Of a stretch of 63,519 bases of DNA, positions 1 through 63,519 are shown piece by piece. Location of the stretch: positions 1 through 63,519 of the forward strand of contig JAZQAZ010000009.1 of the NCBI GenBank assembly GCA_045545475.1. Direction: 5' to 3'. The DNA is from Clostridia bacterium (lineage in GTDB: Bacteria; Bacillota; Clostridia; CAKSNL01; HGM11501). The notes under the pieces are model-generated. The model saw nothing but the letters and a program-made list of their open reading frames with translations. It ran no database searches and had not been told where the DNA came from. The translations under genes were made by a program, and so were the position numbers. The first letter of the stretch is position 1; the number at the start of each line of letters is the position of its first letter.

Positions 1-48
1 TTTGTAAAAGGGTTTCTTTACATTTGTGTTTTCGTTTGTGTTCTTCAT
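1..48 (-). CDS. 5' end of a gene running off the window (MKNTNENTNVKKPFYK...), possibly a membrane-anchored mobile-element protein
   Basis: ATG at 48-46 on the minus strand with a GGAGG RBS at 60-56; the frame is open to the edge. KKPFYK is often seen before an N-terminal TM helix. Confidence 0.55.
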   Translation of the reverse strand, partial: MKNTNENTNVKKPFYK

Positions 49-71
49 ATTGAAGCCTCCTTAATAAATAT

Positions 72-246
72 AAAAAAATGCGTTCCAATTAAGGAACGCA
101 CCAAAAAAGTGTAGTCCCCCAATTGTTGCTACACAATGCTCCACCTATTTTTCACAGGGATGAGTAAGAGAGAAAACACCTTTTTACAAAGGTTATTTTC
201 CCTATGAAAAAATAGTTATATGCATATGTGTAGCACATTCATTATA
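72..246 (-). ncRNA. Candidate structured leader/sRNA ending in an intrinsic terminator
   Basis: TATAAT at 246-241; nested stems 234-227/135-128 and 215-200/159-144; terminator TGCGTTCC/GGAACGCA (100-79) plus T7, upstream of the RBS of the edge gene. Confidence 0.55.
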
Positions 247-433
247 GCATAATACTCCCAAAACATCAATAGATTTTACAAAAATTGTATAGAACACTTA
301 AAAATTATAAACACATACTAAAAGAGCACACTCTATAAAAGGTTGAAACCTTTGAAACATTAGGTTAATAACCTAATGGCACTATCGCTAATGCGAACAA
401 TAAAAAATAAAAAGATACAGGAGGCTTACACAA

Positions 434-1531
434 ATGAAAAACAACCCCATATTAAAAAGAGTTAAAAACAACAATTACACATTAAAGCATATTTCACAAG
501 CAGAGATTGATAAAATAAGTCAAACAAACTTTGTTTTGTTTCTCTTTTGGCTTGATAATGATTATATCACTATCAAAAACAATTATTACAGGTTTTCAAA
601 TGATGAGAACATAACAATATATAAAGAGATGGGTTATGACCACTACACAGGCTTTAATTATCCACCTTTGTTTTTTCTTCAAGCATTTTTGAAATTAGAT
701 TTTAGGCAGTCGCTATATTTATTGAACTACTATTATTACAAGGTATATAAAAAAGATGTTGAAAAAGAGTTTAATACATATCTTTCAACCCATACAATAA
801 AAGAAACATCTTCCAATGTTGATTTACAATATATAATAAAAGAAAATCTTTTAACATCAGAAGACGAAGAAACAAGGTCAAAGGTTTTTAGTCGTGTTTA
901 TGCTTATCTAACATCAAGAGGTTTTGAAAGGTTTGTTATTGAAAATATGATAAAGCATAATTGGTTAATGGTTGATAAGAATTATAATCTATGCTTCATC
1001 ACATACGAGGACGAAACAAAAACAAGCATTATAGCAATAACTAAAAAAGGCACTTTAACCAACAATAATTATAAATGTAATTACACCAAAGAAAGATATA
1101 CAGGCTTTTTCTATAAACCCAAGAACACCAAAACACCAAAAGCATTATTTATATTTGAAAGTTGTTTAGACTTATTTTCATTCGTTCAACTTGTTTGGCA
1201 GAATAAAATTAAAATTGATGAAGAATATTGTTGTATATCATTAAATGGAGCAAACAACAGGAACTATATTTATAAAGTGCTAAATAACTATTCAAGTATA
1301 AACATTATTTATTGTTGTCTTGATAATGATTATAAAGGTAAGCAATCAACAGACCAAATTAAAAAGCAAATGATAAAAAACACTTATGATTTAAGGGGCA
1401 TAATTCAAGACCTAATAAAATATAACAATGGGCATTTAATAAAAGATTGGAATGAGTGCTTAAAGTTTTCAAATTACATTGATGTTGATATAAAGCAGTT
1501 TTTAGGAATACAGGAAAACAAGCAATTATAA
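434..1531 (+). CDS. DUF3991/TOPRIM-domain primase-like protein of a mobile element
   Basis: YLTSRG; FIFESCLDLFSF; SLNG; LDND (TOPRIM DxD); KDWNECL; GGAGG RBS. Confidence 0.75.
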   Translation: MKNNPILKRVKNNNYTLKHISQAEIDKISQTNFVLFLFWLDNDYITIKNNYYRFSNDENITIYKEMGYDHYTGFNYPPLFFLQAFLKLDFRQSLYLLNYYYYKVYKKDVEKEFNTYLSTHTIKETSSNVDLQYIIKENLLTSEDEETRSKVFSRVYAYLTSRGFERFVIENMIKHNWLMVDKNYNLCFITYEDETKTSIIAITKKGTLTNNNYKCNYTKERYTGFFYKPKNTKTPKALFIFESCLDLFSFVQLVWQNKIKIDEEYCCISLNGANNRNYIYKVLNNYSSINIIYCCLDNDYKGKQSTDQIKKQMIKNTYDLRGIIQDLIKYNNGHLIKDWNECLKFSNYIDVDIKQFLGIQENKQL

Positions 1532-1622
1532 AATATAATGTAGCAGAACGCTACACTCTCTGACCTAAATCAAAACAAATAACAGGGCAAGAAAAAGAGA
1601 GGCAAGAAACAAACAGGAACAT

Positions 1623-1660
1623 AAAAGGCTATCTGTAATTTAAACGCAGATAGCCTTTTT
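1623..1660 (+). terminator. Intrinsic terminator after the TOPRIM gene
   Basis: AAAAGGCTATCTG / CAGATAGCCTTTT inverted repeat. Confidence 0.65.
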
Positions 1661-1678
1661 GACAGTTGATTTGACAGT
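1658..1678. repeat. Tandem TTTGACAGT direct repeats, resembling tyrosine-integrase arm sites
   Basis: Copies at 1658-1666 and 1670-1678 (12-bp period) near the end of the AT-rich block. Confidence 0.45.
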
Positions 1679-1831
1679 AAATAGAAGAAAAAGCAAGGGA
1701 AAATAAGGGGAAATAAGAAGAAACGAACAAAAAAAGAAAACTGCTTAAATCCCTTGAAATAAGCAGTTTTCAGGTAGTTTTAAAATAAGTATTCAAAACA
1801 TAACAAATGGTTTAGATGCCAATATATTTTA

Positions 1832-1965
1832 GTGAAATATCTCGTTTTACTCGATGTGAAATAAAAAAATCCTTATATCACACGCTGAAGGCGTATTTCA
1901 CATTGCGAAGCAATATTTCACGCCTGAAGGGCATTTCACAAATCCAGAAAGGATTTATTTCGTTG
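1832..1965. repeat. Array of mini-hairpins separated by ATTTCAC (REP-like)
   Basis: ATATCAC-ACGC tgaag GCGT-ATTTCAC-ATTGC gaa GCAAT-ATTTCAC-GCCT gaa GGGC-ATTTCAC-AAATCC agaaa GGATTT-ATTTCG, preceded by two GTGAAAT. Confidence 0.7.
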
Positions 1966-2000
1966 AAAAAAGCGTACTGAATTTTCAGTACGCTTTTTTC
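1965..2000 (-). terminator. Terminator downstream of tRNA-Lys
   Basis: GAAAAAAGCGTACTGA attt TCAGTACGCTTTTTTC. Confidence 0.8.
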
Positions 2001-2076
2001 TGGTGCGCCATCAGGGACTCGAACCCGCGACACCCTGATTAAGAGTCAGGTGCTCTACCAACTGAGCTAATGGCGC
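2001..2076 (-). tRNA. tRNA-Lys (anticodon CTT), encoded CCA
   Basis: Cloverleaf GCGCCAT/ATGGCGC; D arm GCTC/GAGC; anticodon arm CCTGA-CTCTTAA-TCAGG; TTCGA loop; 76 nt. TTGACA at 2125-2120 upstream. Confidence 0.95.
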
Positions 2077-2232
2077 ATTTCCTTGCAACAAGGGATATAT
2101 TACCACAACCAAAGGTATTTGTCAAGAGTTTTTTTAATATTTTTTCAAAATTTTTGTTTTTTATTCTAAATATCAACATGAGTTTCAGAAACTTATAAAA
2201 ACTATATTGATTTCAAGGTATGAAAGTGATAT

Positions 2233-2670
2233 ATGAAATCACCACATACTATAATTTTAATACTTACTCACAAAGATATTTTTAAATATCTTTTATTTGC
2301 ATTGTTTGTAAGTCTTTGTGCCTGTGGCGGTCCTTCGGAAGAAGAAATGCTGGAACAGGCTACAGAGCTTGATCGTACAGAGCTGCTGGAAGCTATGCAT
2401 GCAAATTCTGAAAGAGCTAAAAAAGAATATAACGGTAAAGTTGTTGAACTAAAAGATGTTCCGGTCTACTTTACATCTAATGGAAGACTCAATACTCAAT
2501 ATGGGGGATCTCTTGGACAGGGAGGATTTGTAACTATTTCTTTCAGCTTTGAGTTACCTGAGGAGGAAATGCTTACAGTAAACGAAGGAGATCACATTTC
2601 TGTTATCGGTGTTCTTGAGATAGAGGATTCCTATGACGTAACTTTAAAGAACGCTTTTATGTCAGAATAA
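2233..2670 (+). CDS. Putative OB-fold lipoprotein (tRNA_anti-like family)
   Basis: Hydrophobic stretch with lipobox LCAC; N..A...Y.GK.V motif; start codon uncertain. Confidence 0.6.
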   Translation: MKSPHTIILILTHKDIFKYLLFALFVSLCACGGPSEEEMLEQATELDRTELLEAMHANSERAKKEYNGKVVELKDVPVYFTSNGRLNTQYGGSLGQGGFVTISFSFELPEEEMLTVNEGDHISVIGVLEIEDSYDVTLKNAFMSE

Positions 2671-2694
2671 ATTGCATAGTTAAAACCTTGATTG

Positions 2695-2731
2695 AAAAGA
2701 GTGCACCGCCAAAGGCGATGCACTCTTTTTT
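2695..2731 (+). terminator. Intrinsic terminator
   Basis: AAAAGAGTGCA..TGCACTCTTTT hairpin plus T tract. Confidence 0.75.
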
Positions 2732-2828
2732 GTAGTGTGCCGGAAGTGTGAAAATCAGAAAAATACATTTGTTTTATTGACAAAAAGGATATATGATAGT
2801 AAAATACTTATAGACTAATTAAGAAAGG

Positions 2829-3929
2829 ATGAAAAAAATGAAAAAAATTATAGGGTTATTATTGGCTTTTGCACTGCTTACCTCGTGTATTATAAGTGCC
2901 GGGGCAGCAAACATCGGTGATGTTATCAACAAAACAGTATACACCGATATTGTTGCAAAAATAAACGGTTACGACATTGCATCCTACAACATCGACGGTT
3001 ATACGGTTGTAGTTGCAGAGGATTTGCGTAATTACGGTTTTAACGTAGAGTGGAAGGGAGAAGAAAGAGCACTTTACATAACCGTAAATCCTTCTCAGTC
3101 AACAGTTACAAGCACTTATGTAGCACCTAAGGTTTCGGCAGATATGGTGGGTGTTAAAGCAAACGATGTTCTTTACACCGACATAAAAACATATATGGAT
3201 GGAAATCTTGTTACAAGCTATAATATTGGCGGCCTTACAGTTATATCCTTTAACGATTTACAGCGTTACGGAACAGTAAATTATGACAATGACGCCAGAG
3301 AGCTTTCCGTTGCATTACCTTGGGTAACAGGTGCTGACGGAACAGCCCCCCAGGCTCCCGACGGAACAAACGGCCCTCCTCCTCAGTCTTCTGATGGAAC
3401 AAGCGGTCCTCCCCCTCAGTCTTCTGACGGAACAAGCGGCCCTCCTCCTCAGTCTCCTGACGGAAGTGCTCCTCAGGCCCCTCAGACAACAACACCTTAT
3501 TCTACATTGGCAAATGAAATTAAAACAAACGGTGAGTTTGTAGAAGATTCCGATGGCAATTATTACTTTTTATACGGAGAATATACACTTGATGCAGGAG
3601 ATGTATCGTTATATGCTGTTTATACCGAGGGCAAGCACATAAGTTTTCTTTTCTCCGTTGAAAGCGATGTGACAATTGACATCATGATTATGATTAAAGA
3701 GGGTGGCGAGCTTAGCGGAGCTCTTTTTGAAGCTTCTCAGGGATCTTACGAGTTAGGCGTTGTATACACATACAATAATAACGGAGAATTGGTTCTTAAG
3801 CAATCAGACTATGCCGAGTTAAATGAAACGGCTGAAGAAATGATTACAGCGTCGTATGAAGTTTTTGATGAATTTTTAGCATCCATGGGTGCAAGCATCA
3901 AGCTTAAGAATTTTGGAATAAAGTATTGA
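2829..3929 (+). CDS. Secreted protein: duplicated N-terminal module, Pro/Ser-rich repeat linker, unknown C-terminal domain
   Basis: Signal peptide; two YTDI...NG..I.SYNI.G.TV-like repeats; DGTSGPPPQSS repeats. Confidence 0.75.
   Translation: MKKMKKIIGLLLAFALLTSCIISAGAANIGDVINKTVYTDIVAKINGYDIASYNIDGYTVVVAEDLRNYGFNVEWKGEERALYITVNPSQSTVTSTYVAPKVSADMVGVKANDVLYTDIKTYMDGNLVTSYNIGGLTVISFNDLQRYGTVNYDNDARELSVALPWVTGADGTAPQAPDGTNGPPPQSSDGTSGPPPQSSDGTSGPPPQSPDGSAPQAPQTTTPYSTLANEIKTNGEFVEDSDGNYYFLYGEYTLDAGDVSLYAVYTEGKHISFLFSVESDVTIDIMIMIKEGGELSGALFEASQGSYELGVVYTYNNNGELVLKQSDYAELNETAEEMITASYEVFDEFLASMGASIKLKNFGIKY
3360..3458 (+). repeat. Intragenic 33-bp tandem repeat x3
   Basis: GACGGAACAA(A/G)CGGCCCTCCTCCTCAGTCT(T/C)CT-like units at 3360, 3393 and 3426. 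Confidence 0.9.
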
Positions 3930-3930
3930 T

Positions 3931-3963
3931 AAAAAGCGTGTAGGTTTTGCCTACACGCTTTTT
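3931..3963. terminator. Bidirectional terminator
   Basis: AAAAAGCGTGTAGG/CCTACACGCTTTTT between convergent genes. Confidence 0.8.
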
Positions 3964-4837
3964 ATTGTATCTTATATTTTATCTTTTTGTACTCGTTAGG
4001 AGAGCAACCTTTGAAGCGTTTGAAAACCCTGTTGAAATAGGAAACGGAAGAAAATCCCACATCAAGAGAAATGTCGGAAACACTCATGGAGCTTGAGGTT
4101 AAAAGCTTTTCTGACTTACAAACCCTTACGAAATTGAGATACTCCGTAAAAGTGGAATTGGTTGCCTTTTTGAAAAGTCTGCAGAAATAATAGGTGTTTA
4201 AGTTAAGATGCTCACTTATCTGTTCTAAGGTTAACTGTTCAGCGTAGTTGGAGTCGATATAGGAAAGAGCAGGAAGCACCTTGTCCACATATTTGAAATT
4301 GAAATATGTGTCGGCATTAAGAAGAATGTTGTTTCTGTATAAAAAGCCCAAAATGCTGTGAATTCCGGATTTTATGAAGCTTTCGTATCCATTGTTCTTT
4401 TCGTAGCTTTCAATGAATATGAGGCGCATATAGTTGGAAAGAGCCTCGTTTTCCGGAGTATTTGCCTTGAACACCATAGAAGGAATTTCTCCCATATTTA
4501 TGAATCGGTACAAATACTTACTTATGTTTTCCTTTGTTTCAATAAAACTGATGGTGGAAAACTGAAGCATTGAGGAAAATGTGCCGTTTGCAAGAGTCCT
4601 GGTGGCGTGGGGAACACGACTGGCCAGGTAAATGATATCGCCCTTTTCTGCAATTAATTCTTCCGTACCTGCGAGGCAGTGAAACTTTCCCGATTCAATA
4701 TACAAAAGCTCAATTTCGTCATGGATGTGAAGCGAGCAGATGTGATGAGGCTCGAGTTTTTCGTTTTGCGGATGTGGAGAATATGAAATTTTAATAGGGA
4801 CGTTATCTATGCTTGAACGTATAAGCTCCTGATTCAT
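3962..4837 (-). CDS. AraC family transcriptional regulator
   Basis: Cupin H.H..IEL; C-terminal VGFSSVSYFNRVFKRFKGCSP; start placed after GAGGAGG. Confidence 0.92.
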   Translation of the reverse strand: MNQELIRSSIDNVPIKISYSPHPQNEKLEPHHICSLHIHDEIELLYIESGKFHCLAGTEELIAEKGDIIYLASRVPHATRTLANGTFSSMLQFSTISFIETKENISKYLYRFINMGEIPSMVFKANTPENEALSNYMRLIFIESYEKNNGYESFIKSGIHSILGFLYRNNILLNADTYFNFKYVDKVLPALSYIDSNYAEQLTLEQISEHLNLNTYYFCRLFKKATNSTFTEYLNFVRVCKSEKLLTSSSMSVSDISLDVGFSSVSYFNRVFKRFKGCSPNEYKKIKYKIQ

Positions 4838-4931
4838 AGAATTCCTCCTCATGTCAAAATTGTGCAATCAGTATATCATAGCTTTCACTAAAAAGCAAGA
4901 AAAAAGAGCAAGATTTTCTTGCTCTTTTTTC

Positions 4932-6104
4932 TTATTTAATGTGTTTGTCTGCAAAACGCTTCATTCGCTCAAGTGCCTTGTTTATGTTGCTGATGGAATA
5001 AGCATAGGAGCAACGGATAAAGCCTTCTCCCGAATCTCCGAAGGCGGAGCCTGATACAACTGCTACACGCTCTTCGTGAAGAAGTGCTTCGCAGAAATCA
5101 TCACTCTTAAATCCTGCCTTTGAAATGTTTGGGAATACATAGAAGGCACCTAAGGGTTCGAAACACTCAAAGCCCATTTCACGGAAGCCTGTAACCATAA
5201 GCCTGCGTCTCATGTTATATTCGTTTCTCATAGCTGCGACATCGCCGTCACAGTTGCGAAGTGCTTCGATTGCCGCATACTGGCTTGTGGTGGGGGATGA
5301 CATAATTGCATACTGATGTACCTTAAGCATCATTTTCATGATTTCCTTGGGAGCACATACATAACCAAGTCTCCAGCCTGTCATGGCAAAAGCCTTTGAA
5401 AAGCCGTTTATATAAATTGTACGTTCCCTCATACCGGGATATGCGGCAATGGATGTGTGCCCTTCGGGAGTATAGTTAAGTTCGGAATAAATTTCGTCGG
5501 TTAAAACAAGAATGTTTGTGTCACGGAGAAAAGCAGCAAGAGCTTCCAGATCCTCCTTTTCCAAAATGGCACCGGTGGGATTGTTGGGATAGGGGAGAAT
5601 TAGTGCCTTGGTTTTGTCAGTAACTGCAGCCTTTAAGTCCTCAACTGTCAAACGGAAGTTATTTTCTTCCTTTGTTACAATCGGAACTGGAGTTCCGCCT
5701 GCAAACATGGTTAAAGGCTTATAGCATACAAAGCTGGGCTCGGGAATTAATACCTCATCCCCGGGGGCGATGATGGTACGGAGAGCAACATCAATTGCTT
5801 CGCTTCCGCCAACGGTAACTAAAACCTCGTCCTCTGTATAGGAAAGCTCATACTTTCTGTCAAGATAACGGCAAATTTCCTTTCTGAGTTCAAGTAATCC
5901 TGCGTTTGCGGTGTAGTGGGTGTGTCCCACTTCAAGTGAACGTATACCCATATCTCGGATGGAACGGGGAGTGTTGAAGTCTGGCTCGCCAACACCGAGG
6001 GAAATTACATCCTTCATTTCGTTTACAACATTAAATAGCTTTCTTATGCCCGACGGCGGAATGGACATAACCGTAGGCGAAAGCAGTTTATCATAATCAA
6101 GCAT
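4932..6104 (-). CDS. PLP-dependent aminotransferase class I/II
   Basis: GEPDF, PNNPTG, DEIY, GFSKAFAMTGWRLG. Confidence 0.93.
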   Translation of the reverse strand: MLDYDKLLSPTVMSIPPSGIRKLFNVVNEMKDVISLGVGEPDFNTPRSIRDMGIRSLEVGHTHYTANAGLLELRKEICRYLDRKYELSYTEDEVLVTVGGSEAIDVALRTIIAPGDEVLIPEPSFVCYKPLTMFAGGTPVPIVTKEENNFRLTVEDLKAAVTDKTKALILPYPNNPTGAILEKEDLEALAAFLRDTNILVLTDEIYSELNYTPEGHTSIAAYPGMRERTIYINGFSKAFAMTGWRLGYVCAPKEIMKMMLKVHQYAIMSSPTTSQYAAIEALRNCDGDVAAMRNEYNMRRRLMVTGFREMGFECFEPLGAFYVFPNISKAGFKSDDFCEALLHEERVAVVSGSAFGDSGEGFIRCSYAYSISNINKALERMKRFADKHIK

Positions 6105-6114
6105 AGGGCACCTC

Positions 6115-6591
6115 TTATATCATCATTTCTCGGTCATCTGTCTTTACGTTTTCAAAGATGATGCCTTCGCGCTTATAGGTTTTAAGCATAAAGTGTGTGG
6201 ATGTGGAAATAACTGAATCCATCTGCGCAAGATGTTCGGAAACGAACATTGCAACGTCCTTTATGTTTTTGCCTTCAACAAAAACAGCAAGGTCGTATGC
6301 ACCGCTCATAAGATAGAGGTGGCGTACCTGCTCATAGCAATAAATGCGGGAAGCAATAGCGTCAAAGCCTTCGCCTGCGGAAGGAGTAACCTTAAGCTCA
6401 ATAAGAGCGGTTACGGTGTCTGCGGCAACCTTATCTTCGTTTACGATGGGCTTATATCCTAAAATGATTTTTTCTTCTTCCATTTTAGCAATGGCACTTT
6501 GAACCTCTGCTAAATCCATACCGGTCATTACGGCAATCTTTTCGGGAGTAATTCTGGCATCACTCTGAAGAATATCAAGAATTCTTTTCAT
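6115..6591 (-). CDS. Lrp/AsnC family regulator
   Basis: ILDILQSDAR HTH; SGAYD; directly upstream of the aminotransferase (alaR-alaT-like pair). Confidence 0.9.
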   Translation of the reverse strand: MKRILDILQSDARITPEKIAVMTGMDLAEVQSAIAKMEEEKIILGYKPIVNEDKVAADTVTALIELKVTPSAGEGFDAIASRIYCYEQVRHLYLMSGAYDLAVFVEGKNIKDVAMFVSEHLAQMDSVISTSTHFMLKTYKREGIIFENVKTDDREMMI

Positions 6592-6802
6592 ACTAATCTT
6601 CCTTTCGGTAAAAATAACTTACCATACATTATATACTATATATAAGAAAAAAACAAGGCTTTTTTAATAAATAGCAAAAAATATTTCGGAAAAAACAAGA
6701 AAACAGCATTTCTCCGAAAATATTTCTGCAAAAGGCGATAAAAAGCGAAAAAATTCTGAAATATAAAAGGAACACGGAATTTTTTCCGTGTTCCTGATTT
6801 TT

Positions 6803-7822
6803 TTATTCTAAGTCGCCGTAGCCTTCGGGGTTATTTGACTGCCAACGCCATGTGTCGCGGCACATATCTTCTAAAGTCTTTTCAGCTTTCCAACCCAAAA
6901 CTTCAAGAGCTTTCTTGGGATCTGCAAAGCATTCTGCAACGTCGCCGGGTCTTCTGTCTGTTATAACGTAGGGAACCTTTACGTTGTTAACTTTTTCGAA
7001 TGCATTTACGATATCAAGCACGCTGTAGCCTGTGCCTGTACCAAGGTTAACTGTTTCAACACCCTTGTGGTCCTTTGCGTAGGTGATTGCCGCAACGTGA
7101 CCCTTTGCAAGGTCAACCACGTGGATGTAATCACGAACACCGGTACCGTCGTGGGTGGGGTAGTCGTTTCCGAATACGCTTAAACGCTCTCTCTTACCAA
7201 CTGCGGTCTGTGAAATATAGGGCATTAAGTTGTTGGGGATGCCGGAAGGATCTTCGCCGATAGTTCCGCTTTCGTGGGCACCGATTGGGTTGAAATAACG
7301 AAGGAGAACAACTGATAAGTTTTTATCTGCAACAGAGGCATCGCGGAGTATCTGCTCGATGAAGAGCTTTGTCCATCCGTAGGGATTTGTGCAGCTTGTG
7401 GGCATATCCTCTGTCAGCGGAACAGTTTCCGGAATACCGTAAACTGTTGCAGAGGAAGAGAATGCAAGGTTGCATACACCAAATTCCTTCATTACATCAA
7501 GAAGTGTAAGTGTGGAATTTATGTTGTTTCTGTAATACATTATGGGCTTTTGTACGGATTCGCCGACTGCCTTGTAGCCTGCAAAGTGTATTACCGCATC
7601 AAGCTTGTTTTCCTGGAAAACTACCTTCAAAGCATCATAATCTGCCACGTCGCACTTGTAGAAGGGGATGCTCTGTCCTACGATTTTTTCAACCCTTCTT
7701 ACGCTTTCCATTTTACTGTTGGATAAATCGTCTGCAATAACAACTGTATGACCTTTTTTGATAAGTTCAACTGCGGTATGGCTTCCTATGTAGCCGGCAC
7801 CGCCGGTTAAAAGTATATTCAT
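6803..7822 (-). CDS. galE: UDP-glucose 4-epimerase
   Basis: GGAGYIGSH, KAVGES, SSSATVYG, YGWTK, LRYFNP, RDYIHV. Confidence 0.97.
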   Translation of the reverse strand: MNILLTGGAGYIGSHTAVELIKKGHTVVIADDLSNSKMESVRRVEKIVGQSIPFYKCDVADYDALKVVFQENKLDAVIHFAGYKAVGESVQKPIMYYRNNINSTLTLLDVMKEFGVCNLAFSSSATVYGIPETVPLTEDMPTSCTNPYGWTKLFIEQILRDASVADKNLSVVLLRYFNPIGAHESGTIGEDPSGIPNNLMPYISQTAVGKRERLSVFGNDYPTHDGTGVRDYIHVVDLAKGHVAAITYAKDHKGVETVNLGTGTGYSVLDIVNAFEKVNNVKVPYVITDRRPGDVAECFADPKKALEVLGWKAEKTLEDMCRDTWRWQSNNPEGYGDLE

Positions 7823-7836
7823 TTTTACGCCTCCAA

Positions 7837-9051
7837 TTATTTTACGATAAGCTTATAGAAGTTTTTCTTACCCTTTTTAACAATGATTTCACCGTCTGTA
7901 AAGTCGGCTTCTGTAAGTTCGGCAGCAATGTCTGTTACCTTAGCATCGCCGATTGTAAGACCGTTCTGCTGAATAAGACGACGGCATTCGCTCTTTGAAG
8001 GAGCGATACCTGCCTTAACCATTACGTCCATAACGTTTCCGAGGTCGCTCTTTTCAATTTCAACGGTGGGCATATTTCCTGATGCACCGCCTGAGAATAC
8101 CGCACGGGCTGCTTCCTGAACGTTCTTTGCGGTTTCTTCACCGTGAACAAGTGCTGTAACCTCGTATGCGAGACGCTCCTTAACGGGGTTAAGCTGACTT
8201 CCTTCAAGCTTTTCAAACTCTCTGATTTCGTCCATGGGAACGAAGGTAAGAAGCTTCATGCACTTGATAACATCGGCATCGTCAACATTTCTCCAGTACT
8301 GATAGAAATCGTAAGGAGTGGTTTTTTCAGCGGAAAGCCAAACTGCACCGGATGCGGTTTTACCCATTTTCTTACCTTCGGAGTTGGTAAGAAGAGTAAA
8401 GGTCATACCGTAAACCTGCTTCTGATCCTTCTTTCTGCAAAGGTCAAGACCGCCTAAGATGTTACTCCACTGATCGTCACCACCAAGCTCCAACTTACAG
8501 TCGTACTTACGGTTAAGCATCAAGAAGTCATAGCTCTGCATAAGCATATAGTTAAATTCGAGGAAGGATAAGCCTTTTTCGAGTCTCTGCTTGAAGCATT
8601 CTGCCTGAAGCATCTGATTAACGGAGAAGCAGGCACCGATGTCACGGATAAACTCAATATAGTTTAAGTCAAGTAACCAGTCGGCGTTATTTACCATTAA
8701 AGCCTTGCCGTCGGAAAAATCAATTATTCTTGAAAGCTGTTCTTTGAAGCATTCGCAGTTGTGGTCGATTACTTCCTTTGTCATCATCTGACGCATGTCG
8801 GTTCTTCCGGAAGGGTCACCGATGTGGCCTGTACCGCCACCAACAAGTGCGATGGGAGTGTGACCTGCATTCTGCATATGACGCATTACAACCATCTGAA
8901 GGAAGTGTCCTACGTGAAGGCTGTCAGCCGTGGGGTCAAAGCCGATGTAGAATTTTATCTTTTCCTTGCCCAGCATCTCACGGATTTCTGCCTCGTGAGT
9001 GGTCTGAGCAATAAGTCCTCTCTCTTTTAAAATATCAAAAACGTTTTCCAT
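7837..9051 (-). CDS. tyrS: Tyrosine--tRNA ligase
   Basis: [25 protein letters not shown]-terminal S4 domain. Confidence 0.97.
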
Positions 9052-9201
9052 TTATATTCATCCTTTCGGGATTATAATTTCTGAAATTATATTATATCAC
9101 GTTTTTTTTCTTATTGCAAGTATAATTTATACGGAATAAAGCTTGTGATACGTCAAGATTTTAATAAAAAAACGGATGAGGCTAAAGCCGCATCCGTTTT
9201 T

Positions 9202-9474
9202 TTACTGTACTGTTTCGGTATCTTCCATGGTGCCGTCTATTGTGTCATCTGGCATTTCGGCAGGTGTATCATCGGTGCCGTTTGTCATATCGTCTGCAAA
9301 ATCCTTTGTATCATCAATCATATCGTCTGCCATATCTTCGGTTTCGTCAATTATATCATTGGCACCGTTTTCGATGTCATCGCTCACCCCGGGACTGTTT
9401 CCGTCGGGCATACCGCAGGCTGCGATGATAAACAGAAGGGATACTGTCAGTAAAATAGAAATAAGTTTTTTCAA
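9202..9474 (-). CDS. Small acidic lipoprotein with Asp-rich low-complexity repeats
   Basis: TTG start after AAGGAGG; lipobox IAAC; own terminator at ~9166-9202. Confidence 0.7.
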   Translation of the reverse strand: MKKLISILLTVSLLFIIAACGMPDGNSPGVSDDIENGANDIIDETEDMADDMIDDTKDFADDMTNGTDDTPAEMPDDTIDGTMEDTETVQ

Positions 9475-9601
9475 AATAAAAACCTCCTTTCTTTCCATAG
9501 TATATTGTAGAAATATTTTTTTATTCATATTTGTTGACGAAAGGTAGAAAAATTGTTATAATAAAAAAATGTAAAAAGCAATGTATGGGAGATTTTTAAA
9601 A

Positions 9602-10666
9602 ATGTTTGAAAAATTGGCTTTTATTGAAGAACGCTATGAAGAGCTTACGAAAAGTATAAGTGATGTTTCCGTAATGGAGGATAGATCAGAGTGGAGCAAG
9701 CTTTGCAAGGAGCATGCCGACATGACTCCTATTGTGGAAAAATACAGAGAGTATAAAAAATACAAAGAATCCATTGAAGAAGCAAAGATGATTTTGGAAG
9801 ACTCTTCGGCAAAGGAACTGCATGAGCTTGCAAAGATGGAGCTTGATGAATGCCTTGATGCGGCATCGCTTTGTGAGGAAGAACTTAAAATATTGATGCT
9901 CCCGAAAGATCCCAATGACGATAAAAATGTAATTATGGAAATAAGAGGCGGAGCAGGCGGCGATGAAGCGGCACTTTTTGCGGCAAACCTTTTCAGAATG
10001 TATTCCATGTTTGCAGAATCCAGAAGATGGAAAATTGACGTAATGAATACCAACGAAACAGGACTTGGCGGAATAAAAGAAATTTCTTTTATGATAATAG
10101 GTCAGGGGGCATATAGTACTCTTAAGTACGAAAGCGGAGTTCACAGAGTGCAGAGAGTTCCGGACACCGAATCCCAGGGAAGAATCCACACTTCAACCGT
10201 AACCGTCGCGGTGCTTCCCGAGGTTGAAGAGGTGGAGGTTGAAATAAACCCCAATGATTTAAGAATTGACGTTTTCCGTGCGGGCGGCCCCGGCGGTCAG
10301 TGCGTTAATACGACAGACAGTGCGGTTCGTATCACTCACATCCCCACAGGACTTGTGGTAAGCTGTCAGGACGAAAAGAGCCAGCATAAAAACAAGGATA
10401 AGGGTATGAAAATTCTCCGTTCCCGTCTTTATGAGCTTATGCAGTCCCAGCAGCACGAAAAGGTGGCATCCGAGCGTAAGAGTCAGGTCGGAACAGGTGA
10501 CAGAAGTGAGAGAATAAGAACCTATAACTTCCCCCAGGGAAGAGTGTCGGACCACAGAATCGGTCTTACCCTTCACAAAATTGATGCCATTATGAACGGC
10601 GATTTAGACGAACTTATTTCAGCACTTACCCTTCACTATCAAAGCGAAAAATTAAAAGAGCAATAA
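9602..10666 (+). CDS. prfA: Peptide chain release factor 1
   Basis: [17 protein letters not shown] (PxT), [13 protein letters not shown]. Confidence 0.97.
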
Positions 10667-10680
10667 AATAAAAATAGGTA

Positions 10681-10709
10681 TTGACTTTTTCACTTTAGTG
10701 TGCTAAAAT
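10681..10709 (+). promoter_or_regulatory. Sigma-A promoter of the T-box leader
   Basis: TTGACT-17 bp-TAAAAT with extended TG. Confidence 0.7.
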
Positions 10710-10734
10710 GCCTGTAAGCATAAATGGGTATGCT

Positions 10735-11017
10735 AAAGGCTGTGAACGGAAGCAAGTAGGTTTTCCTTAGGAGTCAAGAGAAGCGGCGGTTGGTGCAAGC
10801 CGTAATCTGAAGGTTTACTGAATACGGTCCGGGAGCTTCGGGGAAGAAGTAAGTAAGCCCCGACGGGTTTCGCCCGTCAAAGCGAGTGAGTAGCACGGAA
10901 GTACGGTTTTTTTGTTTTACTCAATGAGGCAGGTTGCCGTGAGGTGCCTGTAAACTGAGGTGGTATCGCGGATTATTATGTCCGTCCTCTGGTTATTTTC
11001 CGGGGGACGGATTTTTT
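10735..11017 (+). promoter_or_regulatory. T-box riboswitch, probable Tyr specifier (UAC)
   Basis: Stem I with GA motif, AGTA/GAA S-turn, AGAGA box and GGTG distal loop; TAC at 10823-10825; T-box AACTGAGGTGGTATCGCG at 10953-10970; terminator at 10981-11017. Confidence 0.9.
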
Positions 11018-11069
11018 ATTGCCGGCTGTCCTCTGGAAGAAAAAAATGTATTATGGAAGGATGGTTAAA

Positions 11070-12623
11070 ATGGCAGTAAAAATTATTATGTTGGTGGTAT
11101 TCTTCGCGGTTATGATAGGTGTCGGAGTATACTGCAGAAAAAGTGCGACAAATGTATCAGGCTTCGTTTTGGGCGGAAGAAATGTAGGTCCCTGGCTTAC
11201 GGCTTTTGCTTACGGTACATCTTATTTCTCAGCGGTTATTTTCGTAGGCTATGCAGGTCAGTTCGGTTGGAAGTTCGGTGTAGCTTCAACCTGGATTGGT
11301 CTCGGTAATGCCTTTATCGGTTCTCTTCTTGCATGGATTATCCTGGGAAGAAGAACACGTCTTCAGACTCAGCATCTCGGAACGGCCACAATGCCTGAAT
11401 ATTTCGGTAAGCGTTTTGAGAGCAACTCTTTGAAAATAGTTGCTTCGGCAATTGTTTTCATATTCTTAATTCCTTATACAGCATCACTTTACAACGGTCT
11501 TTCAAGACTCTTTGAAATGGCATTCCCCGGTGTATCCTACAACGTATGCGTTATTATAATGGCGGTACTTACGGGTATCTACGTTATCGCAGGCGGATAT
11601 ATGGCAACAGCAATCAACGACTTTATCCAGGGCATCATAATGATCGGCGGAATCATAGCGGTTATCGGTGCCGTACTGGGCAGCCACGGCGGATTCGTTG
11701 CATCGCTTACAGAGCTTGCCGAGGTTGAATGCGTAAATGTCAATGGTGACGTACTTCCCGGCGGATTTGCTTCATTCTTCGGCCCCGATCCCTTCGGACT
11801 TTTATGTGTTGTAATTTTAACTTCCCTTGGTACCTGGGGTCTTCCTCAGATGGTTCAGAAGTTTTATGCGATAAAGAGCGAAAACAATATTTCCAAGGGT
11901 ACAATAATTTCCACAATATTTGCAATTATCGTTGCAGGCGGATGCTACTTCTTGGGCGGCTTCGGAAGAATTTCCGGTATCGAAGCAGAAGCAGGAACAC
12001 CTGTTGGCGGATTTGATGCCGTTGTTCCCAAAATGCTTGAAAATCTTCCCGACATTTTAATCGGTGTTGTAATCGTTTTGGTTCTTTCAGCATCCATGTC
12101 AACTCTTTCAAGCCTTGTTTTAACATCAAGCTCGACCCTTACTCTTGATATGATAAAGGGACACATCGTTAAGAATATGTCTGAGAAAAAGCAGGTATTC
12201 ATTATGCGAATCTTCATCGTTGTGTTTATCGCAGTATCTGCATTCATTGCAATCAATAAGGATAAGCTTGGCTACATAGCAGATATGATGGGTATTTCCT
12301 GGGGTGCACTGGCAGGTGCGTTCCTTGCTCCCTTCTTATACGGCTTATACGGCAAGTGGGTTACAAAAGCATCTGTATGGGCAAGCTTTGCATTCGGCTC
12401 TCTTTTAATGATAGCAAATATGCTCTTCAGAGGAAGCTTCCCTGCTGTTTTACAGTCTCCCATCAACTGCGGTGCGGTTGCAATGATCGGCGGACTTATC
12501 ATAGTTCCAATTGTCAGCCTTTTAACTCCCAAAATGAAGAAGGAAAAGGTTGATCCTATGTTCACCTGCTACGACAGAAAGGTGCTTGTTAAGGCAACAG
12601 ATGCCCTTGGCGAAGAAGAATAA
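11070..12623 (+). CDS. Sodium:solute symporter (SSS) family transporter
   Basis: About 13 TM segments; FVLGGR, YVIAGG, SASMSTLSS motifs. Confidence 0.92.
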   Translation: MAVKIIMLVVFFAVMIGVGVYCRKSATNVSGFVLGGRNVGPWLTAFAYGTSYFSAVIFVGYAGQFGWKFGVASTWIGLGNAFIGSLLAWIILGRRTRLQTQHLGTATMPEYFGKRFESNSLKIVASAIVFIFLIPYTASLYNGLSRLFEMAFPGVSYNVCVIIMAVLTGIYVIAGGYMATAINDFIQGIIMIGGIIAVIGAVLGSHGGFVASLTELAEVECVNVNGDVLPGGFASFFGPDPFGLLCVVILTSLGTWGLPQMVQKFYAIKSENNISKGTIISTIFAIIVAGGCYFLGGFGRISGIEAEAGTPVGGFDAVVPKMLENLPDILIGVVIVLVLSASMSTLSSLVLTSSSTLTLDMIKGHIVKNMSEKKQVFIMRIFIVVFIAVSAFIAINKDKLGYIADMMGISWGALAGAFLAPFLYGLYGKWVTKASVWASFAFGSLLMIANMLFRGSFPAVLQSPINCGAVAMIGGLIIVPIVSLLTPKMKKEKVDPMFTCYDRKVLVKATDALGEEE

Positions 12624-12722
12624 AATTAAAGCATACGGCCTTGCCGTATGCATACCAATCGGGAACGGCCTTCCCGATTGGTATGCATTAGCAAATTACC
12701 CTTTTGAAAGGAAGGTAAAAAT

Positions 12723-14357
12723 ATGCCTATTACAGATTTTCTTGAAAAAAATGCGAGACTTCATCCGAATGAAATTGCCCTGGTTGAAGTAAATCCCGCA
12801 AATCAGCCGGATAAAAACTTATCCTGGCACGAATATAGCCTTATCGAGGCCACGGCAGGGGAGAAATACCGCCGTGAAATAACCTGGAAGGAGTTTGACG
12901 TTGCGGCAAACCGCTTTGCAAACCTTCTTCTTACAAGAGGTGTTAAAAAGGGAGACAAGGTTGCAATTTTAATGATGAACTGCATCGACTGGCTTCCCAT
13001 CTATTTCGGAATACTGAAATCCGGTGCCATTGCGGTTCCCATGAACTTCCGTTTCTCTGCAGAGGAAATTGAGTATTGCTCGGATTTGGCAGACGTTTCT
13101 GTTCTGGTTTTCGGTCCCGAATTTACGGAGAGACTTAATTTGGTTCTTCCGAAACTTGAAATTAAGCACTATTTCTTTGTAGGTGACGATAAGCCTGATT
13201 TTGCGGACAGCTATGAAGATATGATTGGCTACTGCTCATCCGGCGCTCCTGCCATTGAAATTGATGATGAGGACGACGGTGCAATTTACTTCTCCTCAGG
13301 TACAACAGGCTTCCCCAAAGCTATTTTGCACAGACATAAGGCTCTTGTTACATCCTGTCAGGTGGAACAGAAGCATCACTCCCAGGGAAGAGAGGACGTG
13401 TTCTTATGCATTCCTCCTCTTTACCATACAGGTGCAAAGATGCACTGGTTCGGTTCGCTTTTATCCGGAAGCAAGGCTGTTATCTTAAAGGGTATCAAGC
13501 CTGAGTGGATTCTCCAGACGGTATCTGACGAAAAGGCAACAATTGTATGGCTTCTTGTTCCGTGGGCACAGGATATATTGGATGCAATTGAGCGTGGCGA
13601 GATTAATCTTTCCGATTATAACCTTTCTCAGTGGAGACTTATGCACATCGGAGCACAGCCCGTTCCGCCTTCACTTATAAAGAGATGGAAGGAAGTATTC
13701 CCGAATCACGAGTATGACACAAACTACGGTCTTTCCGAGTCCATCGGTCCCGGTGCCGTTCACCTTGGAGTTGAAAATATACATAAGGTTGGTGCAATCG
13801 GTGTTCCCGGATACAAGTGGGAAGTTAAGATTATCACAGATGAAGGCAACGAAGCGAAGCAGGGTGAGGTTGGCGAACTTTGCTTGAAGGGCGACGGCGT
13901 AATGAAGTGCTATTACAAGAATCCTGAGGCTACAAGAGAAGTCTTGACACCTGACGGATGGCTCTATACAGGAGATATGGCAAAGCAGGACGAAGACGGC
14001 TTTATCTATCTTGTTGACCGTAAGAAGGATGTTATCATAACAGGCGGTGAAAATATTTATCCCGTGCAGATTGAGGACTTCCTTCGTGCAAATGATAAGG
14101 TAAGCGACGTGGGCGTAATCGGTCTTCCTGATGAGAGACTTGGCGAAATTACGGCAGCAATTATTCAGCTTAAGGAAGGTGTAACAGCGACAGTGGAGGA
14201 AATGGATGAATACTGCACTGCTCTTCCCAGATACAAGAGACCTAAGAAAATTATATTTGCCGAAATTCCCAGAAATGCAACAGGTAAAATTCAGAAAAAT
14301 GCTCTTCGTGAGCGTTACGGGGCATCCCGTCTTGTTGAGGCAGAAACAACAAAATAA
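12723..14357 (+). CDS. AMP-dependent acyl/aryl-CoA synthetase
   Basis: FSSGTTGFPK, YGLSE, TGD, DRKKD, GGENIYP, TGKIQK. Confidence 0.92.
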   Translation: MPITDFLEKNARLHPNEIALVEVNPANQPDKNLSWHEYSLIEATAGEKYRREITWKEFDVAANRFANLLLTRGVKKGDKVAILMMNCIDWLPIYFGILKSGAIAVPMNFRFSAEEIEYCSDLADVSVLVFGPEFTERLNLVLPKLEIKHYFFVGDDKPDFADSYEDMIGYCSSGAPAIEIDDEDDGAIYFSSGTTGFPKAILHRHKALVTSCQVEQKHHSQGREDVFLCIPPLYHTGAKMHWFGSLLSGSKAVILKGIKPEWILQTVSDEKATIVWLLVPWAQDILDAIERGEINLSDYNLSQWRLMHIGAQPVPPSLIKRWKEVFPNHEYDTNYGLSESIGPGAVHLGVENIHKVGAIGVPGYKWEVKIITDEGNEAKQGEVGELCLKGDGVMKCYYKNPEATREVLTPDGWLYTGDMAKQDEDGFIYLVDRKKDVIITGGENIYPVQIEDFLRANDKVSDVGVIGLPDERLGEITAAIIQLKEGVTATVEEMDEYCTALPRYKRPKKIIFAEIPRNATGKIQKNALRERYGASRLVEAETTK

Positions 14358-14363
14358 GATTTA

Positions 14364-14391
14364 AGAGCCGCCAGATGGCGGCTCTGTTTTT
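14364..14391 (+). terminator. Intrinsic terminator
   Basis: AGAGCCGCC/GGCGGCTCT plus T tract. Confidence 0.7.
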
Positions 14392-14461
14392 GTGTTTCTT
14401 CTTGACAATTTTGCATATATTGGTATAATAAGGATATATTTGTTTTAAAGGGGAATATCAG

Positions 14462-15394
14462 ATGATTCATGACAACATACTTTCGGCATTGGGTAATACC
14501 CCGATGATACGTCTTAATAAAATGGGCAGGGAAAAAAGTGCCGAAATTTTAGTTAAATTTGAAGGTCTTAATGTGGGCGGGTCCATAAAAACAAGAACTG
14601 CATACAATATGATCCGTGTGGCAAGAGAAAAGGGAATAATAAACGAAAATACAGTAATTGTGGAGCCTACCAGCGGAAATCAGGGGATAGGTCTTGCTCT
14701 TGTGGGTGCGGTTATGGGATATAAGACAAAAATCATTATGCCCGATTCCGTTTCCGAGGAGAGAAGAAAATTAGTTCGTCATTACGGTGCAGAAGTAATT
14801 CTGATACATGATGACGGAAACATCGGCGAATGTATCGATAACTGCTTAAAGACTGCACTTAAAATGGCCTCTGAGGATAAAAACGTATATGTTCCTCAGC
14901 AGTTTGAAAACGAAGCAAATACCCAGGCACAGAGAAATTACACCGCAAGGGAAATTTTAGAAGAGGTGGGCCGTCCTATTCACGGCTTTTGCTCCGGAAT
15001 CGGCACAGGCGGAACAATAACCGGTATCGGAGAAGTGTTAAAAGAAGAAAACCCCGATATTGAAATATGGGCGGTTGAGCCTGAAAACGCTGCAATCCTG
15101 GCCGGCGGAAATATCGGCACTCACCTTCAGATGGGAATAGGTGACGGAATAATTCCTGCCATATTAAACAACAAAATCTATTCCGATATATGCATAATTT
15201 CAGATGAAGAGGCAATTAAAACAGCCAAAGACCTGGCAAGAATGGAAGGAATTATGTGCGGAATATCCGGTGGTACCAACGTGGCTGCGGCAATAAAGCT
15301 TGCCCAAAAGCTAGGTGAAGGAAAAACCGTTGTAACGGTGCTTCCCGATACAGCAGAACGCTATTTTTCAACACCTCTTTTTGAAAATGAATAA
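14462..15394 (+). CDS. Cysteine synthase family PLP enzyme (divergent CysK-like)
   Basis: GNTPMI, GGSIKTR (PLP Lys), PTSGNQG, GTGGT, QMGIG, PDTAERY. Confidence 0.85.
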   Translation: MIHDNILSALGNTPMIRLNKMGREKSAEILVKFEGLNVGGSIKTRTAYNMIRVAREKGIINENTVIVEPTSGNQGIGLALVGAVMGYKTKIIMPDSVSEERRKLVRHYGAEVILIHDDGNIGECIDNCLKTALKMASEDKNVYVPQQFENEANTQAQRNYTAREILEEVGRPIHGFCSGIGTGGTITGIGEVLKEENPDIEIWAVEPENAAILAGGNIGTHLQMGIGDGIIPAILNNKIYSDICIISDEEAIKTAKDLARMEGIMCGISGGTNVAAAIKLAQKLGEGKTVVTVLPDTAERYFSTPLFENE

Positions 15395-15584
15395 TGTTTT
15401 ATCCGTAAGAGAAAGTTCTCTTACGGATTTTTTATTGGTGAAAATTGACAAAAAATGAAAGGTGGATTTGGTTAATTTGTTTTCAAATTGATATTGCTTT
15501 TTTCATTAGGATTTGATAAATTATAATATAGAATCCGGAAAGTATGGTTTTCGGATAAATAAAAAAATAACGGAGGAAAAAACA

Positions 15585-16784
15585 ATGAAAAAGTTACTCG
15601 CACTCATGTTGGCACTTGCAACACTTTTCTGCTTCGCAGCTTGCGGCGGCACTGAAGAAGTTGCAGAAAACACAGATGCAGAAGGCATCAAGGTTGGTTT
15701 CATCTTCTTACACGATGAAAACTCCACATACGACAAGAACTTCTTAGACGCAGCTATGGCAGCTAAGGAAGCTCTCGGTCTTACAGATGAGCAGGTTATC
15801 GTAAAGGTAAACATTCCTGAAGGTAACGAATGCTACGAAGCAGCTGCAGAATTAGTTGATGCAGGTTGTGACGTAATCTTCGCTGACAGCTTTGGCCATG
15901 AAGACTTCATGATCCAGGCAGCTAAGGAATTTACTGACGTTATATTCTGCCACGCTACAGGTACAAAGGCTCACACAGAAAACCTTCCCAACTTCTACAA
16001 TGCGTTCGCTTCTATCTATGAAGGACGTTACCTTGTAGGTGTTGCAGCAGGTCTTAAGCTCAACGAAATGATCGAAAACGGCGAAATCACAGCTGAACAG
16101 GCTAAGATCGGTTATGTTGGTGCTTTCCCCTATGCAGAAGTTAAGTCCGGTTACACATCCTTCTTCCTCGGTGCACGTTCTGTTTGCCCCGAAGCTACAA
16201 TGGATGTCAAGTTCACAAACTCCTGGTTTGACATCGCTCTTGAAAAGGAAGCTGCTAACGCATTAATCGCTGATGGTTGCGTACTTATCAGCCAGCATGC
16301 TGACTCTGAGGGTGCTCCCAAGGCTTGTGAAGAAGCAGGTGTTCCCGATGTTGCTTACAACTTAGACACAAGAGAATGGGGCCCCAACACAGCACTTGTA
16401 TCTTCCAAGATCAACTGGCAGCCCTACTTTGAACACATGATCACATCTGTTCAGAACGGTACTCCCATCACTCAGGACTTCTGCGGTGGCCTTGAAGAAG
16501 GCGTTGTTATGACTCTTGGTCTTAACGAAACAGTTGCAGCAGAAGGCACAGCAGAAAAGATGGAAGAAGTAAAAGCTGCTTTAATCGCAGGCGAAATCAA
16601 CGTATTCGATACAGCTAACTTCACAGTTGGCGGAGAAGCTGTTACAAGCTACATGGCTGACGTTGACTCTGACGCTGCATTCACAGGTGACACAGAAGTT
16701 ATCATCGACGGTGTATTCGCAGAATCTTCTTTCAGATCTGCTCCTTACTTCGATCTTGATATCGACGGTATCACAATTAAATAA
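15585..16784 (+). CDS. BMP family ABC substrate-binding lipoprotein (nucleoside-type)
   Basis: Lipobox FAAC; BMP-like SFG, YEGRYLVG, W.D...EKEAA motifs; GGAGG RBS. Confidence 0.88.
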   Translation: MKKLLALMLALATLFCFAACGGTEEVAENTDAEGIKVGFIFLHDENSTYDKNFLDAAMAAKEALGLTDEQVIVKVNIPEGNECYEAAAELVDAGCDVIFADSFGHEDFMIQAAKEFTDVIFCHATGTKAHTENLPNFYNAFASIYEGRYLVGVAAGLKLNEMIENGEITAEQAKIGYVGAFPYAEVKSGYTSFFLGARSVCPEATMDVKFTNSWFDIALEKEAANALIADGCVLISQHADSEGAPKACEEAGVPDVAYNLDTREWGPNTALVSSKINWQPYFEHMITSVQNGTPITQDFCGGLEEGVVMTLGLNETVAAEGTAEKMEEVKAALIAGEINVFDTANFTVGGEAVTSYMADVDSDAAFTGDTEVIIDGVFAESSFRSAPYFDLDIDGITIK

Positions 16785-16802
16785 GTTATTGCTTATTAAC
16801 AG

Positions 16803-16835
16803 TAAGAGCAAGGGAAACCTTGCTCTTATTTTTTT
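16803..16835 (+). terminator. Intrinsic terminator after the BMP gene
   Basis: TAAGAGCAAGG gaaa CCTTGCTCTTA plus T7. Confidence 0.8.
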
Positions 16836-16846
16836 GTCAATAAATG

Positions 16847-16875
16847 TTGACGGAAAAGTTAAAATCTGCTATAAT
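16847..16875 (+). promoter_or_regulatory. Sigma-A promoter for the ATPase/permease genes
   Basis: TTGACG-17 bp-TATAAT with extended TG. Confidence 0.7.
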
Positions 16876-16916
16876 GTATGCTATATAAGTGTGTATTAAT
16901 GCGGAGGAGTGATGAA

Positions 16917-18452
16917 ATGAGCAAGGCTGCAATAGAACTTAAAAACATAACAAAAACCTTCGGAAGCGTAGTGGCAAATAAAAATGTAAATCTCACCGTA
17001 AACAAAGGGGAAATACTTTCTATTCTGGGCGAAAACGGAAGCGGAAAAACTACCCTTATGAACATGATTTCGGGGATTTATTCCCCCGACGAGGGTGAGA
17101 TTTTTATTGATGGGATGCCTGCGGTGATTTCCTCGCCGAGAGATGCTTTTGACTACAAAATCGGAATGATTCATCAGCACTTTAAATTGGTCGAAGTGTT
17201 TGATGCAGCGGAAAACATCATTTTAGGCCTGGAGGACGAAGGAAAGTTTGACAAAAAGGCATATATTGGCAAAATAAATGAAATCAACAATCAGTACGGT
17301 TTTGGTATGGATCCCTTAAAGAAAATTTATGAAATGTCCGTATCTGAAAAACAGACTGTTGAAATCATAAAAGTTTTATTCCGTGGTGCCGATATTCTTA
17401 TCCTGGACGAGCCCACGGCGGTTTTAACCCCTCAGGAAACGGAGAAACTTTTTGATGTTTTAAGAGAGATGCGTGATGACGGCAAGGCGATTATTATTAT
17501 AACCCACAAGCTTAATGAGGTTATGGAAATTTCAAATCGTGTAGCGGTACTCCGTAAGGGGGAGTACATAGGAACTGTTGAAACCAAGGATACATCAGAA
17601 ACAGAGCTTACGGAAATGATGGTTGGTAAAAAGATAAGCCTTAATATTGAAAGAAAAGAACCTGAAGGAGTTACCGAGCGTCTCGTGGTAAAAAATATCA
17701 ACTGCAAGAGCCGTGAGGGAGTAAAGCTTCTTGAAGACATTTCCTTTACTGCAAATTCTGGTGAAATTTTAGGTATTGCAGGTATTGCGGGAAGCGGACA
17801 GAGAGAGCTACTGGAGGCTATAGCAGGTCTTCAGCATATGGAAACAGGAGATATTTTATATAATGATCCGAAAACAGGTGCAGTTGAAGATTTAAAAGAT
17901 AAAACTCCAGTAGAGATAAGAGAAATGGGAGTAAGGCTTTCCTTTGTTCCTGAAGACAGACTGGGCATGGGCCTGGTTGGCAATATGGATATTGTGGATA
18001 ACGTAATGCTAAGAAGTTACAAAAAGGGTAAGAGCGTTTTCCTTGAGAGGAAGGCACCCAAGGACCTGGCGGAAAAAATTATCGACCAGCTTGAGGTAGC
18101 AACTCCGGATGCCAACACTCCGGTAAGAAAATTATCCGGCGGTAACGTACAGAAGGTTCTTGTTGGCCGTGAGATAGCATCAAGCCCCACTGTTTTAATG
18201 GTCGCATATCCCGTAAGAGGTCTTGATATAAACTCCTCATACACAATATACAATCTTTTAAACGAGCAGAAAGAAAAGGGCGTTGCGGTTATATATGTAG
18301 GTGAAGATCTGGATGTTCTTTTAGAGCTTTGTGACAGAATATTGGTTTTGTGCGGCGGAAAGATAAGCGGAATTGTTGATGCAAGAACGACGACGAAAGA
18401 AGAAGTCGGTCTTTTGATGACAAGGCTTAACGGAGGTGAAGGTAATGAGTAA
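16917..18452 (+). CDS. ABC transporter ATP-binding protein (CUT2/nucleoside type, two NBDs)
   Basis: GENGSGKTT, LILDEPT, LSGGNVQK. Confidence 0.93.
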   Translation: MSKAAIELKNITKTFGSVVANKNVNLTVNKGEILSILGENGSGKTTLMNMISGIYSPDEGEIFIDGMPAVISSPRDAFDYKIGMIHQHFKLVEVFDAAENIILGLEDEGKFDKKAYIGKINEINNQYGFGMDPLKKIYEMSVSEKQTVEIIKVLFRGADILILDEPTAVLTPQETEKLFDVLREMRDDGKAIIIITHKLNEVMEISNRVAVLRKGEYIGTVETKDTSETELTEMMVGKKISLNIERKEPEGVTERLVVKNINCKSREGVKLLEDISFTANSGEILGIAGIAGSGQRELLEAIAGLQHMETGDILYNDPKTGAVEDLKDKTPVEIREMGVRLSFVPEDRLGMGLVGNMDIVDNVMLRSYKKGKSVFLERKAPKDLAEKIIDQLEVATPDANTPVRKLSGGNVQKVLVGREIASSPTVLMVAYPVRGLDINSSYTIYNLLNEQKEKGVAVIYVGEDLDVLLELCDRILVLCGGKISGIVDARTTTKEEVGLLMTRLNGGEGNE

Positions 18453-19530
18453 TGTAAAGCATCACGAAAGCATGTTTCATATTTCAAAACGTGATGACAT
18501 GCCTATGGTAAAGGCCTGGGCGGTGCGAATTATAAGCATCTTAATTGCCTTGGCTGTTTGTGCCTTTGTTATAGTTCTTTTATCAAAGCAAAACCCCCTT
18601 AAGGTTTTCGGAGTAATGTTTGAAGGCTCGTTCGGTACTTCCAGAAGAATCCTTAAGCTGTGTCAGAATATTGCGATGCTCCTTTGCATATCCCTTGCTG
18701 TAACGCCTGCGTTCAAAATGAAATTCTGGAACATAGGGGCAGAGGGACAAACCCTTGTGGGATGTCTTGCATCAGCTGTAATGATGCTTTATTTCGGACA
18801 GACAATGCCTCTTTGGATACTTCTTCCCTTAATGCTTATAGTAAGTATAATAGCAGGTGTAATCTGGGGTATAATCCCTGCGTTTTTCAAGGCGAATTTC
18901 GGGACAAACGAAACTCTTTTCACCCTTATGATGAACTATGTTGCAACTCAGGTTGTATCGGTGTTTATCGCTGTTAAGGTTAAGTCAGGTTCTCAGGTTA
19001 TGGGCGTTATCCAGGGTGGATGGATGCCTAAGCTTTTCGGAAAAGATTATCTTATAAATATCATAATAGTTATACTTTTAACCATAGGAATGTATATCTA
19101 TTTCAAGTATTCGAAGCACGGATATGAAATTTCCGTTGTGGGTGAAAGCGAAAATACGGCACGTTATATAGGAATAAATGTAAAAAAAGTAATTATGCGT
19201 ACCATGGCGTTATCCGGCGGTCTTTGCGGTCTGGCAGGCTTTTTGCTTGTAGCAGGTGAACATCACACGGTTGCTACAGACACTGTCGGCGGTATGGGAT
19301 TTACGGCAATTATGGTTTCGTGGCTTGCTAAATTCAACCCCGTAGTAATGATGCTTGTATCCTTCCTCATTGCTTTCATGGAAAGCGGAGCGGGGGAAAT
19401 CGCAACTCAGTGCGGACTCAATCAGAGCATCGCCGATATTCTTACGGGTATAATAATATTCTTCATCATCGGAAGCGAATTTTTTGTACAGTATAAAATC
19501 AATTTCCGACAGAAGCATAAGGAGGCATGA
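18445..19530 (+). CDS. ABC transporter permease (BPD_transp_2)
   Basis: WNIGAEGQ, G.S...ARYIGI, multiple TMs. Confidence 0.9.
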   Translation: MSNVKHHESMFHISKRDDMPMVKAWAVRIISILIALAVCAFVIVLLSKQNPLKVFGVMFEGSFGTSRRILKLCQNIAMLLCISLAVTPAFKMKFWNIGAEGQTLVGCLASAVMMLYFGQTMPLWILLPLMLIVSIIAGVIWGIIPAFFKANFGTNETLFTLMMNYVATQVVSVFIAVKVKSGSQVMGVIQGGWMPKLFGKDYLINIIIVILLTIGMYIYFKYSKHGYEISVVGESENTARYIGINVKKVIMRTMALSGGLCGLAGFLLVAGEHHTVATDTVGGMGFTAIMVSWLAKFNPVVMMLVSFLIAFMESGAGEIATQCGLNQSIADILTGIIIFFIIGSEFFVQYKINFRQKHKEA

Positions 19531-19533
19531 GTA

Positions 19534-20520
19534 ATGTTTGCAACAATAATTAATAAAGCAATCGTGCAGGGCATTCCTCTGCTTTTCGGCTCCACGGGAG
19601 AAATAATAACAGAAAAATCAGGTAATCTTAATCTTGGTATTCCGGGAATTATGTATGTGGGCGGAAGTGCCGGTGTGCTTGGTGCATATCTTTATGAGAG
19701 AAGCTGCATGCTTTCCGGAACTGCACCTGTTGGCTTTTGGTGCATAGTTATTCCGCTTCTTTCATCCCTTTTAGGCTCTGCACTTCTTGCTCTTATCTAC
19801 AGCTTTCTTACAATAACATTGAGAGCTAACCAGAACGTAACAGGACTTGCACTTACCACCTTCGGCGTGGGATTCGGTGACTTCTTCGGCGGCTCTCTTA
19901 CAAAAATTTTCGGCGAAGGCGGAAACCTTAATGTAAAGACTACGGCAGATTATTTTAAGGTAACTCTTCCTTTTGCGGACGAGCTCGGAGCGTTCGGTAA
20001 AATTTTCTTTTCCTATGGATTTTTGGTATATGTGGCAATTATAATTGCTTTTGTATCAGCGTTTATCCTTAAGAAAACCAGGGTTGGTCTCCATCTTCGT
20101 GCAGTGGGTGAAAATCCTGCAACAGCAGATGCTGCAGGAATAAGCGTTTCCAAGTATAAGTATGCAGCAACAATTATAGGTGGTGCCATAGCAGGTCTCG
20201 GCGGACTTTACTTTATAATGGACTATACCGGCGGCTCATGGACGAACGGCGGCTTCGGTGACCGTGGATGGCTTGCCATAGCTCTTGTAATTTTCGCACT
20301 TTGGAAGCCTAATGTGGGCATACTCGGTTCTTTCATTTTCGGTGGACTTTATATAGCCAGCGTTTATATTGAAGGCCTTGGAAATGCAACAAAAGAAATG
20401 ATAAAGATGCTTCCTTACCTTGTAACAATAGTGGTACTTATTATAACAAGTATGAGAAATAAAAAGGAAAATCAGCCTCCTCAGAGCCTGGGACTTCCTT
20501 ATTTCAGAGAAGAAAGATAA
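19534..20520 (+). CDS. ABC transporter permease (BPD_transp_2)
   Basis: EKSGNLNLG, LRAVGENPATADAAGI, LPYLVT. Confidence 0.9.
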   Translation: MFATIINKAIVQGIPLLFGSTGEIITEKSGNLNLGIPGIMYVGGSAGVLGAYLYERSCMLSGTAPVGFWCIVIPLLSSLLGSALLALIYSFLTITLRANQNVTGLALTTFGVGFGDFFGGSLTKIFGEGGNLNVKTTADYFKVTLPFADELGAFGKIFFSYGFLVYVAIIIAFVSAFILKKTRVGLHLRAVGENPATADAAGISVSKYKYAATIIGGAIAGLGGLYFIMDYTGGSWTNGGFGDRGWLAIALVIFALWKPNVGILGSFIFGGLYIASVYIEGLGNATKEMIKMLPYLVTIVVLIITSMRNKKENQPPQSLGLPYFREER

Positions 20521-20525
20521 AAAAT

Positions 20526-20548
20526 GTGCTGTGGCTTTGCCACAGCAC
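20526..20548. terminator. Bidirectional terminator, identical to 26406-26428
   Basis: GTGCTGTGGC ttt GCCACAGCAC flanked by A/T tracts. Confidence 0.8.
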
Positions 20549-20554
20549 ATTTTT

Positions 20555-21442
20555 TCATTTGTTTAAAAGGGTCCTTACTGAAAAAGCGTTTTCGGTATCA
20601 CGCTGACGTTTTCTGTATTCAGATGGAGTAAGGCCGTAAAACTTACGGAATTTCCTTGAAAAATAGCATGGATCGTCATAGCCTAAAGAAGATGAAATAT
20701 CTCCTACGTCCATATCTGTTTCGCCGATTAACTTTCCTGCCTTTCGCATTGAAAGGTCGGTTGCATATTTAAGGGGAGAAAGGCCTGTGACTTCCTTGAA
20801 AAGATGTATGAAATAATAGGCGTCAATTCCGCAGAGGGCTGCATATTCTTCGTTGGTTTTGTGAGGGAAGGGGTTGTTTTCTATTTCTCTTAAGGCAGGA
20901 AGAAGCTTTGCGTATTTTGCGGACTTTTTGCTTTCGTTTTTTATTTCCCTGGCAAGAAAGGACATGTAGTCAAGAAAAACAGAAACTGATTTAATTTCAT
21001 AGCAAGGCTTTTGGCGGCGTATCTCCTCAATCATTGTATGAATGTAAGTGATAGCTGTGCTGTTTACCTGGGTGTGAAATATTTTAAGGGGAGAAAAACC
21101 TGTGGATTCCACAAGCTCACTTGCCGCATGGCCGGTAAAATGTACCCAGGCATAGCTTGTAAGCTCGGCAACACAGCGGTATCTCTGAAGAACTCCGGGA
21201 GGGTATATGATAATGTCTCCGGGGGCAAGATACGAAACTGAACCGTCTGCAAAATGATGTTCCATTTTTCCGGAAAACACATAAATTATCTGCCAGTCGG
21301 GAAGGCCGTTGGGGCGGTTCGTGCCGTAAGTTTTTGAAATCATATCCTTATAGTAACCGGTATTGTTTATGTGAAGAAATTCATCTGAGGCGTTATGGAT
21401 GCCGCTGGAATCCGTGCCGTAGTAGGCTGATTGAAAAAGCAT
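20555..21442 (-). CDS. AraC family regulator
   Basis: WVHFTG; LGYDDPCYFSRKFRKFYGLTPSEYR; start after AAGGAG. Confidence 0.9.
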   Translation of the reverse strand: MLFQSAYYGTDSSGIHNASDEFLHINNTGYYKDMISKTYGTNRPNGLPDWQIIYVFSGKMEHHFADGSVSYLAPGDIIIYPPGVLQRYRCVAELTSYAWVHFTGHAASELVESTGFSPLKIFHTQVNSTAITYIHTMIEEIRRQKPCYEIKSVSVFLDYMSFLAREIKNESKKSAKYAKLLPALREIENNPFPHKTNEEYAALCGIDAYYFIHLFKEVTGLSPLKYATDLSMRKAGKLIGETDMDVGDISSSLGYDDPCYFSRKFRKFYGLTPSEYRKRQRDTENAFSVRTLLNK

Positions 21443-21641
21443 GGGATAAATCTCCTTTATATTACAAAATTGCTTTTTTATGAAATTTACAAATCTGAAA
21501 AGTGCATCTTGGCGTATTATAGCACAGATTTTATAAAAAAGCAATATTGTCCTGTATTTAATCGCAATTTTGTTCATTGACTAAGTTTTCTATGTGTGTT
21601 ATTATATTTAAAAGAACCTTAAATGTAAAAGGAGGATAAAT

Positions 21642-24413
21642 ATGAAAAGGTTTCTATGTGTTTTACTTGCTTTGGTCATGCTCTCCGGTATGATTACGGT
21701 CGCATCAGCAGCGGAGATTACCCTTACCGCATCGGATGTGGCTGATAAGTCAGATACAGGCGTAGCTGTTGTTGACGGAAGTATAAAAAGCTGGAAGGAC
21801 GGGGGCTACGTTGGCTTCAAGGTAAAAATGGATGGTGTAAAGTCTATTTCAATGGAGGTTTCCACAGTTATCGTTGACTGGACAAACGGCGAAGCTTTCA
21901 GAATAAGACTTGACAACCCAAAAGACGGTGAGTTTTTGGGTTATATGCTTATAAATAAAAACGGTACCAATACATATAAAATGGCAGTTGAAGGCACCTT
22001 CACGGGTGAGAGAATGCTCTACATCGTGCAGAACTATCATATGCAGGGACACGTTGATATAAAGAGTGTTACTCTGTCATCTGAGGAATATACTCCTGAA
22101 TTGCTGACTCCTGTGCCGGACAGTGATATTATTGATAATTATTCGGATACCTGGGTTGCAACAGACGGCCTGGGAAGACGTATTGCAGACTATGAAGAAG
22201 CCGGCCCCGTGAAAGAGGGAGAACGTCAGGTGGGAATTTTCTACTGGCCTAACCATCAGGGAGATAAGAGCGCGGTAATTGCATCTGAGGCTATTAAAAA
22301 ATATCCCGAAGCTAAGACCGATTATGATCATCCGATTTGGTTTACTCCCGGCAACTCAAGTCCCGGTTCAATTTATTGGAATGAGCCTCTCTTCGGCTTT
22401 TATAACGGCGAAGATTACTGGGTATTCCGTCGCCATGCGGAAATGCTTGCAAATGCAGGCGTGGATGCCATATTCTTCGATTGCACCAACGGCGACAGAA
22501 GCTTTGTAATATCTGCGGGTATGTGCTTCAAAGCATTCCACGATGCAAGGGAAGCGGGCATTGATGCACCGAAAATTTCCTTCTATATGCCCATGGGTGC
22601 AACTCACGAAGAAAAATGGCGTATGTTAAAATCCGCTTATCTCAACTTCTACGAAAGCGGAGAATATGCTGACCTCTGGTTTATGCTTGACGGTAAACCC
22701 ATGCTTCTTGCAAACGAAATTGAAGGCGGAACAGGCAGGGCGGATAAGGAAGATCCCGAAGATATGGGACTTGCTTCCGATATTAAAAAATTCTTTTCTG
22801 TAAGGGGAAGCGGTGCCCGCCGTGCAGAAGATTATCTTGAGGGAGATTGGCACTGGTTAAGTCCCTATCCTCAGCCTCTTCGTGGCATTTGTGATGACGG
22901 AAGAGCGGAATTTATAAACGTAGGCGTTGCTTTAAATGAATCATACGAAACCGGAGGCGTGGGTACAGAAGCCTTTTCCGATGAATATATAAAGGGCCGT
23001 AGCTATACTGAAGCCTTCGGCGAAGATTACAGACCTGAGGCAACTCGTCACGGCTATTTCATGCAGGAACAGATTTCACGCGCTTTAACAGAAGATCCTC
23101 ACTTTGTATTTATTACAGGCTGGAACGAATGGCATGTAAGCCGTTCCAAGGAGCTCGGCGGAAAAACCAACGTATTTATCGACCTTTTCGATGATGAGGG
23201 AAGCCGTGATATTGAACCTACAAAAGGCCCCTTGGGTGACGACTATTATAATCTTATGGCTGACTTTATAAGGAAGTACAAAGGAGTTCGTCCTGCACCT
23301 TTAGCAAGCGGTGCAAAGACCATTGATATTAAAGGAGATGTCTCTCAGTGGGATGGCGTAGGTCCTGAGTTTGTTGCAGATATGGGCGGTTATGAAAGAG
23401 ATGTATATTCAAATAAGGACGTGGAAACTCAGGAATTGCTTCACTATACCGCAAAGGTAAACAATGTAATATTGCGTTCCAAAGTAAGCTATGATGAAAA
23501 AAATATTTACTTTATGGTAAAAACTAAGGATGCCATAAAGGAAGGCAAAAACTTTATGCATCTTTATATAAACACCGACAGAAACTATCAGACAGGCTGG
23601 GAAGGCTATGACTATGCCGTAAATATCGGTGAACTCGGCAAGGTTTCAAAGTTTGGTGACAAGGCATACACACTTACTGACGCAGGAAAAGCAACTTACA
23701 GCATAAATGATAACGTAATGCAGCTTGCGATTCCCAGAAGCATAATCGGAAAAACAGCGGACGTTGAAATGGAATTCAAGTGGTCAGATTATGTCGATAT
23801 TGCAGGTGATGTACTTAACTTCTATCTTGAAGGCTCAACTGCACCAATGGGACGTTTTAACTATCTTTATACAGAAATAGAGCAGAAGTCTTTAACCGAA
23901 ACAGAAAGACTTAATCTTACGGATTGCACCGTGATGGTGGCAGGCAAAAACGAAATGGTTGTAAACGGCGGAAAAATGAAGGTTTATGAGCCGGATACAA
24001 GATATTCTACTGTTACTGAAAACGGCATGCTCTATTTCCCCGCAGTAGCACTTTCCGACATTTTAGGCTACGGAAGAACAAAGGTTGAGTGGGGCAATGT
24101 TGAAAGCGATATGTTAATTGTGAAGACTCACACCCTTGAAAATTCCACCGATGAGGATGCGACGTGGAACGGAAAGAAGATTGTTTCTACATGGATTTAT
24201 ACAACAGCAGGCACAAACGAAGTATTTATCGGAGGAAGAAGTGCTACGCTCACTCATCCTGTTAAGGTTATAAACGGACTTTGCTATGTTCCGGCAAGCC
24301 TGCTTTCCGATTGCTTCGGATATAAAGTAACAAATAACGGCGATGTGTGGACAATGACAAAATCCGGCGTGTCTGCTGAGCTTACAGCTAAAGCGGCAGA
24401 GCTTATTAGATAA
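21642..24413 (+). CDS. Secreted multidomain putative glycoside hydrolase (CBM6-like, GH99/GH71-like barrel, beta-sandwich, stalk-like C-terminus)
   Basis: Signal peptide; IRLDNP..G; YWNEPLFGFY..RRHAEMLANAGVD.IFFDCTN; FITGWNEW; P.KVING.CYVPA at the C-terminus. Confidence 0.65.
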   Translation: MKRFLCVLLALVMLSGMITVASAAEITLTASDVADKSDTGVAVVDGSIKSWKDGGYVGFKVKMDGVKSISMEVSTVIVDWTNGEAFRIRLDNPKDGEFLGYMLINKNGTNTYKMAVEGTFTGERMLYIVQNYHMQGHVDIKSVTLSSEEYTPELLTPVPDSDIIDNYSDTWVATDGLGRRIADYEEAGPVKEGERQVGIFYWPNHQGDKSAVIASEAIKKYPEAKTDYDHPIWFTPGNSSPGSIYWNEPLFGFYNGEDYWVFRRHAEMLANAGVDAIFFDCTNGDRSFVISAGMCFKAFHDAREAGIDAPKISFYMPMGATHEEKWRMLKSAYLNFYESGEYADLWFMLDGKPMLLANEIEGGTGRADKEDPEDMGLASDIKKFFSVRGSGARRAEDYLEGDWHWLSPYPQPLRGICDDGRAEFINVGVALNESYETGGVGTEAFSDEYIKGRSYTEAFGEDYRPEATRHGYFMQEQISRALTEDPHFVFITGWNEWHVSRSKELGGKTNVFIDLFDDEGSRDIEPTKGPLGDDYYNLMADFIRKYKGVRPAPLASGAKTIDIKGDVSQWDGVGPEFVADMGGYERDVYSNKDVETQELLHYTAKVNNVILRSKVSYDEKNIYFMVKTKDAIKEGKNFMHLYINTDRNYQTGWEGYDYAVNIGELGKVSKFGDKAYTLTDAGKATYSINDNVMQLAIPRSIIGKTADVEMEFKWSDYVDIAGDVLNFYLEGSTAPMGRFNYLYTEIEQKSLTETERLNLTDCTVMVAGKNEMVVNGGKMKVYEPDTRYSTVTENGMLYFPAVALSDILGYGRTKVEWGNVESDMLIVKTHTLENSTDEDATWNGKKIVSTWIYTTAGTNEVFIGGRSATLTHPVKVINGLCYVPASLLSDCFGYKVTNNGDVWTMTKSGVSAELTAKAAELIR

Positions 24414-24425
24414 GGAGGCATTGAT

Positions 24426-26399
24426 ATGAAGAAAATATTATCATTATTATTTGTTTGTTCGTTAATACTTTGCCTTATGATTCCCGTATCGGCTGCCGAA
24501 TATCTTGATAAGTCCATGTTTACTGTGAGGGTTTCAAGCCTTTATCCCGAATCAAGCGTTGATTATATGATTGACGGTGATGCAAAAACCTACTGGCATT
24601 CCTTCTACAGAGCTGAAGGCTCTACTATCGTTGAAAAGGATAAGGTTCCTTATTACATTTATATTGAACTTCCGGCAGAAGAGGTTATTTCGGGATTTAC
24701 CTACACTCCCCGTATTGACAACACAAACGGAACTGCAAGAAGCTATAATTTCTATGCATCCATCGACGGAGAAACGGCTTATCTTATAGATTCCGGTGAA
24801 GGCATTCAGGACAAAACGCCTTTTACAAAGGATTTTGGAAAGAGCTATAGGGTGAAGGGAATTGTATTTGAAATCACATCAAGTGTTAACTCATATGGTA
24901 CCTGTGCGGAATTCGACCTTATAAGGGGAAGCGGAAGCACTACGGAAATACCCAAGGGCTCCTATGTAAGCATGAAGGGCGGAAGTGCTACACTTGCTCC
25001 CGAGGATGACCCTTATTATGTTAAGAATCCCATTAAAAGAGACGGATGGAAAGTAAGTGTAAACAGTGTAAGAGAAACTTCTCCCGCTTCCTTGATGACA
25101 GACGGAGAAAAAGATACCTACTGGCATTCAAATTACACAAATGAAGGCTCCAAAATAACAGGTCACGACGAGCCTCCCTTCCTTATTACGATTGAGCTTC
25201 CCGCATCTGAGTATGTAAGCGGACTTTCCTACACTCCCCGTCAGGATCAGGGAACGGGCAGATTTTTAACATATAACGTATATGCAGCGGATTCCGCGGA
25301 TGGCGAAAAATATCTTGTAAAAAGCGGAGATTTTATGAACAGCCCGGCAAACGGAACTGTGGACTTCGGAATAAACATAAAGGCAAAGGTATTTATTCTT
25401 GAAGCTACAGCCACTCAGGGCGGCTACGGCACCTGTGCAGAAATAAATTTAAGCGGTAAGGATGAAAAATATAATTCGGCCGAAAGTGCGGAGGCCTTCG
25501 AGGAAGCTATGGCTGAAATAAGACCTTATACGGTGAATACAGATGGCTTTATTATTACGGCAAACTCCTCCTGGGGCGATAATATGACAGCTGCTGCGGC
25601 GTTTGACGGAAAGAATAATACAATCTGGCACACCGATCCCGCCGACAAAGGCAAAACCTTTGTTATAACCGTAGATATGGGAAAAGAACATTCCTTAAAA
25701 GGATTTGACTATGTGCCCAGAAACAATGACGATTCGGGATTTTTATTCAAATTCTCGGTTCTCGGTAGTGTTGACGGCAAAGACTATTTCGACTTAAACG
25801 GAGAAATGATTGAAATAAAACAGGAAGAAATGGATAAGAAAAAGACCTATCATTTCGACTTTCCTTCAATTGAGGATGCAAGATTTATAAAAATCGAAAT
25901 TCATTCAAGCTTTTTAGGTCACGCTTCTGTGGGAGAATTTGTTCTTTACGAAACAAGGGAAAGCTTTGAGAATGCAAATAAAAAGGACACCGAGAAATAT
26001 GTTCTTGCAATAGGCAGAAAAGAAATAACTGCAGAGCATAACGATGAAAAAACGGAAATTACCTTGGACGTTGCTCCCTATATTGATAACGGCAGAACAA
26101 TGATTCCTTTAAGAGGACTTCTTGAGGCAATGGGGGCTACCATCGAGTGGCAGGGTGATACAAGAACAATCGTGGTTAAGAAGGATGTAAACGTAATAAC
26201 CCTTCAGATTATTAACAACCTTGTTTATGTGTATAAGTATGTGGGCGGCGAATATAAAACTGTTCGTTATACTTTGGATGTACCGCCTAAAATCAAGGAT
26301 TCAAGAACCTTTATTCCCATAAGATTTGTGTCCGAGCACCTTGGATATTCTGTGACATGGAATGGCGAAACTCAGGAAATTACAATAGAAAATAAGTAA
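24426..26399 (+). CDS. Secreted protein with three F5/8 type C (CBM32-like) domains and a copper-amine-oxidase-N-like domain
   Basis: Three DG...T.WH..Y.PR repeats; APYIDNGRTMIPLR and RTFIPIRFVSEHLG..V.W. Confidence 0.82.
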   Translation: MKKILSLLFVCSLILCLMIPVSAAEYLDKSMFTVRVSSLYPESSVDYMIDGDAKTYWHSFYRAEGSTIVEKDKVPYYIYIELPAEEVISGFTYTPRIDNTNGTARSYNFYASIDGETAYLIDSGEGIQDKTPFTKDFGKSYRVKGIVFEITSSVNSYGTCAEFDLIRGSGSTTEIPKGSYVSMKGGSATLAPEDDPYYVKNPIKRDGWKVSVNSVRETSPASLMTDGEKDTYWHSNYTNEGSKITGHDEPPFLITIELPASEYVSGLSYTPRQDQGTGRFLTYNVYAADSADGEKYLVKSGDFMNSPANGTVDFGINIKAKVFILEATATQGGYGTCAEINLSGKDEKYNSAESAEAFEEAMAEIRPYTVNTDGFIITANSSWGDNMTAAAAFDGKNNTIWHTDPADKGKTFVITVDMGKEHSLKGFDYVPRNNDDSGFLFKFSVLGSVDGKDYFDLNGEMIEIKQEEMDKKKTYHFDFPSIEDARFIKIEIHSSFLGHASVGEFVLYETRESFENANKKDTEKYVLAIGRKEITAEHNDEKTEITLDVAPYIDNGRTMIPLRGLLEAMGATIEWQGDTRTIVVKKDVNVITLQIINNLVYVYKYVGGEYKTVRYTLDVPPKIKDSRTFIPIRFVSEHLGYSVTWNGETQEITIENK

Positions 26400-26405
26400 G
26401 AAAAA

Positions 26406-26428
26406 GTGCTGTGGCTTTGCCACAGCAC
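26406..26428. terminator. Bidirectional terminator, identical to 20526-20548
   Basis: GTGCTGTGGCTTTGCCACAGCAC. Confidence 0.8.
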
Positions 26429-26430
26429 TT

Positions 26431-27579
26431 TTATATTAAGGAAAGGTATAGCTTTTTGATATCCTCTATGGTAACTTCTCTTGGGTTACCCGGGCGGCAG
26501 GCATCATAAAATGCACTTTCGGAAAGAAAGTCAATGTCATCTTCCGAGGCGATATCCCGGAGGTCTTTCGGGATTTTAAGTGCGGCGGAGAGATTTTTTA
26601 CAGCCTCGATTGCCGCATCCTTTGCTTCTTCTTCGGATAAAGCGTCTGTATTTTCGCATCCCATAGCCTTTGCAATATGTCGGTATTTATCGCCCACCCA
26701 GTCACGGTTAAATTCCATAACGTGAGGGAGAATTATTGCATTGGCAACACCGTGCGGTGTTTTGTAAAAGGCACTTATCGGGTGGGACATTGAGTGAACT
26801 ATGCCAAGGCCTGCGTTGGAAAATCCCATTCCGGCAATAAACTGACCGAGAGCCATAGAAGAAAAAGCGTCTTTATTACCCTCTGCGGCATCCTTTAATG
26901 ATGAGGATATAAGGCGGATTGCGTTTAAGGTTAAAATGTCTGAAAGCGGAGTTGCGTTTTTAGTTATATAACCTTCGATGGCATGGGTTAAAGCATCCAT
27001 TCCCGTGGCGGCAGTAAGGTCAGGAGGCATTGAAATCATCATGGAAGGATCAACAAATGCGGCCACGGGGATTGACTGATGGCAAATGCACACCATCTTT
27101 TTCTTATTATCAGAATCGGTAATTACAAAAAATACCGTGGCTTCTGCAGCACTTCCTGCCGTTGTTGGTACGGCCAAAAGAGGAACCGGGCGGTTTTTAA
27201 CATTCTTAAATCCTTCTAAACTTACGACATCGGAAAATTCGGGGTTGGTTATGATTATTCCTATTGCTTTGGCTGTATCAATGGGACTTCCTCCTCCGAC
27301 CGCAAGGATAAAATCCGCACCGGAGGCTTTGTATGCATCAACGCCCTTTGATACGCTGTCTGTAGAAGGGTTTGGTTCTATCTCGGAAAAAATTTCAAAG
27401 GGAATGTTGAATTTTTCCAGAATGTCTGTAACCTTGTCTGTGATTTTAGCAAGGCATAAGTCATTGTCTGTGACAACGAAGGCTTTTTTTAATCCTCGGT
27501 GCTTCACTTCACCGGGAATTTCCTCGATAGCACCTTCTCCGTGATAAGAAGTTTCGTTAAAAATAAATTTATGCGGCAA
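26431..27579 (-). CDS. fucO: Iron-containing alcohol dehydrogenase, lactaldehyde reductase (FucO)-like
   Basis: LNETSYHG-like N-terminus, GGGSPID, PTTAG, DALTHAIEGY, HSMSH, HGVANA; start uncertain. Confidence 0.75.
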   Translation of the reverse strand: MPHKFIFNETSYHGEGAIEEIPGEVKHRGLKKAFVVTDNDLCLAKITDKVTDILEKFNIPFEIFSEIEPNPSTDSVSKGVDAYKASGADFILAVGGGSPIDTAKAIGIIITNPEFSDVVSLEGFKNVKNRPVPLLAVPTTAGSAAEATVFFVITDSDNKKKMVCICHQSIPVAAFVDPSMMISMPPDLTAATGMDALTHAIEGYITKNATPLSDILTLNAIRLISSSLKDAAEGNKDAFSSMALGQFIAGMGFSNAGLGIVHSMSHPISAFYKTPHGVANAIILPHVMEFNRDWVGDKYRHIAKAMGCENTDALSEEEAKDAAIEAVKNLSAALKIPKDLRDIASEDDIDFLSESAFYDACRPGNPREVTIEDIKKLYLSLI

Positions 27580-27631
27580 AAAAATCATTCCTTTCAAGGA
27601 ATAGTTTGCCGCATAGTATGTTTTCTATTCA

Positions 27632-28366
27632 TTATCTTACATCTTTTGGTGATTTCCCCAGTATTTTAAAAAACACATTTCTGAAATGATTTGAGGAAGA
27701 AAAGCCCGACCGCCAGCTTACTTCTTCAACGGGCATATCCGTCTGGGTAAGAAGATAAAGTGCGTGCTGTATACACACATTATGCTTGTAATTTATGGGC
27801 GAAACGCCGGTTGCCTTTTTAAAGGCGGCATAAAAATGCGGCTCCGAATAGTTGCAGAGGGATGCAAGATGGGAAACGGTTATGCTTTTATTATAGTTCT
27901 GCTCAATGTATTCTATGGCGGGTAAAACAGCAGAAAGGGCAGGGTTACCCACGGTCAGTTTTCCTGAAAGATCAGAAAGAAGTAGATAAAATTTTCCCAA
28001 AGCCTCTGTGTGATTGCTTTCGTAGGAAGCATAAATTTCGTTAAATATATCAGCAGGATAATTTTTTAAAATCTGAAAAGGGAAAGAAGAAAAAGCCTTT
28101 CTGTCGGTAAAAGAGAAGCTGACAGAATAAAATATTACCTCCGGCTCACCTTGCCAGAAGGAGTAATACTTTGTGCCGGCGGCAATATAAATAAGGTCAC
28201 CCTCGTTTGCAAAAAGAGTTTTGCCATGATACAAAAACTCTGCAGTACCGCATAATAGGTAACCTATGCAGGGGCTTGTGAAGGTAATAAAGTCCCCGGT
28301 TGTGTGATGTTTGGGATAAGCGTATTTATCCATATAAAAGGATTTCACATAAATTTTTTCGTTCAT
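27632..28366 (-). CDS. AraC family regulator
   Basis: FKKATGVSP; SGFSSSNHFRNVF. Confidence 0.88.
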   Translation of the reverse strand: MNEKIYVKSFYMDKYAYPKHHTTGDFITFTSPCIGYLLCGTAEFLYHGKTLFANEGDLIYIAAGTKYYSFWQGEPEVIFYSVSFSFTDRKAFSSFPFQILKNYPADIFNEIYASYESNHTEALGKFYLLLSDLSGKLTVGNPALSAVLPAIEYIEQNYNKSITVSHLASLCNYSEPHFYAAFKKATGVSPINYKHNVCIQHALYLLTQTDMPVEEVSWRSGFSSSNHFRNVFFKILGKSPKDVR

Positions 28367-28462
28367 ACAATCACCGAATCATAGAATAGTTACTTTTTTG
28401 GATAGTATACGCTATTGAAAAGCTTTTGTCAAGATAGTATACTTAAGCCGAGGAGTGATATT

Positions 28463-29482
28463 ATGGAAATAAAGCAGATTATTTTTCCCGAAGTAAATAA
28501 AGTAGAAATTGTAACTAAAAATGAAGAATTAAAGCCAGGCTCGGTTTGCGTAAGAACTATGGTAAGTACGGTAAGCCCCGGAACAGAGAGAGCAAACATC
28601 ACAGGAGATTTAAATGTTTCGGCATCAACCGAGCCGCCTAAGGAAGCGGTTTTCCCCAGGGTTTCAGGCTACAGCTCCGCAGGTATTGTTGAAGCTGTTG
28701 GCGAATGTGTTAAGGATTTTAAGGTGGGTGACCGTGTTGCCCTTTACTGGAGTTTACACAAAGACTATAATATAGTGGCAAGAAATCAGGTTGTGAAAAT
28801 CCCGTCGGAGGATATATCGTATAACGAAGCAGCACTTTCTTTTATATCCACATTCCCCATGGCGGCAATAAGAAAAACCCGTCTGGAAATGGGAGAAAGT
28901 GCCCTTGTAATGGGACTTGGAACGCTTGGACAGATTGCGGTAAGGCTTCTTAAGGCGTCGGGGGCAACTCCTATAATTGCAGCGGACCCCATAAAGGAAA
29001 AAAGAGATGCGGCCTTGATGGGCGGTGCAGATTACGCACTTGATCCTTTAGAAAACGGCTTTGCCGAAAAGGTAAAGGAGCTTACCGGCGGAGGAGCAAA
29101 GGTAGCAATTGAAGTAACCGGTGTTGGGGCAGGACTTTCAGGTGCTCTCGACTGTATGGCCGGGTTTGGAAGGGTTGCACTCCTTGGATGTACAAGAGAT
29201 AAAAACTTTACGATAGACTATTACAGAAAGGTGCATGCACCGGGCATCAGCTTAATCGGTGCACATACTATTGCACGCCCTGAGCATGAATCATCCCCCG
29301 GTTTATTTACCCACCGTGACGATATGATAGCGGTATTAAATCTTTTGAAATACAAGAGAATTTCCTTTGATGATATGCTTGGCGAGGTTTATTCCCCTGC
29401 TGATTGCGAAAAGGTCTACGACAGACTTATAAATGATAAAAATTTCCCTGCAGTAGTGCAGTTTGACTGGAGGATGCTTTGA
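28463..29482 (+). CDS. MDR-family dehydrogenase lacking canonical Zn ligands
   Basis: SPGTE and GYS in place of C..D/GHE; GLGTLG nucleotide-binding motif. Confidence 0.8.
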   Translation: MEIKQIIFPEVNKVEIVTKNEELKPGSVCVRTMVSTVSPGTERANITGDLNVSASTEPPKEAVFPRVSGYSSAGIVEAVGECVKDFKVGDRVALYWSLHKDYNIVARNQVVKIPSEDISYNEAALSFISTFPMAAIRKTRLEMGESALVMGLGTLGQIAVRLLKASGATPIIAADPIKEKRDAALMGGADYALDPLENGFAEKVKELTGGGAKVAIEVTGVGAGLSGALDCMAGFGRVALLGCTRDKNFTIDYYRKVHAPGISLIGAHTIARPEHESSPGLFTHRDDMIAVLNLLKYKRISFDDMLGEVYSPADCEKVYDRLINDKNFPAVVQFDWRML

Positions 29483-30483
29483 TGAGAAGAATAAAGGCAG
29501 TACAAATCGGCCTCGGTCATGACCATGCCCCGGCACCCTTTGTGACAATGCCCTACTTAAGCGATTTATTTGAGCTTTGCGGCCTTGTAATTCCGTCAGA
29601 GGAAGAAGGAAAATATGACAGAAAGAAAGGGGCTGTAAAGCTTCCTTTACTGACTCTTTCCGAGGCACTTGAAAATGAAGAAATCGAAGCGGTATTTATC
29701 GAAACCGAAGAAAAATATCTTACGAAATACTCCATTTTATCCTTAAAGGCTGGAAAGCACGTTTATATGGATAAGCCCGGTGGAAGCGACCACGAGGAGT
29801 TTTTAGAGGCAATACGCCTTGCAAAGGAAAAGAAAAAGGTTCTTCATATGGGCTATATGTACCGTTATAACCCGGTAATTTCCGATTTAATGAAGAAAAT
29901 CAAAGAAGGCTACTTAGGTGAAATATTCAGCGTTGAAGCACAGATGAACGGCATTTCTCCCCCCACGGAGGAAAAGCGTCATTGGCTTTCCGGCATCGAC
30001 GGCGGAATGATGTACTTTTTAGGCTGCCATATGGTTGACCTTGTAATAAGCATTTTGGGTGAGCCTGAGGAAATTATCCCCCATAATATAGCAACGGGAC
30101 ATTCTGGCAAAGTGGTAAATGACTACGGTCTTGCGATTTTTAAATATAAAAACGCACAGGCTATTGTTAAAAGCTCTGCCGCAGAATACGGCGGTTTCCC
30201 GAGAAGACAGCTTGTTGTGTGCGGAAGCAAGGGAACTGCTGAGGTTAAGCCTCTTGAAATGCATTCAGGCGGTGATGCTCACCACACAACCGTTTGCTAT
30301 TATATGAATCCAGTGTGGAATGACAGGGGAGAAACTCTGGTAAGCGAAGAATATGACCGCTATAAAGCGTTGATTGAGTCCTTCGGTCTTGAAATACTTG
30401 GCGAAATAGAAAATCCCTACACGGCGGAATATGAAATTGCAGTCCATAAGGCAACCCTTAAGGCGGCAGGAATTATAAAGTGA
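29482..30483 (+). CDS. Gfo/Idh/MocA oxidoreductase
   Basis: AGKHVYMDKP, YMYRYNP, LGCHMVD. Confidence 0.85.
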   Translation: MRRIKAVQIGLGHDHAPAPFVTMPYLSDLFELCGLVIPSEEEGKYDRKKGAVKLPLLTLSEALENEEIEAVFIETEEKYLTKYSILSLKAGKHVYMDKPGGSDHEEFLEAIRLAKEKKKVLHMGYMYRYNPVISDLMKKIKEGYLGEIFSVEAQMNGISPPTEEKRHWLSGIDGGMMYFLGCHMVDLVISILGEPEEIIPHNIATGHSGKVVNDYGLAIFKYKNAQAIVKSSAAEYGGFPRRQLVVCGSKGTAEVKPLEMHSGGDAHHTTVCYYMNPVWNDRGETLVSEEYDRYKALIESFGLEILGEIENPYTAEYEIAVHKATLKAAGIIK

Positions 30484-30491
30484 GGTAAATT

Positions 30492-31475
30492 ATGAAAGCG
30501 ATACTTGTAAATGATGATAAGTCCTTAAGATGGGACGAGGTTGAAAATCCCGTAATAAAGCCCGATGAGGTATTGGTTGAAATCCACGCCGCTGCACTTA
30601 ACCGTGCAGATTTGATGCAAAGAGAAGGAGACTATCCTCCGCCCCCCGGATGCCCCGAATGGATGGGACTTGAAATTGCAGGCGTAATAAAGGAAGTAGG
30701 TTCTGTTGCCAAGGAAAAATCCAACTGGAAGGTGGGAGACAAGGTTTGTGCACTTCTTGGCGGTGGCGGCTATGCAGAATTTGTCAGCGTAAGATATGAT
30801 ATGTTAATGCCGGTACCTGCTAACTGCACAATGGTTGAAGCATCCGCCATTCCCGAAGCTTTTGCAACGGCTTATCTTAATCTTTTCATCGAAGGCGGAA
30901 TAAAGGAAGGAAACACCCTTTTAATGAATGCAGGTGCCAGCGGACTTGCAAGCGTAATTATTCCTATGGCAAAGGCTTTCGGCGTAAGGGTTATCACAAC
31001 GGTACTGACAGAAGACAAAAAGGAAGCAATAGCCCATCTCAACGCCGACAGAGTGGTAGTATCGGAGAAAGAAGATATAGTTGAGGTTCTTAAGGAAGAA
31101 CTCAGTGCAGGTCACGGCGTTGATGTTGCAATTGACTGTCTTGGCGGAGATTTTATGGGCAAGTGCATCCACTACCTGACACACGGTGCACGCTGGATAA
31201 TGATTGCAGCCCTTGCAGGCACGAAAACAGAAATTGACTTAAAGAACATATATGTAAGAAATGTCAGAATAATCGGAAGCACACTGCGTTCAAGAACTCC
31301 CGATATGAAGGCGTTTATCCTTTCTGAGCTTGTTAAAAACGTATACCCGAAAATTGAAGCGGGACAGGTCATGCCCACAATTTACAAGGTTTTACCCATA
31401 ACCGAGGCAGAAAGTGCCCACGAAATTTTATACCGCGGAGAAAATGTGGGCAAGGTGGTACTTACAGTTAAGTAA
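30492..31475 (+). CDS. NAD(P)H:quinone oxidoreductase, PIG3 family
   Basis: LNRADLMQREG.YPPP, LLGGGGYAE, GSTLRSR. Confidence 0.9.
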   Translation: MKAILVNDDKSLRWDEVENPVIKPDEVLVEIHAAALNRADLMQREGDYPPPPGCPEWMGLEIAGVIKEVGSVAKEKSNWKVGDKVCALLGGGGYAEFVSVRYDMLMPVPANCTMVEASAIPEAFATAYLNLFIEGGIKEGNTLLMNAGASGLASVIIPMAKAFGVRVITTVLTEDKKEAIAHLNADRVVVSEKEDIVEVLKEELSAGHGVDVAIDCLGGDFMGKCIHYLTHGARWIMIAALAGTKTEIDLKNIYVRNVRIIGSTLRSRTPDMKAFILSELVKNVYPKIEAGQVMPTIYKVLPITEAESAHEILYRGENVGKVVLTVK

Positions 31476-31577
31476 ACGTGTTCGGATGCTAACGCATTTG
31501 CTTAAAGAATAATGTTGATTTTTGTCCGTCCGTATGGTATAATACGGACGGATTTTTTATTGGAAAGAGACGGTAAA

Positions 31578-32936
31578 ATGATTAAAGATAAAGCTTTTTA
31601 CAGAGAGTTTTTCAGCCTTTATGTTATGCTTGTGCTTCAGAATGTGATAGTTCTCGGCGTAAATTTAGCTGACAATATAATGATAGGCTCTTACAGCGAA
31701 ACGGCACTTTCCGGAGTTGCGGCGGTAAACCAGATTCAGTTTGTGTTTCAGCAGATTATTATGGGCTGCGGCGATGCAATCGTTGTTCTCGGAAGTCAGT
31801 ACTGGGGGCAGAAAAGATGCAAAGAAGTTAATAAAATTTCATTTTCTGCCATGACGTTGGCACTTTTAGCTGCAGCCATCCTTTTCACCCTTGCCCTTTT
31901 TATTCCTGAAAAGGTTGTGGGAATTTTTACACCCACCGAGGCAATTGTGGCATCTGGCGTTGAGTATATAAATATCATAAAATACACCTACATAATTTTC
32001 GCAATCACAAACGTGCTTCTTGCGACTTTAAGATGTGTGGAAACGGTAAAAATCGCCTTTTTAGTTTCCCTTGCAACGCTTTTTATAAACTGCTCCATAA
32101 ATTTTGTTTTAATCGAAGGTCGCTTCGGCTTTCCCGAGCTTGGCGTAACGGGTGCGGCAATAGGAACGCTTACGGCAAGAATAATAGAACTTGTTATCGT
32201 TATAATTTATGTTGCATTTTACGATAAAAAGCTTAAGATAAAGCTTACTGAGTACATAAAGATAGATAACAAGCTTTATTCCGACTATATAAAAATTGCC
32301 CGCTCTGTTGTATTGGTTGCGGCAATGTTCGGCGTATCAACGGCGCTTCAGACCGTAATCTTAGGTCATATGTCCGATGCGGCAATTGCGGCAAATTCCG
32401 TATCCACATCCCTTTTCCAGACCCTTAAGGTGGCATCCATCGGTGCATCTGCCGCAACGAGCGTCATCATAGGAAAGGCTGTGGGAACAGGAAACATAGA
32501 AAAGGTTAAAAGCTATACAAAAACCCTTCAGATTATGTTTATCATAATAGGAGCTGTTACAAGCACTCTTTTATTCTTCTTAAGGATTCCGATTTTGTCT
32601 CTTTATGATTTAAGCGAGGAAACAAAATATCTTGCTAATGCATTTATTTTGGTGCTTTGTGTAACGGGCTTTGGTACGGCATATCAGATGCCTGCATTAA
32701 CCGGTATAGTAAGGGGCGGGGGAGATCCCGACTTTATCTTGAAAAACGATATTATAAGCATATGGTGCATCGTTCTTCCTGTGTCATTTCTTGCGGCGTT
32801 CTACTGGCACTGGCATCCCATTGCCGTGGTGTTCTGCTTAAACGCCGATCAGATTTTCAAATGCGGTGCGGCGGCAATTAAAACCAACAGCTACACCTGG
32901 ATAAAAAGCCTTACAAGGGAGACGAAAAATGGATAA
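31578..32936 (+). CDS. MATE family efflux transporter
   Basis: DNIMIG, SQYWG, FGFPELGVTGAAIGT, RGGGD. Confidence 0.9.
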   Translation: MIKDKAFYREFFSLYVMLVLQNVIVLGVNLADNIMIGSYSETALSGVAAVNQIQFVFQQIIMGCGDAIVVLGSQYWGQKRCKEVNKISFSAMTLALLAAAILFTLALFIPEKVVGIFTPTEAIVASGVEYINIIKYTYIIFAITNVLLATLRCVETVKIAFLVSLATLFINCSINFVLIEGRFGFPELGVTGAAIGTLTARIIELVIVIIYVAFYDKKLKIKLTEYIKIDNKLYSDYIKIARSVVLVAAMFGVSTALQTVILGHMSDAAIAANSVSTSLFQTLKVASIGASAATSVIIGKAVGTGNIEKVKSYTKTLQIMFIIIGAVTSTLLFFLRIPILSLYDLSEETKYLANAFILVLCVTGFGTAYQMPALTGIVRGGGDPDFILKNDIISIWCIVLPVSFLAAFYWHWHPIAVVFCLNADQIFKCGAAAIKTNSYTWIKSLTRETKNG

Positions 32937-33744
32937 TCTTCAGAATCTTCACACTCATTCAACCTACTGTGACGGAAAACATACTTTAGAAGAAATGGTG
33001 AATTACGCCGTAAAAAAGGGTTTTTCTTCCCTGGGCTTTTCGGGGCATTCATATATGTTTTTTTCAGAAAGCTATTCGATGAGTTTATCGGGCACCGAGG
33101 AATATAAAAAGGAAGTTTCTTATCTTAAAGAAAAATACAAAGGGAAAATCGATATATTCTGCGGACTTGAATTTGAAAAGTATTCAAAGGTGGAACTTAA
33201 GGACTATGACTACATAATAGCATCAAGCCACTATTTTAAGATAGGGGATAGCTATGTAGGCTTTGACCGTTCAAAGGACGAGGTTAAAAGGGTGATTGAC
33301 ACATACTTTGAAGGAAGCGGAATTTCCTTTGCAAAGGCATACTACAGTGAGGTTGCAGAACTTCCGTCTTATGGAAAATTCGATATATTGGGGCATTTTG
33401 ACCTAGCTGCAAAAACTGTGGAGCAGGGACACTTTTTCGATATTGAAAGCAGGGAATACTTAGATGCGGCAATTACGGCAATTGATGCCGTATCAGGTAA
33501 AATTCCCTTTTTCGAGGTAAACACCGGGGCAATTTCAAGGGGCTACAGACACCTTCCTTATCCGTCCATTACCCTGATGAAGGAGTTTAAGAAAAGGGGC
33601 TTTGGTGCTGTGATAAGCTCCGACTGTCACGACGGGGAGCATCTTGATACGGGCTTTTTCCTTGCAAGAGAGCTTCTTACAGAATCTGGCTTTACAGAGA
33701 AATATATACTTACCGAAAGCGGCTTTAAAGCCGTAAGCTTATGA
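32929..33744 (+). CDS. PHP-family phosphatase (histidinol-phosphatase HisJ/HisK-like)
   Basis: NLHTHSTYCDG, GFSGH, GHFD, EVNTG, SSDCH. Confidence 0.85.
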   Translation: MDNLQNLHTHSTYCDGKHTLEEMVNYAVKKGFSSLGFSGHSYMFFSESYSMSLSGTEEYKKEVSYLKEKYKGKIDIFCGLEFEKYSKVELKDYDYIIASSHYFKIGDSYVGFDRSKDEVKRVIDTYFEGSGISFAKAYYSEVAELPSYGKFDILGHFDLAAKTVEQGHFFDIESREYLDAAITAIDAVSGKIPFFEVNTGAISRGYRHLPYPSITLMKEFKKRGFGAVISSDCHDGEHLDTGFFLARELLTESGFTEKYILTESGFKAVSL

Positions 33745-33752
33745 GGTGAAAT

Positions 33753-34862
33753 ATGGCTGAACTTATAGAAGGCTTTATGAATTTAAGCCTGATAACAAAA
33801 ATAATGCTTGTCTTTTCTATCATTGCGGCACTTGACCGTATTATAGGGAACAAATTCGGTCTCGGCAAGGAATTCGAGCGCGGCTTTATGCTGATGGGCG
33901 TAATGATGCTCACAATGACGGGTATGATAATAATATCACCCCTTCTTTCCAAAATGCTGGAGCCTTGCTTTTCAGGCATTTACAACCTTTTCGGAATTGA
34001 TCCATCAGTAATTCCTGCATCACTTTTCGCAAACGATATGGGCGGTGCACCTCTTTCTCGTGATGTGGCGATGAATCCTGAGGTTGGAATGTTTAACGCC
34101 CTTATAACCTCATCAATGATGGGCGCAACCATTTCCTATACCATTCCTTTTTCATTGGGAACAGTTAAAAAGGAGCAGCATAAGGAGCTTATCGTAGGGC
34201 TTTTGTGCGGTATCGTTACAATTCCCATCGGGTGCTTTGTGGGCGGCCTTATGTGCAGAATAAACATTTTAACTCTGCTTTTAAACATTTTGCCTCTTGT
34301 GATTTTTTCACTTCTTATTGCACTGGGGCTTTTCTTTTTCCCTGATTTATCGGTTAAAGTTTTTTCATGGGTAGGAAAGATAATAACCGTGATTATAACG
34401 GTGGGATTGGTCCTTGGCGGAATTGAATTTCTGACAAAGGCAAAAATAACGGACTCTCTCGTTTCGATTGAAGAAGGTACTTATGTGTGTATGAACGCAT
34501 CAATTGTTATGTCGGGGGCGTTTCCGCTTATATATGTTATATCGAAAATTCTCCGTAAGCCCATGGAAAAGCTGGGAGAAAAGATGGGCATAAACAGCGA
34601 CTCTGCCATAGGCTTTGTGTCAACATTGGCAACCAATGTAACAACACTTGGCAATATGGAAAAAATGGATAAAAAGGGAGCGGTATTAAATTCTGCCTTC
34701 CTGGTTTCCGCCGCTTTCACCTTTGCGGGGCATCTTGCTTTTACCCTTGCCTTTGACGGGGCATACATCTATCCCATGATAGTGGGAAAGGTGACGGCCG
34801 GCATAATGGCGGTTTTCGTTGCAATGATTATTTATAAGAGAATATATGAAAAAGAGCTGTAA
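33753..34862 (+). CDS. eutH: Ethanolamine utilization transporter EutH-like
   Basis: DRIIGNKFGLG.EF..G, ANDMGG, MMGATI.YTIP, AF.VSAAF...GHL.F. Confidence 0.85.
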   Translation: MAELIEGFMNLSLITKIMLVFSIIAALDRIIGNKFGLGKEFERGFMLMGVMMLTMTGMIIISPLLSKMLEPCFSGIYNLFGIDPSVIPASLFANDMGGAPLSRDVAMNPEVGMFNALITSSMMGATISYTIPFSLGTVKKEQHKELIVGLLCGIVTIPIGCFVGGLMCRINILTLLLNILPLVIFSLLIALGLFFFPDLSVKVFSWVGKIITVIITVGLVLGGIEFLTKAKITDSLVSIEEGTYVCMNASIVMSGAFPLIYVISKILRKPMEKLGEKMGINSDSAIGFVSTLATNVTTLGNMEKMDKKGAVLNSAFLVSAAFTFAGHLAFTLAFDGAYIYPMIVGKVTAGIMAVFVAMIIYKRIYEKEL

Positions 34863-34865
34863 TTT

Positions 34866-35687
34866 TTACAGCTCTTTTCTGTACCTTCCGGGACTTGTTT
34901 TCATAATTTTTTTAAACACACGGCAAAAGCTTTTTGAGTCGGCAAAGCCAACCTGAAATGCAACCTCATCAAGCATTGCTCTGCTTTCCTTAAGGTGAAT
35001 ACAGGCAATTTCCACGCGGTGGCGGTTAAGCACACTGTAAAATGTTTCCCCGGTGATTTTTTTAAATACTCTGCAGAAATTGCTCTTGCTGTATCCGCAT
35101 TCTTCCGATACATAGTCGATATTTAACGGCTTTGAATATTCTTTGTATATAATCTGAATTGCCTTTTCTACTCTTATGATATCGCGTATGTCCTTCGACT
35201 GAATATCTGTATTTTCGTTTTTGGCAAAATCACGTATAAGAATGTGACATATCTTGAAAATATTTCCTTTTACGGCAAGATCCGAAAATTCCGTGCGGTT
35301 TGTCATTAAAAATGCGGTTTCGTTAAGGAGTGTACGGAGCTTTATTCCTGCATCACTGTTCTCGCACTTTTCTATAAGAACATTAAAGTTGAATTTCATA
35401 AATAAATCAAAGTGTTTTGAAAGTAATCCCGGGCCGGTTTCTATGGTAAGCATTTTTGCTTTTTTTGGTGATTTGATTTCGTGAGATGCCATAGGCTTGA
35501 CAAAAGCGAGGTCTCCTTCTTTCAGCACATATTTTCTGTTGTCGATTATTATTTCATATTCGCCCTCTATGCAATAGCTTAATTCTATTTCGGGATGTCT
35601 GTGAATGGGGAAATCCTCGGAGGGTCCTGAAGATACAAAGTATGCATCTTTGTCAGCAAGCAATTTCTGGTAAATCAAATTAATCAA
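34866..35687 (-). CDS. AraC family regulator
   Basis: HRHPEIEL; VGFADSKSFCRVFKK...SP. Confidence 0.9.
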   Translation of the reverse strand: MINLIYQKLLADKDAYFVSSGPSEDFPIHRHPEIELSYCIEGEYEIIIDNRKYVLKEGDLAFVKPMASHEIKSPKKAKMLTIETGPGLLSKHFDLFMKFNFNVLIEKCENSDAGIKLRTLLNETAFLMTNRTEFSDLAVKGNIFKICHILIRDFAKNENTDIQSKDIRDIIRVEKAIQIIYKEYSKPLNIDYVSEECGYSKSNFCRVFKKITGETFYSVLNRHRVEIACIHLKESRAMLDEVAFQVGFADSKSFCRVFKKIMKTSPGRYRKEL

Positions 35688-35824
35688 CTCCTCTTAAAAA
35701 CAGTATAACACCAAGAAAAAGTCAAATCAATACATTTGTGAATATTTGCGAATTTTTTAAGAATAAACATCCTTGCCGAAGAAAAAGTAAGGATGTATAC
35801 TTGAAGTAAACAGGAGGGATTTAT

Positions 35825-37120
35825 ATGAAAGACCTATTTATGGGGGCAGCCCGTGAAGTAATAACACCGAAAGTCGGAGCTCTTTTATACGGATATGTTC
35901 CCGATTTACATTCTGAAAAGGTGGCAGATGAACTTACGGCAACCGCATTTTATTTCAGACAAGGGGAAAAAGAGGCCCTTATGATAAGCCTTGCGGTGTG
36001 CCAGATAAATACAGCTCTTTCTGACAGGATAAGGGATTTAATTGAAGAAAAGTTCAATATTCCCGAGGAAAACTGCATTTTAGCCGCATTTCACACTCAT
36101 TCGGGACCTAATGTTGCGGGAACCGAGGGATGGGGAGATATTGACAGAGATTACTGTGATGAAATTTTCATTCCGGGAATAATTAGGGCTACAGAAGCGG
36201 CTGTTAAAAAGGCAGAAAGAGTGAGAGCTGGCGTTTCCAAAGGAGAATCCCTTGTGGGGGTAAACCGCCGTGAAATAAGAGCAAACAATAAAATTGACTT
36301 CGGTCAGAATCCGTGGGGATGTTTCAATCCCAGAATGACGGTAATATCGTTCAAAAACGATGAGGGCAATGTTGTTGCCAACATTATCCATTACGGAGCA
36401 CATTGCACCGCAGCAGGCAGAAACACCGAAATAAGCCGTGACTGGGCGGGGGTTATGGTTGACTCTCTCGAAAAGGAAAGCGGAGGAATTACTGCATTTT
36501 TCAACGGTGCAGAAGGAGATGTGGGGCCGAGACTTTCAAACGGTGGTACGACAGGCGATATGAGCCATGTAAAGGAAACAGGAGAAATTGCAGGTCGTGA
36601 TGCGGTGAGAATTTTTAAGGAAATAAAGGATTTTTATCCTGCAGAGCTTAAAGCATCGCAAGCTGTGATTGAAATTCCACTTAAAAAGAGACTTTCAAAA
36701 GAAGAAGCAAAGGAAATGTACGAAGCATATAAACATCATACGGTAAATGTATGGGGAATGACGAGAGTGCATCTTGAAAAAGTTATTGCATCCTATGAAG
36801 AAGGCTATGAGGATAAAGAGTTTATCGAAATCCCTCAGGTTGTAATAGGAATAGGTAACGTATTTTTTGCATCAACACCATTTGAACCTTTTTCCGAAAT
36901 CGGATTGAGGGCGGATAAAATGGCAGAGGACGCCGAGGTTTTAATGCTTTCAAATGCAAACGGCTCTGAAGGCTATTTTATAACGGAAGATGCTCTTTGC
37001 CGCGGAGGATACGAAGTAAATATGTGGTTATACAAGGATATTCAGCCTTATTCCGACGATGCGGACTGGCATCTTGCAATGCGCACGGCTGAACATATAA
37101 AGAAAGTAAAGGAGAGTTAA
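35825..37120 (+). CDS. Neutral/alkaline ceramidase-like hydrolase
   Basis: ITP, HTHSGP, NRR, YGAHCT, NGAEGDV, PFEPF, ANG..GY, GGYE. Confidence 0.75.
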   Translation: MKDLFMGAAREVITPKVGALLYGYVPDLHSEKVADELTATAFYFRQGEKEALMISLAVCQINTALSDRIRDLIEEKFNIPEENCILAAFHTHSGPNVAGTEGWGDIDRDYCDEIFIPGIIRATEAAVKKAERVRAGVSKGESLVGVNRREIRANNKIDFGQNPWGCFNPRMTVISFKNDEGNVVANIIHYGAHCTAAGRNTEISRDWAGVMVDSLEKESGGITAFFNGAEGDVGPRLSNGGTTGDMSHVKETGEIAGRDAVRIFKEIKDFYPAELKASQAVIEIPLKKRLSKEEAKEMYEAYKHHTVNVWGMTRVHLEKVIASYEEGYEDKEFIEIPQVVIGIGNVFFASTPFEPFSEIGLRADKMAEDAEVLMLSNANGSEGYFITEDALCRGGYEVNMWLYKDIQPYSDDADWHLAMRTAEHIKKVKES

Positions 37121-37121
37121 T

Positions 37122-38294
37122 ATGTACAGAATAGGAATTGAAGAAATAAACGAGCTGAAAAAGGTAATTGAATCGGGAGATCTTTTTAAAATAAACGACG
37201 GAATCCGTGAATCACGTAAGGTTGAAGATAAGCTGAAATCAATTTTCAAAGCGGAATATTCCATTTTTATGACAAGCGGTCACGCAGCACTTACTTCTGC
37301 CCTGGTGGCTCTCGGAATAGGCCCCGGAGATCAGGTTATAGTTCCTGCCTATACATACATAGCAACGGCAATAGCGGTTGTTGCAGCCGGTGCGATTCCG
37401 GTTATTGCCGAGGTTGACGATACGCTTACCATATCGCCCGCTGATATAGAAAGAAAAATAACACCTGCAACAAAGGCTGTTATGCCGGTTCATATTCAGG
37501 GCTTCCCCTGTAATATGGATGCTGTAAGGGAAATTGCGAAAAGGCATAATCTCTTTGTTATAGAAGACGCCTGTCAGGCTGTGGGCGGAAAATATAAGGA
37601 TAAGTATCTTGGTGCAATAGGCGATGCGGGGGCATTCAGCTTTAACTATTTCAAAATTGCAAGCTGCGGTGAAGGGGGAGGCTTTCTTACAAACAATAAA
37701 GATGCTTTTGAACGAGCCCTTATTTATCACGACAGCAGTGCAATAGCATTTTTCGGAGACCAGCTGGATGGTGTTTCAACGCCCAATTTCTGCGGGCAGG
37801 AATTTCGCTCCAACGAAATTTGTGCGGCGGTTTTAAATATTCAGCTTGATCGCCTGGATGGAATTTTAACCGATTTAAGGAAAAATAAAAAGTATCTTAT
37901 GGAAAAACTTTCCGACGTGGCAACATTTATTCCGTCAAATGACATAGAAGGGGATTGCGGAACTACCCTTGCATTCAGCTTTGATTCAGCAGATAAAGCG
38001 TGGAATTTTGCCTATGCTGAAGGAATAAGAGGGACAATTCCCATAAGAACCGGCAAGCACGTTTACCGTAATTGGGATTGTGTTATGGAAAAGAGGGGGG
38101 CTTTTAATCCGCTTATGGATCCCTTCCGTATGGAAGCCAACAAGGGGATAATTCCCGATTACCGCGAGGATATGTGCCCTGAAACCCTTGATAAGCTTTC
38201 AAAGGTTGTGTATATGAGTATGAATCCCGATGCAACAAAGGAAGAGCTTGATGCTACGGTTGAAGCAGTGAGAAAGGCAATTGCCGGACTTTAA
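37122..38294 (+). CDS. DegT/DnrJ/EryC1/StrS sugar aminotransferase
   Basis: GIGPGDQVIVPAYT, EDACQA, FSFNYFK (PLP Lys), GEGG. Confidence 0.9.
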   Translation: MYRIGIEEINELKKVIESGDLFKINDGIRESRKVEDKLKSIFKAEYSIFMTSGHAALTSALVALGIGPGDQVIVPAYTYIATAIAVVAAGAIPVIAEVDDTLTISPADIERKITPATKAVMPVHIQGFPCNMDAVREIAKRHNLFVIEDACQAVGGKYKDKYLGAIGDAGAFSFNYFKIASCGEGGGFLTNNKDAFERALIYHDSSAIAFFGDQLDGVSTPNFCGQEFRSNEICAAVLNIQLDRLDGILTDLRKNKKYLMEKLSDVATFIPSNDIEGDCGTTLAFSFDSADKAWNFAYAEGIRGTIPIRTGKHVYRNWDCVMEKRGAFNPLMDPFRMEANKGIIPDYREDMCPETLDKLSKVVYMSMNPDATKEELDATVEAVRKAIAGL

Positions 38295-38311
38295 TATGGA
38301 AATGTGATTAA

Positions 38312-38359
38312 AAAAAGCGACTTTCAGATTAGAAATTTCTAATCTGAAAGTCGCTTTTT
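38312..38359. terminator. Perfect 48-bp palindrome acting as probable terminator
   Basis: AAAAAGCGACTTTCAGATTAGAAA|TTTCTAATCTGAAAGTCGCTTTTT with no spacer. Confidence 0.8.
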
Positions 38360-38589
38360 ATCAGCTTTAACGGTGGGCGAAAAAACGCTGTTCGCGTTTT
38401 TCAATTTGTCTGCCTCCGCTTGAACGTAAGAAAACTTTTGTTTTCTTTTAGTACCCGAAAAATCTTGTTTAGATTTTTAACCGGGTACTACCTTACTCCG
38501 CATCGGCTTTGTTGCCGAATGCTCCGCACGGCTCCGACAGACTCTCGCAAAAAAATCTTTGTTGATTTTTTCTGCTAAAAGTCGCTTTT
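38347..38589. other. Structured non-coding insert (MITE-like or ncRNA) bounded by 12-bp direct repeats
   Basis: AAAGTCGCTTTT at 38347-38358 and 38578-38589; five hairpins, four with TGTT-containing loops; four CTCCG motifs. Confidence 0.6.
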
Positions 38590-38680
38590 GTGCACTTTTA
38601 GGCAAATCAGGTCTTGATTGTCTATTTAAAATCATGTAAACTTATGTTATGATGATTATGAAATAGGGTTGGTGGTAAAT

Positions 38681-39604
38681 ATGGTATATTACAAGATTGA
38701 CCTTCGTGATATCTTAAGAGTAACGCTTTTGGGCAAGGAAAAGCTTATTCCGCCGAGAATGCACTATAAACGTAATACCGTTGAGTACATCATGTACGTG
38801 GTGCTGGACGGAAAACTGCACCTAAAAGTAAATGATGAAGAAGTTACTTTGATGCCTGGAGATGTTCACATTTTCAATCAGGGAGACTATCAGGAAGCCT
38901 TCGAGAGCAGTTACTGCGAATACTATTACATCCATTTCCGCTCGCCTTACATCGAAAAGTCGGAAATGGAAGAAGCGGAATTTTTGGCACTCTGTGCAAA
39001 AAAGGAAGAAGAATTCAAGAAAATAGAGTTTTACAGAGAAAGCTGCTATGACTATTTTTATGTGTATCTGCCCGAGCACTTGCACATCGAATCTGCGAGC
39101 CTGTTTGAATATATAACAAACACTCTTAAAAACAATACACTAACACCCCTTACTCCCAGAAGCAAGAGCGTTGAAAACCGCTTTTCTGTTTCCGCATCCT
39201 TTGAAAAGATTTTGTTTAAGCTTGAAAAGTCCGAAACTCCAAAGCAGGATAACTCCCACAATATAGCCTGGAAAATAGCAGACTTTATTGATAAAAACTA
39301 TTTTCTTCCCATAACAGGAGAGGATATTGCAAAGGAATTTTTCTTAAGCTTTGACTACGCCAACAGAGTTTTCGGCAAGGTTATGGGCATAAGCATAATT
39401 AAATACAGAAACGATGTGCGTCTTCAGCACGCCAAGGCACTGATGCTTGCAACAACAAAGCCGCTACTTGAAATTGCATCCGAGGTAGGCTTTGAAAACG
39501 CCCACTATTTTTCAAGAATATTTAAAAAAGAAGAGGGAATTGCCCCCTCTGAATATAAAAAGGAATTTTTACGAAGCCAGAACATAGGAGGTCATTATGA
39601 ATAA
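38681..39604 (+). CDS. AraC family regulator
   Basis: YYIHF; VGFENAHYFSRIFKKEEGIAPSEY. Confidence 0.9.
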   Translation: MVYYKIDLRDILRVTLLGKEKLIPPRMHYKRNTVEYIMYVVLDGKLHLKVNDEEVTLMPGDVHIFNQGDYQEAFESSYCEYYYIHFRSPYIEKSEMEEAEFLALCAKKEEEFKKIEFYRESCYDYFYVYLPEHLHIESASLFEYITNTLKNNTLTPLTPRSKSVENRFSVSASFEKILFKLEKSETPKQDNSHNIAWKIADFIDKNYFLPITGEDIAKEFFLSFDYANRVFGKVMGISIIKYRNDVRLQHAKALMLATTKPLLEIASEVGFENAHYFSRIFKKEEGIAPSEYKKEFLRSQNIGGHYE

Positions 39605-40379
39605 GAAAATCAATGTAACCATCTGGAACGAGTTCTATCACGAAAGAACGAGGGAAAGCGTAAAGAAAATATATCCCGAAGGAATCCACGGAGCCTTAAA
39701 GGAAAAGCTTTCCGAATTCGGCGAGTATAATCTTACTGTTTTAACTCAGGATATGGAAGAGCACGGTCTTACGGATGAGGTTTTGGCAAATACCGACGTT
39801 TTAATCTGGTGGGGCCACGCAAAGCACCACGAGGTGGAAGATAGCGTTGTTGAAAAGGTTAAAGCAAGAGTGCTTGACGGTATGGGATTTATCGCCCTTC
39901 ACTCAGCTCATGCAAGTAAGATATTTAAAGCTCTTATGGGCACCAGCTGTCGTGTAAAGTGGAGAGAAAATGACGAAAAGGAAAGACTCTGGGTAATTGA
40001 GCCAAGCCATCCCATTGTTAAAAATGTACCCGAGTACATAGAAATAGAGGAAGAGGAAACCTATGGCGAACGTTTTGAAATTCCCACTCCCGACGAGCTT
40101 ATTTTCGTAAGCTGGTTCAAGGGTGGCGAGGTATTCAGAAGCGGATGCACCTTTAAGCGAGGCCTTGGTAAGATTTTTTACTTCCGTCCGGGTCATGAGG
40201 AATATCCCATCTATTACAGAGACGATATTATAAGAGTTATCAAAAACGCCATTGATTGGGCAAATCCCGAAGGCATTACAAAGCCTACACTGGGTCACGT
40301 TGAGCCTTTAGAGGTTGTAAAAGATAAGTTTGAAGGAAAAAGTATGGAAGAGCGTACCCATGCTAATTTAGGTAAATAA
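39597..40379 (+). CDS. thuA: ThuA (trehalose utilisation) family protein
   Basis: VTIWNE, YPEGIH, DVLIWWGH, LHSAH.SK, GGEVFRSG, YFRPGHE. Confidence 0.88.
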   Translation: MNKKINVTIWNEFYHERTRESVKKIYPEGIHGALKEKLSEFGEYNLTVLTQDMEEHGLTDEVLANTDVLIWWGHAKHHEVEDSVVEKVKARVLDGMGFIALHSAHASKIFKALMGTSCRVKWRENDEKERLWVIEPSHPIVKNVPEYIEIEEEETYGERFEIPTPDELIFVSWFKGGEVFRSGCTFKRGLGKIFYFRPGHEEYPIYYRDDIIRVIKNAIDWANPEGITKPTLGHVEPLEVVKDKFEGKSMEERTHANLGK

Positions 40380-40395
40380 TAAAGGAGAGAAAGTT

Positions 40396-41445
40396 ATGTT
40401 AAGAATTGGTATAGTTGGTGTAGGAAACATTGCCTGCAACATCCACATCCCCGAAATAAACGCCTGCCCTGACGGAGAACTGGTTGCACTTTGCGACATT
40501 GACGAGGCAAAATTAAAGGCTGCGGGAGAAAGATTTGGTATCCCTGAGCATATGAGATTTACAGACTATAACGACCTTATAAATTGCCCCGAGGTTGATG
40601 CGGTTGAGGTTTGTACACCCAACCACCTTCACGTTCCGATAGCTCTGGCGGCGGTAAAGGTAGGAAAGCCCGTTGAGGTTGAAAAGCCCTTAACCACCAC
40701 CTGCAATAGCGAAATGGAAGAGCTTGTGGCAGAAATTGAAAAGAAAAATGTTGTTAATATGATGTGCTTTTCCTACCGTTTCAAGAGCGCTGTTCGCTAT
40801 GCAAAGCACTTAATCGACCAGGGCAAGCTTGGCAAAATCGTAAACGTAAATATTGAATATCTTCAGTCGGGCGTATTCATCCCCGGAAGAAGACTTGAAT
40901 GGAGATTTGTGAAAGAATATGCGGGAAGCGGAACTCTTGGCGATCTTGGTGTTCACTTAATTGATATGACACGTTTCTTACTCGGCGAATTCAAAAGCGT
41001 TTCAGCCCTTTCCGCAACAGTTGTAAAGGAGAGAAGAAAGCTTGATTCCGAGGAAATCGCACCCGTATTGGTTGACGATATCACAAGCTTTATCGCAAAG
41101 CTTGAGGACGACGTAATTGCAAATTTCCTTGTAACAAAGTGTGCAATCGGCGAATCCAACACCATTAAGTATGAAATTTACGGCACCGATGGCGTTCTTA
41201 AGTTTAACTTGAACAGCCCCAACGAGCTTACACTCTGTATCGGCGAAATCGACAGGGAAACAAACTCCATTCACAAGGTAAACGTTCCCGCAAAATACCG
41301 TCTCGGTCAGGAAGAGTGCTTTATAAAAACCGTTTTGGGTAATGAATTTCCATATTATCCCGCAATCACCGAAGGCGTAAAGAGTCAGAAGATTGTGGAC
41401 GCGGTATTAAAATCTGCCGAAGAGGGAAGAGTAGTTAATCTTTAA
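40396..41445 (+). CDS. Gfo/Idh/MocA oxidoreductase
   Basis: GVGNIA, TPNHLH, EKP, GDLGVHLID. Confidence 0.9.
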   Translation: MLRIGIVGVGNIACNIHIPEINACPDGELVALCDIDEAKLKAAGERFGIPEHMRFTDYNDLINCPEVDAVEVCTPNHLHVPIALAAVKVGKPVEVEKPLTTTCNSEMEELVAEIEKKNVVNMMCFSYRFKSAVRYAKHLIDQGKLGKIVNVNIEYLQSGVFIPGRRLEWRFVKEYAGSGTLGDLGVHLIDMTRFLLGEFKSVSALSATVVKERRKLDSEEIAPVLVDDITSFIAKLEDDVIANFLVTKCAIGESNTIKYEIYGTDGVLKFNLNSPNELTLCIGEIDRETNSIHKVNVPAKYRLGQEECFIKTVLGNEFPYYPAITEGVKSQKIVDAVLKSAEEGRVVNL

Positions 41446-41586
41446 CAAAAAAGTGATGTGTTTCGCCACATCACTTTTTTGTTGACATAGGAAAAAACAT
41501 AAGATATAATTTTTTTAGAAGATTTATATTTTGTTAACCGTATGTTAAAAAGCAGATGGTACAATAAAATCAAAGGAGGTATTTTT

Positions 41587-43335
41587 ATGAAGAAATGTAT
41601 TGCTGTTATTCTCTCTCTGGCACTTATGCTTTCGGGTACCGTTGCGGTTTTTGCCGATGATGCCTGGAAGGAAAACACAGGTAAAATAAACCTTACGGAT
41701 ATGACGGTTACAGGAAGTGGTATTGCTGTTTCGGAAGGAACTGTAAAAATCACCAAGGGCGGTGACTTTACAGTAACAGGTAAAAATGAAGACTCTATGA
41801 TATACATAAACACAGAGGAAAAGGTAAAGCTTCGCCTTTCGGGAATGTCACTTACAAATCCCGACGGCCCTGCAATTTTCTTTGACAATACGGATAAGGC
41901 GTTAATCACAATTGAAAAGGATACAGAAAATTATCTTAAAGACGGTGCAACCTATAATGAGGATGCAAAAGCGGTGCTTTTCTCCAATGACGATATGGAA
42001 ATAAAGGGCGGCGGAAAGCTTATAATCGAAGCATCCTACAAACACGGCATCGCAGGCGATGACGATGTTGTAATAGAAAACGGAATTATCAGTATCACAT
42101 CGAAAGAACACGGTATAAAGGCAAATGACCTTCTCAATATCTTAAACGGTGAAATAACTGTTACATCAAAGGAAGGTAAGGGTCTTAAGGCCGATAAGGA
42201 AATTTTAATTGAAGGCGGTAAAATAAATCTTGTTTCTGAAAAGGACGAGGGTATTGAGAGCGAAGGAACGCTTACAATAAAGGGCGGTACAATAAATATT
42301 ACAGCTAAAGGCGACGGAATAAACACCGGTGCAACGGATGATGAAGCTGCTTTGGAAGTGCCTGCGGAAGGACATTTCCCAGGCGGAAAAGGCGGTAATA
42401 TGGGTGGTGATGCAAAAACAGAGGAAGCTGCTGCGGCATCGGCAATTACAATTTCAGGCGGAAAAATTTACATTAAAGCAGAGGGCGACGGAATCGACTC
42501 CAACGGGAAGTTGCTTATTTCGGGTGGCGAGGTCATAGTCGACGGTCCTGCGGGAGGCGGAAACGGATCACTTGACTATGCAAGAGGCTTTGATATTACA
42601 GGCGGCACGGTTATTGCAACATCAAGCATGGGGATGGTAAATATTCCATCTACGGTTACTCAAAATACTCTTAAAGTGACATTTAATTCAGGCTATGATG
42701 GCGGAAGAGAAATCGTCATAAAAGAAGGCGAAAACGAAATTTTAAAGGTTATGCCTGCGGTTTCCTTCCGTGGAATAGTTTTCTCATCTGCTAAGCTTGA
42801 AAATGGAAAAACATATAAAGTTTTTGCAGGTGGAAATGAAGAAGCAACCTTTGTTGTTGAGGAATCTCTTACATCTGTAGGAAATAGAGCAGGAGAAGGT
42901 AAAGAACGTCCTGAAGGGGGCGATAAAGGCCGCCCAGGAGAAAATCGCCATGAAGACAGGGGAGACGGGAAAAAGGATAGCGATGTGATACGTGTTACAT
43001 TGGACGGAAAACTGATTAGTTTTAATACCGATCCTGTAATTAAAAACGGAACTACGCTTGTGGGTTTCCGTGCGATATTGGAAGCTCTTGGTGCAACGGT
43101 TACATGGGATGGCGAAAAGCGCTGTGCCATAGCAGAAAAGGACGGAATTAAAATAGAACTTTATATTGATTCTGTTACTGCGTATGTAAACGGTGAAGAA
43201 AAGACACTTTTAACAGCACCGGAAATTATAAACGGCTCCACAATGATACCGGTAAGATTTGTTTCGGAAAATCTTGGGATGAAAGTTACATGGAATGAAT
43301 CTGAACGAAAAGTAATAATAGAAAGTCAGCAATAA
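41587..43335 (+). CDS. Secreted beta-helix carbohydrate-binding protein (Cthe_2159/DUF4353-like) with copper-amine-oxidase-N-like domain
   Basis: Signal peptide; repeated I.GG.I.I....DGI units; DGIDSNG; GSTMIPVRFVSENLG..V.W. Confidence 0.8.
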   Translation: MKKCIAVILSLALMLSGTVAVFADDAWKENTGKINLTDMTVTGSGIAVSEGTVKITKGGDFTVTGKNEDSMIYINTEEKVKLRLSGMSLTNPDGPAIFFDNTDKALITIEKDTENYLKDGATYNEDAKAVLFSNDDMEIKGGGKLIIEASYKHGIAGDDDVVIENGIISITSKEHGIKANDLLNILNGEITVTSKEGKGLKADKEILIEGGKINLVSEKDEGIESEGTLTIKGGTINITAKGDGINTGATDDEAALEVPAEGHFPGGKGGNMGGDAKTEEAAAASAITISGGKIYIKAEGDGIDSNGKLLISGGEVIVDGPAGGGNGSLDYARGFDITGGTVIATSSMGMVNIPSTVTQNTLKVTFNSGYDGGREIVIKEGENEILKVMPAVSFRGIVFSSAKLENGKTYKVFAGGNEEATFVVEESLTSVGNRAGEGKERPEGGDKGRPGENRHEDRGDGKKDSDVIRVTLDGKLISFNTDPVIKNGTTLVGFRAILEALGATVTWDGEKRCAIAEKDGIKIELYIDSVTAYVNGEEKTLLTAPEIINGSTMIPVRFVSENLGMKVTWNESERKVIIESQQ

Positions 43336-43361
43336 AAAAATCGGTGCATAGCACCGATTTT

Positions 43362-44834
43362 TTATTTATGTCCCATAGCGTAGCCTGAAAAGCCGTCAAG
43401 CACATACTGCCCCGATTTTCTTATGACAAGGGAAACCTCATCATCCTTGAAATAAAGGTGAATAACAACCTGACCGAAATAGTTGTCGATAATCTGCATT
43501 TTTATTGAAAACTTGTCCTTTTCGCTCCAGGCACCGGAGGCAACGGCGGAAAATGCACCTTCTTCGTTTTTACCCATACAGGTTTTGTGGGTACGCATAC
43601 CGAGGGAAAAATCAATAGGTTTGTTTTCGCAAAGCCCAAAGGGAATTGTGAAGATTTTCCCTTCCTTTGTAAAGGTGAATTTTCCTTCTTTATCATAAAG
43701 TGTCAGGGTAATATCTTCCATTTTCAGGGTGTTTTCAGAAAGGTGATAGGTTACGCCTGAAACTTTTTTTGCAGTTTCGGAATTTTTTTTGCCTTTTGCC
43801 GTAAAAAGCTTACGGGAGCTTAAATATTCCGAAAGTTCATTGAAAGCATCGGGATTTTCGGGAAGGGCTTCGTTTTTAATTGAAGGGATAAGATGCTTTA
43901 ACACTTCATGGAAAATTATGTGCCGTGATGATGCTGAACCCTGATTATCTGAAGTGATAACGAAGATAAAGTCCTTTTCCTCATCACAGATGGCAAGCTG
44001 GTCGCCCATTCCGATAAGAGAAAAACCACTGTCGTGGGTTTTCCATATAAGATAGCCATAGCCCGATGTGTCAAATGCCGTTATGTCCGGGGACAGGTTG
44101 TTGTCAGACTGCACTTTTACAGCTTCTTCCATAAAGGCACGGTCAATTATCTGCCTGCCGTTAAATTCACCCTTGTTAAGAATAAATCTTGCAAAGATTA
44201 GTAAATCCCTTGCGGTGCATACAACGCCTGAATCGCCAATGGTGTGACCGCCGGGCTCATACAAGGTGTAGCTTTCCTTTGAAAAGCCCATATCTGAAAG
44301 GAAGGAATCCTTTAAGTAGTCAAGAAAGGTCTTCCCAGTAAGGCGCTCAACTATGTTGCCGAGCAGGGCGGAGCCCATGGAATCGTAAGCGAAAAGCGTG
44401 CCCGGGATTTGCCCTGTGGTATTGGTATAGTACGCCTCTGTACGGTCGGAAAATAATCCCCACCAGGGCGAAAAGCGGTTTACATTGCTTTGCATGGAAA
44501 GCATATTTCTTATGGTGACGGACTTAAAATACTCATCCGTATCTTCCTTTTCATATTCGGGAAGATGGGAAAGAATGGTATCATCCAAAGACAACAATCC
44601 TTCTGTATAGGCAAGGCCTACTGCCATTGAAACAAAGCTTTTTGAAACAGAATACATTCTGTGCAAAAAGTCCTTGCTTATTGGTTCGTAATAAGCTTCT
44701 GTAATAACGGAATCGCCCTTTGCCATAATGACAGAATGGGTTGAAAGCTTGTAGGAATCGAAAATTTTTAAAACTTCAAGAATCTTTTCGGATGAAACTC
44801 CGCATTTTTCGGGAGCCAGAAAATCAAAAATCAT
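43362..44834 (-). CDS. Serine hydrolase, beta-lactamase/AmpC-like family
   Basis: YSVSKS (SxxK), FAYDS, YGYLIW. Confidence 0.85.
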   Translation of the reverse strand: MIFDFLAPEKCGVSSEKILEVLKIFDSYKLSTHSVIMAKGDSVITEAYYEPISKDFLHRMYSVSKSFVSMAVGLAYTEGLLSLDDTILSHLPEYEKEDTDEYFKSVTIRNMLSMQSNVNRFSPWWGLFSDRTEAYYTNTTGQIPGTLFAYDSMGSALLGNIVERLTGKTFLDYLKDSFLSDMGFSKESYTLYEPGGHTIGDSGVVCTARDLLIFARFILNKGEFNGRQIIDRAFMEEAVKVQSDNNLSPDITAFDTSGYGYLIWKTHDSGFSLIGMGDQLAICDEEKDFIFVITSDNQGSASSRHIIFHEVLKHLIPSIKNEALPENPDAFNELSEYLSSRKLFTAKGKKNSETAKKVSGVTYHLSENTLKMEDITLTLYDKEGKFTFTKEGKIFTIPFGLCENKPIDFSLGMRTHKTCMGKNEEGAFSAVASGAWSEKDKFSIKMQIIDNYFGQVVIHLYFKDDEVSLVIRKSGQYVLDGFSGYAMGHK

Positions 44835-47209
44835 TTTTTCACCTTCTTAAGAATTACGGGACCAACAAGGCCACCGTTTTGCGCTTTTGCCTCAGCCTTT
44901 TTCATATTGGCGTGATAGGGACCTACGTTTGCGATTGGTGTAAGGTCAAAGTATGGTGCATTTCTTGTTACATTTGCGGCTGTGTTTGCAACCACGATTT
45001 TTAAGCTTTCGCCGCCCTTTAAGTGTCCGATTTCTTTTTCATAGGGAGGCATAACAGCTTCTGCCCTCTTTTCGCCGTTTACATGAATTTTTGCAACGCA
45101 CCGAACATCGCCGAGTGAAAGGGCATATTCGCCTTCCTTAAGTGAGGGAAGTGTTATTTCATAGGTTACTTCGCCTGAAAAATCACTGCTCCATTCGTAA
45201 AGCCCTTTCTTGGTTTCACCGGATGTGTAATGTTCGTTATAAGGACCTTTGTTATCGTCGATTAAATATTTTCTTGATACAAAGGAAGTGAAATCCGCAA
45301 GTGTCAATACATCCTCATATATGGGGCGTTTCTTGAGATTTAAGAGATCCTTTGTAAGATAAAGCATAATTGCCTCGCCCCTTAAAAGTGTGGGGGAGAT
45401 TGTGATATAATCACCGTTCTTTTCAAAAGCAATTTCATAAAGCTCACCCGTATTAAGGTCGATTACGGAAGGGTTTTTATCTGTCTTTATCTTTATTTTT
45501 TCGTTAACTGTGGCACCTGCTGTGTTGACAATTAAATATGCCTCGTTTCCGTCATCAAATAAAAGATGGCGGACATTGGTTTTTTCATTTTCCCTCATCG
45601 CAACGGGTGTAAATTCGGATTTTATCAAAGATAGCTTTTTCATAACTTCTTCAGGCTCAAACTCACCTTCGGGAACGAAAACATTTTCATATGTAACGAA
45701 TTCACCTACTAATGAGCTGTTTTCGACCTTTGCGTTTTCGACAAATTCTTCGTCTATAAGGTCAAATGAAACGCCTTTTGCCATCAGCATATGCCCTAAA
45801 TCCTCGAAAGACTTCATAGAAGCATTTCCGATTACTCCGCTTGCACCTATAGAACGCTGTGGAAAATAAAGTGCAGTTTTAATATCTGCCTTTGAATTCT
45901 GGAGGATATATGAAAGACGTGCGGTGTAGTTATTTATGGTTGAAAGTGAATCCATAGAAGGATTTTCTCCGATAAAGCTTGGGCGATACTGAAGACTCAT
46001 GGCATTTTTTCTGTCATAGGACATTACCATAAAATTAAAAAGTGAAATTCCAAGTGCTGCCTGATAGTTTACGATATAGCGCATTTCCTCATTTGTTATG
46101 TGAGCACCATACACGGCAAAGCATTCGCTTACAGCTAAAGAATGTCCGGTGTGTCTTGCGGCACTTGATGCTAAAGCAGGGAAAAATTCATAGCCTTCAA
46201 AGCAGCTTTTTCCGTTTTCGGAAGGATAGGTAATCTGACTCCATATTACGTCAACTCCGGGTATATCATAAGTTCTTAAAAGCCTTAAGGCATTACCCAT
46301 ACGGAGCAAAGGAATTTCCGAACGGCTGTCACCGCCCAAGTGTCCTGCTGAGAGCATATTGTTTTCATTAAGCCACTTTTTCATAGGAAGAAAATAGTTT
46401 TCGTGCAAAAGCTTTGCACAAAGCATATTATAATCGCTTCTTGCCTTCATTGCTTCCTTTGTTTCGGGAGTAAGTCCGCTTCTTATGCTTGTTGCAATGA
46501 AAGGGATAAAGTCATAGCCGTATTCCTCGTAGAAAATCTTATCAAAATCCTTTGTCCAGTCTCCCATATCCGCTTCGTCATCGAACATAATATTAACATC
46601 ACTTCCGAAGGAATCGCCAAAGCGTTTCTTCCATTTTTCGTGGGTAAGCTCAAGGAAAAGCTTTGTGTTTTCCGGCCTTGCATTATCGGTTCTTACGTGT
46701 GTAACCCAGTTATTTGACGGAGCAGGAGTATACTCTGTAATTTCGGTATCATAAGAGAAGACTTCTCCTTCTTTTACATACTTATCTTTAATAAAGCCGG
46801 CTAAAGCACCGTCGCTCTTTTTATAAGCAGTGCCCTTGGGAAGGGAGATGACATTTTTTACAAAATCTATTCTTGCAAGGTCGGGGCGCATTTTTCTTAT
46901 CTGACCGCATACCATACCGGAGGGAAAGCCTCCCTCGTTGTAAAGCCAGGTGTGCATTCCTTTTTCCTTTGCATAGCTTGATGCGTAATGAACTCTCTCA
47001 ATATATTCGTCTGACATATACTCGGGGGATAAAAAGGTTTTTCTTCTGGCAGGAAGGAAATTTTCAGGCTCTGCAAGAGCGTAAAATGCGCGGATTCCGG
47101 CATCATACATTTCGTCAATCTGCCTTTTTGTTTCCTCGTCGGTAACGGTAGTATTCCAGAGCCATGTATATGCAGGATAATAAGTTACGGGAATGTTTTT
47201 AAAATCCAT
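44831..47209 (-). CDS. Putative glycoside hydrolase, GH106 (alpha-L-rhamnosidase)-like, copy A
   Basis: W.WN, WLYNEGGFPSG, FDDE, DIPGVD, SSAAR, SE.FAVYG; C-terminal LGDV...VNG and GLVGPV. Confidence 0.65.
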   Translation of the reverse strand: MDFKNIPVTYYPAYTWLWNTTVTDEETKRQIDEMYDAGIRAFYALAEPENFLPARRKTFLSPEYMSDEYIERVHYASSYAKEKGMHTWLYNEGGFPSGMVCGQIRKMRPDLARIDFVKNVISLPKGTAYKKSDGALAGFIKDKYVKEGEVFSYDTEITEYTPAPSNNWVTHVRTDNARPENTKLFLELTHEKWKKRFGDSFGSDVNIMFDDEADMGDWTKDFDKIFYEEYGYDFIPFIATSIRSGLTPETKEAMKARSDYNMLCAKLLHENYFLPMKKWLNENNMLSAGHLGGDSRSEIPLLRMGNALRLLRTYDIPGVDVIWSQITYPSENGKSCFEGYEFFPALASSAARHTGHSLAVSECFAVYGAHITNEEMRYIVNYQAALGISLFNFMVMSYDRKNAMSLQYRPSFIGENPSMDSLSTINNYTARLSYILQNSKADIKTALYFPQRSIGASGVIGNASMKSFEDLGHMLMAKGVSFDLIDEEFVENAKVENSSLVGEFVTYENVFVPEGEFEPEEVMKKLSLIKSEFTPVAMRENEKTNVRHLLFDDGNEAYLIVNTAGATVNEKIKIKTDKNPSVIDLNTGELYEIAFEKNGDYITISPTLLRGEAIMLYLTKDLLNLKKRPIYEDVLTLADFTSFVSRKYLIDDNKGPYNEHYTSGETKKGLYEWSSDFSGEVTYEITLPSLKEGEYALSLGDVRCVAKIHVNGEKRAEAVMPPYEKEIGHLKGGESLKIVVANTAANVTRNAPYFDLTPIANVGPYHANMKKAEAKAQNGGLVGPVILKKVKK

Positions 47210-49585
47210 TTAAATCACCCTTTCAAGAATTACGGGACCTACAAGGCCACCGTTTTGCGCTTTTGCCTCAGCCTTTTTCATATTGGCGTGGTATGGGCCT
47301 ACATCTGCAAGGGCCTTAATTTCGAAGTATTTAGCTTTCCTTGTGACATTTGCGGCGGTGTTGGCAACAACAATTTTTAACTTTTCTCCGCCTTTTAAGC
47401 ATCCGATACCCTTTTCATAGGGCGGCATAACCGCTTCCGCTCTCTTTTCGCCGTTTACATAAATTTTTGCAACGCACCGTACATCGCCGAGTGAAAGGGC
47501 ATATTCGCCTTCCTTAAGTGAGGGAAGTGTTATTTCATAGGTTACTTCGCCTGAAAAATCGCTGTCCCATTCGTAAAGCCCTTTCTTGATTTCGCCCGAA
47601 GAAAAATATTCGTTGTAAGGGCCATTATTATCGTCGATATTGTAGCGTCTTGATACAAAGGATGAAAAATCTGTAAGTGTTGCCGCATCTTCATATACGG
47701 GGTACTTTTTAAGGGCGGGAGCATCACTTGTAAGATAAAGCATAATTGCCTCGCCCTTTAAAAGAGTAGGGGAGATTGTGATATAATCTCTATCTTTTTC
47801 AAAAGCGATTTCATAAAGCTCACCCGTATTAAGGTCAATTACGGAAGGGTTTTTACCTGTCTTTATTTTTATTTTTTCGTTAACTGTGTCACCTGCTGTG
47901 TTGACAATGAAATATGCCTCGTTGCCGTCGTCAAAGAAAAGATGGCGGACATTGGTTTTTGCATTTTCTCTCATTGCAACGGGAGCAAATTCGGATTTCA
48001 CAGAAGAAAGCTTTTTTATTACTTCTTCAGGCTCAAACTCACCTTCGGGAACGAAAACATTTTCATATGTTACATATTCGCCAACCAAAGCACCGTCTGA
48101 AACCTTCGCAGTTTCAACAAATTCTTCGTCTATAAGGTCAAAGGTAATGCCCTTTGCCATAAGCATATGCCCTAAATCCTCAAAGGATTTTTTTGCTTCG
48201 GCACATACCGTTCCGCCTGCGGCAGCGGAACGCTGGGGATAGTAAAGGGCGGTTTTTACATCTGCCTTTGAATTTTGCAGAATGTAAGAAAGGCGGGCGG
48301 TATAGCCGTTTATTTCTGAAAGACAGTCCATGGAAGGGTTTTCCCCGATAAAGTTAGGTCTGTACTGAAGGCTCATGGGATTTTTTCTGTCGTAGGATAT
48401 TACCATAAAGTTGAAAAGAGAAATTCCGAATGCTGCCTGGTAATTTACGATATATCGCATTTCATCGTTGGTGATATGAGCACCGTAAACCGCATAGCTT
48501 TCGCTTAAGCAGGCTGAGTGCCCCTGCTGTCTTGCGGCACTTGATGCTAAAGCAGGGAAAAATTCGTGGCCTTCAAAGCAGCTTTTGCCTTCGATGTTGG
48601 GATAAGTAATCTGACTCCATATTACATCCACACCTGGAATGTCATAGGTACGAAGGATTTTAAGGGCATTGCCCATTTTCACTGCCGGAAGCTCGGTTCT
48701 GTTGTCACCGCCAAGGTGACCTGCAGATTTCATATTGTTATCATTAAGCCACTTTTTCATTGGATAAAAGTAGTTTTCATACAAAAGCTTTCCGCAAAGC
48801 ATCATATAGTCGCTTCGTGCCTTCATAGCCTCTTTGCTTTCCGGACTTACTCCATAGGCAAGAGAGGTTAAAATATAAGGTTTTATGTCATAACCGTATT
48901 CCTCTGAAAATATTTTGTCAAAATCCTTTGTCCAGTCGCCCATATCGGCTTCATCATCAAACATAATATCGACGTCACAGCCAAAGGCATCGCCGAAACG
49001 TGCTTTAAGCTTTTCGTGGGAGAGCTTTAAGAAAAGCTCCACATTTTCGTGCCTTGCGTTGTCGCTTCGCATACTTGTATAAGGGTTGTCGGAAGCTACA
49101 ACAAAGCACTCTGTAATTTCCTTATCCTCGGAAAAAGTGCTTCCTTCTATAACACATTCTGCACCGATAAATCCCGAAAGAGCACCCTCGCTTTTTTTAT
49201 AAGGAACTCCGGAAGGCAGAATCAGGCTTTTTTTGGCTATATCAAGTCTTGCAAGGTCCGGGCACATTTCTCTTATTTTTCCGCATACCATACCGGAGGG
49301 GAACCCGCCTTCGTTATAAAGCCAGGTATGCATCCCTTTTTCCTTTGCGTAGCTGTAGGCAAAATATACTCTTTCGATATATTCGTCTGACATATATTCG
49401 GGGGATAAAAATGTTCGTCTTACCGTAGGACGGAAGTTAGCAGGCTCGCCGAGCACATAAAATGCACGGATTCCCGCATCATACATTTCGTCAATCTGTC
49501 TTTTTGTTTCTGCGTCTGTTATATTGGTGTTCCATAGCCAGGTGTAGGCAGGATGACATTCTTTGGGAATATTTTTAAAATCCAT
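47210..49585 (-). CDS. Putative glycoside hydrolase, GH106-like, copy B
   Basis: Colinear paralog of 44831-47209 with the same motifs; AAGGAGG RBS. Confidence 0.65.
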   Translation of the reverse strand: MDFKNIPKECHPAYTWLWNTNITDAETKRQIDEMYDAGIRAFYVLGEPANFRPTVRRTFLSPEYMSDEYIERVYFAYSYAKEKGMHTWLYNEGGFPSGMVCGKIREMCPDLARLDIAKKSLILPSGVPYKKSEGALSGFIGAECVIEGSTFSEDKEITECFVVASDNPYTSMRSDNARHENVELFLKLSHEKLKARFGDAFGCDVDIMFDDEADMGDWTKDFDKIFSEEYGYDIKPYILTSLAYGVSPESKEAMKARSDYMMLCGKLLYENYFYPMKKWLNDNNMKSAGHLGGDNRTELPAVKMGNALKILRTYDIPGVDVIWSQITYPNIEGKSCFEGHEFFPALASSAARQQGHSACLSESYAVYGAHITNDEMRYIVNYQAAFGISLFNFMVISYDRKNPMSLQYRPNFIGENPSMDCLSEINGYTARLSYILQNSKADVKTALYYPQRSAAAGGTVCAEAKKSFEDLGHMLMAKGITFDLIDEEFVETAKVSDGALVGEYVTYENVFVPEGEFEPEEVIKKLSSVKSEFAPVAMRENAKTNVRHLFFDDGNEAYFIVNTAGDTVNEKIKIKTGKNPSVIDLNTGELYEIAFEKDRDYITISPTLLKGEAIMLYLTSDAPALKKYPVYEDAATLTDFSSFVSRRYNIDDNNGPYNEYFSSGEIKKGLYEWDSDFSGEVTYEITLPSLKEGEYALSLGDVRCVAKIYVNGEKRAEAVMPPYEKGIGCLKGGEKLKIVVANTAANVTRKAKYFEIKALADVGPYHANMKKAEAKAQNGGLVGPVILERVI

Positions 49586-49771
49586 AAAAATCCTCCTTAG
49601 TCCAAATAAGCGGAGGCAGAGCCTCCGCTTAAAGTTCCCCTATTAATTTCTTTAAGTGTATAATACTCTCTGTCCGGCAGAATGTAAATGTCAAAAATAC
49701 ACATCAAATTGTGTTTTTTGCACTTTTGCCTTTTTGGAAAGATACTATGGTTTCCTTAAAATCGCAACAAA

Positions 49772-51046
49772 TTATTCTGCCTTGTCCCAGGGAAGTACTT
49801 CCCAGTCAGCGGGAGAATCGCCAAGGTCAACAACTTCCATGGGCTGACCGCCTGCGAGGGCTGATTCGTGTGCTATAAGACCGGGGATGTTCCAACGTGC
49901 AACCTCCCAGATGTTTGTGGGAGAAAGCTTTCCTGTCCAGTAAGCACGGCAGAAGTCATCGATTAAGAAGTGATGAGTTCCGTTGTGTCCGTTTCTGAGG
50001 CCTTCGAATTCCTTGGGAAGACGCTCTGTGGGCTGAATGGGGGATGTGTTGTAGAATCCCCAGCACTGAGCAATTTTAGCAACAGCTTCTTCGTAGTTTT
50101 CGTTGATTGCATTGTAAAGCTCTTCAGGCTGGATTTCCTTTGTTACATCGTGGGCGATAACTGCATTGGGATTTTCTTCGCCGCCCTGCCAGTGAGTAAA
50201 GGTAGCTCTTGCAAAGGAGAAGTCATAGCAGCCTTCGCTTCCGTAGAACTGGGAAATGAAGGTTTCGGGACCGTGCCATGCTACGCATCTGTTTTCGTTT
50301 ACTCTTATGATACCGCCGTTTGAAAGCTCAATAAGCATACTTTCGTTGGAGAAAGGATTGTTATAAAGGTTCTGACCGTCGGTTCCGTAAATATCGGTTC
50401 TTTCGCTGTTTGCAAAGCCCATAGCCGTAACCTTCTTTGCATAAACTCCGGGCATAGAGCTTAAGAGCATGGATGTTGTGTGAGTGGGATAGAAGAAGGG
50501 AGGAATACCTGCAAACTTCTTCCAGTCTTCACCGCCGGAGCTTCTAAAGCTTCCTTCCATGTTTCTGATATCGTGGTTGTACTGTGATTCACCGTATGCA
50601 AAACGGCCGAAGGAGCCCTTTGCATATTCTCTTCTGCAGAAGCAGGAGGCTGCTCTGTAAAAGCCTGTTTCACCCATAGAATATGTGAGGTGAGTTTCTT
50701 CTACAAGGCGCTTGATTTCAGCAATTTCTTCAACCTTAAGTGAGCAGGGAACAGAAGAGTAAACATGCTTTCCTGCCTTAAGTGCTTCAATTGCCATGGG
50801 GCCGTGCTTGAAGCGCTGTGTGAAAATTGCAATTGCATTTACTTCCTTGGAAGCAAGTGCTTCTTCAAAGCTGTCGATAATTTCTACGTCAAAGTGCTGG
50901 CTGTATTTTTCCGCACGTGCACGGATAAGGTCACATACATAAACCTTTTTTACATAGGGATGAGCCTTGAAAAGTTCCACGAAATACTGTGCGAAACGGC
51001 CGCATCCGATAATGGCTACTGTGATTTTTTCTTTGTTTATTGACAT
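49772..51046 (-). CDS. Gfo/Idh/MocA oxidoreductase (atypical, SVP in place of EKP)
   Basis: IIGCGRF, AGKHVYSSVP, YPTH. Confidence 0.82.
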   Translation of the reverse strand: MSINKEKITVAIIGCGRFAQYFVELFKAHPYVKKVYVCDLIRARAEKYSQHFDVEIIDSFEEALASKEVNAIAIFTQRFKHGPMAIEALKAGKHVYSSVPCSLKVEEIAEIKRLVEETHLTYSMGETGFYRAASCFCRREYAKGSFGRFAYGESQYNHDIRNMEGSFRSSGGEDWKKFAGIPPFFYPTHTTSMLLSSMPGVYAKKVTAMGFANSERTDIYGTDGQNLYNNPFSNESMLIELSNGGIIRVNENRCVAWHGPETFISQFYGSEGCYDFSFARATFTHWQGGEENPNAVIAHDVTKEIQPEELYNAINENYEEAVAKIAQCWGFYNTSPIQPTERLPKEFEGLRNGHNGTHHFLIDDFCRAYWTGKLSPTNIWEVARWNIPGLIAHESALAGGQPMEVVDLGDSPADWEVLPWDKAE

Positions 51047-51140
51047 TTTTATCAACTCCTTGTCTTGACTATATCATATCCGGCTGTTATAATGTATTAA
51101 AAAACCAATAAAAAATATGAAAAAACAAAGAGGTGTTGTT

Positions 51141-51986
51141 ATGAAAACGGCAGAGCTCAATCCTTTTATAAGGTATGCATCGCTCCATAGTACGGAAGTG
51201 CACAGAAGCAAATATATATCTGTATGCTATGACTGCCGGGTGTTTTTTTCCGTAAAGGCGACGGGGGTGCTTATCATAGGCGATAAAAAATATGATATTT
51301 CCAATAACACCGCAGTTTTTCTTCCTCCCGGAACGCATTACCGCTTTTTCTTTAACAAGGAAAATTCAGGAAAGGTGATATTCATAAATTGCGATTTGGT
51401 AAGTGATTTTTCTCATATGGAAAAGTCACTTGGCACAGCAGTGGAGGAATTTTTTGACGAGGCAAAGGTTACAAAATATCCGCTTTTGCCTGAGCTTTCT
51501 GAGCCTATTGCGAAAAATGTTCCTGACATTTATCATATGCTTTCAAGGATTACGGAAAACTTTATGGGAAAGAGTGTGTTTTACAGGGAAGAATCTTCCG
51601 CACTTTTAAAGCTATGTTTAATTGAGCTTATAAAAAAGACAAAGGAAAGCAAGCATTCAAAGCTTTGTGAATCGGTTATGGAATTTATAAGAGAAAATTA
51701 TGCCGATTCTTCCGTGACAAACGCCGTGATTGCGGAAAAATTTTCTTATCATCCTTATCACTTGAGCCGTATTATGAAGGAAGAAACCGGAAAAAGCATA
51801 CATAAATATCTTATGGACTACCGCCTTCGCGCGGCAAAAAACCTTCTTTCGACCACAGCCTTTTCCGTTGAAGAAATAGCTTATAAGACGGGCTTTTCTC
51901 AAACGGCATATTTTGTTAAGAGCTTTCGTGAAAAGGTCGGAATGACGCCAAATAAATACAGACTTTCAAAGCGAATTGATTTCTGA
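51141..51986 (+). CDS. AraC family regulator
   Basis: YHPYHLSRIMKEETG; TGFSQTAYFVKSFREKVGMTP. Confidence 0.9.
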   Translation: MKTAELNPFIRYASLHSTEVHRSKYISVCYDCRVFFSVKATGVLIIGDKKYDISNNTAVFLPPGTHYRFFFNKENSGKVIFINCDLVSDFSHMEKSLGTAVEEFFDEAKVTKYPLLPELSEPIAKNVPDIYHMLSRITENFMGKSVFYREESSALLKLCLIELIKKTKESKHSKLCESVMEFIRENYADSSVTNAVIAEKFSYHPYHLSRIMKEETGKSIHKYLMDYRLRAAKNLLSTTAFSVEEIAYKTGFSQTAYFVKSFREKVGMTPNKYRLSKRIDF

Positions 51987-52092
51987 TTTCAGAAAGTTTT
52001 CAGTTATGTTAAAAAAGCGGCAGGATGTTGCTTTTTATAATAAAATATGATAAGATAAATTTGGGAATAAAGTTAGAAAGGACGATTTTACT

Positions 52093-52761
52093 ATGGATTT
52101 AACAGGACTTAAAATAAACTTTTTGGGAGACAGCATAACAGCAGGAACAGGTGCAAGTGCAAGAGACAAGGTCTACCATGCTGTATTAAAGAGAGAAGCA
52201 GGGCTTCTTGAAGCAAGAGGCTACGGAATTGGCGGAACAAGATTTGCCATTCAGAAGGGGACTGAAAAACGCCCCAAGGATAACGGAGTGGATGTTAATT
52301 CCTTCTCTGAAAGATTTGATAAAATGGATGACGATGCGGACATTGTTGTAGTATTTGGAGGAACAAACGATTACGGCCACGGTGATGCTCCCTTCGGAAA
52401 GTTTTCCGACCGCACACCCGATACATTCTACGGTGCCTGCCACTATCTTTTCTCCGGCCTTATTAAAAAATATTTAGGTAAGCAGATTATTATAATCACA
52501 CCTCTTCACAGAACAGGGGAGCTTTATGTTCCCGACTGTAAGGTGGAAGGAGACTATCGTCCCCTTAAGGACTATGTTGATGCAATAAGAGAGGTTGCCG
52601 AATATTATTCGCTCCCCATTCTTGACCTTTTTGCAACAAGCGGACTTCAGCCTGAAATTGAAGAAATAAAGCAAAACTTTATGCCCGACGGTCTTCACCC
52701 CAATGATCGAGGCTATGAGCTTATTGCATACAAGCTTAAAAGATTTATCGAAAACTTATGA
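52093..52761 (+). CDS. SGNH/GDSL hydrolase
   Basis: GDSIT, FGGTND, DGLHP. Confidence 0.92.
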   Translation: MDLTGLKINFLGDSITAGTGASARDKVYHAVLKREAGLLEARGYGIGGTRFAIQKGTEKRPKDNGVDVNSFSERFDKMDDDADIVVVFGGTNDYGHGDAPFGKFSDRTPDTFYGACHYLFSGLIKKYLGKQIIIITPLHRTGELYVPDCKVEGDYRPLKDYVDAIREVAEYYSLPILDLFATSGLQPEIEEIKQNFMPDGLHPNDRGYELIAYKLKRFIENL

Positions 52762-52768
52762 GGAAAAT

Positions 52769-52906
52769 ATGATTGACAAAATTAAAGGCACAATATTTGA
52801 TATGGATGGCACACTGATTGATTCCTTTATGATATGGGATGTATTATGGGAAAAATTCGGTGAAAGATACAAAAACGGCGATAGCCTTGTTAAACTTATA
52901 AATTAA
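52769..52906 (+). pseudogene. Truncated HAD-family phosphatase fragment
   Basis: IFDMDGTLIDS (HAD motif I), then a stop after 45 aa. Confidence 0.75.
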
Positions 52907-52919
52907 AAGGAGGATTTTT

Positions 52920-53840
52920 ATGAAAAAGATATTGGCATTGTTATTGGTTTTGGTTTTGATATTATCTCTTACAGCATGCATAAAAACCGAGGAAGGCGTA
53001 AAAGAAGTGCTTCTTTATGAAAATCCCGGCGATGAAACAGAAGTTACCGTTAATTACGATCTTAATGAAGACGGAGAAGATGAAGAAATAAATGTATATC
53101 TCACCGAAGATTATTATCTTGCTGTAGAATCTGGAGATGCTGAAATTAAACTCGGTTATGGTGAGGCGTATTATATTGATAAGGTATATGCAATAGATGT
53201 CGATACAGAGGAAAAAGGTAAAGAACTTGTGGTAATATCCGAGGAGATAAGCAGCGATATGATGCTTAGGGTATTAAAGTCCGAAGGTGAGGCCTTCCGT
53301 CTTTATGAGTTTGAGTCAATTGATTCCTATTCGGGAGAGCCTTATACATGGGATACCTTGTCAGTAGGCTATGAACCTGAGGTTTCCTTTGTAAACGGAA
53401 TATTAAAAACATCCGAAAGGGGACACACCGGAATGTGGTGTGTTGAGGCAGAGTATGTTTTTGACGGAAATAAATTTACAGAAGTGGAAATGGATGAGAG
53501 AAGAGTTGTCCGTTCTTCCTTTGAAGGCATTTTCTCTATAACAGAGGACTATGGGGCAGAGCTCATAGAAAACGGTTATGTTAAAGACGAAGCCGAGCTT
53601 GAAAATCTTAAAGAAGGATATGCAACGGCCTTTGCTGATTTTGAAAACTACGGAGAGGTTCCTGAACATGAAAATGTGATTTCTCTTGATGCAGGTGATG
53701 TTTTTAAGGTAACAAAGGAAGATTCGGAAGGGTTTATATGCATTGAGAAAAAGTCTGGAGAGACCGGATGGATTTACATGGGAAGCTATTCGGATAACCG
53801 TTACGATGTATCGGAAATTACTTTCTTCCTTGCAGATTAA
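52920..53840 (+). CDS. Acidic hypothetical lipoprotein
   Basis: MKK signal with LTAC lipobox; DLNEDGEDE Ca-binding-like loop; AAGGAGG RBS. Confidence 0.75.
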   Translation: MKKILALLLVLVLILSLTACIKTEEGVKEVLLYENPGDETEVTVNYDLNEDGEDEEINVYLTEDYYLAVESGDAEIKLGYGEAYYIDKVYAIDVDTEEKGKELVVISEEISSDMMLRVLKSEGEAFRLYEFESIDSYSGEPYTWDTLSVGYEPEVSFVNGILKTSERGHTGMWCVEAEYVFDGNKFTEVEMDERRVVRSSFEGIFSITEDYGAELIENGYVKDEAELENLKEGYATAFADFENYGEVPEHENVISLDAGDVFKVTKEDSEGFICIEKKSGETGWIYMGSYSDNRYDVSEITFFLAD

Positions 53841-53851
53841 AGAGGTTTATT

Positions 53852-54625
53852 ATGACAAAAGTAAAAGATATAATTTCAGAAATTGAAAAAGTTGCCCCCG
53901 CATTTCTTGCCGAGGACTTTGACAATGTGGGACTTTTACTGGGAGACGATGAAGCAGAAGTTAAAAGGGTTCTTTTGTGCCTGGATGCCGACGAAAATAC
54001 GGCAAATGAAGCAGCGGTAAAAGGTGCGGATATTATAATCTCCCACCATCCACTTATTTTCCATCCGCTTAAGGACCTGAATTTTTCCAAAAGTGCCGGA
54101 AGGTGTATGAAAACGCTGATAAAGTCTGATATCGCAGTTTATTCAGCCCATACCAATATGGATATTGCAGAGGACGGACTTAATGATCTTGTGGCAAAAA
54201 AGCTTTCACTTAAAGTTGTGTCGGACCTTGCATACGGAGAAAAGATGCGAACCTGCGGAAGAATATGCGAAGCTGATGAAAGCTTTGGAGAGCTTATAAA
54301 AAGAGTCAAGGAGAGCTATAATCTTCCTTATGTCCGTTATGCAGGCGACGAAAACAGAAATGTGAAAACCGTTGCCATCTGCTCGGGAAGCGGAAGAGGA
54401 CTTACCGATGATGTGATTAAAAGAGGAGCAGATGTTTACATAACGGGAGATCTTACATATTCAGATATACGAAATCTTTCGGAAAACGGCGTTGCCTATA
54501 TTGAGATAAGCCATTTTGATTCTGAAATTTCTGTAACGGAAATATTTAAAGAGATAATAGAGAGGGCTTTTTCTGAAGTTGATATTTTAATATCAGAAGA
54601 AAAGAATATAATAAAAACAGTGTGA
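53852..54625 (+). CDS. Nif3-like dinuclear metal protein (GTP cyclohydrolase I type 2 homolog)
   Basis: DNVGLL, SHHPLIF, AHTNMD, CSGSG, ITGD, HFDSE. Confidence 0.92.
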   Translation: MTKVKDIISEIEKVAPAFLAEDFDNVGLLLGDDEAEVKRVLLCLDADENTANEAAVKGADIIISHHPLIFHPLKDLNFSKSAGRCMKTLIKSDIAVYSAHTNMDIAEDGLNDLVAKKLSLKVVSDLAYGEKMRTCGRICEADESFGELIKRVKESYNLPYVRYAGDENRNVKTVAICSGSGRGLTDDVIKRGADVYITGDLTYSDIRNLSENGVAYIEISHFDSEISVTEIFKEIIERAFSEVDILISEEKNIIKTV

Positions 54626-54644
54626 GCATTGCTCACACTGTTTT

Positions 54645-55406
54645 TTAACGTATATATTCTTCCGGATTAATTCTTTTTCCGTTTTTTCTTAGTTCAAAAT
54701 GAAGGTGTGTTTCATCTGCCGACTCTATTAAAGTGCTTTCACCAACATAGCCGATAACATGTCCTTTCGGAACAGCTTGCCCTTCTGTTACAGTGATTTC
54801 GCCATGAAGATTGGCGTAGAATGATTCAAAGCCGCTTTCGTGGCTTATCAGAATGTAAAAACCGTGAAGCGGATCTTTCCCAACGGCTTTTACAGTACCT
54901 TTTTCGCAAGAAGCAACCTCGTCGCCGAAAGAGGCGGATATGTCAATTCCTTCGTGGCTTCTCCAGTCGCCCATTGTAGCAGACAAAACCGGCGTTACGG
55001 AATATGGCTTTAAGGTGTCACCACTTAGCGGAAACGATGGAGAAAAGGGGGAAACTGAAGCGGCAGAAAGAGTGTCATTTTTTTCGAAATCTTCTTCTGT
55101 TACCAAAGGTTCTCTTTCGTAATCAGAGTCAGGAAAAGCTTCCGGAAGTACGGTAATATCTTCTTTTGTCACACGTTCATCCGGCATTACTTCGATGCTT
55201 TCTTTTTTTAAGGAGATGTCCAGAGATTCATCATTTCCTTTTGTGATGAATGCACGGGTTTCTTTTGTGTCAATATCAACAGTACTTTTGTCTTCATCGG
55301 AAAGTCCTTTTGGGCCGACAAAACCGGCTGCAACTGTGAAAACAAAAAAGAGAGTAAATGCCAATGGAGTTTTATATTTTTTAATAAAAGCTTTGATTCT
55401 GCTCAA
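54645..55406 (-). CDS. Membrane-anchored M23 (LytM) peptidase, possibly SpoIIQ-like
   Basis: N-terminal TM, acidic linker, HEGID and HLHFE motifs. Confidence 0.85.
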   Translation of the reverse strand: MSRIKAFIKKYKTPLAFTLFFVFTVAAGFVGPKGLSDEDKSTVDIDTKETRAFITKGNDESLDISLKKESIEVMPDERVTKEDITVLPEAFPDSDYEREPLVTEEDFEKNDTLSAASVSPFSPSFPLSGDTLKPYSVTPVLSATMGDWRSHEGIDISASFGDEVASCEKGTVKAVGKDPLHGFYILISHESGFESFYANLHGEITVTEGQAVPKGHVIGYVGESTLIESADETHLHFELRKNGKRINPEEYIR

Positions 55407-55621
55407 AAAAGCTCATCCTTTCATGCAAATACAGATTTTCTATTGTAGTATTCGCAAAAACTTTACATCTTATTCTGTTATTTTCAAGTTTTGCTTGAAA
55501 TATTTTATTTTGTGTTGTATAATAATAGGTATGCTAAAATGCCATTGGTATATCAATACGGGGCTTTTAAGAAAAAAGAGACGAATTTTTATTGATATAC
55601 ATGCATAAGGAGTGAGACAGT

Positions 55622-58012
55622 ATGGCAAATACAAGAAAGAATTACACATTGCCGCTTATTCCGGTAAGAGGTCTTGTTGTGTTTCCTTTTATGGTTCTTC
55701 ATTTTGATGTAGCGAGAGAAAAGTCAATAGCGGCACTTGAGGCTGCTATGAAGCACGATCAGCTTGTTATGCTTTCAGCACAGAAAAACATTGCAATAGA
55801 AGAACCCGGACTTGAGGATATATACGAAATCGGATGTATCGCAAAGGTTAAGCAGATGCTTAAAGTGCCGGGCGGAACGATAAGAGTACTGGTTGAAGGC
55901 GTGAAGAGAGCGAAAATTACAAAAATCGATTTTGAATCCGAAGAATTCCTTCTTTCCACGGTGAGAGCCGTTGAATCTGAAGAAGCTCTTTTCGAAGTAA
56001 ACGACTATGATGCCACAGTAAGAAGAATTCATGAGCTTTTGAAAAAGGTATCACAGCTCAGCGGACAGATAAATATTGATGTTATAAATAACATTTCCTT
56101 GAAGGACGATCCCGGACAGATGGTGGACTCTATCGCTACCAACGTTTTCGTGAAGGTTGAAGATAAGCAGGCTGTTTTGGAAGAACTTTCTGTTGCGGCA
56201 AGAGTGGTGCTTGTCATAAATATCCTTTCCCGTGAGGCAGAGGTTTATGAAATTGAGCAGAAAATCGCCATGAAGACCAAAAAACAGATTGATAAAAATC
56301 AGAAAGATTATCTCCTTCGTGAGCAGATGAAGGTTATAAAAACCGAGCTTGGCGAGGACGGAGAAGAAGAGGATGAATATTATAAATTATTAGATGAATC
56401 CGATCTTCCCGAAGATGCAAAGAAAAAAGTTGAAAAGGAAATAAAGCGTCTTTCCGGAATGCCCTTCGGTACAGCGGAAATAAGCGTTATAAAGCAGTGG
56501 CTCGATACGGTGTTTGAACTTCCCTGGAAAGATGAGCCTTTGTGTGAGCCTTCTTTATCAGAGGCATCGGAGATTCTGGAAAACGATCACTACGGTCTTA
56601 AAAAAGTAAAGGAAAGAATAATAGAATATCTTGCGGTAAGACATCTTTCGGGAAATACCAAAGGACCTATAATCTGTTTATACGGCCCTCCCGGTGTGGG
56701 TAAAACATCAATTGCAAAATCAATTGCAAGGGCAACAGGCAGAGAATATGTAAGAATGAGTCTTGGCGGAGTCAGAGACGAGGCTGAGATAAGAGGACAC
56801 AGAAAAACCTATGTTGGAGCAATGCCCGGAAGAATAATAAATGCGGTTAAACAGGCAAAAAGCAAAAATGCCCTTATTCTGCTTGATGAAATTGATAAGC
56901 TGGGAAGCGACTTTAAGGGCGATCCCGCATCTGCTATGCTTGAAGTACTTGACGGAGCACAGAACTTCGCTTTCCGTGACCATTATTTAGAGCTTCCCTA
57001 CGATTTATCCAAGGTTTTATTCATAACAACTGCAAACAATCTTCAAACAATTCCCCATGCACTTTTAGACAGACTTGAGGTAATTGAAATTACAGGATAT
57101 ACCAATGAAGAGAAGATGCACATTGCAAAGAACTATCTCATTCCGAGGCAGATGGAGGAGAACGGTCTTAAAAAAGGCAATATCCGTATGGGCGACGAGG
57201 TAATTGAAACCATTATAGAAGGCTATACGAAGGAAGCTGGAGTAAGAAATTTAGAGCGTGAAATCGGAACTGTTATGCGAAAGGCCGCAACAAGCATTGT
57301 GACAGATGGGCGCAAGGCGGTTTCTGTAACAAATAATAATCTTAAAAAGTTCCTTGGCGTAAGAAAATTCCAGAAGGATATTTTGGAACATGAAAATCCT
57401 CCCGGTGTTGTAACAGGCCTTGCATGGACAAGCCTTGGCGGAGTTACGCTTACAATCGAAGTCGGCGTAATGGAGGGAACGGGAAAAATTGAGCTTACAG
57501 GTTCCCTTGGCGATGTAATGAAGGAATCTGCCCGTGCTGCAGTAAGCTATATAAGAAGCCGTGCGGAGGAATACGGAATTGATAAGGAGTTTTACAAGAA
57601 GAAGGATATTCACATCCATGTTCCCGAGGGAGCAACTCCGAAAGACGGTCCTTCGGCAGGCATCACCATGGTAACAGCCATCGTAAGTGCCCTTACAGGT
57701 AAAAGTGCCAAAGCTGATGTTGCCATGACGGGCGAAGTAACACTTACGGGACGAGTTCTTGCCATAGGCGGTCTTAAGGAAAAGATGCTTGCAGCATACC
57801 GTGCAGGTGCTAAAACCGTAATAATACCTTATGAAAATAAGAAAGATCTTGAAGAAATTCCGTCTGAAGTCCTTTCAAGTCTCAAGGTAATACCGGTTAA
57901 GCACGTTTCTGAGGTTACGGACAAGGCGATAGGGAATTTTCCGAAAAAAGCCGGAAAGGTTGAAATCATTCCCGAAGAATCAGATAAAAGGACCAGGAAC
58001 ATGGTAAACTGA
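55622..58012 (+). CDS. lon: ATP-dependent protease La
   Basis: [30 protein letters not shown]. Confidence 0.97.
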
Positions 58013-58018
58013 GAAAGG

Positions 58019-58624
58019 GTGAAGCAAATGAATCTTAACAAAGCCTCACTTGTAATAAGTGCCGTTAAAGAGGCACAGTACCCGAAAACGAAATTGCCTG
58101 AGGTTGCTTTTGCGGGGCGTTCTAATGTGGGAAAATCATCCTTCATAAATAAAATGCTCAATCGCAAAAATTTAGCCAGAACTTCGTCGAAACCGGGTAA
58201 GACCGCCACGATAAATTTTTATAATATAGATGACACTTTAATGCTTGTGGACCTTCCGGGATACGGCTATGCAGAAGTTTCAAAAGCAGAAAAAGCAAAG
58301 TGGTCGGAAATGATAAACCACTATATTTACACAAGAGAAAATCTTATGACCACGTTTTTAGTGGTGGATTCCAGACACAAGCCGTCGGCAGACGATGTTA
58401 CAATGTATAACTTCTTAAAGGAAAGCCAGGGTTGCGTAATTATAATCGCAACAAAAACCGACAAGGTAAAAAAGTCAGAGCTTTCAAAGAATCTGGAACT
58501 TATAAAAGAAACTCTTTCCCTTGACGGAGAGGATGTTTTAATTCCCTTTTCGGCGGAAAAGGGTGAGGGAGTTCCCGACGCTTGGGAGGTGCTTTATGAC
58601 GTTGTTGAACAAAGCAATAAGTGA
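58019..58624 (+). CDS. engB: Ribosome biogenesis GTPase EngB/YsxC/YihA
   Basis: GRSNVGKSS, DLPGYG, TKTD; follows lon. Confidence 0.95.
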   Translation: MKQMNLNKASLVISAVKEAQYPKTKLPEVAFAGRSNVGKSSFINKMLNRKNLARTSSKPGKTATINFYNIDDTLMLVDLPGYGYAEVSKAEKAKWSEMINHYIYTRENLMTTFLVVDSRHKPSADDVTMYNFLKESQGCVIIIATKTDKVKKSELSKNLELIKETLSLDGEDVLIPFSAEKGEGVPDAWEVLYDVVEQSNK

Positions 58625-59039
58625 AGCATTCTTAGAGGCGGAAAAAGCTAAAGAAGAAGGCGAAATTCCCGTGGGTGCAGTTATTTTCAGCGACAAGGAA
58701 ATAATAGCAAAGGCTCACAATTTAAGGGAACAGAAAAAATCTCCCACAGCACATGCCGAGATACTTGCTATAGAAAAAGCAGCTGCAAAAATTTCGGACT
58801 GGAGACTTTCTGATTTATCAATTGTTGTAACGCTTGAACCTTGCGTAATGTGTGCGGGTGCGATAATGAATTCAAGATTGAAAAATGTTTATTTTGCCGC
58901 ATATGATCCCGATGCCGGGGCATTCGGAGGAAAAATGGATGTATCGGAAGGTAAATGCAACATCTGCGGCGGAATATTCAAGGAAAAAGCTGAAGATTTA
59001 ATATCCGGATTTTTCAAAGAAAAGAGAAAGGATGAATAA
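58596..59039 (+). CDS. tadA: tRNA-specific adenosine deaminase
   Basis: EIPVGAV, HAE, TLEPCVMCAGA; GGAGGT RBS inside engB. Confidence 0.88.
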   Translation: MTLLNKAISEAFLEAEKAKEEGEIPVGAVIFSDKEIIAKAHNLREQKKSPTAHAEILAIEKAAAKISDWRLSDLSIVVTLEPCVMCAGAIMNSRLKNVYFAAYDPDAGAFGGKMDVSEGKCNICGGIFKEKAEDLISGFFKEKRKDE

Positions 59040-59041
59040 TA

Positions 59042-60964
59042 ATGGAAAAGGAAAAATTTTATATAACAACTGCTATTGCATACACTTCAAGAAAGCCTCA
59101 CATAGGTAATACCTATGAGGTTGTTTTAACCGATGCAATTGCACGTTTTAACCGTCTTATCGGCAAGGATGTATTTTTCCTTACAGGTACCGACGAACAC
59201 GGTCAGAAAATTGAAGACTGTGCAAAAGAGGCAGGAATAACTCCTCAGGCATATGTTGACAAGGTTGCAGGAGAAATTAAGGACATCTGGAACTTAATGG
59301 GCGCAAGCTATGATAAGTTTATCCGTACAACCGATAAGGAACACGTAGAAGTTGTACAGAGAATTTTCAAGAAGTTCTATGACCAGGGCGACATTTATAA
59401 GTCAGAGTACGAAGGTCTTTACTGCGTTCCCTGCGAATCCTTCTTTACAGAAACCCAGGCAGAGGGCGGAATCTGCCCCGATTGCGGAAGACCTGTAAAG
59501 AAAACCCACGAGGAAGCATACTTCTTTAAAATGAGCAAATATCAGGACCGCCTTATAAAGTACATCGAGGACAATCCCGATTTCATTCAGCCCGAGGCAA
59601 GAAAGAAGGAAATGATAAATAACTTCTTAAAGCCGGGTCTTCAGGATTTGTGCGTATCAAGGACATCCTTCAAGTGGGGCGTTCCCGTAACTTTTGACGA
59701 TAAGCACGTTATCTATGTGTGGATTGACGCACTTTCAAACTATATCACGGCTCTTGGTTATGATACCGAAGGCTCTTCTGACCTTTACAAAAAGTACTGG
59801 CCCGCAAACGTGCACATTATCGGTAAGGATATTTTAAGATTCCACACAATTTACTGGCCTATTATGCTTATGGCTTTGGGTGAGCCGCTTCCCAAGCAGA
59901 TATTCGGCCATCCCTGGCTTCTTTCCGGCGGCGATAAGATGAGTAAGTCCAAGGGTAACGTACTTTATGCAGACGATCTTGTAAGACATTTCGGCGTTGA
60001 TGCCATAAGATATTACGTGCTTCGTGAAATGCCCTTTGCAGCTGACGGCACAATTACACTTGAAACCATAATTTCAAGATACAATGCTGACCTTGCAAAT
60101 ACACTGGGTAATCTTGTAAACAGAACAGTTGCCATGATTAATAAATACTTCGGCGGAGAAATCACCAATCCTAATGTTTCGGAAGATGTTGATCTTGAAC
60201 TTATTAAGGAATGTACCGACACGGTTTCTTCTGTTGCCGAAAAGATGAAGACTTTACGTGTTGCAGATTCACTTGATGCCATATTCGCCCTTGCAAGAAG
60301 AAGCAACAAGTACATCGACGAAACAATGCCCTGGGCACTTGCCAAGGACGAAGCAAAGAGCGACCGATTAAAGACTGTTTTATACAATCTTTCCGAGGCA
60401 ATAAGAGTAATCGGCGTTCTTCTTTCTCCCTTTATGCCAGAGACAGGTAAGAATATCCTTACAGTAACAGGTGCAGCCGATGCAACATACGAATCTATTC
60501 TTTCCTTCGATAAGGAAAGAAATGTTAAAGTAGGCGAGGCAAAACCCCTCTTTGCAAGACTTGATGAAGCTAAAAAGCTTGAAGAAGTAGAAGCTGACCT
60601 TTTCAAGCCCGTTGAAGAAGCTAAGGAAGAGGAAAAAGAAGAATTTATCACTATTGACGATTTTGATAAAATTAAGCTTAAAACCGCAAAGGTATTAGCT
60701 GCAGAAAAGGTTGAAAAGGCAGATAAGCTATTAAAGCTTACCGTTGAAGTAGGAAACGAAGTAAGAACTGTTGTATCGGGAATTGCAAAAAGCTATACTC
60801 CCGAGGATATGGTTGGAAAGACAGTTATCTTAATTACCAACTTAAAGCCTGCAAAAATCCGTGGAATCGAGTCAAACGGTATGATTCTGGCAACCTGTGA
60901 CGACGGTGAAATCAACATAATCACAACTCACAAGGAAGGCAAGAGCGGTCTGGAGGTAGGCTGA
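59042..60964 (+). CDS. metG: Methionine--tRNA ligase with C-terminal tRNA-binding domain
   Basis: PHIGN, GTDEHG, CxxC/CPDC knuckle, YVWIDAL, KMSKS, OB domain. Confidence 0.97.
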   Translation: MEKEKFYITTAIAYTSRKPHIGNTYEVVLTDAIARFNRLIGKDVFFLTGTDEHGQKIEDCAKEAGITPQAYVDKVAGEIKDIWNLMGASYDKFIRTTDKEHVEVVQRIFKKFYDQGDIYKSEYEGLYCVPCESFFTETQAEGGICPDCGRPVKKTHEEAYFFKMSKYQDRLIKYIEDNPDFIQPEARKKEMINNFLKPGLQDLCVSRTSFKWGVPVTFDDKHVIYVWIDALSNYITALGYDTEGSSDLYKKYWPANVHIIGKDILRFHTIYWPIMLMALGEPLPKQIFGHPWLLSGGDKMSKSKGNVLYADDLVRHFGVDAIRYYVLREMPFAADGTITLETIISRYNADLANTLGNLVNRTVAMINKYFGGEITNPNVSEDVDLELIKECTDTVSSVAEKMKTLRVADSLDAIFALARRSNKYIDETMPWALAKDEAKSDRLKTVLYNLSEAIRVIGVLLSPFMPETGKNILTVTGAADATYESILSFDKERNVKVGEAKPLFARLDEAKKLEEVEADLFKPVEEAKEEEKEEFITIDDFDKIKLKTAKVLAAEKVEKADKLLKLTVEVGNEVRTVVSGIAKSYTPEDMVGKTVILITNLKPAKIRGIESNGMILATCDDGEINIITTHKEGKSGLEVG

Positions 60965-61722
60965 TGATTTTTGACTCTCATGCCCATTATGATTCTCATC
61001 AGTTTGATGATGATAGATCTGAGCTTCTTGATAAAATGCCTGAAACGGGAGTTTCCGGCATAGTGAACTGCGGATGCGATATTCCTTCATCAAAAATGAG
61101 CCTTGAATTTGCAGATAAATATGACTTTATTTATGCATCCGTAGGCTTTCATCCGGGTAGCGTCAAAGATTATAAAGAGGGAGACCTTGATATAATAAAG
61201 GAGCTTTCGAGGCATAGAAAATGTGTTGCCATAGGCGAGATTGGTATGGATTACCACTACACCAAGGAGTTTAAGGAAGAACAGAAGGCTCTTTTTATAA
61301 GCCAGCTTCGTCTTGCGAAGGAAGTGGGAAAGCCTGTTATAATTCACGAGCGTGAAGCATTTTCCGATTGCTATGAAATCCTAAAAGCAGAAAAGCCTGA
61401 AAAAGGCGTTATGCATTGCTATTCCGGAAATAAGGAAACATTGCCGATGATTTTATCATTAGGGCTATATATCGGCATAGGTGGTGCACTTACCTTCAAA
61501 AACAATGTGAAAACAGTAGAGGTTTGTCCACTGATTCCGAAGGACAGGCTTCTGCTTGAAACCGATGCACCCTACCTTGCCCCGGTGCCCTTAAGAGGAA
61601 AGCGAAATCACTCCTCTTATATAATCCATGTGGCAGAGCGTGTGGGCGAGCTTATGAATCTTACAACAGAAGAGGTTCTTAAGATAACCGAGGAAAATGC
61701 AAAAAGATTTTTTGGAATTTAA
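60964..61722 (+). CDS. tatD: TatD family hydrolase
   Basis: DSHAH, GFHP, GEIGMDY, HCY, LETDAPY. Confidence 0.93.
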   Translation: MIFDSHAHYDSHQFDDDRSELLDKMPETGVSGIVNCGCDIPSSKMSLEFADKYDFIYASVGFHPGSVKDYKEGDLDIIKELSRHRKCVAIGEIGMDYHYTKEFKEEQKALFISQLRLAKEVGKPVIIHEREAFSDCYEILKAEKPEKGVMHCYSGNKETLPMILSLGLYIGIGGALTFKNNVKTVEVCPLIPKDRLLLETDAPYLAPVPLRGKRNHSSYIIHVAERVGELMNLTTEEVLKITEENAKRFFGI

Positions 61723-61801
61723 TTTAAAGAGCACTGAACATGTTTCGGTGCTTTTTTTATATTAAATCGCAGTTTTGTCCAACAATCGCAACATTTTCAT
61801 A

Positions 61802-61830
61802 TTGACATAGTTTTTAAAAAAAGATATACT
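61802..61830 (+). promoter_or_regulatory. Sigma-A promoter
   Basis: TTGACA-17 bp-TATACT. Confidence 0.7.
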
Positions 61831-61849
61831 TAAATAGAGGTGATCTGTT

Positions 61850-63379
61850 ATGGGAAAAAGACAGATAATTAATATCGTCAATTTTATTCGTGATGCAGAA
61901 CCGAGACTTCCGATGGACTTAATAACTCCTGTTAAAATGCAGATTGAACTTATGAAAAAGCATAACTTAAAGGGAACATTTCTGCTTCAGTATGATGCTC
62001 TCATGGACAAGGTATATCAGGATATGCTAATGGAGCTTGACAAATCTCAGTTTGAAATAGGGGTGTGGCTTGAAATTGTTGAGCCGCAGGTTAAAAAAGC
62101 AGGACTTACCTGGAGAGGAAGATACTCCTGGGACTGGGCAACGAATGTGGGCTTTTCTGTGGGCTATACAAGGGAAGAACGTGAAAAGCTTATAGATGTT
62201 CTTTTTTCGGATTTTAAAGAAATCTTCGGTTATTACCCCAAGGTTTTAGGTTCCTGGCTATACGATACTCACACTATAAAATATGCAAACGAAAAGTACG
62301 GATTGTCTGCAATATGCAACTGTAAGGAGCAGTACGGAACGGACGGATACACTCTTTGGGGTGGCTATTACGGTCAGGGTTATTACCCGTCAAAAAATAA
62401 CGTTTTTCTTCCTGCGGGAAAAAGCGAAAATCAGATTGATGTTCCACTTTTCAGAATGCTTGGGTCAGATCCGGTATATCAGTTCGACCACGGTATGAGC
62501 GTTGAGAAAAATGAAAACAGCGTTCAGGGCGTTATCACGTTGGAGCCGGCAGCAACCGAGGCAGGAGGAAACGATTTTTCCTGGATTGACTGGTACTTAA
62601 AGGAAAACTTCAATGGAGAATGCCTTTCTTTCGGTTATGCTCAGGCAGGTCAGGAAAACAGCTTCGGCTGGGCGAGAATGGGAAAAGGACTTACCTATCA
62701 GTTTGAGCAATTTGAAAAACTTCAGAAGGAAGGAAAAATTTCGGTTGAAACATTGGGCGAAAGCGGAGAATGGTTTAAGAAGACTTATAAAATGACTCCC
62801 GCCTCTGCCATAACGGCACACAGTGCCTATGACGACGAAGATAAAAGCTCCGTATGGTATTCAAGCAAAAATTACCGCATAAATCTTTATTCAGACCACG
62901 GAAAATTCAGAATAAGGGATGTACATATTTTCTCGGATAAGCTTAATGATCCCTTTATGGATGAGGTTTGCACCACGGAAAAGGCCTGCTATGAGGCACT
63001 TCCCTTTATTGACGGAAACCGCTACAGCGGAAACGGAATTCTGGCAGGCGGATATATAGAAGGAATTGAATCTTTTTCCGATATGAGCTTTTCAGACCTT
63101 GGCGACGGATGTGCAAAGGTAAGCTATGGCGATATTTCATTTTGTCTTAAGGAAAATTCTTTTAAGATAGAGGGAAATAAGCCATTTACACTTAAAAACG
63201 TGATTGGGATTGACGGAAACCATAAGCCTTCGGTTTTGTCTCTCAATGACAAAGAAGTTACCTTTGAGTACGGGGGAGAAAAGTACAGGGTAAAGACAAA
63301 AATTGGTAAAGTAATAAACGAAAATGAATTTTCATCGGAGGAAAATTGCCTTCTGATTGAATTTGAAACAGCAATATAA
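61850..63379 (+). CDS. Hypothetical protein, probable carbohydrate-active barrel (deacetylase/GH57-like topology)
   Basis: L.GTFLLQYDAL, EIGVWLE, FKEIFGYYP..GSW, TDGYTLWGG; family assignment is tentative. Confidence 0.55.
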   Translation: MGKRQIINIVNFIRDAEPRLPMDLITPVKMQIELMKKHNLKGTFLLQYDALMDKVYQDMLMELDKSQFEIGVWLEIVEPQVKKAGLTWRGRYSWDWATNVGFSVGYTREEREKLIDVLFSDFKEIFGYYPKVLGSWLYDTHTIKYANEKYGLSAICNCKEQYGTDGYTLWGGYYGQGYYPSKNNVFLPAGKSENQIDVPLFRMLGSDPVYQFDHGMSVEKNENSVQGVITLEPAATEAGGNDFSWIDWYLKENFNGECLSFGYAQAGQENSFGWARMGKGLTYQFEQFEKLQKEGKISVETLGESGEWFKKTYKMTPASAITAHSAYDDEDKSSVWYSSKNYRINLYSDHGKFRIRDVHIFSDKLNDPFMDEVCTTEKACYEALPFIDGNRYSGNGILAGGYIEGIESFSDMSFSDLGDGCAKVSYGDISFCLKENSFKIEGNKPFTLKNVIGIDGNHKPSVLSLNDKEVTFEYGGEKYRVKTKIGKVINENEFSSEENCLLIEFETAI

Positions 63380-63519
63380 AAGGAGCTAACTATATAAAAA
63401 TCAAGTAGTTTTTGAATTTTTTAAAATTAGTTAGCGAAACACTGTACATTGAAAATATATAAATAATTGTGGATTTTGTGGCATGGCAAATAAACCTTCA
63501 AGAGAAGGCGATTTGTAAA

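Follow-up and report, generated by a model that had tools for sequence, protein, structure and literature searches.

What kind of element is encoded at the very edge of this 63,519-nt stretch of DNA from a Clostridia bacterium (the window, to whose full length all positions refer), where a promoter, a set of nested stems and a terminator on the minus strand precede the first codons of a truncated gene? A sequence-only reading had proposed a leader with two mutually exclusive folds that gates the genes of a mobile element. The data presented here indicate that window 269-46 is probably a transcription-attenuation leader cassette, made up of a promoter, a leader of ~165 nt, a terminator, an RBS and a start codon, and that the leader belongs to an RNA family of gut and rumen Clostridia that is widespread, absent from Rfam 15 and apparently undescribed. 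The attenuator-type leader of the earlier proposal is retained, while its specific switch and its link to the element are not.

Inspection of the sequence found every element that had been picked out (the TATAAT, the nested stems, the terminator and the RBS) in its assigned place on the minus strand, and both sequence and fold bear out a structured leader close to its promoter, with a terminator at its end and the RBS directly behind (Table 1). The predicted sigma-70 promoter matches the consensus at 10 of 12 positions and has a TG upstream of its TATAAT (246-241); it appears to be strong and constitutive, and the transcript would start at about 235-233. Elsewhere in the family a -10-like hexamer stands at the corresponding place in 158 of 182 copies, the TG in 139 and a -35-like hexamer in 135, and the gap from the -10 to the first base of P1 is 5 nt in 123 copies. 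The leader RNA itself (~165 nt, about 235 to 71, minus strand) consists of nested stems followed by a strong terminator. The core of P1 pairs GCTACACA (234-227) with TGTGTAGC (135-128), 215-200 pairs with 159-144 as P2 plus a 3-bp extension, and the terminator stem (102-77) has 10 pairs, 5 of them G-C, with a T-run behind it. A 207-nt stretch folds at -67.1 kcal/mol, compared with a mean of -39.3 (sd 4.2) for 200 dinucleotide shuffles (z = -6.6), none of which folded equally well. The window begins at contig base 1, and the edge ORF is accordingly read for 16 codons before it runs off the contig start; as only 22 nt lie between the U-run and its ATG, there is no space for another promoter.

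Table 1. Features of the leader cassette in the window copy
Feature	Position	Strand	Detail or basis
Promoter	269-241	(-)	-35 TTGATG 269-264, 17-nt spacer, extended -10 TGcTATAAT 249-241
P1 5' strand	235-227, then 225-222 past a 1-nt bulge	(-)	fold and covariation
Conserved unpaired AUA, P1-P2 internal loop	219..221	(-)	alignment columns
P2 5' strand UUUUCAUAGGG	200..210	(-)	fold
P3 apical hairpin	172..199	(-)	X strand ~199-188, loop, Y strand ~185-172; -6.7 kcal/mol
Y strand AAAAAGGUGUUUUCUC	170..185	(-)	two partners: X (P3) or linker Y'; Y:Y' -12.5 kcal/mol
P2 3' strand CCCUGUGAAAA	149..159	(-)	fold
P1 3' strand	139-136 and 135-127	(-)	fold and covariation
Linker CAAUUGGGGGA-CU-ACACUUUUUU	103..126	(-)	whole linker = antiterminator 5' arm
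Y' (3' two-thirds of linker), partner of Y	120-103	(-)	covariation and duplex energies
ACTACAC, pairing-competent with GTGTAG	115-109	(-)	sequence
Intrinsic terminator hairpin	~102-77; 101-93 with 86-78, loop 92-87	(-)	-15.0 kcal/mol
Terminator 5' arm and loop = antiterminator 3' arm	102-86	(-)	fold energies
Terminator U-run	71..77	(-)	columns invariant T across family
RBS AAGGAGG 62-56 and ATG 48-46 of presumed controlled gene	1..62	(-)	sequence

Of six sequencing runs identified, one is recorded as RNA and two are guessed to be RNA, these three with shares of 0.05-0.07; four runs were mapped, as contigs only. Contigs from the RNA libraries align to parts of 325-1600, outside 1-270, and in run X4, which is of DNA or unknown type, short pieces that fall on 104-235 derive from related copies.

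Homologues of window 208-73 were found by BLAST in 7 of 60 relatives at 70-78% identity. A covariance model, R1, detected full-length copies (E <= 1e-3) in 36 of the 151 genomes sampled from the same class, with up to 12 copies per genome and some of these in tandem arrays; in the other sampled classes of the phylum the covariance model found no copies. At E <= 1e-5 the model gave 107 matches in 93 sources. A degenerate pattern matched at least 120 stretches among genome contigs; among the pattern matches listed, all 80 record titles checked were those of Clostridia MAGs or uncultured Clostridia, and 78 loci taken from these listed matches and searched with R1 yielded 76 matches. Oscillospiraceae, Acutalibacteraceae, Ruminococcaceae, Christensenellaceae, Lachnospiraceae and others are represented among the matches listed. 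Tandem units each carry their own promoter, with four units in one locus (L039), three in another (L082) and two in further cases. BLAST of window 60-250 against plasmid and phage sequences gave no match.

That the leader matches no riboswitch consensus recognised in the sequence-only reading is borne out by Rfam at the window and at the family loci alike. At the gathering score Rfam 15 finds only a T-box, Gut-1 and tRNA in the whole window, all of them outside the leader, and at E <= 10 window 1-450 gives six chance-level matches, the best scoring 17.3 bits against a gathering score of 105. Twenty loci that carry members yielded tRNAs only at the gathering score, and 14 further loci searched at E <= 1 gave sporadic sub-threshold matches to leader peptides and sRNAs, with no family recurring across loci. 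Fremin and Bhatt (2021; PMC8040213) list 3161 candidates in supplements; the family is not described in the literature consulted, that survey included as far as its candidates are set out beyond the supplements, and it may be present, unnamed, among the supplement-only candidates.

The copies recovered by BLAST and by the covariance model carry compensatory changes, and covariation supports P1, P2 and the terminator, as well as a long-range helix that joins the 3' half of P3 (Y) to the linker just 5' of the terminator. A set of 62 sequences was compared with 500 shuffles and with slid controls. In this set 93.1% of cells are paired, against 79.5% in the shuffles, none of which reaches that figure, and the covariation score is 0.500 against 0.234 in the shuffles and 0.078-0.147 in the slid controls; since the sequences are related, these shuffle comparisons and the cognate tests given below overstate independence. 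All 13 pairs of P1 are changed on both sides (92.8% of cells paired), and its strands bind at -16.8 kcal/mol when cognate and at -7.1 kcal/mol when non-cognate. The same holds for 9 of 9 terminator pairs (98.9% paired), for 6 of 10 pairs of the long-range helix (89.6%) and for all four pairs of its CUCU:GGAG part (90.2%). Within the window's own subfamily of 19 sequences a clear double change is seen at 1 of 10 long-range core pairs, and the helix is there conserved rather than covarying. Among mismatches G-U far outnumbers A-C, by 49:12 in P1, by 72:4 in the terminator and by 108:24 in the long-range helix.

Column counts on MAFFT alignments did not confirm P2 or P3 because stem lengths vary. 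For P2 the count was 64.7% paired, a weak value that reflects misalignment, and for the length-variable P3 it was 68.5%, against 65.6% in shuffles and equalled by a slide of +2. These two stems were instead assessed by per-sequence folds, the printed ones of which predict the P2 helix at the same place, and by cognate versus non-cognate duplex tests. Conservation is also marked at certain unpaired positions: the AUA between P1 and P2 occupies columns A20, T21 and A22 of alignment A6, which are invariant or nearly so, and the A at 219 occurs in 93% of 107 rows. A further conserved unpaired position is a G in the loop of P3.

The strand Y has two cognate partners. Cognate X:Y duplexes reach -10.6 kcal/mol against -6.1 for non-cognate ones and fall in the top decile in 29 of 62 rows, whereas the control pairing X:Y' gives -4.7 against -5.1 kcal/mol and 4 of 62. 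The linker segment ACACUUUUUU pairs with AAAAAGGUGU of the apical hairpin, and Y:Y' duplexes come to -14.0 kcal/mol when cognate and -8.5 when not. In a crude anchor-based test, superseded by the comparison on 62 sequences, the 6-nt core of Y is fully complementary to Y' in 59 of 180 copies, against 9.6% in shuffles, the anchor having taken a wrong A-run in some copies. This long-range helix crosses P1 and P2 and so requires the RNA to bend sharply at the P1-P2 internal loop or to open in part; the energy models used do not handle such a pseudoknotted pairing of Y and linker.

The linker is also complementary to the 5' arm and loop of the terminator, which makes the pair an antiterminator. In the window this helix joins 125-108 with 102-86 (11-12 bp between 125-114 and 97-86, with four more in an inner helix) at -17.8 kcal/mol against -15.0 for the terminator, and it is the minimum-energy nested fold of the transcript from 235 at all tested lengths of at least 156 nt. 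Across the family, the 5' part of the linker binds the top of the terminator 5' arm and the loop at -6.64 kcal/mol when cognate and -4.89 when non-cognate, with 63 of 183 copies in the top decile compared with 20 and 9 of 183 in two controls, and the hairpin formed with the whole linker reaches -12.15 kcal/mol compared with -9.01 with non-cognate linkers. The terminator has a mean of -14.9 kcal/mol, and in 98 of the 183 copies it is still the most stable fold of the 3' domain. There is, then, a conserved alternative helix that excludes the terminator, with a signal across the family that is moderate and not universal. Pairings of either terminator arm with the 12 nt at the 3' end of the linker were rejected as covarying helices, with cognate and non-cognate values of -4.09 and -3.73 kcal/mol for the 5' arm and -4.18 and -3.81 for the 3' arm; with no cognate signal, the complementarity of these nucleotides to the 5' arm in the window fold is conserved and not covarying.

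Mutually exclusive folds of the attenuator type, as put forward in the sequence-only reading, thus hold up as a class, but the particular exchange that it named, in which GUGUAG pairs with either GCUACAC or ACUACAC, shows no covariation. Pairing of the P1 3' strand with the linker at ACUACAC amounts to -5.43 kcal/mol for cognate and -5.34 for non-cognate combinations among 107 members, and because these energies are equal the GUGUAG:ACUACAC alternative, which is present in the window copy, is rejected as a conserved feature.

In overall architecture P1, the AUA internal loop and P2 form one long stack that is capped by P3 and followed by the linker and the terminator. Five segments make up a chain of mutually exclusive helices, namely X:Y (P3), Y:linker, linker:terminator 5' arm plus loop, and terminator 5' arm:3' arm, of which Y:linker is long-range and formally pseudoknotted and can nucleate on the single-stranded CU-rich tail beside P3. 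From these helices we infer where the transcript begins and ends, in what order it folds and which of the two states is ON. In the ON state P3 would hold Y, the linker would be free to pair locally with the terminator 5' arm as it emerges, and RNA polymerase would read through. In the OFF state Y would capture the linker with displacement of X, the antiterminator would be blocked, the terminator would fold and an RNA of ~165 nt would be released. Expression of the gene would be set by whatever moves the balance between X:Y and Y:linker.

What does so is perhaps a trans-acting protein or other macromolecule encoded elsewhere; we give comparable, limited credence to the view that there is no dedicated effector and that the leader is a kinetic, pausing or global transcription-state attenuator from which the mRNA also gains a protective 5' stem. 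A small molecule or ion as the trigger, which would make the leader a true riboswitch, is possible if somewhat doubtful. A promoter, a leader and an intrinsic terminator ahead of an RBS, as expected of an attenuator, are found in the window and in the family, and a covarying structured domain, as expected of a riboswitch, lies upstream of the expression platform. Only tentatively can these RNAs be put forward as a new riboswitch-like class, as sampled belonging to one class of Bacillota, in which toehold strand exchange (CUCU captures the GGAG of the linker and X is displaced) would read a global signal and co-ordinately gate dozens of accessory and surface genes per genome in uncultured gut and rumen Clostridia; candidates for what is sensed in such a class are small molecules, ions and alarmones.

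In 91 of 183 copies (49.7%) an ORF of at least 30 aa with an RBS begins 10-30 nt past the U-run, compared with 6.2% for 600 random starts. An ORF lies within 60 nt on the same strand in 117 of the 183, another unit comes next in 15, the first ORF is 201-700 nt away in 16, and 3 have no ORF. The genes concerned are diverse accessory genes, often those for surface or secreted proteins: among the 117 downstream proteins Pfam identifies BspA-type LRR_5 repeats in 22 and SLH, dockerin, lectin, Flg_new, Cu_amine_oxidN1, MazE/AbrB and zinc-ribbon domains in others, and a crude rule assigns an N-terminal hydrophobic signal to 60. Surface or secreted proteins are over-represented in the set, as are small proteins without known function, and the set lacks metabolic coherence. 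When 1028 ORFs from 75 species-level loci were clustered all against all, the LRR surface protein was the sole neighbour to recur.

The leader had also been taken to gate the genes of a mobile element specifically, which the other copies contradict. The neighbouring Toprim-like gene (434-1531) matches Pfam Toprim_2 only, with no NCBIfam or PHROG family, and has matches at 23-26% identity in two gut phage records; no homologue of it was found beside the other fetched copies, and because of this absence and the great diversity of downstream genes the RNA is not element-specific. The status of 1-2000 as a mobile element, which rests on its low GC (26-32%, against 35-48% beyond) and the adjoining tRNA-Lys, is plausible but unproven. 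If the attenuation model is right, the edge gene in this low-GC segment beside tRNA-Lys would probably be expressed only via read-through of the leader.

Each unit could instead be a product in its own right, a free-standing multicopy gene for a trans-acting sRNA, with alternative helices that are structural and downstream genes that are incidental. The seed regions of Gram-positive sRNAs are CU-rich and single-stranded, to which the conserved CU-rich single-stranded tail can be likened, and the autonomy of such a gene is seen in the promoter and strong terminator of every unit, in the tandem units with their own promoters, in the up to 12 copies per genome and in the 19 of 183 copies, neither tandem nor at a locus end, whose first 200 nt downstream hold no ORF; the terminated product would suit an sRNA as well. 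Independence from the downstream ORF is, however, contradicted by the 117 of 183 copies with an ORF within 60 nt and by the excess of ORF starts just past the U-run (49.7% against 6.2%), where there is no space for a second promoter. The last unit of the tandem array in L039 likewise adjoins an ORF, and the cognate complementarity of linker and terminator would be superfluous for a pure sRNA, which makes this explanation unlikely. The roles of leader and sRNA could nevertheless be combined, as the terminated 165-nt products might also act in trans. An origin at the level of DNA, where the stems would be inverted repeats that belong to a miniature mobile element or to an invertible promoter/terminator switch, would account for the partly conserved sequence of the 13-bp inverted repeat P1 and for multicopy units near variable accessory and surface-protein genes, yet it is highly improbable given that mismatches are strand-specific with G-U over A-C in all three helices counted, that the stems diverge with compensation instead of being near-identical copies, and that the order and orientation of promoter, terminator and RBS do not vary.

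Two explanations concern the signal that would be read. The c-di-GMP riboswitches of Clostridioides difficile are multicopy and lie upstream of surface and adhesin-like genes, and the present RNA is multicopy with tandem units, has an LRR protein cluster as its sole recurrent neighbour and precedes LRR_5, SLH, dockerin, lectin, Flg_new and Cu_amine_oxidN1 proteins and many with a hydrophobic N-terminus, all of which would suit a riboswitch that senses a nucleotide second messenger, for instance c-di-GMP. Rfam, however, gave no match, the c-di-GMP classes I and II included, either in the window (E <= 10) or in 14 other loci (E <= 1). A GGDEF domain is moreover missing (E <= 1e-10) from 8 of 36 carrier genomes, among them G095, G108 and G113, whose completeness is 96% or higher and which have 8, 5 and 3 copies of the RNA, and genomes with GGDEF are as frequent among carriers (28 of 36) as overall (119 of 150). 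The GGDEF-less carriers and the lack of an Rfam match exclude c-di-GMP rather firmly, leaving other ligands unaffected, and a second-messenger riboswitch of this kind is given very little credence. Still less is given to a ribosome-mediated attenuator in which translation of a mini-ORF that begins in Y selects the helix. Many copies do contain an AUG inside the conserved AAAAAUGCAU, but it is present in only 83 of 183 and absent from the window copy, the resulting ORFs range from 1 to more than 35 codons and are spread evenly over the frames relative to the linker (33/26/24), and no Shine-Dalgarno-like motif precedes the AUG in the copies inspected by eye.

Should the attenuation-leader model be right, many gut and rumen Clostridia have one portable control cassette in common, and the genes that it gates include those for BspA-type leucine-rich-repeat surface proteins, lipoproteins, small AbrB/MazE-like proteins and many proteins of unknown function. 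Surface proteins of this kind shape the contacts of these mostly uncultured bacteria with the host, with phages and with each other, and a common switch in up to 12 copies per genome would point to an unrecognised regulon and signal. Furthermore, the RNA is compact and its competing helices are sharply delimited and have covariation support, which makes termination assays feasible and the cassette a candidate part for synthetic control in Clostridia.

Several known systems have elements in common with the family. The LhrC1-5 RNAs of Listeria are encoded as head-to-tail promoter-RNA-terminator units and bear CU-rich single-stranded motifs, and both traits recur here; most copies of the present family, however, are single and adjoin an RBS and ORF, and they carry an antiterminator complementary to their own terminator. 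T-box leaders (RF00230) are likewise multicopy leaders of Firmicutes, of similar size, built on a terminator/antiterminator platform and sometimes in tandem. The true T-box at window 10733-10992 scores 103.8 bits in a scan that finds nothing at 72-246, and the family has no match to the specifier-loop or T-box sequence and is not followed by aminoacyl-tRNA synthetase or amino-acid genes. In the pyr attenuators of Bacillus subtilis, which depend on PyrR, a terminator, an antiterminator and an anti-antiterminator compete, and stabilisation of the upstream helix decides the outcome. Such a promoter-proximal leader, with a terminator opposed by an antiterminator and this in turn by an upstream anti-antiterminator, is common to both, but the family does not match the PyrR binding-site model, its downstream genes are not pyrimidine genes, no binding protein is encoded nearby in its loci (ORF clustering, 75 loci), and its anti-antiterminator is a long-range helix across two stems where that of pyr is a local hairpin. 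In the ZTP/pfl, preQ1-II or -III and fluoride riboswitches a 3' segment pairs back upstream to form a pseudoknot that controls the terminator, and here too a segment beside the expression platform folds back to pair with a loop or bulge that lies upstream. The family differs from these riboswitches in having no sequence or model similarity to them, in the metabolic incoherence of its gene set, and in the nature of the helix itself, which is long (10 plus 4-6 bp) and works by strand exchange with a local hairpin.

The feature at 72-246 on the minus strand is real and belongs to a new family of predicted multi-helix transcription attenuators. Every pairing that the sequence-only reading had listed for it was recovered on that strand at the coordinates given, and the 207-nt stretch of this copy folds at -67.1 kcal/mol vs -39.3 (sd 4.2) in 200 dinucleotide shuffles, none of which was as low (z = -6.6). 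The reading frame from the ATG runs for 16 codons and then off the window edge; as the window starts at base 1 of its contig, the edge gene is cut by the assembly.

Features of the leader RNA copy and of its surroundings in the window (RNA index i = 241 minus window coordinate)
Feature	Position	Strand	Details
-35, TTGATG	269-264	minus	from sequence
Spacer, -35 to -10	between 264 and 249	minus	17 nt
Extended -10, TGcTATAAT	249-241	minus	five bases, then nested-stem RNA
P1, outer stem	235-227 with 135-127	minus	plus four further pairs beyond a bulge
P1-P2 internal loop, 5' side	221-219	minus	nearly invariant AUA
P2	210-200 with 159-149	minus	
P3, apical hairpin (strands X and Y)	about 199-172	minus	
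CU-rich single-stranded tail		minus	3' side of P3
Y	185-170	minus	P3 3' strand plus tail, AAAAAGGUGUUUUCUC
Linker	126-103	minus	between P1 and terminator
Y'	120-103	minus	linker segment GGGGGA-CU-ACACUUUUUU, complementary to Y
Terminator hairpin	102-77	minus	10 pairs
Run of seven T	77-71	minus	
RBS, AAGGAGG	62-56	minus	
Start codon, ATG	48-46	minus	
Gut-1 RNA (RF01706)	1890-1965	minus	71.3 bits; 35 nt downstream of tRNA-Lys(CTT)
tRNA-Lys(CTT)	2001-2076	minus	promoter-like site upstream at 2125-2097
366-aa protein with signal peptide	2829-3929	plus	proline-rich unit PPPQSSDGTSG, three tandem copies; no Pfam family at E <= 0.01
Canonical T-box leader (RF00230)	10733-10992	plus	103.8 bits

At gathering thresholds, Rfam 15 matched only the T-box, Gut-1 RNA and tRNA in the whole window and no family at 72-246, in keeping with the sequence-only reading, which recognised no riboswitch consensus in it; at E <= 10 over window 1-450 only chance-level matches appeared. 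Twenty loci carrying family copies gave no Rfam family for the RNA at gathering score, and 14 further loci gave no recurring family at E <= 1. No description of the family was found in the literature searched, passages of PMC8040213 included.

In a BLAST of the intergenic region against 60 related genomes, 7 from several families matched window 208-73 with 70-78% identity, all with a TTGACA-like -35, TGnTATAAT and a terminator. A covariance model of the family (R1), built from eight sequences, had matches at E <= 1e-3 in 36 of 151 genomes sampled evenly from the same class, always at full length, with up to 12 copies per genome and several head to tail; the window's own genome carries one copy. 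In a phylum-wide sample of 151 genomes, matches at E <= 1e-5 were confined to genome G000 and one other, both of that same class, with none in other classes among the genomes listed. Scanning one genome per species with a degenerate pattern returned at least 120 stretches, and R1 gave 76 matches over 78 of these loci. The 80 records examined were all MAGs or uncultured Clostridia of gut, rumen or faeces, spanning Oscillospiraceae, Acutalibacteraceae, Ruminococcaceae, Christensenellaceae, Lachnospiraceae, Monoglobus, Ruminiclostridium, Dysosmobacter, Faecalibacterium and Eubacterium. Head-to-tail arrays comprise four units at L039:1262-2156 (+) and three at L082:301-976 (+); each unit has its own promoter and terminator, stem sequences vary between units of one array, and the last unit adjoins a small ORF.

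Structure was scored as P1, the long-range Y:Y' helix and the terminator in a MAFFT alignment of 62 sequences, P2 and P3 not being scorable by alignment columns. Paired cells amounted to 93.1% vs 79.5% (sd 0.5) in shuffles, 0 of 500 reaching the observed value, and the covariation score was 0.500 vs 0.234 shuffled and 0.078-0.147 with partners slid by 1-3 columns, although these controls overstate significance because the sequences are related. The homologues carry compensatory changes, with both sides altered in 13 of 13 P1 pairs and 9 of 9 terminator pairs. G-U exceeds A-C (P1 49:12, terminator 72:4, long-range helix 108:24); such strand-specific wobble pairs show that the selected object is RNA in the predicted direction and not a DNA inverted repeat. 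The A-run, U-runs, P3 loop G, CUCU/GGAG, ACAAU after P1, AUA loop and P1 base are kept across the family.

The placement of the RNA is that of a leader. An RBS-preceded ORF of at least 30 codons begins 10-30 nt past the U-run in 91 of 183 copies and within 60 nt in 117, compared with 6.2% and 19.3% of 600 random positions under the same procedure; among the other 66 copies, 15 have a further unit next in line, 6 sit at the end of a locus and 26 have their ORF 61-200 nt away. Of 182 copies, 158 show a -10-like hexamer (TG in 139), exactly 5 nt ahead of P1 in 123, and this fixed distance would bury the predicted 5' end in P1. There is no space for a second promoter between terminator and ORF which, with the promoter placement, leaves terminator read-through as the only evident, sequence-predicted route of expression. 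The terminated product could have a trans role besides its leader role.

Among 117 close downstream proteins, Pfam assigned LRR_5 (BspA type) to 22, LRR_8 to 20, MazE/AbrB to 5 and Zn-ribbon to 4, with Cu_amine_oxidN1, dockerin, Glug, Flg_new, SLH, lectins and others less frequent; a crude rule gave an N-terminal hydrophobic signal in 60, and many of the 117 are small proteins, acidic or rich in cysteine, that belong to no family. In a set of 75 loci, each from a different species, an LRR surface protein alone recurred as a neighbour (20 loci, in 14 of them immediately downstream), no conserved regulator was seen near the RNA, and the Toprim-like gene beside the window copy is absent beside other copies. 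Acidic proteins of 36-70 aa, starting M-x-DYKKLY...LF..ITD.IEEL, lie directly behind leaders at at least seven loci (L004:1660-1818, L017:1285-1479, L036:1698-1832, L044:998-1177, L103:5987-6127, L161:3414-3623, L178:5705-5812) and have no family assigned, the Pfam tally not being per member. At several loci the controlled gene encodes a small AbrB/MazE-type protein (SpoVT-AbrB fold), in some cases ending in a Cys-rich tail (L028:1245-1484, L069:945-1184, L051:958-1188, L088:1014-1175, L094:961-1161). Small cysteine-rich proteins behind leaders (L108:1643-1822, L130:2723-2878, L079:939-1187; motif GNGEQGFECCCDECDYYLLCFPE or similar) might be peptide precursors.

Given the surface proteins downstream, c-di-GMP is a natural guess for the trigger; it is disfavoured, as 8 of 36 carriers have no GGDEF domain, near-complete genomes with 8, 5 and 3 copies among them, and GGDEF shows no enrichment in carriers. 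A leader peptide as trigger is not supported. Y varies among copies of one genome, with several types in genome G039, and a single trans-acting RNA reading Y is therefore unlikely.

Elsewhere in the window, GC is 26-32% in 1-2000 vs 35-48% beyond (2001-9000), with the tRNA-Lys gene as boundary, a step consistent with insertion of a foreign segment next to the tRNA, the other end of which lies past the contig. From their arrangement, tRNA-Lys(CTT) and Gut-1 RNA may be co-transcribed.

The sequence-only reading had the class of element right and its specific alternative helix wrong: the P1 3' strand with ACUACAC (115-109) does not covary and gave -5.43 kcal/mol for cognate vs -5.34 for non-cognate partners in 107 members. 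That ACUACAC segment is part of another, conserved pairing, Y with Y', which in other subfamilies takes the form AAAAAUGCAU-GCUCU with GGAGC-U-AUGCAUUUUU, AAAAAGUAU with AUACUUUUU and AAAAACGA with UCGUUUUU. In the 62-sequence alignment this helix is 89.6% paired, with both sides changed in 6 of 10 pairs (one column pair reads CG 39, UA 17, UG 5, AU 1), and its CUCU:GGAG extension is 90.2% paired; inside the window's subfamily it is conserved and not covarying. Mean duplex energies were -10.6 (cognate) vs -6.1 kcal/mol (non-cognate) for X:Y, i.e. P3, and -14.0 vs -8.5 for Y:Y', while the X:Y' control gave no cognate signal (-4.7 vs -5.1). Y can pair either with X or with Y', which puts X and the linker in competition for it, and in 49 of the 62 sequences Y:Y' is the more stable of the two duplexes. 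The Y:linker helix is a predicted pseudoknot across P1 and P2. The U-run at the linker end may act as a pause, which would leave GGAG accessible to the CUCU toehold before the terminator 5' arm has emerged.

The linker can also pair with the terminator 5' arm and loop, as an antiterminator that in the window joins 125-114 to 97-86, plus four pairs from an inner ACAC-U:GGUG helix. For a transcript beginning at 235, the presumed start, this hairpin is the minimum-energy fold at all lengths tested from 156 nt upward. Partners co-change within the window's subfamily (CAAUUAAGGA with UCCUUAAUUG, AUGAGAGA with UCUCUCAU, CAAUGAGG with CCUCAUUG, AAUCGGAGA with UCUCCGGUU). The family-wide signal is real but moderate: in the full set of 183 copies, cognate duplexes of the linker 5' part with the upper terminator 5' arm plus loop gave -6.64 kcal/mol vs -4.89, reaching the top decile in 63 copies where two control segments did so in 20 and 9, and the whole-linker hairpin averaged -12.15 vs -9.01 kcal/mol with foreign linkers. 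The terminator stem base (101-97 and 82-78) is unusually conserved in sequence family-wide (GUGCG...CGCAC/U), which may reflect an added need to pair with the linker core. The terminators average -14.9 kcal/mol, and in 98 of the 183 copies the 3' domain still has the terminator as its minimum-energy fold; in the window, antiterminator and terminator stand at -17.8 vs -15.0 kcal/mol. Riboswitch expression platforms likewise hold two folds close in energy, as do the antiterminator and terminator of this family.

Follow-up and report, generated by a model that had tools for sequence, protein, structure and literature searches.

The closest described counterpart of the RNA treated here is the T-box leader of the Bacillus subtilis tyrS gene (family RF00230), which reportedly carries a UAC specifier, a UGGU sequence suited to tRNA with the A73 discriminator, and an overlapping terminator and antiterminator. 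In the passages of Wels et al. study (2008, PMC2494555) drawn on here, tyrosine T-boxes also stand ahead of NhaC-family transporters (BA4353 type), the T-box-controlled transporters named belong to the ABC, APC, DAACS, LIVCS, MFS, NhaC, and NSS families with SSS not in that list, and a T-box before a transporter is usually read as import of the amino acid itself. The present locus, found in a window of 63,519 nucleotides (the whole stretch of DNA that was analysed), resembles the NhaC type, as characterized in those passages, in that a Tyr T-box switches on a transporter and the specifier assigns the substrate; however, its carrier is of the SSS family and is tied to a ligase, and in relatives also to IorAB, an arrangement that suggests an acid precursor and not the amino acid. 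With the tyrS leaders of B. subtilis and other Firmicutes it shares the RNA family, the predicted mechanism, UAC, UGGU, and the terminator/antiterminator overlap, but it would control a transporter together with a carboxylate-CoA ligase, while the tyrS gene of the same genome has no T-box.

The second system of reference is the aryl-acid route to aromatic amino acids, the origins of which reportedly lie in Allison's rumen studies of the 1960s. Aryl acids feed indolepyruvate ferredoxin oxidoreductase (IOR) in Methanococcus maripaludis according to the part of PMC4162585 that cites Porat et al., and the relevant section of PMC13285125 describes for Bacteroides IOR together with an AMP-forming arylacetate-CoA ligase. 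The route proposed here would likewise lead from an AMP-forming ligase through reductive carboxylation by IorAB to transamination, and in relatives IorAB and a PaaK-like ligase also share one operon; it is set apart by T-box control, by an SSS carrier of its own, and by a second ligase that is of FadD13/4CL and not of PaaK type. An amino-acid-specific T-box would constitute regulatory evidence for the biosynthetic direction of the IOR route.

The leader region contains the following features.
10681..10709, forward strand: sigma-70-type promoter-like site TTGACT-17-TAAAAT with TG extension (10/12 matches, a consensus match only)
10733..10992, forward strand: T-box leader from Stem I to antiterminator, predicted to be tyrosine-specific (cmscan, RF00230)
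10820..10825, forward strand: 3' side of the specifier loop, GAA 10820-10822 and UAC 10823-10825, followed by the purine G10826 (RF00230 match and sequence)
10961..10964, forward strand: UGGU of the T-box bulge, predicted to pair with the ACCA end of an A73 tRNA (RF00230 match and sequence)
10980..11018, forward strand: intrinsic terminator-like hairpin (10980-11012) and T-run (13 pairs, 8 of them G-C, tail TTTTTATTGC, TTTTT)

The RF00230 model was matched in full (model positions 1-219) with 103.8 bits against the gathering threshold of 93 (E 7.8e-22). The T-box reported in the earlier note is thus real, its start being 10733 in cmscan and 10735 in that note, and the GAA with adjoining UAC and the antiterminator UGGU which it had claimed were both found at the positions given above. 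When the leader was aligned with 24 relatives the Stem I motifs were kept, including the distal AGAGA at 10777 followed by GGUUGGUGCAAG, in agreement with the AGAGA / GGUGNNA motif. The promoter-like site ends 24 nt upstream of the model start. At the other end the terminator-like hairpin and the 3' strand of the antiterminator overlap at 10980-10992 in the common sequence GUCCGUCCUC, and from this pattern match the two structures are predicted to be mutually exclusive. Contigs of an RNA library span 10845-10995 as well as 10967-11286, with the second crossing the terminator into the SSS gene; at a depth of about 3 and with possible DNA carry-over they could be a weak hint of expression.

On its own, the match of the 8-nt loop strand to the Rfam model leaves the specifier register unfixed. 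In the ileS and thrS leaders and the Ile-ligase leader of the same genome the codon stands one base further from GAA, and the equivalent here would be ACG (ACA or ACC in relatives), so that the operon would answer to threonine; with such a codon the variation of the base after UAC (A in 24 of the 27 SSS/LIG leaders, C in two, and G in one) would be synonymous. Against this, UAC and UGGU occur in all 27 leaders, and UGGU demands A73, the discriminator of tRNA-Tyr(GTA) in this genome and hence of the tRNA named by the UAC specifier, whereas all three tRNA-Thr have U73 and the thrS leader carries UGGA; moreover, in the threonine register the codon would be followed by U, and not by the conserved purine, in 24 of the 27 leaders. 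Further comparisons come from two related leaders: a genuine tyrS leader (L068), whose downstream ORF is 61% identical to the TyrRS of this genome over 84 aa, has GAA-UAC-A-U in the identical loop strand GAAUACAU with the same geometry, and a Phe leader upstream of a PaaK-like ligase (L106) has the same loop as GAA-UUC-C-U, which in the threonine register would become UCC (Ser) instead of UUC (Phe). According to these data the leader is almost certainly a tRNA-Tyr-specific T-box, the tyrosine codon indicated previously was upheld without realignment to another codon, and the threonine register, already disfavoured, is extremely improbable.

The same note had reported that the nearby tyrS lacks a visible T-box, and this was borne out: no match was found in 8900-9700 even at E<=1, and none of the seven T-box matches of the genome lies at tyrS (listed last below for context). 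It had also named an SSS symporter and a 544-aa ligase downstream of the T-box, and both are present as described.
11070..12623, forward strand: 517-aa symporter of the SSS family, proposed to import 4-hydroxyphenylacetate (rival substrate: tyrosine; PF00474)
12631..12690, forward strand: two nested hairpins within the SSS-LIG spacer of 99 nt, not followed by a forward-strand T-run (sequence)
12723..14357, forward strand: LIG, an acyl-CoA ligase of the ANL (class I adenylate-forming) type, 544 aa, proposed 4-hydroxyphenylacetate-CoA ligase (PF00501, PF13193)
14364..14385, forward strand: terminator-like hairpin closing the operon (9 pairs, 7 of them G-C, tail GTTTTTGTGT)
14402-14429, forward strand: promoter-like site of the next gene (12/12 matches, consensus match)
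7837..9051, reverse strand: tyrS (TIGR00234, 437 bits)

The symporter matches PF00474 over residues 32-433 (203.3 bits against 22.8, E 7.6e-60), and its start is likely to be ATG 11070 behind GGAAGGA and not TTG 11019. Named SSS carriers were rejected as identities, the best NCBIfam model, PutP (TIGR02121), giving 200.4 bits against a cut-off of 515.5, PanF 136.4 against 328, and ActP 36.5 against 1099. In the gap before LIG a pattern search found neither a promoter-like nor a terminator-like site on the forward strand, and LIG would probably be co-transcribed with SSS in this genome.

In LIG both domains are well above threshold (PF00501, 237.3 bits against 29.9; PF13193, 46.4 against 24.5), while its best NCBIfam model, long-chain-fatty-acid--CoA ligase NF004837, was rejected at 409.8 bits against 476. 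The nearest solved chains are FadD13, FadD5, feruloyl-CoA synthetase (8wev, E 8.8e-59), and 4CL (5bsw, E 4.3e-55). The substrates of its closest named relatives are fatty acids, ferulate, or 4-coumarate, and not arylacetates. The arylacetate ligase PaaK (TIGR02155) is likewise adenylate-forming, stands beside IorAB, and in one genome (G004) is under its own Phe T-box while LIG is under a Tyr T-box; however, it is absent from the best 25 of the 108 NCBIfam matches of LIG, and the identity of LIG as PaaK was rejected by its C-terminal domain, which is PF13193 and not PF14535 (AMP-binding_C_2). The remark of the earlier note that the ligase is longer than a typical PaaK holds for length, the PaaK-like proteins of this set having 435-442 aa and PF14535, but this shows no more than that LIG belongs to another ANL subfamily.

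The gene neighbourhood was compared over 80 loci orthologous to SSS (64-80% identity). LIG is present in 29 of them, in 22 at no more than 300 nt and on the same strand (12 as LIG>SSS, 10 as SSS>LIG), IorA in 15, IorB in 12, and PaaK in 12. In eight relatives IorA directly follows the SSS/LIG pair, with IorB in seven of the eight and a PaaK-like ligase in three, and seven of these eight have a Tyr T-box. The order T-box>SSS>LIG>IorA>IorB is found in L013, L016, L017, L021, L023, and L043 (followed by PaaK in L013 and L043), while the operon of L012 runs off the contig end within IorA and L010 has SSS>LIG>IorA>IorB>PaaK without a T-box; the IorA and IorB of relatives score 697.9 bits against 650.9 and 297.9 against 230, respectively. 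Where LIG stands apart from SSS it has its own Tyr T-box in four genomes (G010, G037, G038, and G041), so that LIG belongs to the Tyr regulon independently of SSS. Taken together, SSS and LIG very probably both serve tyrosine supply. IorA was found in 42 of the 44 SSS or LIG genomes tested, which adds little because 76 of the 101 genomes sampled from the class have IorA. Two further features of these loci have no place in the salvage scheme: the joint presence of LIG and PaaK in some operons is a redundancy without explanation there, and an Amidohydro_2 neighbour, weakly resembling 5-carboxyvanillate decarboxylase, accompanies SSS in 19 of the 80 loci.

A T-box stands ahead of SSS, or of LIG-SSS, in 25 of the 80 loci, and in 13 of these no LIG adjoins SSS, three of the 13 genomes having no LIG found anywhere; in G008 LIG sits behind a different permease of family PF03547. 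All this would agree with SSS being a sodium/tyrosine symporter that shares a tyrosine-supply regulon with LIG and IorAB/PaaK, the acid entering by diffusion or another carrier, as would the best NCBIfam model of SSS, which is an amino-acid (proline) carrier, and the habit of T-box-controlled transporters of carrying the cognate amino acid, as set out in the cited passages of PMC2494555. On the other hand, the match to PutP is far below its cut-off, and IorA is present in all 13 of the T-box-SSS genomes without adjoining LIG. Furthermore, the 55 loci without a T-box still keep SSS beside LIG (17), IorA (8), or PaaK (10), in Lachnospiraceae, Selenomonadaceae, and Treponema MAGs and with shuffled gene order, which is typical of a transporter and a ligase with a common substrate. 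Import of tyrosine itself is thus considered unlikely.

The nature of the common acid is a separate matter. The kinship of LIG with feruloyl-CoA synthetase and 4-coumarate-CoA ligases, the coexistence of LIG and PaaK in one operon (L010, L013, and L043), and the hint at phenolic-acid chemistry given by the Amidohydro_2 neighbour would fit a pair acting on 3-(4-hydroxyphenyl)propionate, 4-coumarate, 4-hydroxyphenyllactate, or arylacetates broadly, with PaaK performing the arylacetate step. Yet IOR interconverts arylpyruvates and arylacetyl-CoAs, the neighbouring genes are not known to offer any path by which phenylpropanoid-CoA esters could become tyrosine, and the division of Phe and Tyr T-boxes between PaaK and LIG in G004 fits a split between phenylacetate and a 4-hydroxy acid, so that this alternative assignment appears rather improbable.

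Salvage of an arylacetate through IOR is accordingly the likely function, while 4-hydroxyphenylacetate as the exact substrate, which we infer, is only slightly favoured. During tyrosine shortage the accumulating uncharged tRNA-Tyr(GUA) would pair by its anticodon with UAC 10823-10825 and by its ACCA end with UGGU 10961-10964, hold the antiterminator, and prevent formation of the terminator 10980-11012, and the SSS-LIG operon would then be transcribed (transcription attenuation). The symporter would import an arylacetate, most likely 4-hydroxyphenylacetate released by neighbouring tyrosine fermenters, LIG with ATP and CoA would convert it to 4-hydroxyphenylacetyl-CoA, IorAB, encoded here on another contig and within the same operon in relatives, would form 4-hydroxyphenylpyruvate by reductive carboxylation, and an aminotransferase would yield tyrosine. 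Tyrosine-starvation-dependent uptake and activation of an aryl acid, which had been suggested before, receives strong support from the context, namely, linkage, Tyr T-boxes, and IorAB, although 4-hydroxyphenylacetate itself goes beyond it. As a whole, the combination of Tyr T-box and aryl-acid salvage to tyrosine is regarded as a fairly probable explanation.

Two points speak for the biosynthetic direction: ligases of the AMP-forming kind work preferentially towards the thioester, and T-box control means induction during starvation. In the reverse case the genes would serve tyrosine fermentation, IOR working by oxidative decarboxylation and SSS exporting or exchanging the acid, as IOR does act oxidatively in peptide fermenters and in phenylacetate production by Bacteroides (PMC13285125, in the section used here). 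But a T-box switches genes on under amino-acid scarcity, which is opposite to catabolic logic, AMP-forming ligases would waste the thioester energy (the same section argues for the biosynthetic direction in this way), and among the recurrent neighbours neither a phosphotransacylase/kinase pair nor an ADP-forming synthetase was seen, making a fermentative role very improbable.

The earlier note had proposed to look for iorAB and for an absence of tyrA/shikimate genes, and these two checks came out differently. Both IOR subunits are encoded in the genome above cut-off (IorA 717.2 bits against 650.9, IorB 291.3 against 230). A PaaK-like gene, which scores 542 bits where the cut-off is 646.3, is accompanied by an ACT gene; IorAB and PaaK lie on other contigs and have no T-box. 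As to the absence, a prephenate dehydrogenase (tyrA-type, PDH_N) and chorismate synthase are present in this genome and in five of five relatives, and therefore salvage would be a second route, to which the cell is not compelled, and not the replacement of a lost pathway.

Related T-boxes with the specificities Ile, Val, Leu, and Phe are likewise found ahead of acid-CoA ligases. Tentatively, it can be supposed that in this small-genome lineage of Clostridia from gut and rumen most T-boxes have left the aminoacyl-tRNA synthetase genes and come to serve a "fermentation-acid salvage regulon", in which Tyr, Phe, Ile, Val, and Leu each have a cognate T-box on their own carboxylate-CoA ligase (for Tyr also on a carrier) feeding ferredoxin-dependent reductive carboxylation by IOR/VOR, with amino acids being rebuilt from the waste acids of neighbours only when the matching tRNA is uncharged. 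If this is true, the specifier codon directly names, in any metagenome, the substrate of ANL ligases and SSS carriers that could not be assigned by other means, and LIG would be assigned to 4-hydroxyphenylacetate, PaaK to phenylacetate, and two clades of HTH-cupin-ligase fusions to 2-methylbutyrate and isobutyrate.

The genes behind the Leu T-box encode a ligase fused to a TIM barrel, an aminotransferase, and a pyrophosphatase, and those behind the Ile and Val T-boxes encode the HTH-cupin-ligase fusions, which in NCBIfam match MbcS best. MbcS is a Staphylococcus aureus enzyme, a short branched-chain acyl-CoA synthetase, which activates exogenous branched short acids and, according to the parts of PMC10026030 and PMC11167679 drawn on here, supplies fatty-acid synthesis and not amino-acid synthesis, and it bears on the parallel systems and not on LIG. 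The Ile-T-box ligase of this genome scores 456 bits with MbcS, below the cut-off of 850, and differs from it in the fusion to HTH and cupin domains.

The window contains a single T-box leader, which was found by cmscan with the Rfam model RF00230, is an ordinary member of this family and precedes the genes of a sodium:solute symporter (SSS) and a 544-aa ANL acyl-CoA ligase (LIG). The complete T-box ahead of these two genes, described earlier from the sequence, is fully confirmed by the cmscan and domain matches, and its UAC directly after GAA and its UGGU in the antiterminator could both be positioned.

Features of the T-box unit and its neighbourhood (window coordinates)
7837-9051, minus strand: tyrS
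10681-10709, plus strand: promoter-like site TTGACT-17-TAAAAT with TG extension
10733-10992, plus strand: T-box leader RF00230 (cmscan, full model, 103.8 bits against a gathering threshold of 93, E 7.8e-22)
10820-10822 (GAA) and 10823-10825 (UAC), then G, G, plus strand: specifier-loop strand
10961-10964, plus strand: T-box bulge UGGU
10980-11012, plus strand: terminator-like hairpin, 13 pairs, then TTTTT
from ATG 11070, plus strand: SSS-family symporter, 517 aa (PF00474)
12723-14357, plus strand: LIG, adenylate-forming ligase, 544 aa (PF00501 and PF13193)
14364-14385, plus strand: terminator-like hairpin marking the end of the SSS-LIG unit
14402-14429: promoter-like site TTGACA-16-TATAAT with TG (12/12 consensus), ahead of the ORF 14462-15394

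The 5' arm of the hairpin at 10980-11012 is common to the 3' strand of the antiterminator. The preferred start of SSS over the TTG 11019 of the ORF list is ATG 11070, which lies 8 nt after GGAAGGA and agrees with the N-termini of orthologs. Promoter-like and terminator-like sites were looked for on the plus strand of the 99-nt SSS-LIG spacer and none was found; two nested perfect hairpins sharing ATGCATACC and followed by no T-run (12631-12690) may act in processing or stabilisation or may represent a small repeat. By curated models both proteins are generic: the best match of SSS is PutP (200 bits, below the cut-off of 515.5), and that of LIG is a long-chain-fatty-acid-CoA ligase subfamily (409.8 bits, below 476). 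The nearby tyrS has no T-box in its 530-nt upstream spacer even at E<=1, as the earlier note had stated; this spacer (9052-9580), which separates tyrS from a divergent release-factor-like gene (9581-10666), contains short ORFs only and no Rfam match better than E 0.015. The 310-aa ORF beyond the unit (14462-15394) is cysteine synthase-like by eye only.

The position of UAC after GAA is not by itself a safe basis for a Tyr codon, because leaders of the same genome allow a register shifted by one base: the ileS leader carries GAAA-AUC-A, the best reading of the thrS leader is GAAA-ACC-G, and a leader of an Ile-type ligase has AUC-A directly before the lower helix with no GAA, while the Leu leader reads GAA-CUC-G. 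In the shifted register, which the Rfam alignment also permits, the window would read ACG and its relatives ACA or ACC, all Thr codons. Four results decide the matter in favour of Tyr. First, the UGGU bulge needs the discriminator A73, which ARAGORN places on the tRNA-Tyr(GTA) of this genome, while all three tRNA-Thr have U73 and the thrS leader has the bulge UGGA. Second, in 27 leaders ahead of orthologs of SSS or LIG, namely that of the window, those of 25 among the 80 loci described below and that of locus L124, UAC and UGGU are present without exception, and the base after UAC is mostly A (A 24, C 2, G 1), therefore the conserved purine comes after UAC; the Thr register would put U after the codon in 24/27. 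Third, a leader with the same strand GAAUACAU in locus L068 precedes an ORF 61% identical to the TyrRS of this genome over 84 aa. Fourth, a sister leader of 101.2 bits in the relative G004 (L106) has the same 8-nt strand with GAA-UUC-C-U ahead of a ligase of the phenylacetate-CoA ligase (PaaK) type, and in the shifted register it would give a Ser codon. The Thr register is rejected on these results, and the Tyr specifier proposed earlier is upheld.

The genomic context of the carrier was surveyed in the best 80 of 594 confirmed SSS relatives, which are 64-80% identical, with one genome per species scanned; features were counted by tblastn and by an nhmmer profile of leaders (the leader of L082 was found by nhmmer). 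The loci come from MAGs labelled Oscillospiraceae, Acutalibacteraceae, Lachnospiraceae, Ruminococcus, Selenomonadaceae, Treponema, Synergistaceae and Kiritimatiellia, and many of the isolate names suggest an origin in the gut of ruminants or other animals.

Features in the best 80 SSS loci
Tyr T-box: 25/80 (24 directly before SSS, 1 before LIG-SSS)
LIG ortholog: 29/80
Indolepyruvate:ferredoxin oxidoreductase (IOR) subunit IorA: 15/80
IOR subunit IorB: 12/80
PaaK-like ligase: 12/80
ACT-domain gene: 7/80
PF04909 amidohydrolase: 19/80

LIG lies within 300 nt of SSS on the same strand in 22 of its 29 loci (12 LIG>SSS, 10 SSS>LIG). The order T-box>SSS>LIG>IorA>IorB was observed in L013, L016, L017, L021, L023 and L043, with PaaK added in L013 and L043, while in L012 the contig ends inside IorA and L010 has SSS>LIG>IorA>IorB>PaaK with no T-box. 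The neighbouring IOR subunits are real (IorA 697.9 against 650.9, IorB 297.9 against 230). The linkage of SSS to LIG, IorA and PaaK is independent of the T-box, as the 55 loci without a leader, 4 of which have less than 350 nt upstream of SSS and are not judgeable, contain LIG in 17 cases, IorA in 8 and PaaK in 10. In a Lachnospiraceae MAG (L068 3275-11165) LIG>SSS>IorA>IorB>PaaK>ACT has no T-box of its own, and a Tyr T-box with tyrS follows immediately downstream.

The PF04909 (Amidohydro_2) protein of 263-310 aa adjoins SSS in its 19 loci (for example L017 6630-7421, L021 6595-7410 and L070 6565-7416), and in two loci it lies between SSS and LIG within the Tyr T-box operon. Its sole solved-structure match is a weak one, LigW (5-carboxyvanillate decarboxylase). 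Neither this amidohydrolase nor the presence of LIG and PaaK in one operon is explained by the scheme proposed below.

The standard reading of such a leader is that the SSS carrier imports tyrosine itself, and it fits the 13 of 25 T-box loci in which SSS has no adjacent LIG, as well as the three of these genomes (G007, G039, G040) in which LIG was not found with this query. In the other 10 LIG is encoded elsewhere, and in G010, G037, G038 and G041 this separate LIG has its own leader with GAA-UAC-A and UGGU (the gene of G041 has an internal stop). By these leaders LIG is itself a member of the Tyr regulon. In G008, where the T-box and SSS stand elsewhere, LIG (L122 162-1796, minus) lies 19 nt downstream of a PF03547 Mem_trans permease of the auxin efflux carrier family (1815-2735, minus).

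The own genome (2.74 Mb, 50 contigs, 95% complete) encodes IorA (717.2 against 650.9) and IorB (291.3 against 230) on contig C24, so that the lack of a 2-oxoacid oxidoreductase for aryl-CoA, which the earlier note had named as an argument against its own proposal, does not apply. A PaaK-like gene (542 bits against 646.3) stands with an ACT gene on C8; in the T-box scan of this genome none of IorA, IorB and the PaaK-like gene lies behind a T-box. Among genomes with SSS or LIG IorA was found in 15/16, 13/13 and 14/15, in total 42/44 (not in G028 and G048), a count that includes copies split in two or cut by a contig end; as the background in the class is 76/101 sampled genomes, this co-occurrence is weak support. 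The presence of LIG in 8/8 genomes of an order-level survey is uninformative, the sample being small and closely related. The absence of tyrA or shikimate genes, suggested earlier as a check, was not observed: the own genome and 5/5 relatives encode both prephenate dehydrogenase (PDH_N) and chorismate synthase, and auxotrophy of the operon carriers is therefore rejected. Salvage would be an additional route, in line with what Porat et al. (cited in PMC4162585) reported on aryl acids in Methanococcus maripaludis.

The T-box matches of five relatives (G001-G005, 1.4-2.2 Mb) number 26, of which all but L115, a partial match of 39.4 bits at a contig start, were read.

T-box specifiers and downstream genes in G001-G005
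Tyr, SSS: 5
Val (GUA), HTH-cupin-ligase fusions: 5
Ile (AUC), HTH-cupin-ligase fusions: 4
Phe, PaaK-like ligase: 1
Leu, TIM-barrel-ligase fusion: 1
Leu, LeuA-like genes: 2
Leu-like, small P-loop gene: 1
Trp, trpB-like genes: 2
Phe 2, Ile 1, not read 1, aminoacyl-tRNA synthetase genes (pheS twice, ileS, AspRS-like gene): 4

The own genome has an Ile T-box (AUC-A, 96.2 bits; C41:96634-96864, minus) ahead of a 751-aa HTH_3, cupin_2 and ANL ligase fusion (L089 5303-7558, minus), whose orthologs in the relatives stand behind Ile T-boxes (60-71% identity) and whose paralogs stand behind Val (GUA) T-boxes (50-53%). The best NCBIfam match of its ligase part is MbcS (456 bits, below the cut-off of 850), a staphylococcal synthetase supporting branched-chain fatty-acid synthesis (PMC10026030), and these fusions may serve 2-methylbutyrate and isobutyrate salvage. 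The Leu T-box of the own genome (GAA-CUC-G, 134.9 bits; C47:65461-65705, plus; L088 662-8873) is followed in turn by six genes, for a LeuA-like protein, an 825-aa protein that joins a xylose-isomerase-like TIM barrel to an ANL ligase, a class I/II aminotransferase, an inorganic pyrophosphatase, a TetR protein and a further SSS carrier, which shares 29% identity with that of the window. VorB is also present (573.9 against 399). The Phe leader of L106 (G004:C61:35926-36176, GAA-UUC-C), closely like the Tyr leaders, precedes the PaaK-like ORF L106 1842-3149 (TIGR02155, 526.7 bits against 646.3), and the same contig carries, just upstream, an Ile T-box with an HTH-cupin-ligase. A T-box with a UGG codon and a UGGC bulge (C6:22487-22711 of the own genome, minus; tRNA-Trp has G73) precedes a trpB-like gene, as Trp T-boxes do in G003 and G005, and this may indicate indole salvage. 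Together these observations suggest a common design for five amino acids, and the Ile, Val, Leu and Phe cases lend the Tyr case more credibility.

According to the proposed scheme, uncharged tRNA-Tyr would stabilise the antiterminator and allow transcription of the operon, SSS would import 4-hydroxyphenylacetate and LIG would convert it to the CoA ester, IorAB with reduced ferredoxin would carboxylate this ester to 4-hydroxyphenylpyruvate, and an aminotransferase would yield tyrosine. The biosynthetic direction is proposed because the T-box induces on starvation and AMP-forming ligases drive thioester formation; the latter argument was made for Bacteroides in PMC13285125, where an AMP-forming enzyme linked to IOR proved to be an arylacetate-CoA ligase. 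The nearest solved relatives of LIG are FadD13 (E 4e-76), FadD5, a feruloyl-CoA synthetase and 4-coumarate-CoA ligases, therefore an aryl substrate is plausible by homology, which does not imply an arylacetate. For SSS nothing nearer than SGLT-type carriers was found among solved structures, and none of the solved-structure matches of SSS, LIG and the amidohydrolase fixes a substrate.

Since the 1960s it has been known that anaerobes of the rumen and gut form Phe, Tyr, Trp and branched-chain amino acids from phenylacetate, hydroxyphenylacetate, indoleacetate and short branched acids. The pathway chemistry is known. The annotations of bacterial genes for acid uptake and substrate-specific activation are mostly still generic. 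A T-box is a genome-encoded statement of the amino acid that a gene serves, and of this gene being needed when the amino acid is short. Here it offers a testable substrate assignment for an SSS carrier widespread in several phyla of gut MAGs (64-80% identity) and for a FadD13/4CL-type ligase, and the specificity of related ligases could be read in the same way where their T-boxes are of the Ile, Val, Leu or Phe type. Cross-feeding is concerned as well: 4-hydroxyphenylacetate is the p-cresol precursor, so its consumers compete with p-cresol formers. T-box control also gives regulatory evidence that IOR works in the biosynthetic direction in this group, which for Bacteroides is still a matter of argument (PMC13285125). 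As far as was found, three things are new: T-boxes that control an SSS carrier and a carboxylate ligase (together with IorAB in relatives), the allotment of Tyr specificity to LIG and of Phe specificity to PaaK, and the corresponding ligases for Ile, Val and Leu. The literature searched gave no T-box link to IOR, PaaK or aryl-acid/carboxylate ligases, although the regulon tables in the supplements to PMC3766115 and PMC2494555 may list such genes, and SSS is not among the seven T-box-controlled transporter families listed by Wels et al. (PMC2494555).

Part of the stretch occurs in 20 of 22 sequencing runs (animal gut metagenomes, 7 studies), represented by contigs with no readable transcript ends, strand or levels, so that parts uncovered by RNA are uninformative. 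Two metatranscriptome libraries of one study gave contigs over 10845-10995 and 10967-11286, the second of which crosses the terminator into the SSS gene. The depth of these contigs is about 3, and they may stem from DNA carry-over. Elsewhere in the window a Gut-1 RNA (RF01706, 71.3 bits against 50; 1890-1965, minus) lies 35 nt downstream of tRNA-Lys(CTT) (2001-2076, minus) on the same strand.

Follow-up and report, generated by a model that had tools for sequence, protein, structure and literature searches.

The 63,519-nucleotide stretch of a Clostridia bacterium contig analysed here (the window) holds, between an aminotransferase gene and the gene for an AraC-family regulator, some 230 bp of DNA that is rich in hairpins and bounded by a 12-bp direct repeat. 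An earlier note on this sequence read the arrangement mainly as a non-autonomous mobile element inserted into one arm of a terminator. We asked what kind of element this is, how it came to be flanked by the repeat, and what it may do.

Anatomy of the element

Positions 38359-38589, read on the minus strand, are very probably one long-form unit of a modular, structured, intergenic repeat family that is specific to the genus. Comparison with other copies identified the minus strand as the sense strand, on which hairpin A stands first at the 5' end, followed by a GAGA linker and then by helix P2, whose 5' arm is separated from its cap by the extra hairpins I1, I2 and I3; beyond the cap come the 3' arm, hairpin C, a 20-nt tail and, at the 3' end, a palindromic terminator. 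The three extra hairpins, about 120 nt in all, lie within the P2 loop of this copy. The parts are listed below, with gene calls here and throughout made by ORF heuristics; the genomes of the genus are designated by G numbers (G000 being that of the window) and their contigs by C numbers.

37122-38294, plus strand: flanking DegT/DnrJ/EryC1-family aminotransferase gene, convergent with the sense strand of the element
38310-38359, no strand: palindromic, bidirectional terminator-like hairpin 3' of the aminotransferase gene, outer stem AAAGCGACTTT / AAAGTCGCTTT; it replaces the terminal hairpin A of the array
38347-38358, plus strand: direct repeat, copy 1, AAAGTCGCTTTT, identical with the 3' arm of the palindrome
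38359-38378, minus strand: spacer or tail from hairpin C to the terminal hairpin, of low conservation in G004
38379-38402, minus strand: hairpin C, GAAAAACGC-GAACA-GCGUUUUUUC (A5-CGC, GAACA, GCG-U6), terminator-like in both orientations
38408-38414, minus strand: 3' arm of the P2 closing helix, GGCAGAC; three of the seven helix pairs change on both sides between AraC-locus and parS-locus copies
38419-38426, minus strand: P2a cap, C-GUUCAA-G, the conserved apical loop of P2
38428-38447, minus strand: extra hairpin I3, AAGAAAAC-AAAA-GUUUUCUU, with compensatory changes relative to the parS-locus copies
38450-38489, minus strand: extra hairpin I2, loop AAACA, of which the inner stem alone is supported by the alignment fold
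38491-38531, minus strand: extra hairpin I1, with the inner stem-loop GCAUUCGGC-AACAAA-GCCGAUGC at 38500-38522
38536-38542, minus strand: 5' arm of the P2 closing helix, GUCUGUC, pairing with 38408-38414
38547-38575, minus strand: hairpin A, with an A/U-rich stem and the invariant loop C-AACAAA-G; the first module in every unit, with compensatory changes among G000, G002 and G004
38578-38589, plus strand: direct repeat, copy 2, reading AAAAGCGACUUU on the minus strand, directly 5' of hairpin A
38669-39604, plus strand: flanking gene for the AraC-family regulator; a site resembling a promoter lies on the plus strand at 38625-38653

The five hairpins that the earlier note had described were found within 2 nt of the positions it gave, with minus-strand loops GAACA, (C)AAAA(G), AAACA, AACAAA and AACAAA, and its four CGGAG motifs on the minus strand lie at 38414, 38496, 38522 and 38532. 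The closing helix it had considered possible is real and longer than claimed, with 7 bp formed by GUCUGUC (38536-38542) and GGCAGAC (38408-38414). Terminal inverted repeats were not seen, in line with the note: by-eye reading of the minus strand gave no inverted match between the ends, AGCAGAAAA... and ...AAAGCTGATA. Only its remark that no listed ORF covers the element proved wrong in this respect, since two mechanical 52-aa ORFs cross it, at 38420-38578 (plus strand) and 38477-38635 (minus strand).

Folding of the 301-nt minus strand from 38300 to 38600, which includes the terminator, gave an energy of -114.1 kcal/mol compared with -62.3 +/- 5.0 in 100 shuffles (z = -10.3). Two parts have the G+C-containing stem and the U/T tract of an intrinsic terminator, namely the palindrome at 38314-38357 (20 pairs, T tract on the minus strand) and hairpin C at 38381-38401 (8 pairs, plus strand); the remainder of the element is not a terminator. 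The array in the window has the less common orientation: it runs antisense to the genes on either side and occupies the space from the aminotransferase terminator to the AraC promoter. A search for a sigma-70-like promoter on the minus strand at this locus found none.

A structured repeat family restricted to one genus

Other copies of the element were found at 24 loci of this genome (blastn, 14 seed loci), all of them intergenic by the ORF heuristic. The first matches of the window element in its own genome lay on C34, C31 and C47, with related stretches on C23 and C17. The canonical short unit is about 100 nt long and consists of three parts: hairpin A, with a variable A/U-rich stem and the loop C-AACAAA-G; helix P2, in which the stem covaries freely and the cap is C-GUU(C/G)AA-G; and the terminator-like hairpin C (A5-YGC / GAACA / GCR-U5-6). 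Such units follow rpoD (C23, with three A hairpins and two full units), efp and a pfkB kinase gene (both on C17), and occur also on C41 and C47. Units are joined head to tail in arrays of one to three with a terminal hairpin A, a lone hairpin that closes the array at four loci (twice on C17, and on C41 and C47), and P2 exists in long and short forms. Sub-types on C40, C48 and C29 keep hairpin A and a terminal hairpin with a GAAMA loop and differ in the middle. The G+C content of model matches ranges from 0.29 to 0.47.

Covariation among the copies was strong: the stems covary, the loops stay fixed, and the structure is under selection. In 12 short units picked by hand from several genomes, 90.2% of cells pair, compared with 35-55% when the partners are slid; 17 of the 31 pairs change on both sides, and the covariation score was reached by none of 500 shuffles. 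The covariance model R1 gave 43 matches (40 distinct) from 11 genomes, in which pairing extends to 93.6% of cells and both sides change in 24 of the 31 pairs; the alignment of these 40 copies is fitted to R1, so that its pairing is inflated and favours the structure of the model. The loops are represented among the 40 copies by CAACAAAG (29), CAATAAAG (8) and CGTT(C/G)AAG (31). Since these copies are paralogous, part of the covariation may stem from the way in which copies arise, and only the orthologous comparisons, at the window locus and at C2:45.5k, are free of this. At the window locus, the element is 95.9% identical between G000 and G002 (92.5% for the AraC coding sequence) and 88.5% identical between G000 and G004 (78.6% for the AraC coding sequence), with compensatory changes in A, P2 and C; the change in hairpin C of G004 is from C-G to U-A. 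The element is thus repeated, structured and non-coding, as the earlier note had recognised. Each of the three outcomes that the note had named as refuting its reading failed to appear: other copies exist, at 24 loci here and in 11 of 12 genomes of the genus, an allele without the element is present in G003, and the covariation is strong.

For the long form, RNAalifold was applied to seven copies from the AraC and parS loci, in effect two lineages, and recovered A, the closing helix, I1, the inner part of I2, I3 and C; both sides change in 11 of the 59 pairs, three of which belong to the closing helix. A comparison of the strands gave 58 G-U against 26 A-C cells, or 28 against 24 if one conserved G-U pair, which closes the foot of hairpin C, is not counted. 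With numbers so nearly equal, the selected structure could be that of single-stranded DNA or of RNA of either strand.

The family is confined to a single genus. At E<=0.01, R1 matched 11 of the 12 genomes of the genus, with 27 matches in G000, 25 in G003, 20 in G002, 19 in G004, 13 each in G007 and G011, 11 each in G009 and G010, two in G008 and one each in G005 and G006; G001, which is 59% complete, had none. The two genomes from the order's two other genera gave no match. In a class-wide sample searched at E<=1e-5 (one genome unscored), G000, G007 and G009 were the only genomes matched, and all 145 that belong to other genera were without one. An exact-pattern scan of 185,579 species genomes (bacteria and archaea, one each) returned 19 loci, 10 of which have the hairpin context and fall in four metagenome-assembled records named 'Clostridia bacterium'; the other nine resemble chance matches in coding DNA. 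Scans of viral contigs with two family patterns gave zero and one loci. Rfam 15 matched the window region 37500-39500 (E<=10) only with miRNA-type chance matches on the palindrome, and matched none of the units at five loci with canonical units (E<=1). A literature search, with subscription journals outside its reach, found nothing relevant on a Clostridia repeat of this kind.

The genus is known only from metagenome bins, and the relatives of G000 are draft bins whose contigs are broken at repeats. Two contigs of G003, C489 (at its end) and C300, end at a repeat array when set against G000:C40:37525-37720, which suggests that the repeats probably break short-read assemblies in the genus; R1 can be used to annotate them there.

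Several loci have features of their own. The first 20 kb of C40 (L046, 1-20000) are prophage-like, with genes for a phage capsid, the large and small terminase subunits, ParB, YopX and an IrrE-like peptidase, and four family loci occupy its intergenic spaces, at about 1875-2056, 9139-9273, 9988-10029 and 17080-17277. This region is without a match in G002 and G004, and pieces of it occur at 84-96% identity in G010. On C34 (10150-10800; L002 1365-2052), an array of two long units stands between two parS-like palindromes, TGTTTCACGTGAAACA, beside a gene that reads as parA-like; at the matching locus of G002, G003, G004 and G010 a unit lies beside at least one parS-like palindrome, with differing unit numbers and forms. 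At C2:45490-45660 the first hairpin is a variant, TACATAAATTCAT-CAAATAA-TGAATTTATGTA, and by our own reading the upstream ORF runs through its 5' arm to a TAA stop in the loop, an arrangement kept in G003 and G010 with different downstream units.

Four other readings of the repeats were set aside. A small peptide (SD-like GGAGG with ATG or TTG, MKNAN...) would have its start codon in only about 17 of 40 units, the frame and length of the ORF vary between copies, and covariation in the stems of hairpin C cuts across the supposed codons. As for a CRISPR-like or type III antitoxin array, the 'spacers' are conserved repeats in their own right. A kissing pair between the loop of A and GUUGAA is contradicted by the position of the UUC of UUCAAC within the stem of A and by GUUCAA in half of the copies. 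Finally, TTTTGTGCAC as a general signature of 3' ends has only 10 copies in the genome.

The direct repeat and the history of the locus

The direct repeat is exact at 38347-38358 and 38578-38589, both on the plus strand, as the note had reported, and stands also in inverted form at 38313-38324, in the other arm of the palindrome. With at most one mismatch allowed, the 12-mer has five matches in the window compared with 0.76 expected, and five were reached in none of 100 shuffles.

We compared the orthologous locus in five genomes. G002 and G010 carry the same unit 3' of the aminotransferase orthologue. G004, which stands furthest apart among the five (AraC-region identity 78.8%), also has a unit beside AraC. 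An empty-site allele with one 12/13-mer, which the earlier note had suggested looking for, exists in the sister species G003, where the AraC promoter region comes straight after the terminator; the unit is missing there and AAAAGTCGCTTTT is present once. Contigs from the DNA runs X1, X2 and X5 bridge the filled form, and none of the joints listed skips the element.

These observations bear on the main reading of the earlier note, in which a MITE-like transposon has entered the terminator's 3' arm, with 12 bp of target DNA duplicated in the process. Exact 12-nt repeats around the unit and a G003 site with a single repeat and no unit would be expected from such an insertion, and the many dispersed copies, four of the loci being inside a prophage, are in keeping with it, as is occupancy that varies between species, for example at C40:46.2k, where G004 looks empty. 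However, identity to G003 in the AraC region is 97.7% for G002, 95.5% for G010 and 92.7% for G000, with G004 last, so that G003 is nested among filled genomes (G000, G002, G010 and the outlying G004) and its empty site is better taken as a secondary, precise deletion between the direct repeats than as the ancestral state. The hairpin that follows the unit in G004 is, moreover, an extended hairpin A, AAAAGCGACTTTTAGCAGAAAAATTC-AATAAAG-GAAATTTTTGCTAAAAGTCGCTTT, the outer stem of which is the 12-mer, and the direct repeat is there 21 nt long, that is, the start of the next hairpin A. The 12-mer being the outer 5' stem of this hairpin, the direct repeat reflects the periodicity of an array of the form A-...-A, a pattern shared with other loci, and it is not a proven target-site duplication.

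Further evidence against the insertion reading comes from the family as a whole. Besides the lack of any terminal inverted repeat visible by eye, no clean duplication was seen at the other loci compared (C40:46.2k and C2:45.5k), and arrays run head to tail and gain or lose units through recombination between A hairpins: at C2:45.5k, G003 has A-X-A-Y, G000 has A-Y and G010 has A-X. Blastn of the element and the 14 seed loci against the genome gave short intergenic copies only, and no long version bearing an ORF, such as one for a transposase. The only Y1_Tnp-like ORF of the genome (C30:129759-130073, 25.7 bits, in a frame of 178 aa) and its only RVT_1 reverse transcriptase gene (C10:141866-142417, 77.6 bits, in a frame of 337 aa) have no family hairpins near them, and an A hairpin with a stem is absent within 1.5 kb of the former. 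Targeting of terminators, the second part of that reading, does not describe the family either, as 12 of the 24 loci start at the stop codon of a co-directional gene and not in a terminator. We regard a MITE-like insertion as distinctly unlikely.

The simplest history, as far as it can be read from the sequences, would be that the unit was present in the common ancestor and that G003 later lost exactly the DNA from one direct repeat to the other. Slippage, or recombination of the two repeat copies with each other, could have taken the unit out cleanly in this one species. An apparent combination of insertion, target duplication and empty site can thus be array period plus secondary deletion, and calls of mobile elements from a single locus should be made with caution.

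Two further observations concern the surroundings of the locus. In G004 (L025, C173), the DNA beyond the AraC-side element matches the window from about 32914 downwards, and a segment of about 5.4 kb with ceramidase-like and aminotransferase genes (window 32914-38300) is therefore absent from that genome or lies elsewhere in it. In G000, a paralogue of the AraC promoter region (C50:5650-5900; TAAATAGACAA...CACAAAAGCGACC) has no repeat unit after it; what comes next is a terminator-like hairpin whose outer stem is similar.

Placement, possible function and comparison with known repeats

Half of the family's loci in this genome, 12 of 24, begin where a co-directional ORF (144-917 aa) has its stop. 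In these, the first position of the hairpin A stem ranges from -11 to +5 nt, counted from the base that follows the stop, and in eight of the 12 the stop, TAA each time, lies inside the stem. Of the remaining loci, two lie 37-56 nt after a co-directional stop, two are in 5' regions and three are unclear; about five run antisense to the genes on either side, namely the window copy, that on C34, two on C41 and the one at C48:34.9k. Across the genus, 17 of 31 representative matches have an ORF of at least 127 aa whose stop falls in the first 11 nt of the model. The genes upstream of units in at least two species are rpoD, efp, pta, pfkB, a ROK gene and a cell-wall hydrolase gene, so that orthologous sites between genes remain occupied over long periods. 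At efp and pta, by our own reading of the sequences, the non-coding arm differs between species in a way that keeps its pairing with the differing end of the gene. Arrays occur inside likely operons, between pta and ackA and between efp and its neighbour. In G011, a TPP riboswitch (58.6 bits, above the gathering score) directly follows a five-unit array (C4; L126 933-1023); arrays can therefore sit immediately upstream of the leader of another gene.

We consider it rather likely, for the explanation as a whole, that the family is a cis-acting structured repeat of the BOX/REP kind. That it does its work as RNA, in cis on the transcripts which contain it, is a more tentative proposition, and one that may well prove wrong. 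On such a transcript, hairpin A would lie on the stop codon or within 5 nt of it, and the stack of hairpins could shield the coding part from 3'-to-5' decay. Hairpin C would act as a partial or weak terminator; the arrays within likely operons such as pta-ackA imply that it is no strong one and that termination there is incomplete. A hairpin on the stop codon might also slow the terminating ribosome, by analogy with E. coli REPs, which stall ribosomes when fewer than 16 nt away from a stop (Liang et al. 2015, as cited in the available excerpt of PMC12306157). The fixed loops would call for a partner. If the placement of hairpin A on stops is functional, the family offers a natural, repeated test case for the effects of stop-codon structure on termination, mRNA decay and operon polarity in Gram-positive anaerobes.

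A role in the 3' UTR does not apply to the sense strand of the window copy, because this copy is antisense to both neighbours and without a sigma-70-like promoter. Since hairpin C provides a second terminator-like site on the plus strand after the palindrome, the most economical function at this locus is that of an insulator: the unit would serve mainly as a second terminator between the aminotransferase operon and the AraC-controlled genes. The contigs of metatranscriptome run X20 (0.08 of words), the only form in which that run could be used, cover some of each flanking gene and leave 37762-38608 bare save for a 35-nt piece, which says nothing either way.

A bolder proposal, which we think unlikely, goes further than cis action in general. 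It would make the family a dedicated, genus-specific RNA module, a 'stop-codon cap'. In its first hairpin, housekeeping genes such as rpoD, efp, pta and secA would have their stop and final codons enclosed, and the non-coding arm would co-evolve with the coding end. The invariant AACAAA, GUU(C/G)AA and GAACA loops would offer a multivalent platform to a putative factor that couples translation termination to the fate of the transcript 3' end, and the module would have been taken over by prophages of the genus for use with genes of theirs.

Two rivals to the cis-acting repeat remain to be weighed. Hairpins formed in single-stranded DNA might serve a strand-specific enzyme, such as a Y1/RAYT-like transposase, or replication or segregation, the latter hinted at by the copy between parS-like palindromes. 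The near balance of G-U and A-C cells (28 to 24 without one pair) is what would be expected if both strands, or DNA, matter; about five loci are inverted relative to their neighbours, the array with its two TGTTTCACGTGAAACA palindromes beside a parA-like gene recurs in five genomes, and one Y1_Tnp-like ORF (25.7 bits) is present. That ORF, however, is not flanked by repeats, the loop sequences are strand-specific, and the bias of starts towards co-directional stops is easier to explain at the level of RNA or translation, though gene orientation and replication direction are confounded. We judge a DNA-level element very unlikely. Equally improbable to us is a stand-alone, trans-acting small RNA made from the minus strand, whose AACAAA, AAACA and GAACA loops would serve an RNA-binding protein as binding sites or as a sponge, in keeping with the note's mention of a structured ncRNA and of multivalent protein binding. 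In its favour, conservation is higher in the element than in its flanks and compensatory changes are present, the loops do not vary across the genus, the 3' end is a terminator-like hairpin with a strong palindrome after it, and there is no co-directional gene upstream. Against it, a promoter-like site is absent from the minus strand, a 10-nt deletion in G004 removes the sole weak -10-like stretch upstream (by our own reading), no binding protein is known, and most members of the family are placed as parts of mRNAs abutting stops and not as separate genes.

The cis-acting repeat invites comparison with several described families. BOX elements of Streptococcus pneumoniae (boxA-boxB(n)-boxC) are, in the available excerpts of PMC3049150, modular, 67-637 bp long, intergenic and limited to one species group, with an extensive fold predicted if transcribed, co-transcription with neighbours and slow turnover relative to IS elements. 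The present family is like BOX in its variable number of modules, its intergenic position and its restriction to one group, and modules here are absent or repeated without breaking the fold. In contrast, the same excerpts give BOX terminal inverted repeats and target duplications, whereas here no inverted ends were read and the single duplication is otherwise explained; the units described here, moreover, are complete three-hairpin repeats, head to tail, with invariant loops and starts on stops.

REP/BIME sequences of enterobacteria and SMAG of Stenotrophomonas are extragenic stem-loops, single or clustered at gene 3' ends, that alter the stability of the upstream transcript, according to the portion of PMC3184786 available. 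All 24 loci of the present family are likewise intergenic by the ORF heuristic, and the 12 that abut a co-directional stop resemble REP/BIME in placement. However, that source describes REPs as G+C-rich single palindromes of 21-65 bp linked to RAYT, unlike the units of about 100 nt with three different hairpins and A/U-rich stems seen here, and no Y1 transposase in this genome is flanked by family repeats. The pneumococcal SPRITE, a repeat like a Rho-independent terminator with a single 18-bp duplex and a U-rich tract (PMC3049150, same excerpts), is similar as a dispersed repeat with an intrinsic-terminator-like fold, to which hairpin C and the array-ending palindrome correspond, but the terminator-like hairpin is here one of three modules.

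The family is not a member of BOX (set apart by description), REP/BIME, SMAG or SPRITE, because no inverted ends were read, no Y1 transposase is flanked, its tandem units have three A/U-rich hairpins and no Rfam match was obtained. Systematic scans of 40 cultured genomes have yielded stem-loop sequence families (PMC2267715, in the part available) which are similarly repeated, intergenic and united by a common secondary structure that possibly acts at the RNA level; that survey covered cultured genomes, whereas the present genus is represented by metagenome bins. The window element adds, from a lineage known only from gut metagenome bins, a well-supported structured repeat family with unusually clean covariation and fixed loops. 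This family is new and not a one-off, and belongs to a familiar bacterial kind, the small interspersed structured repeats.
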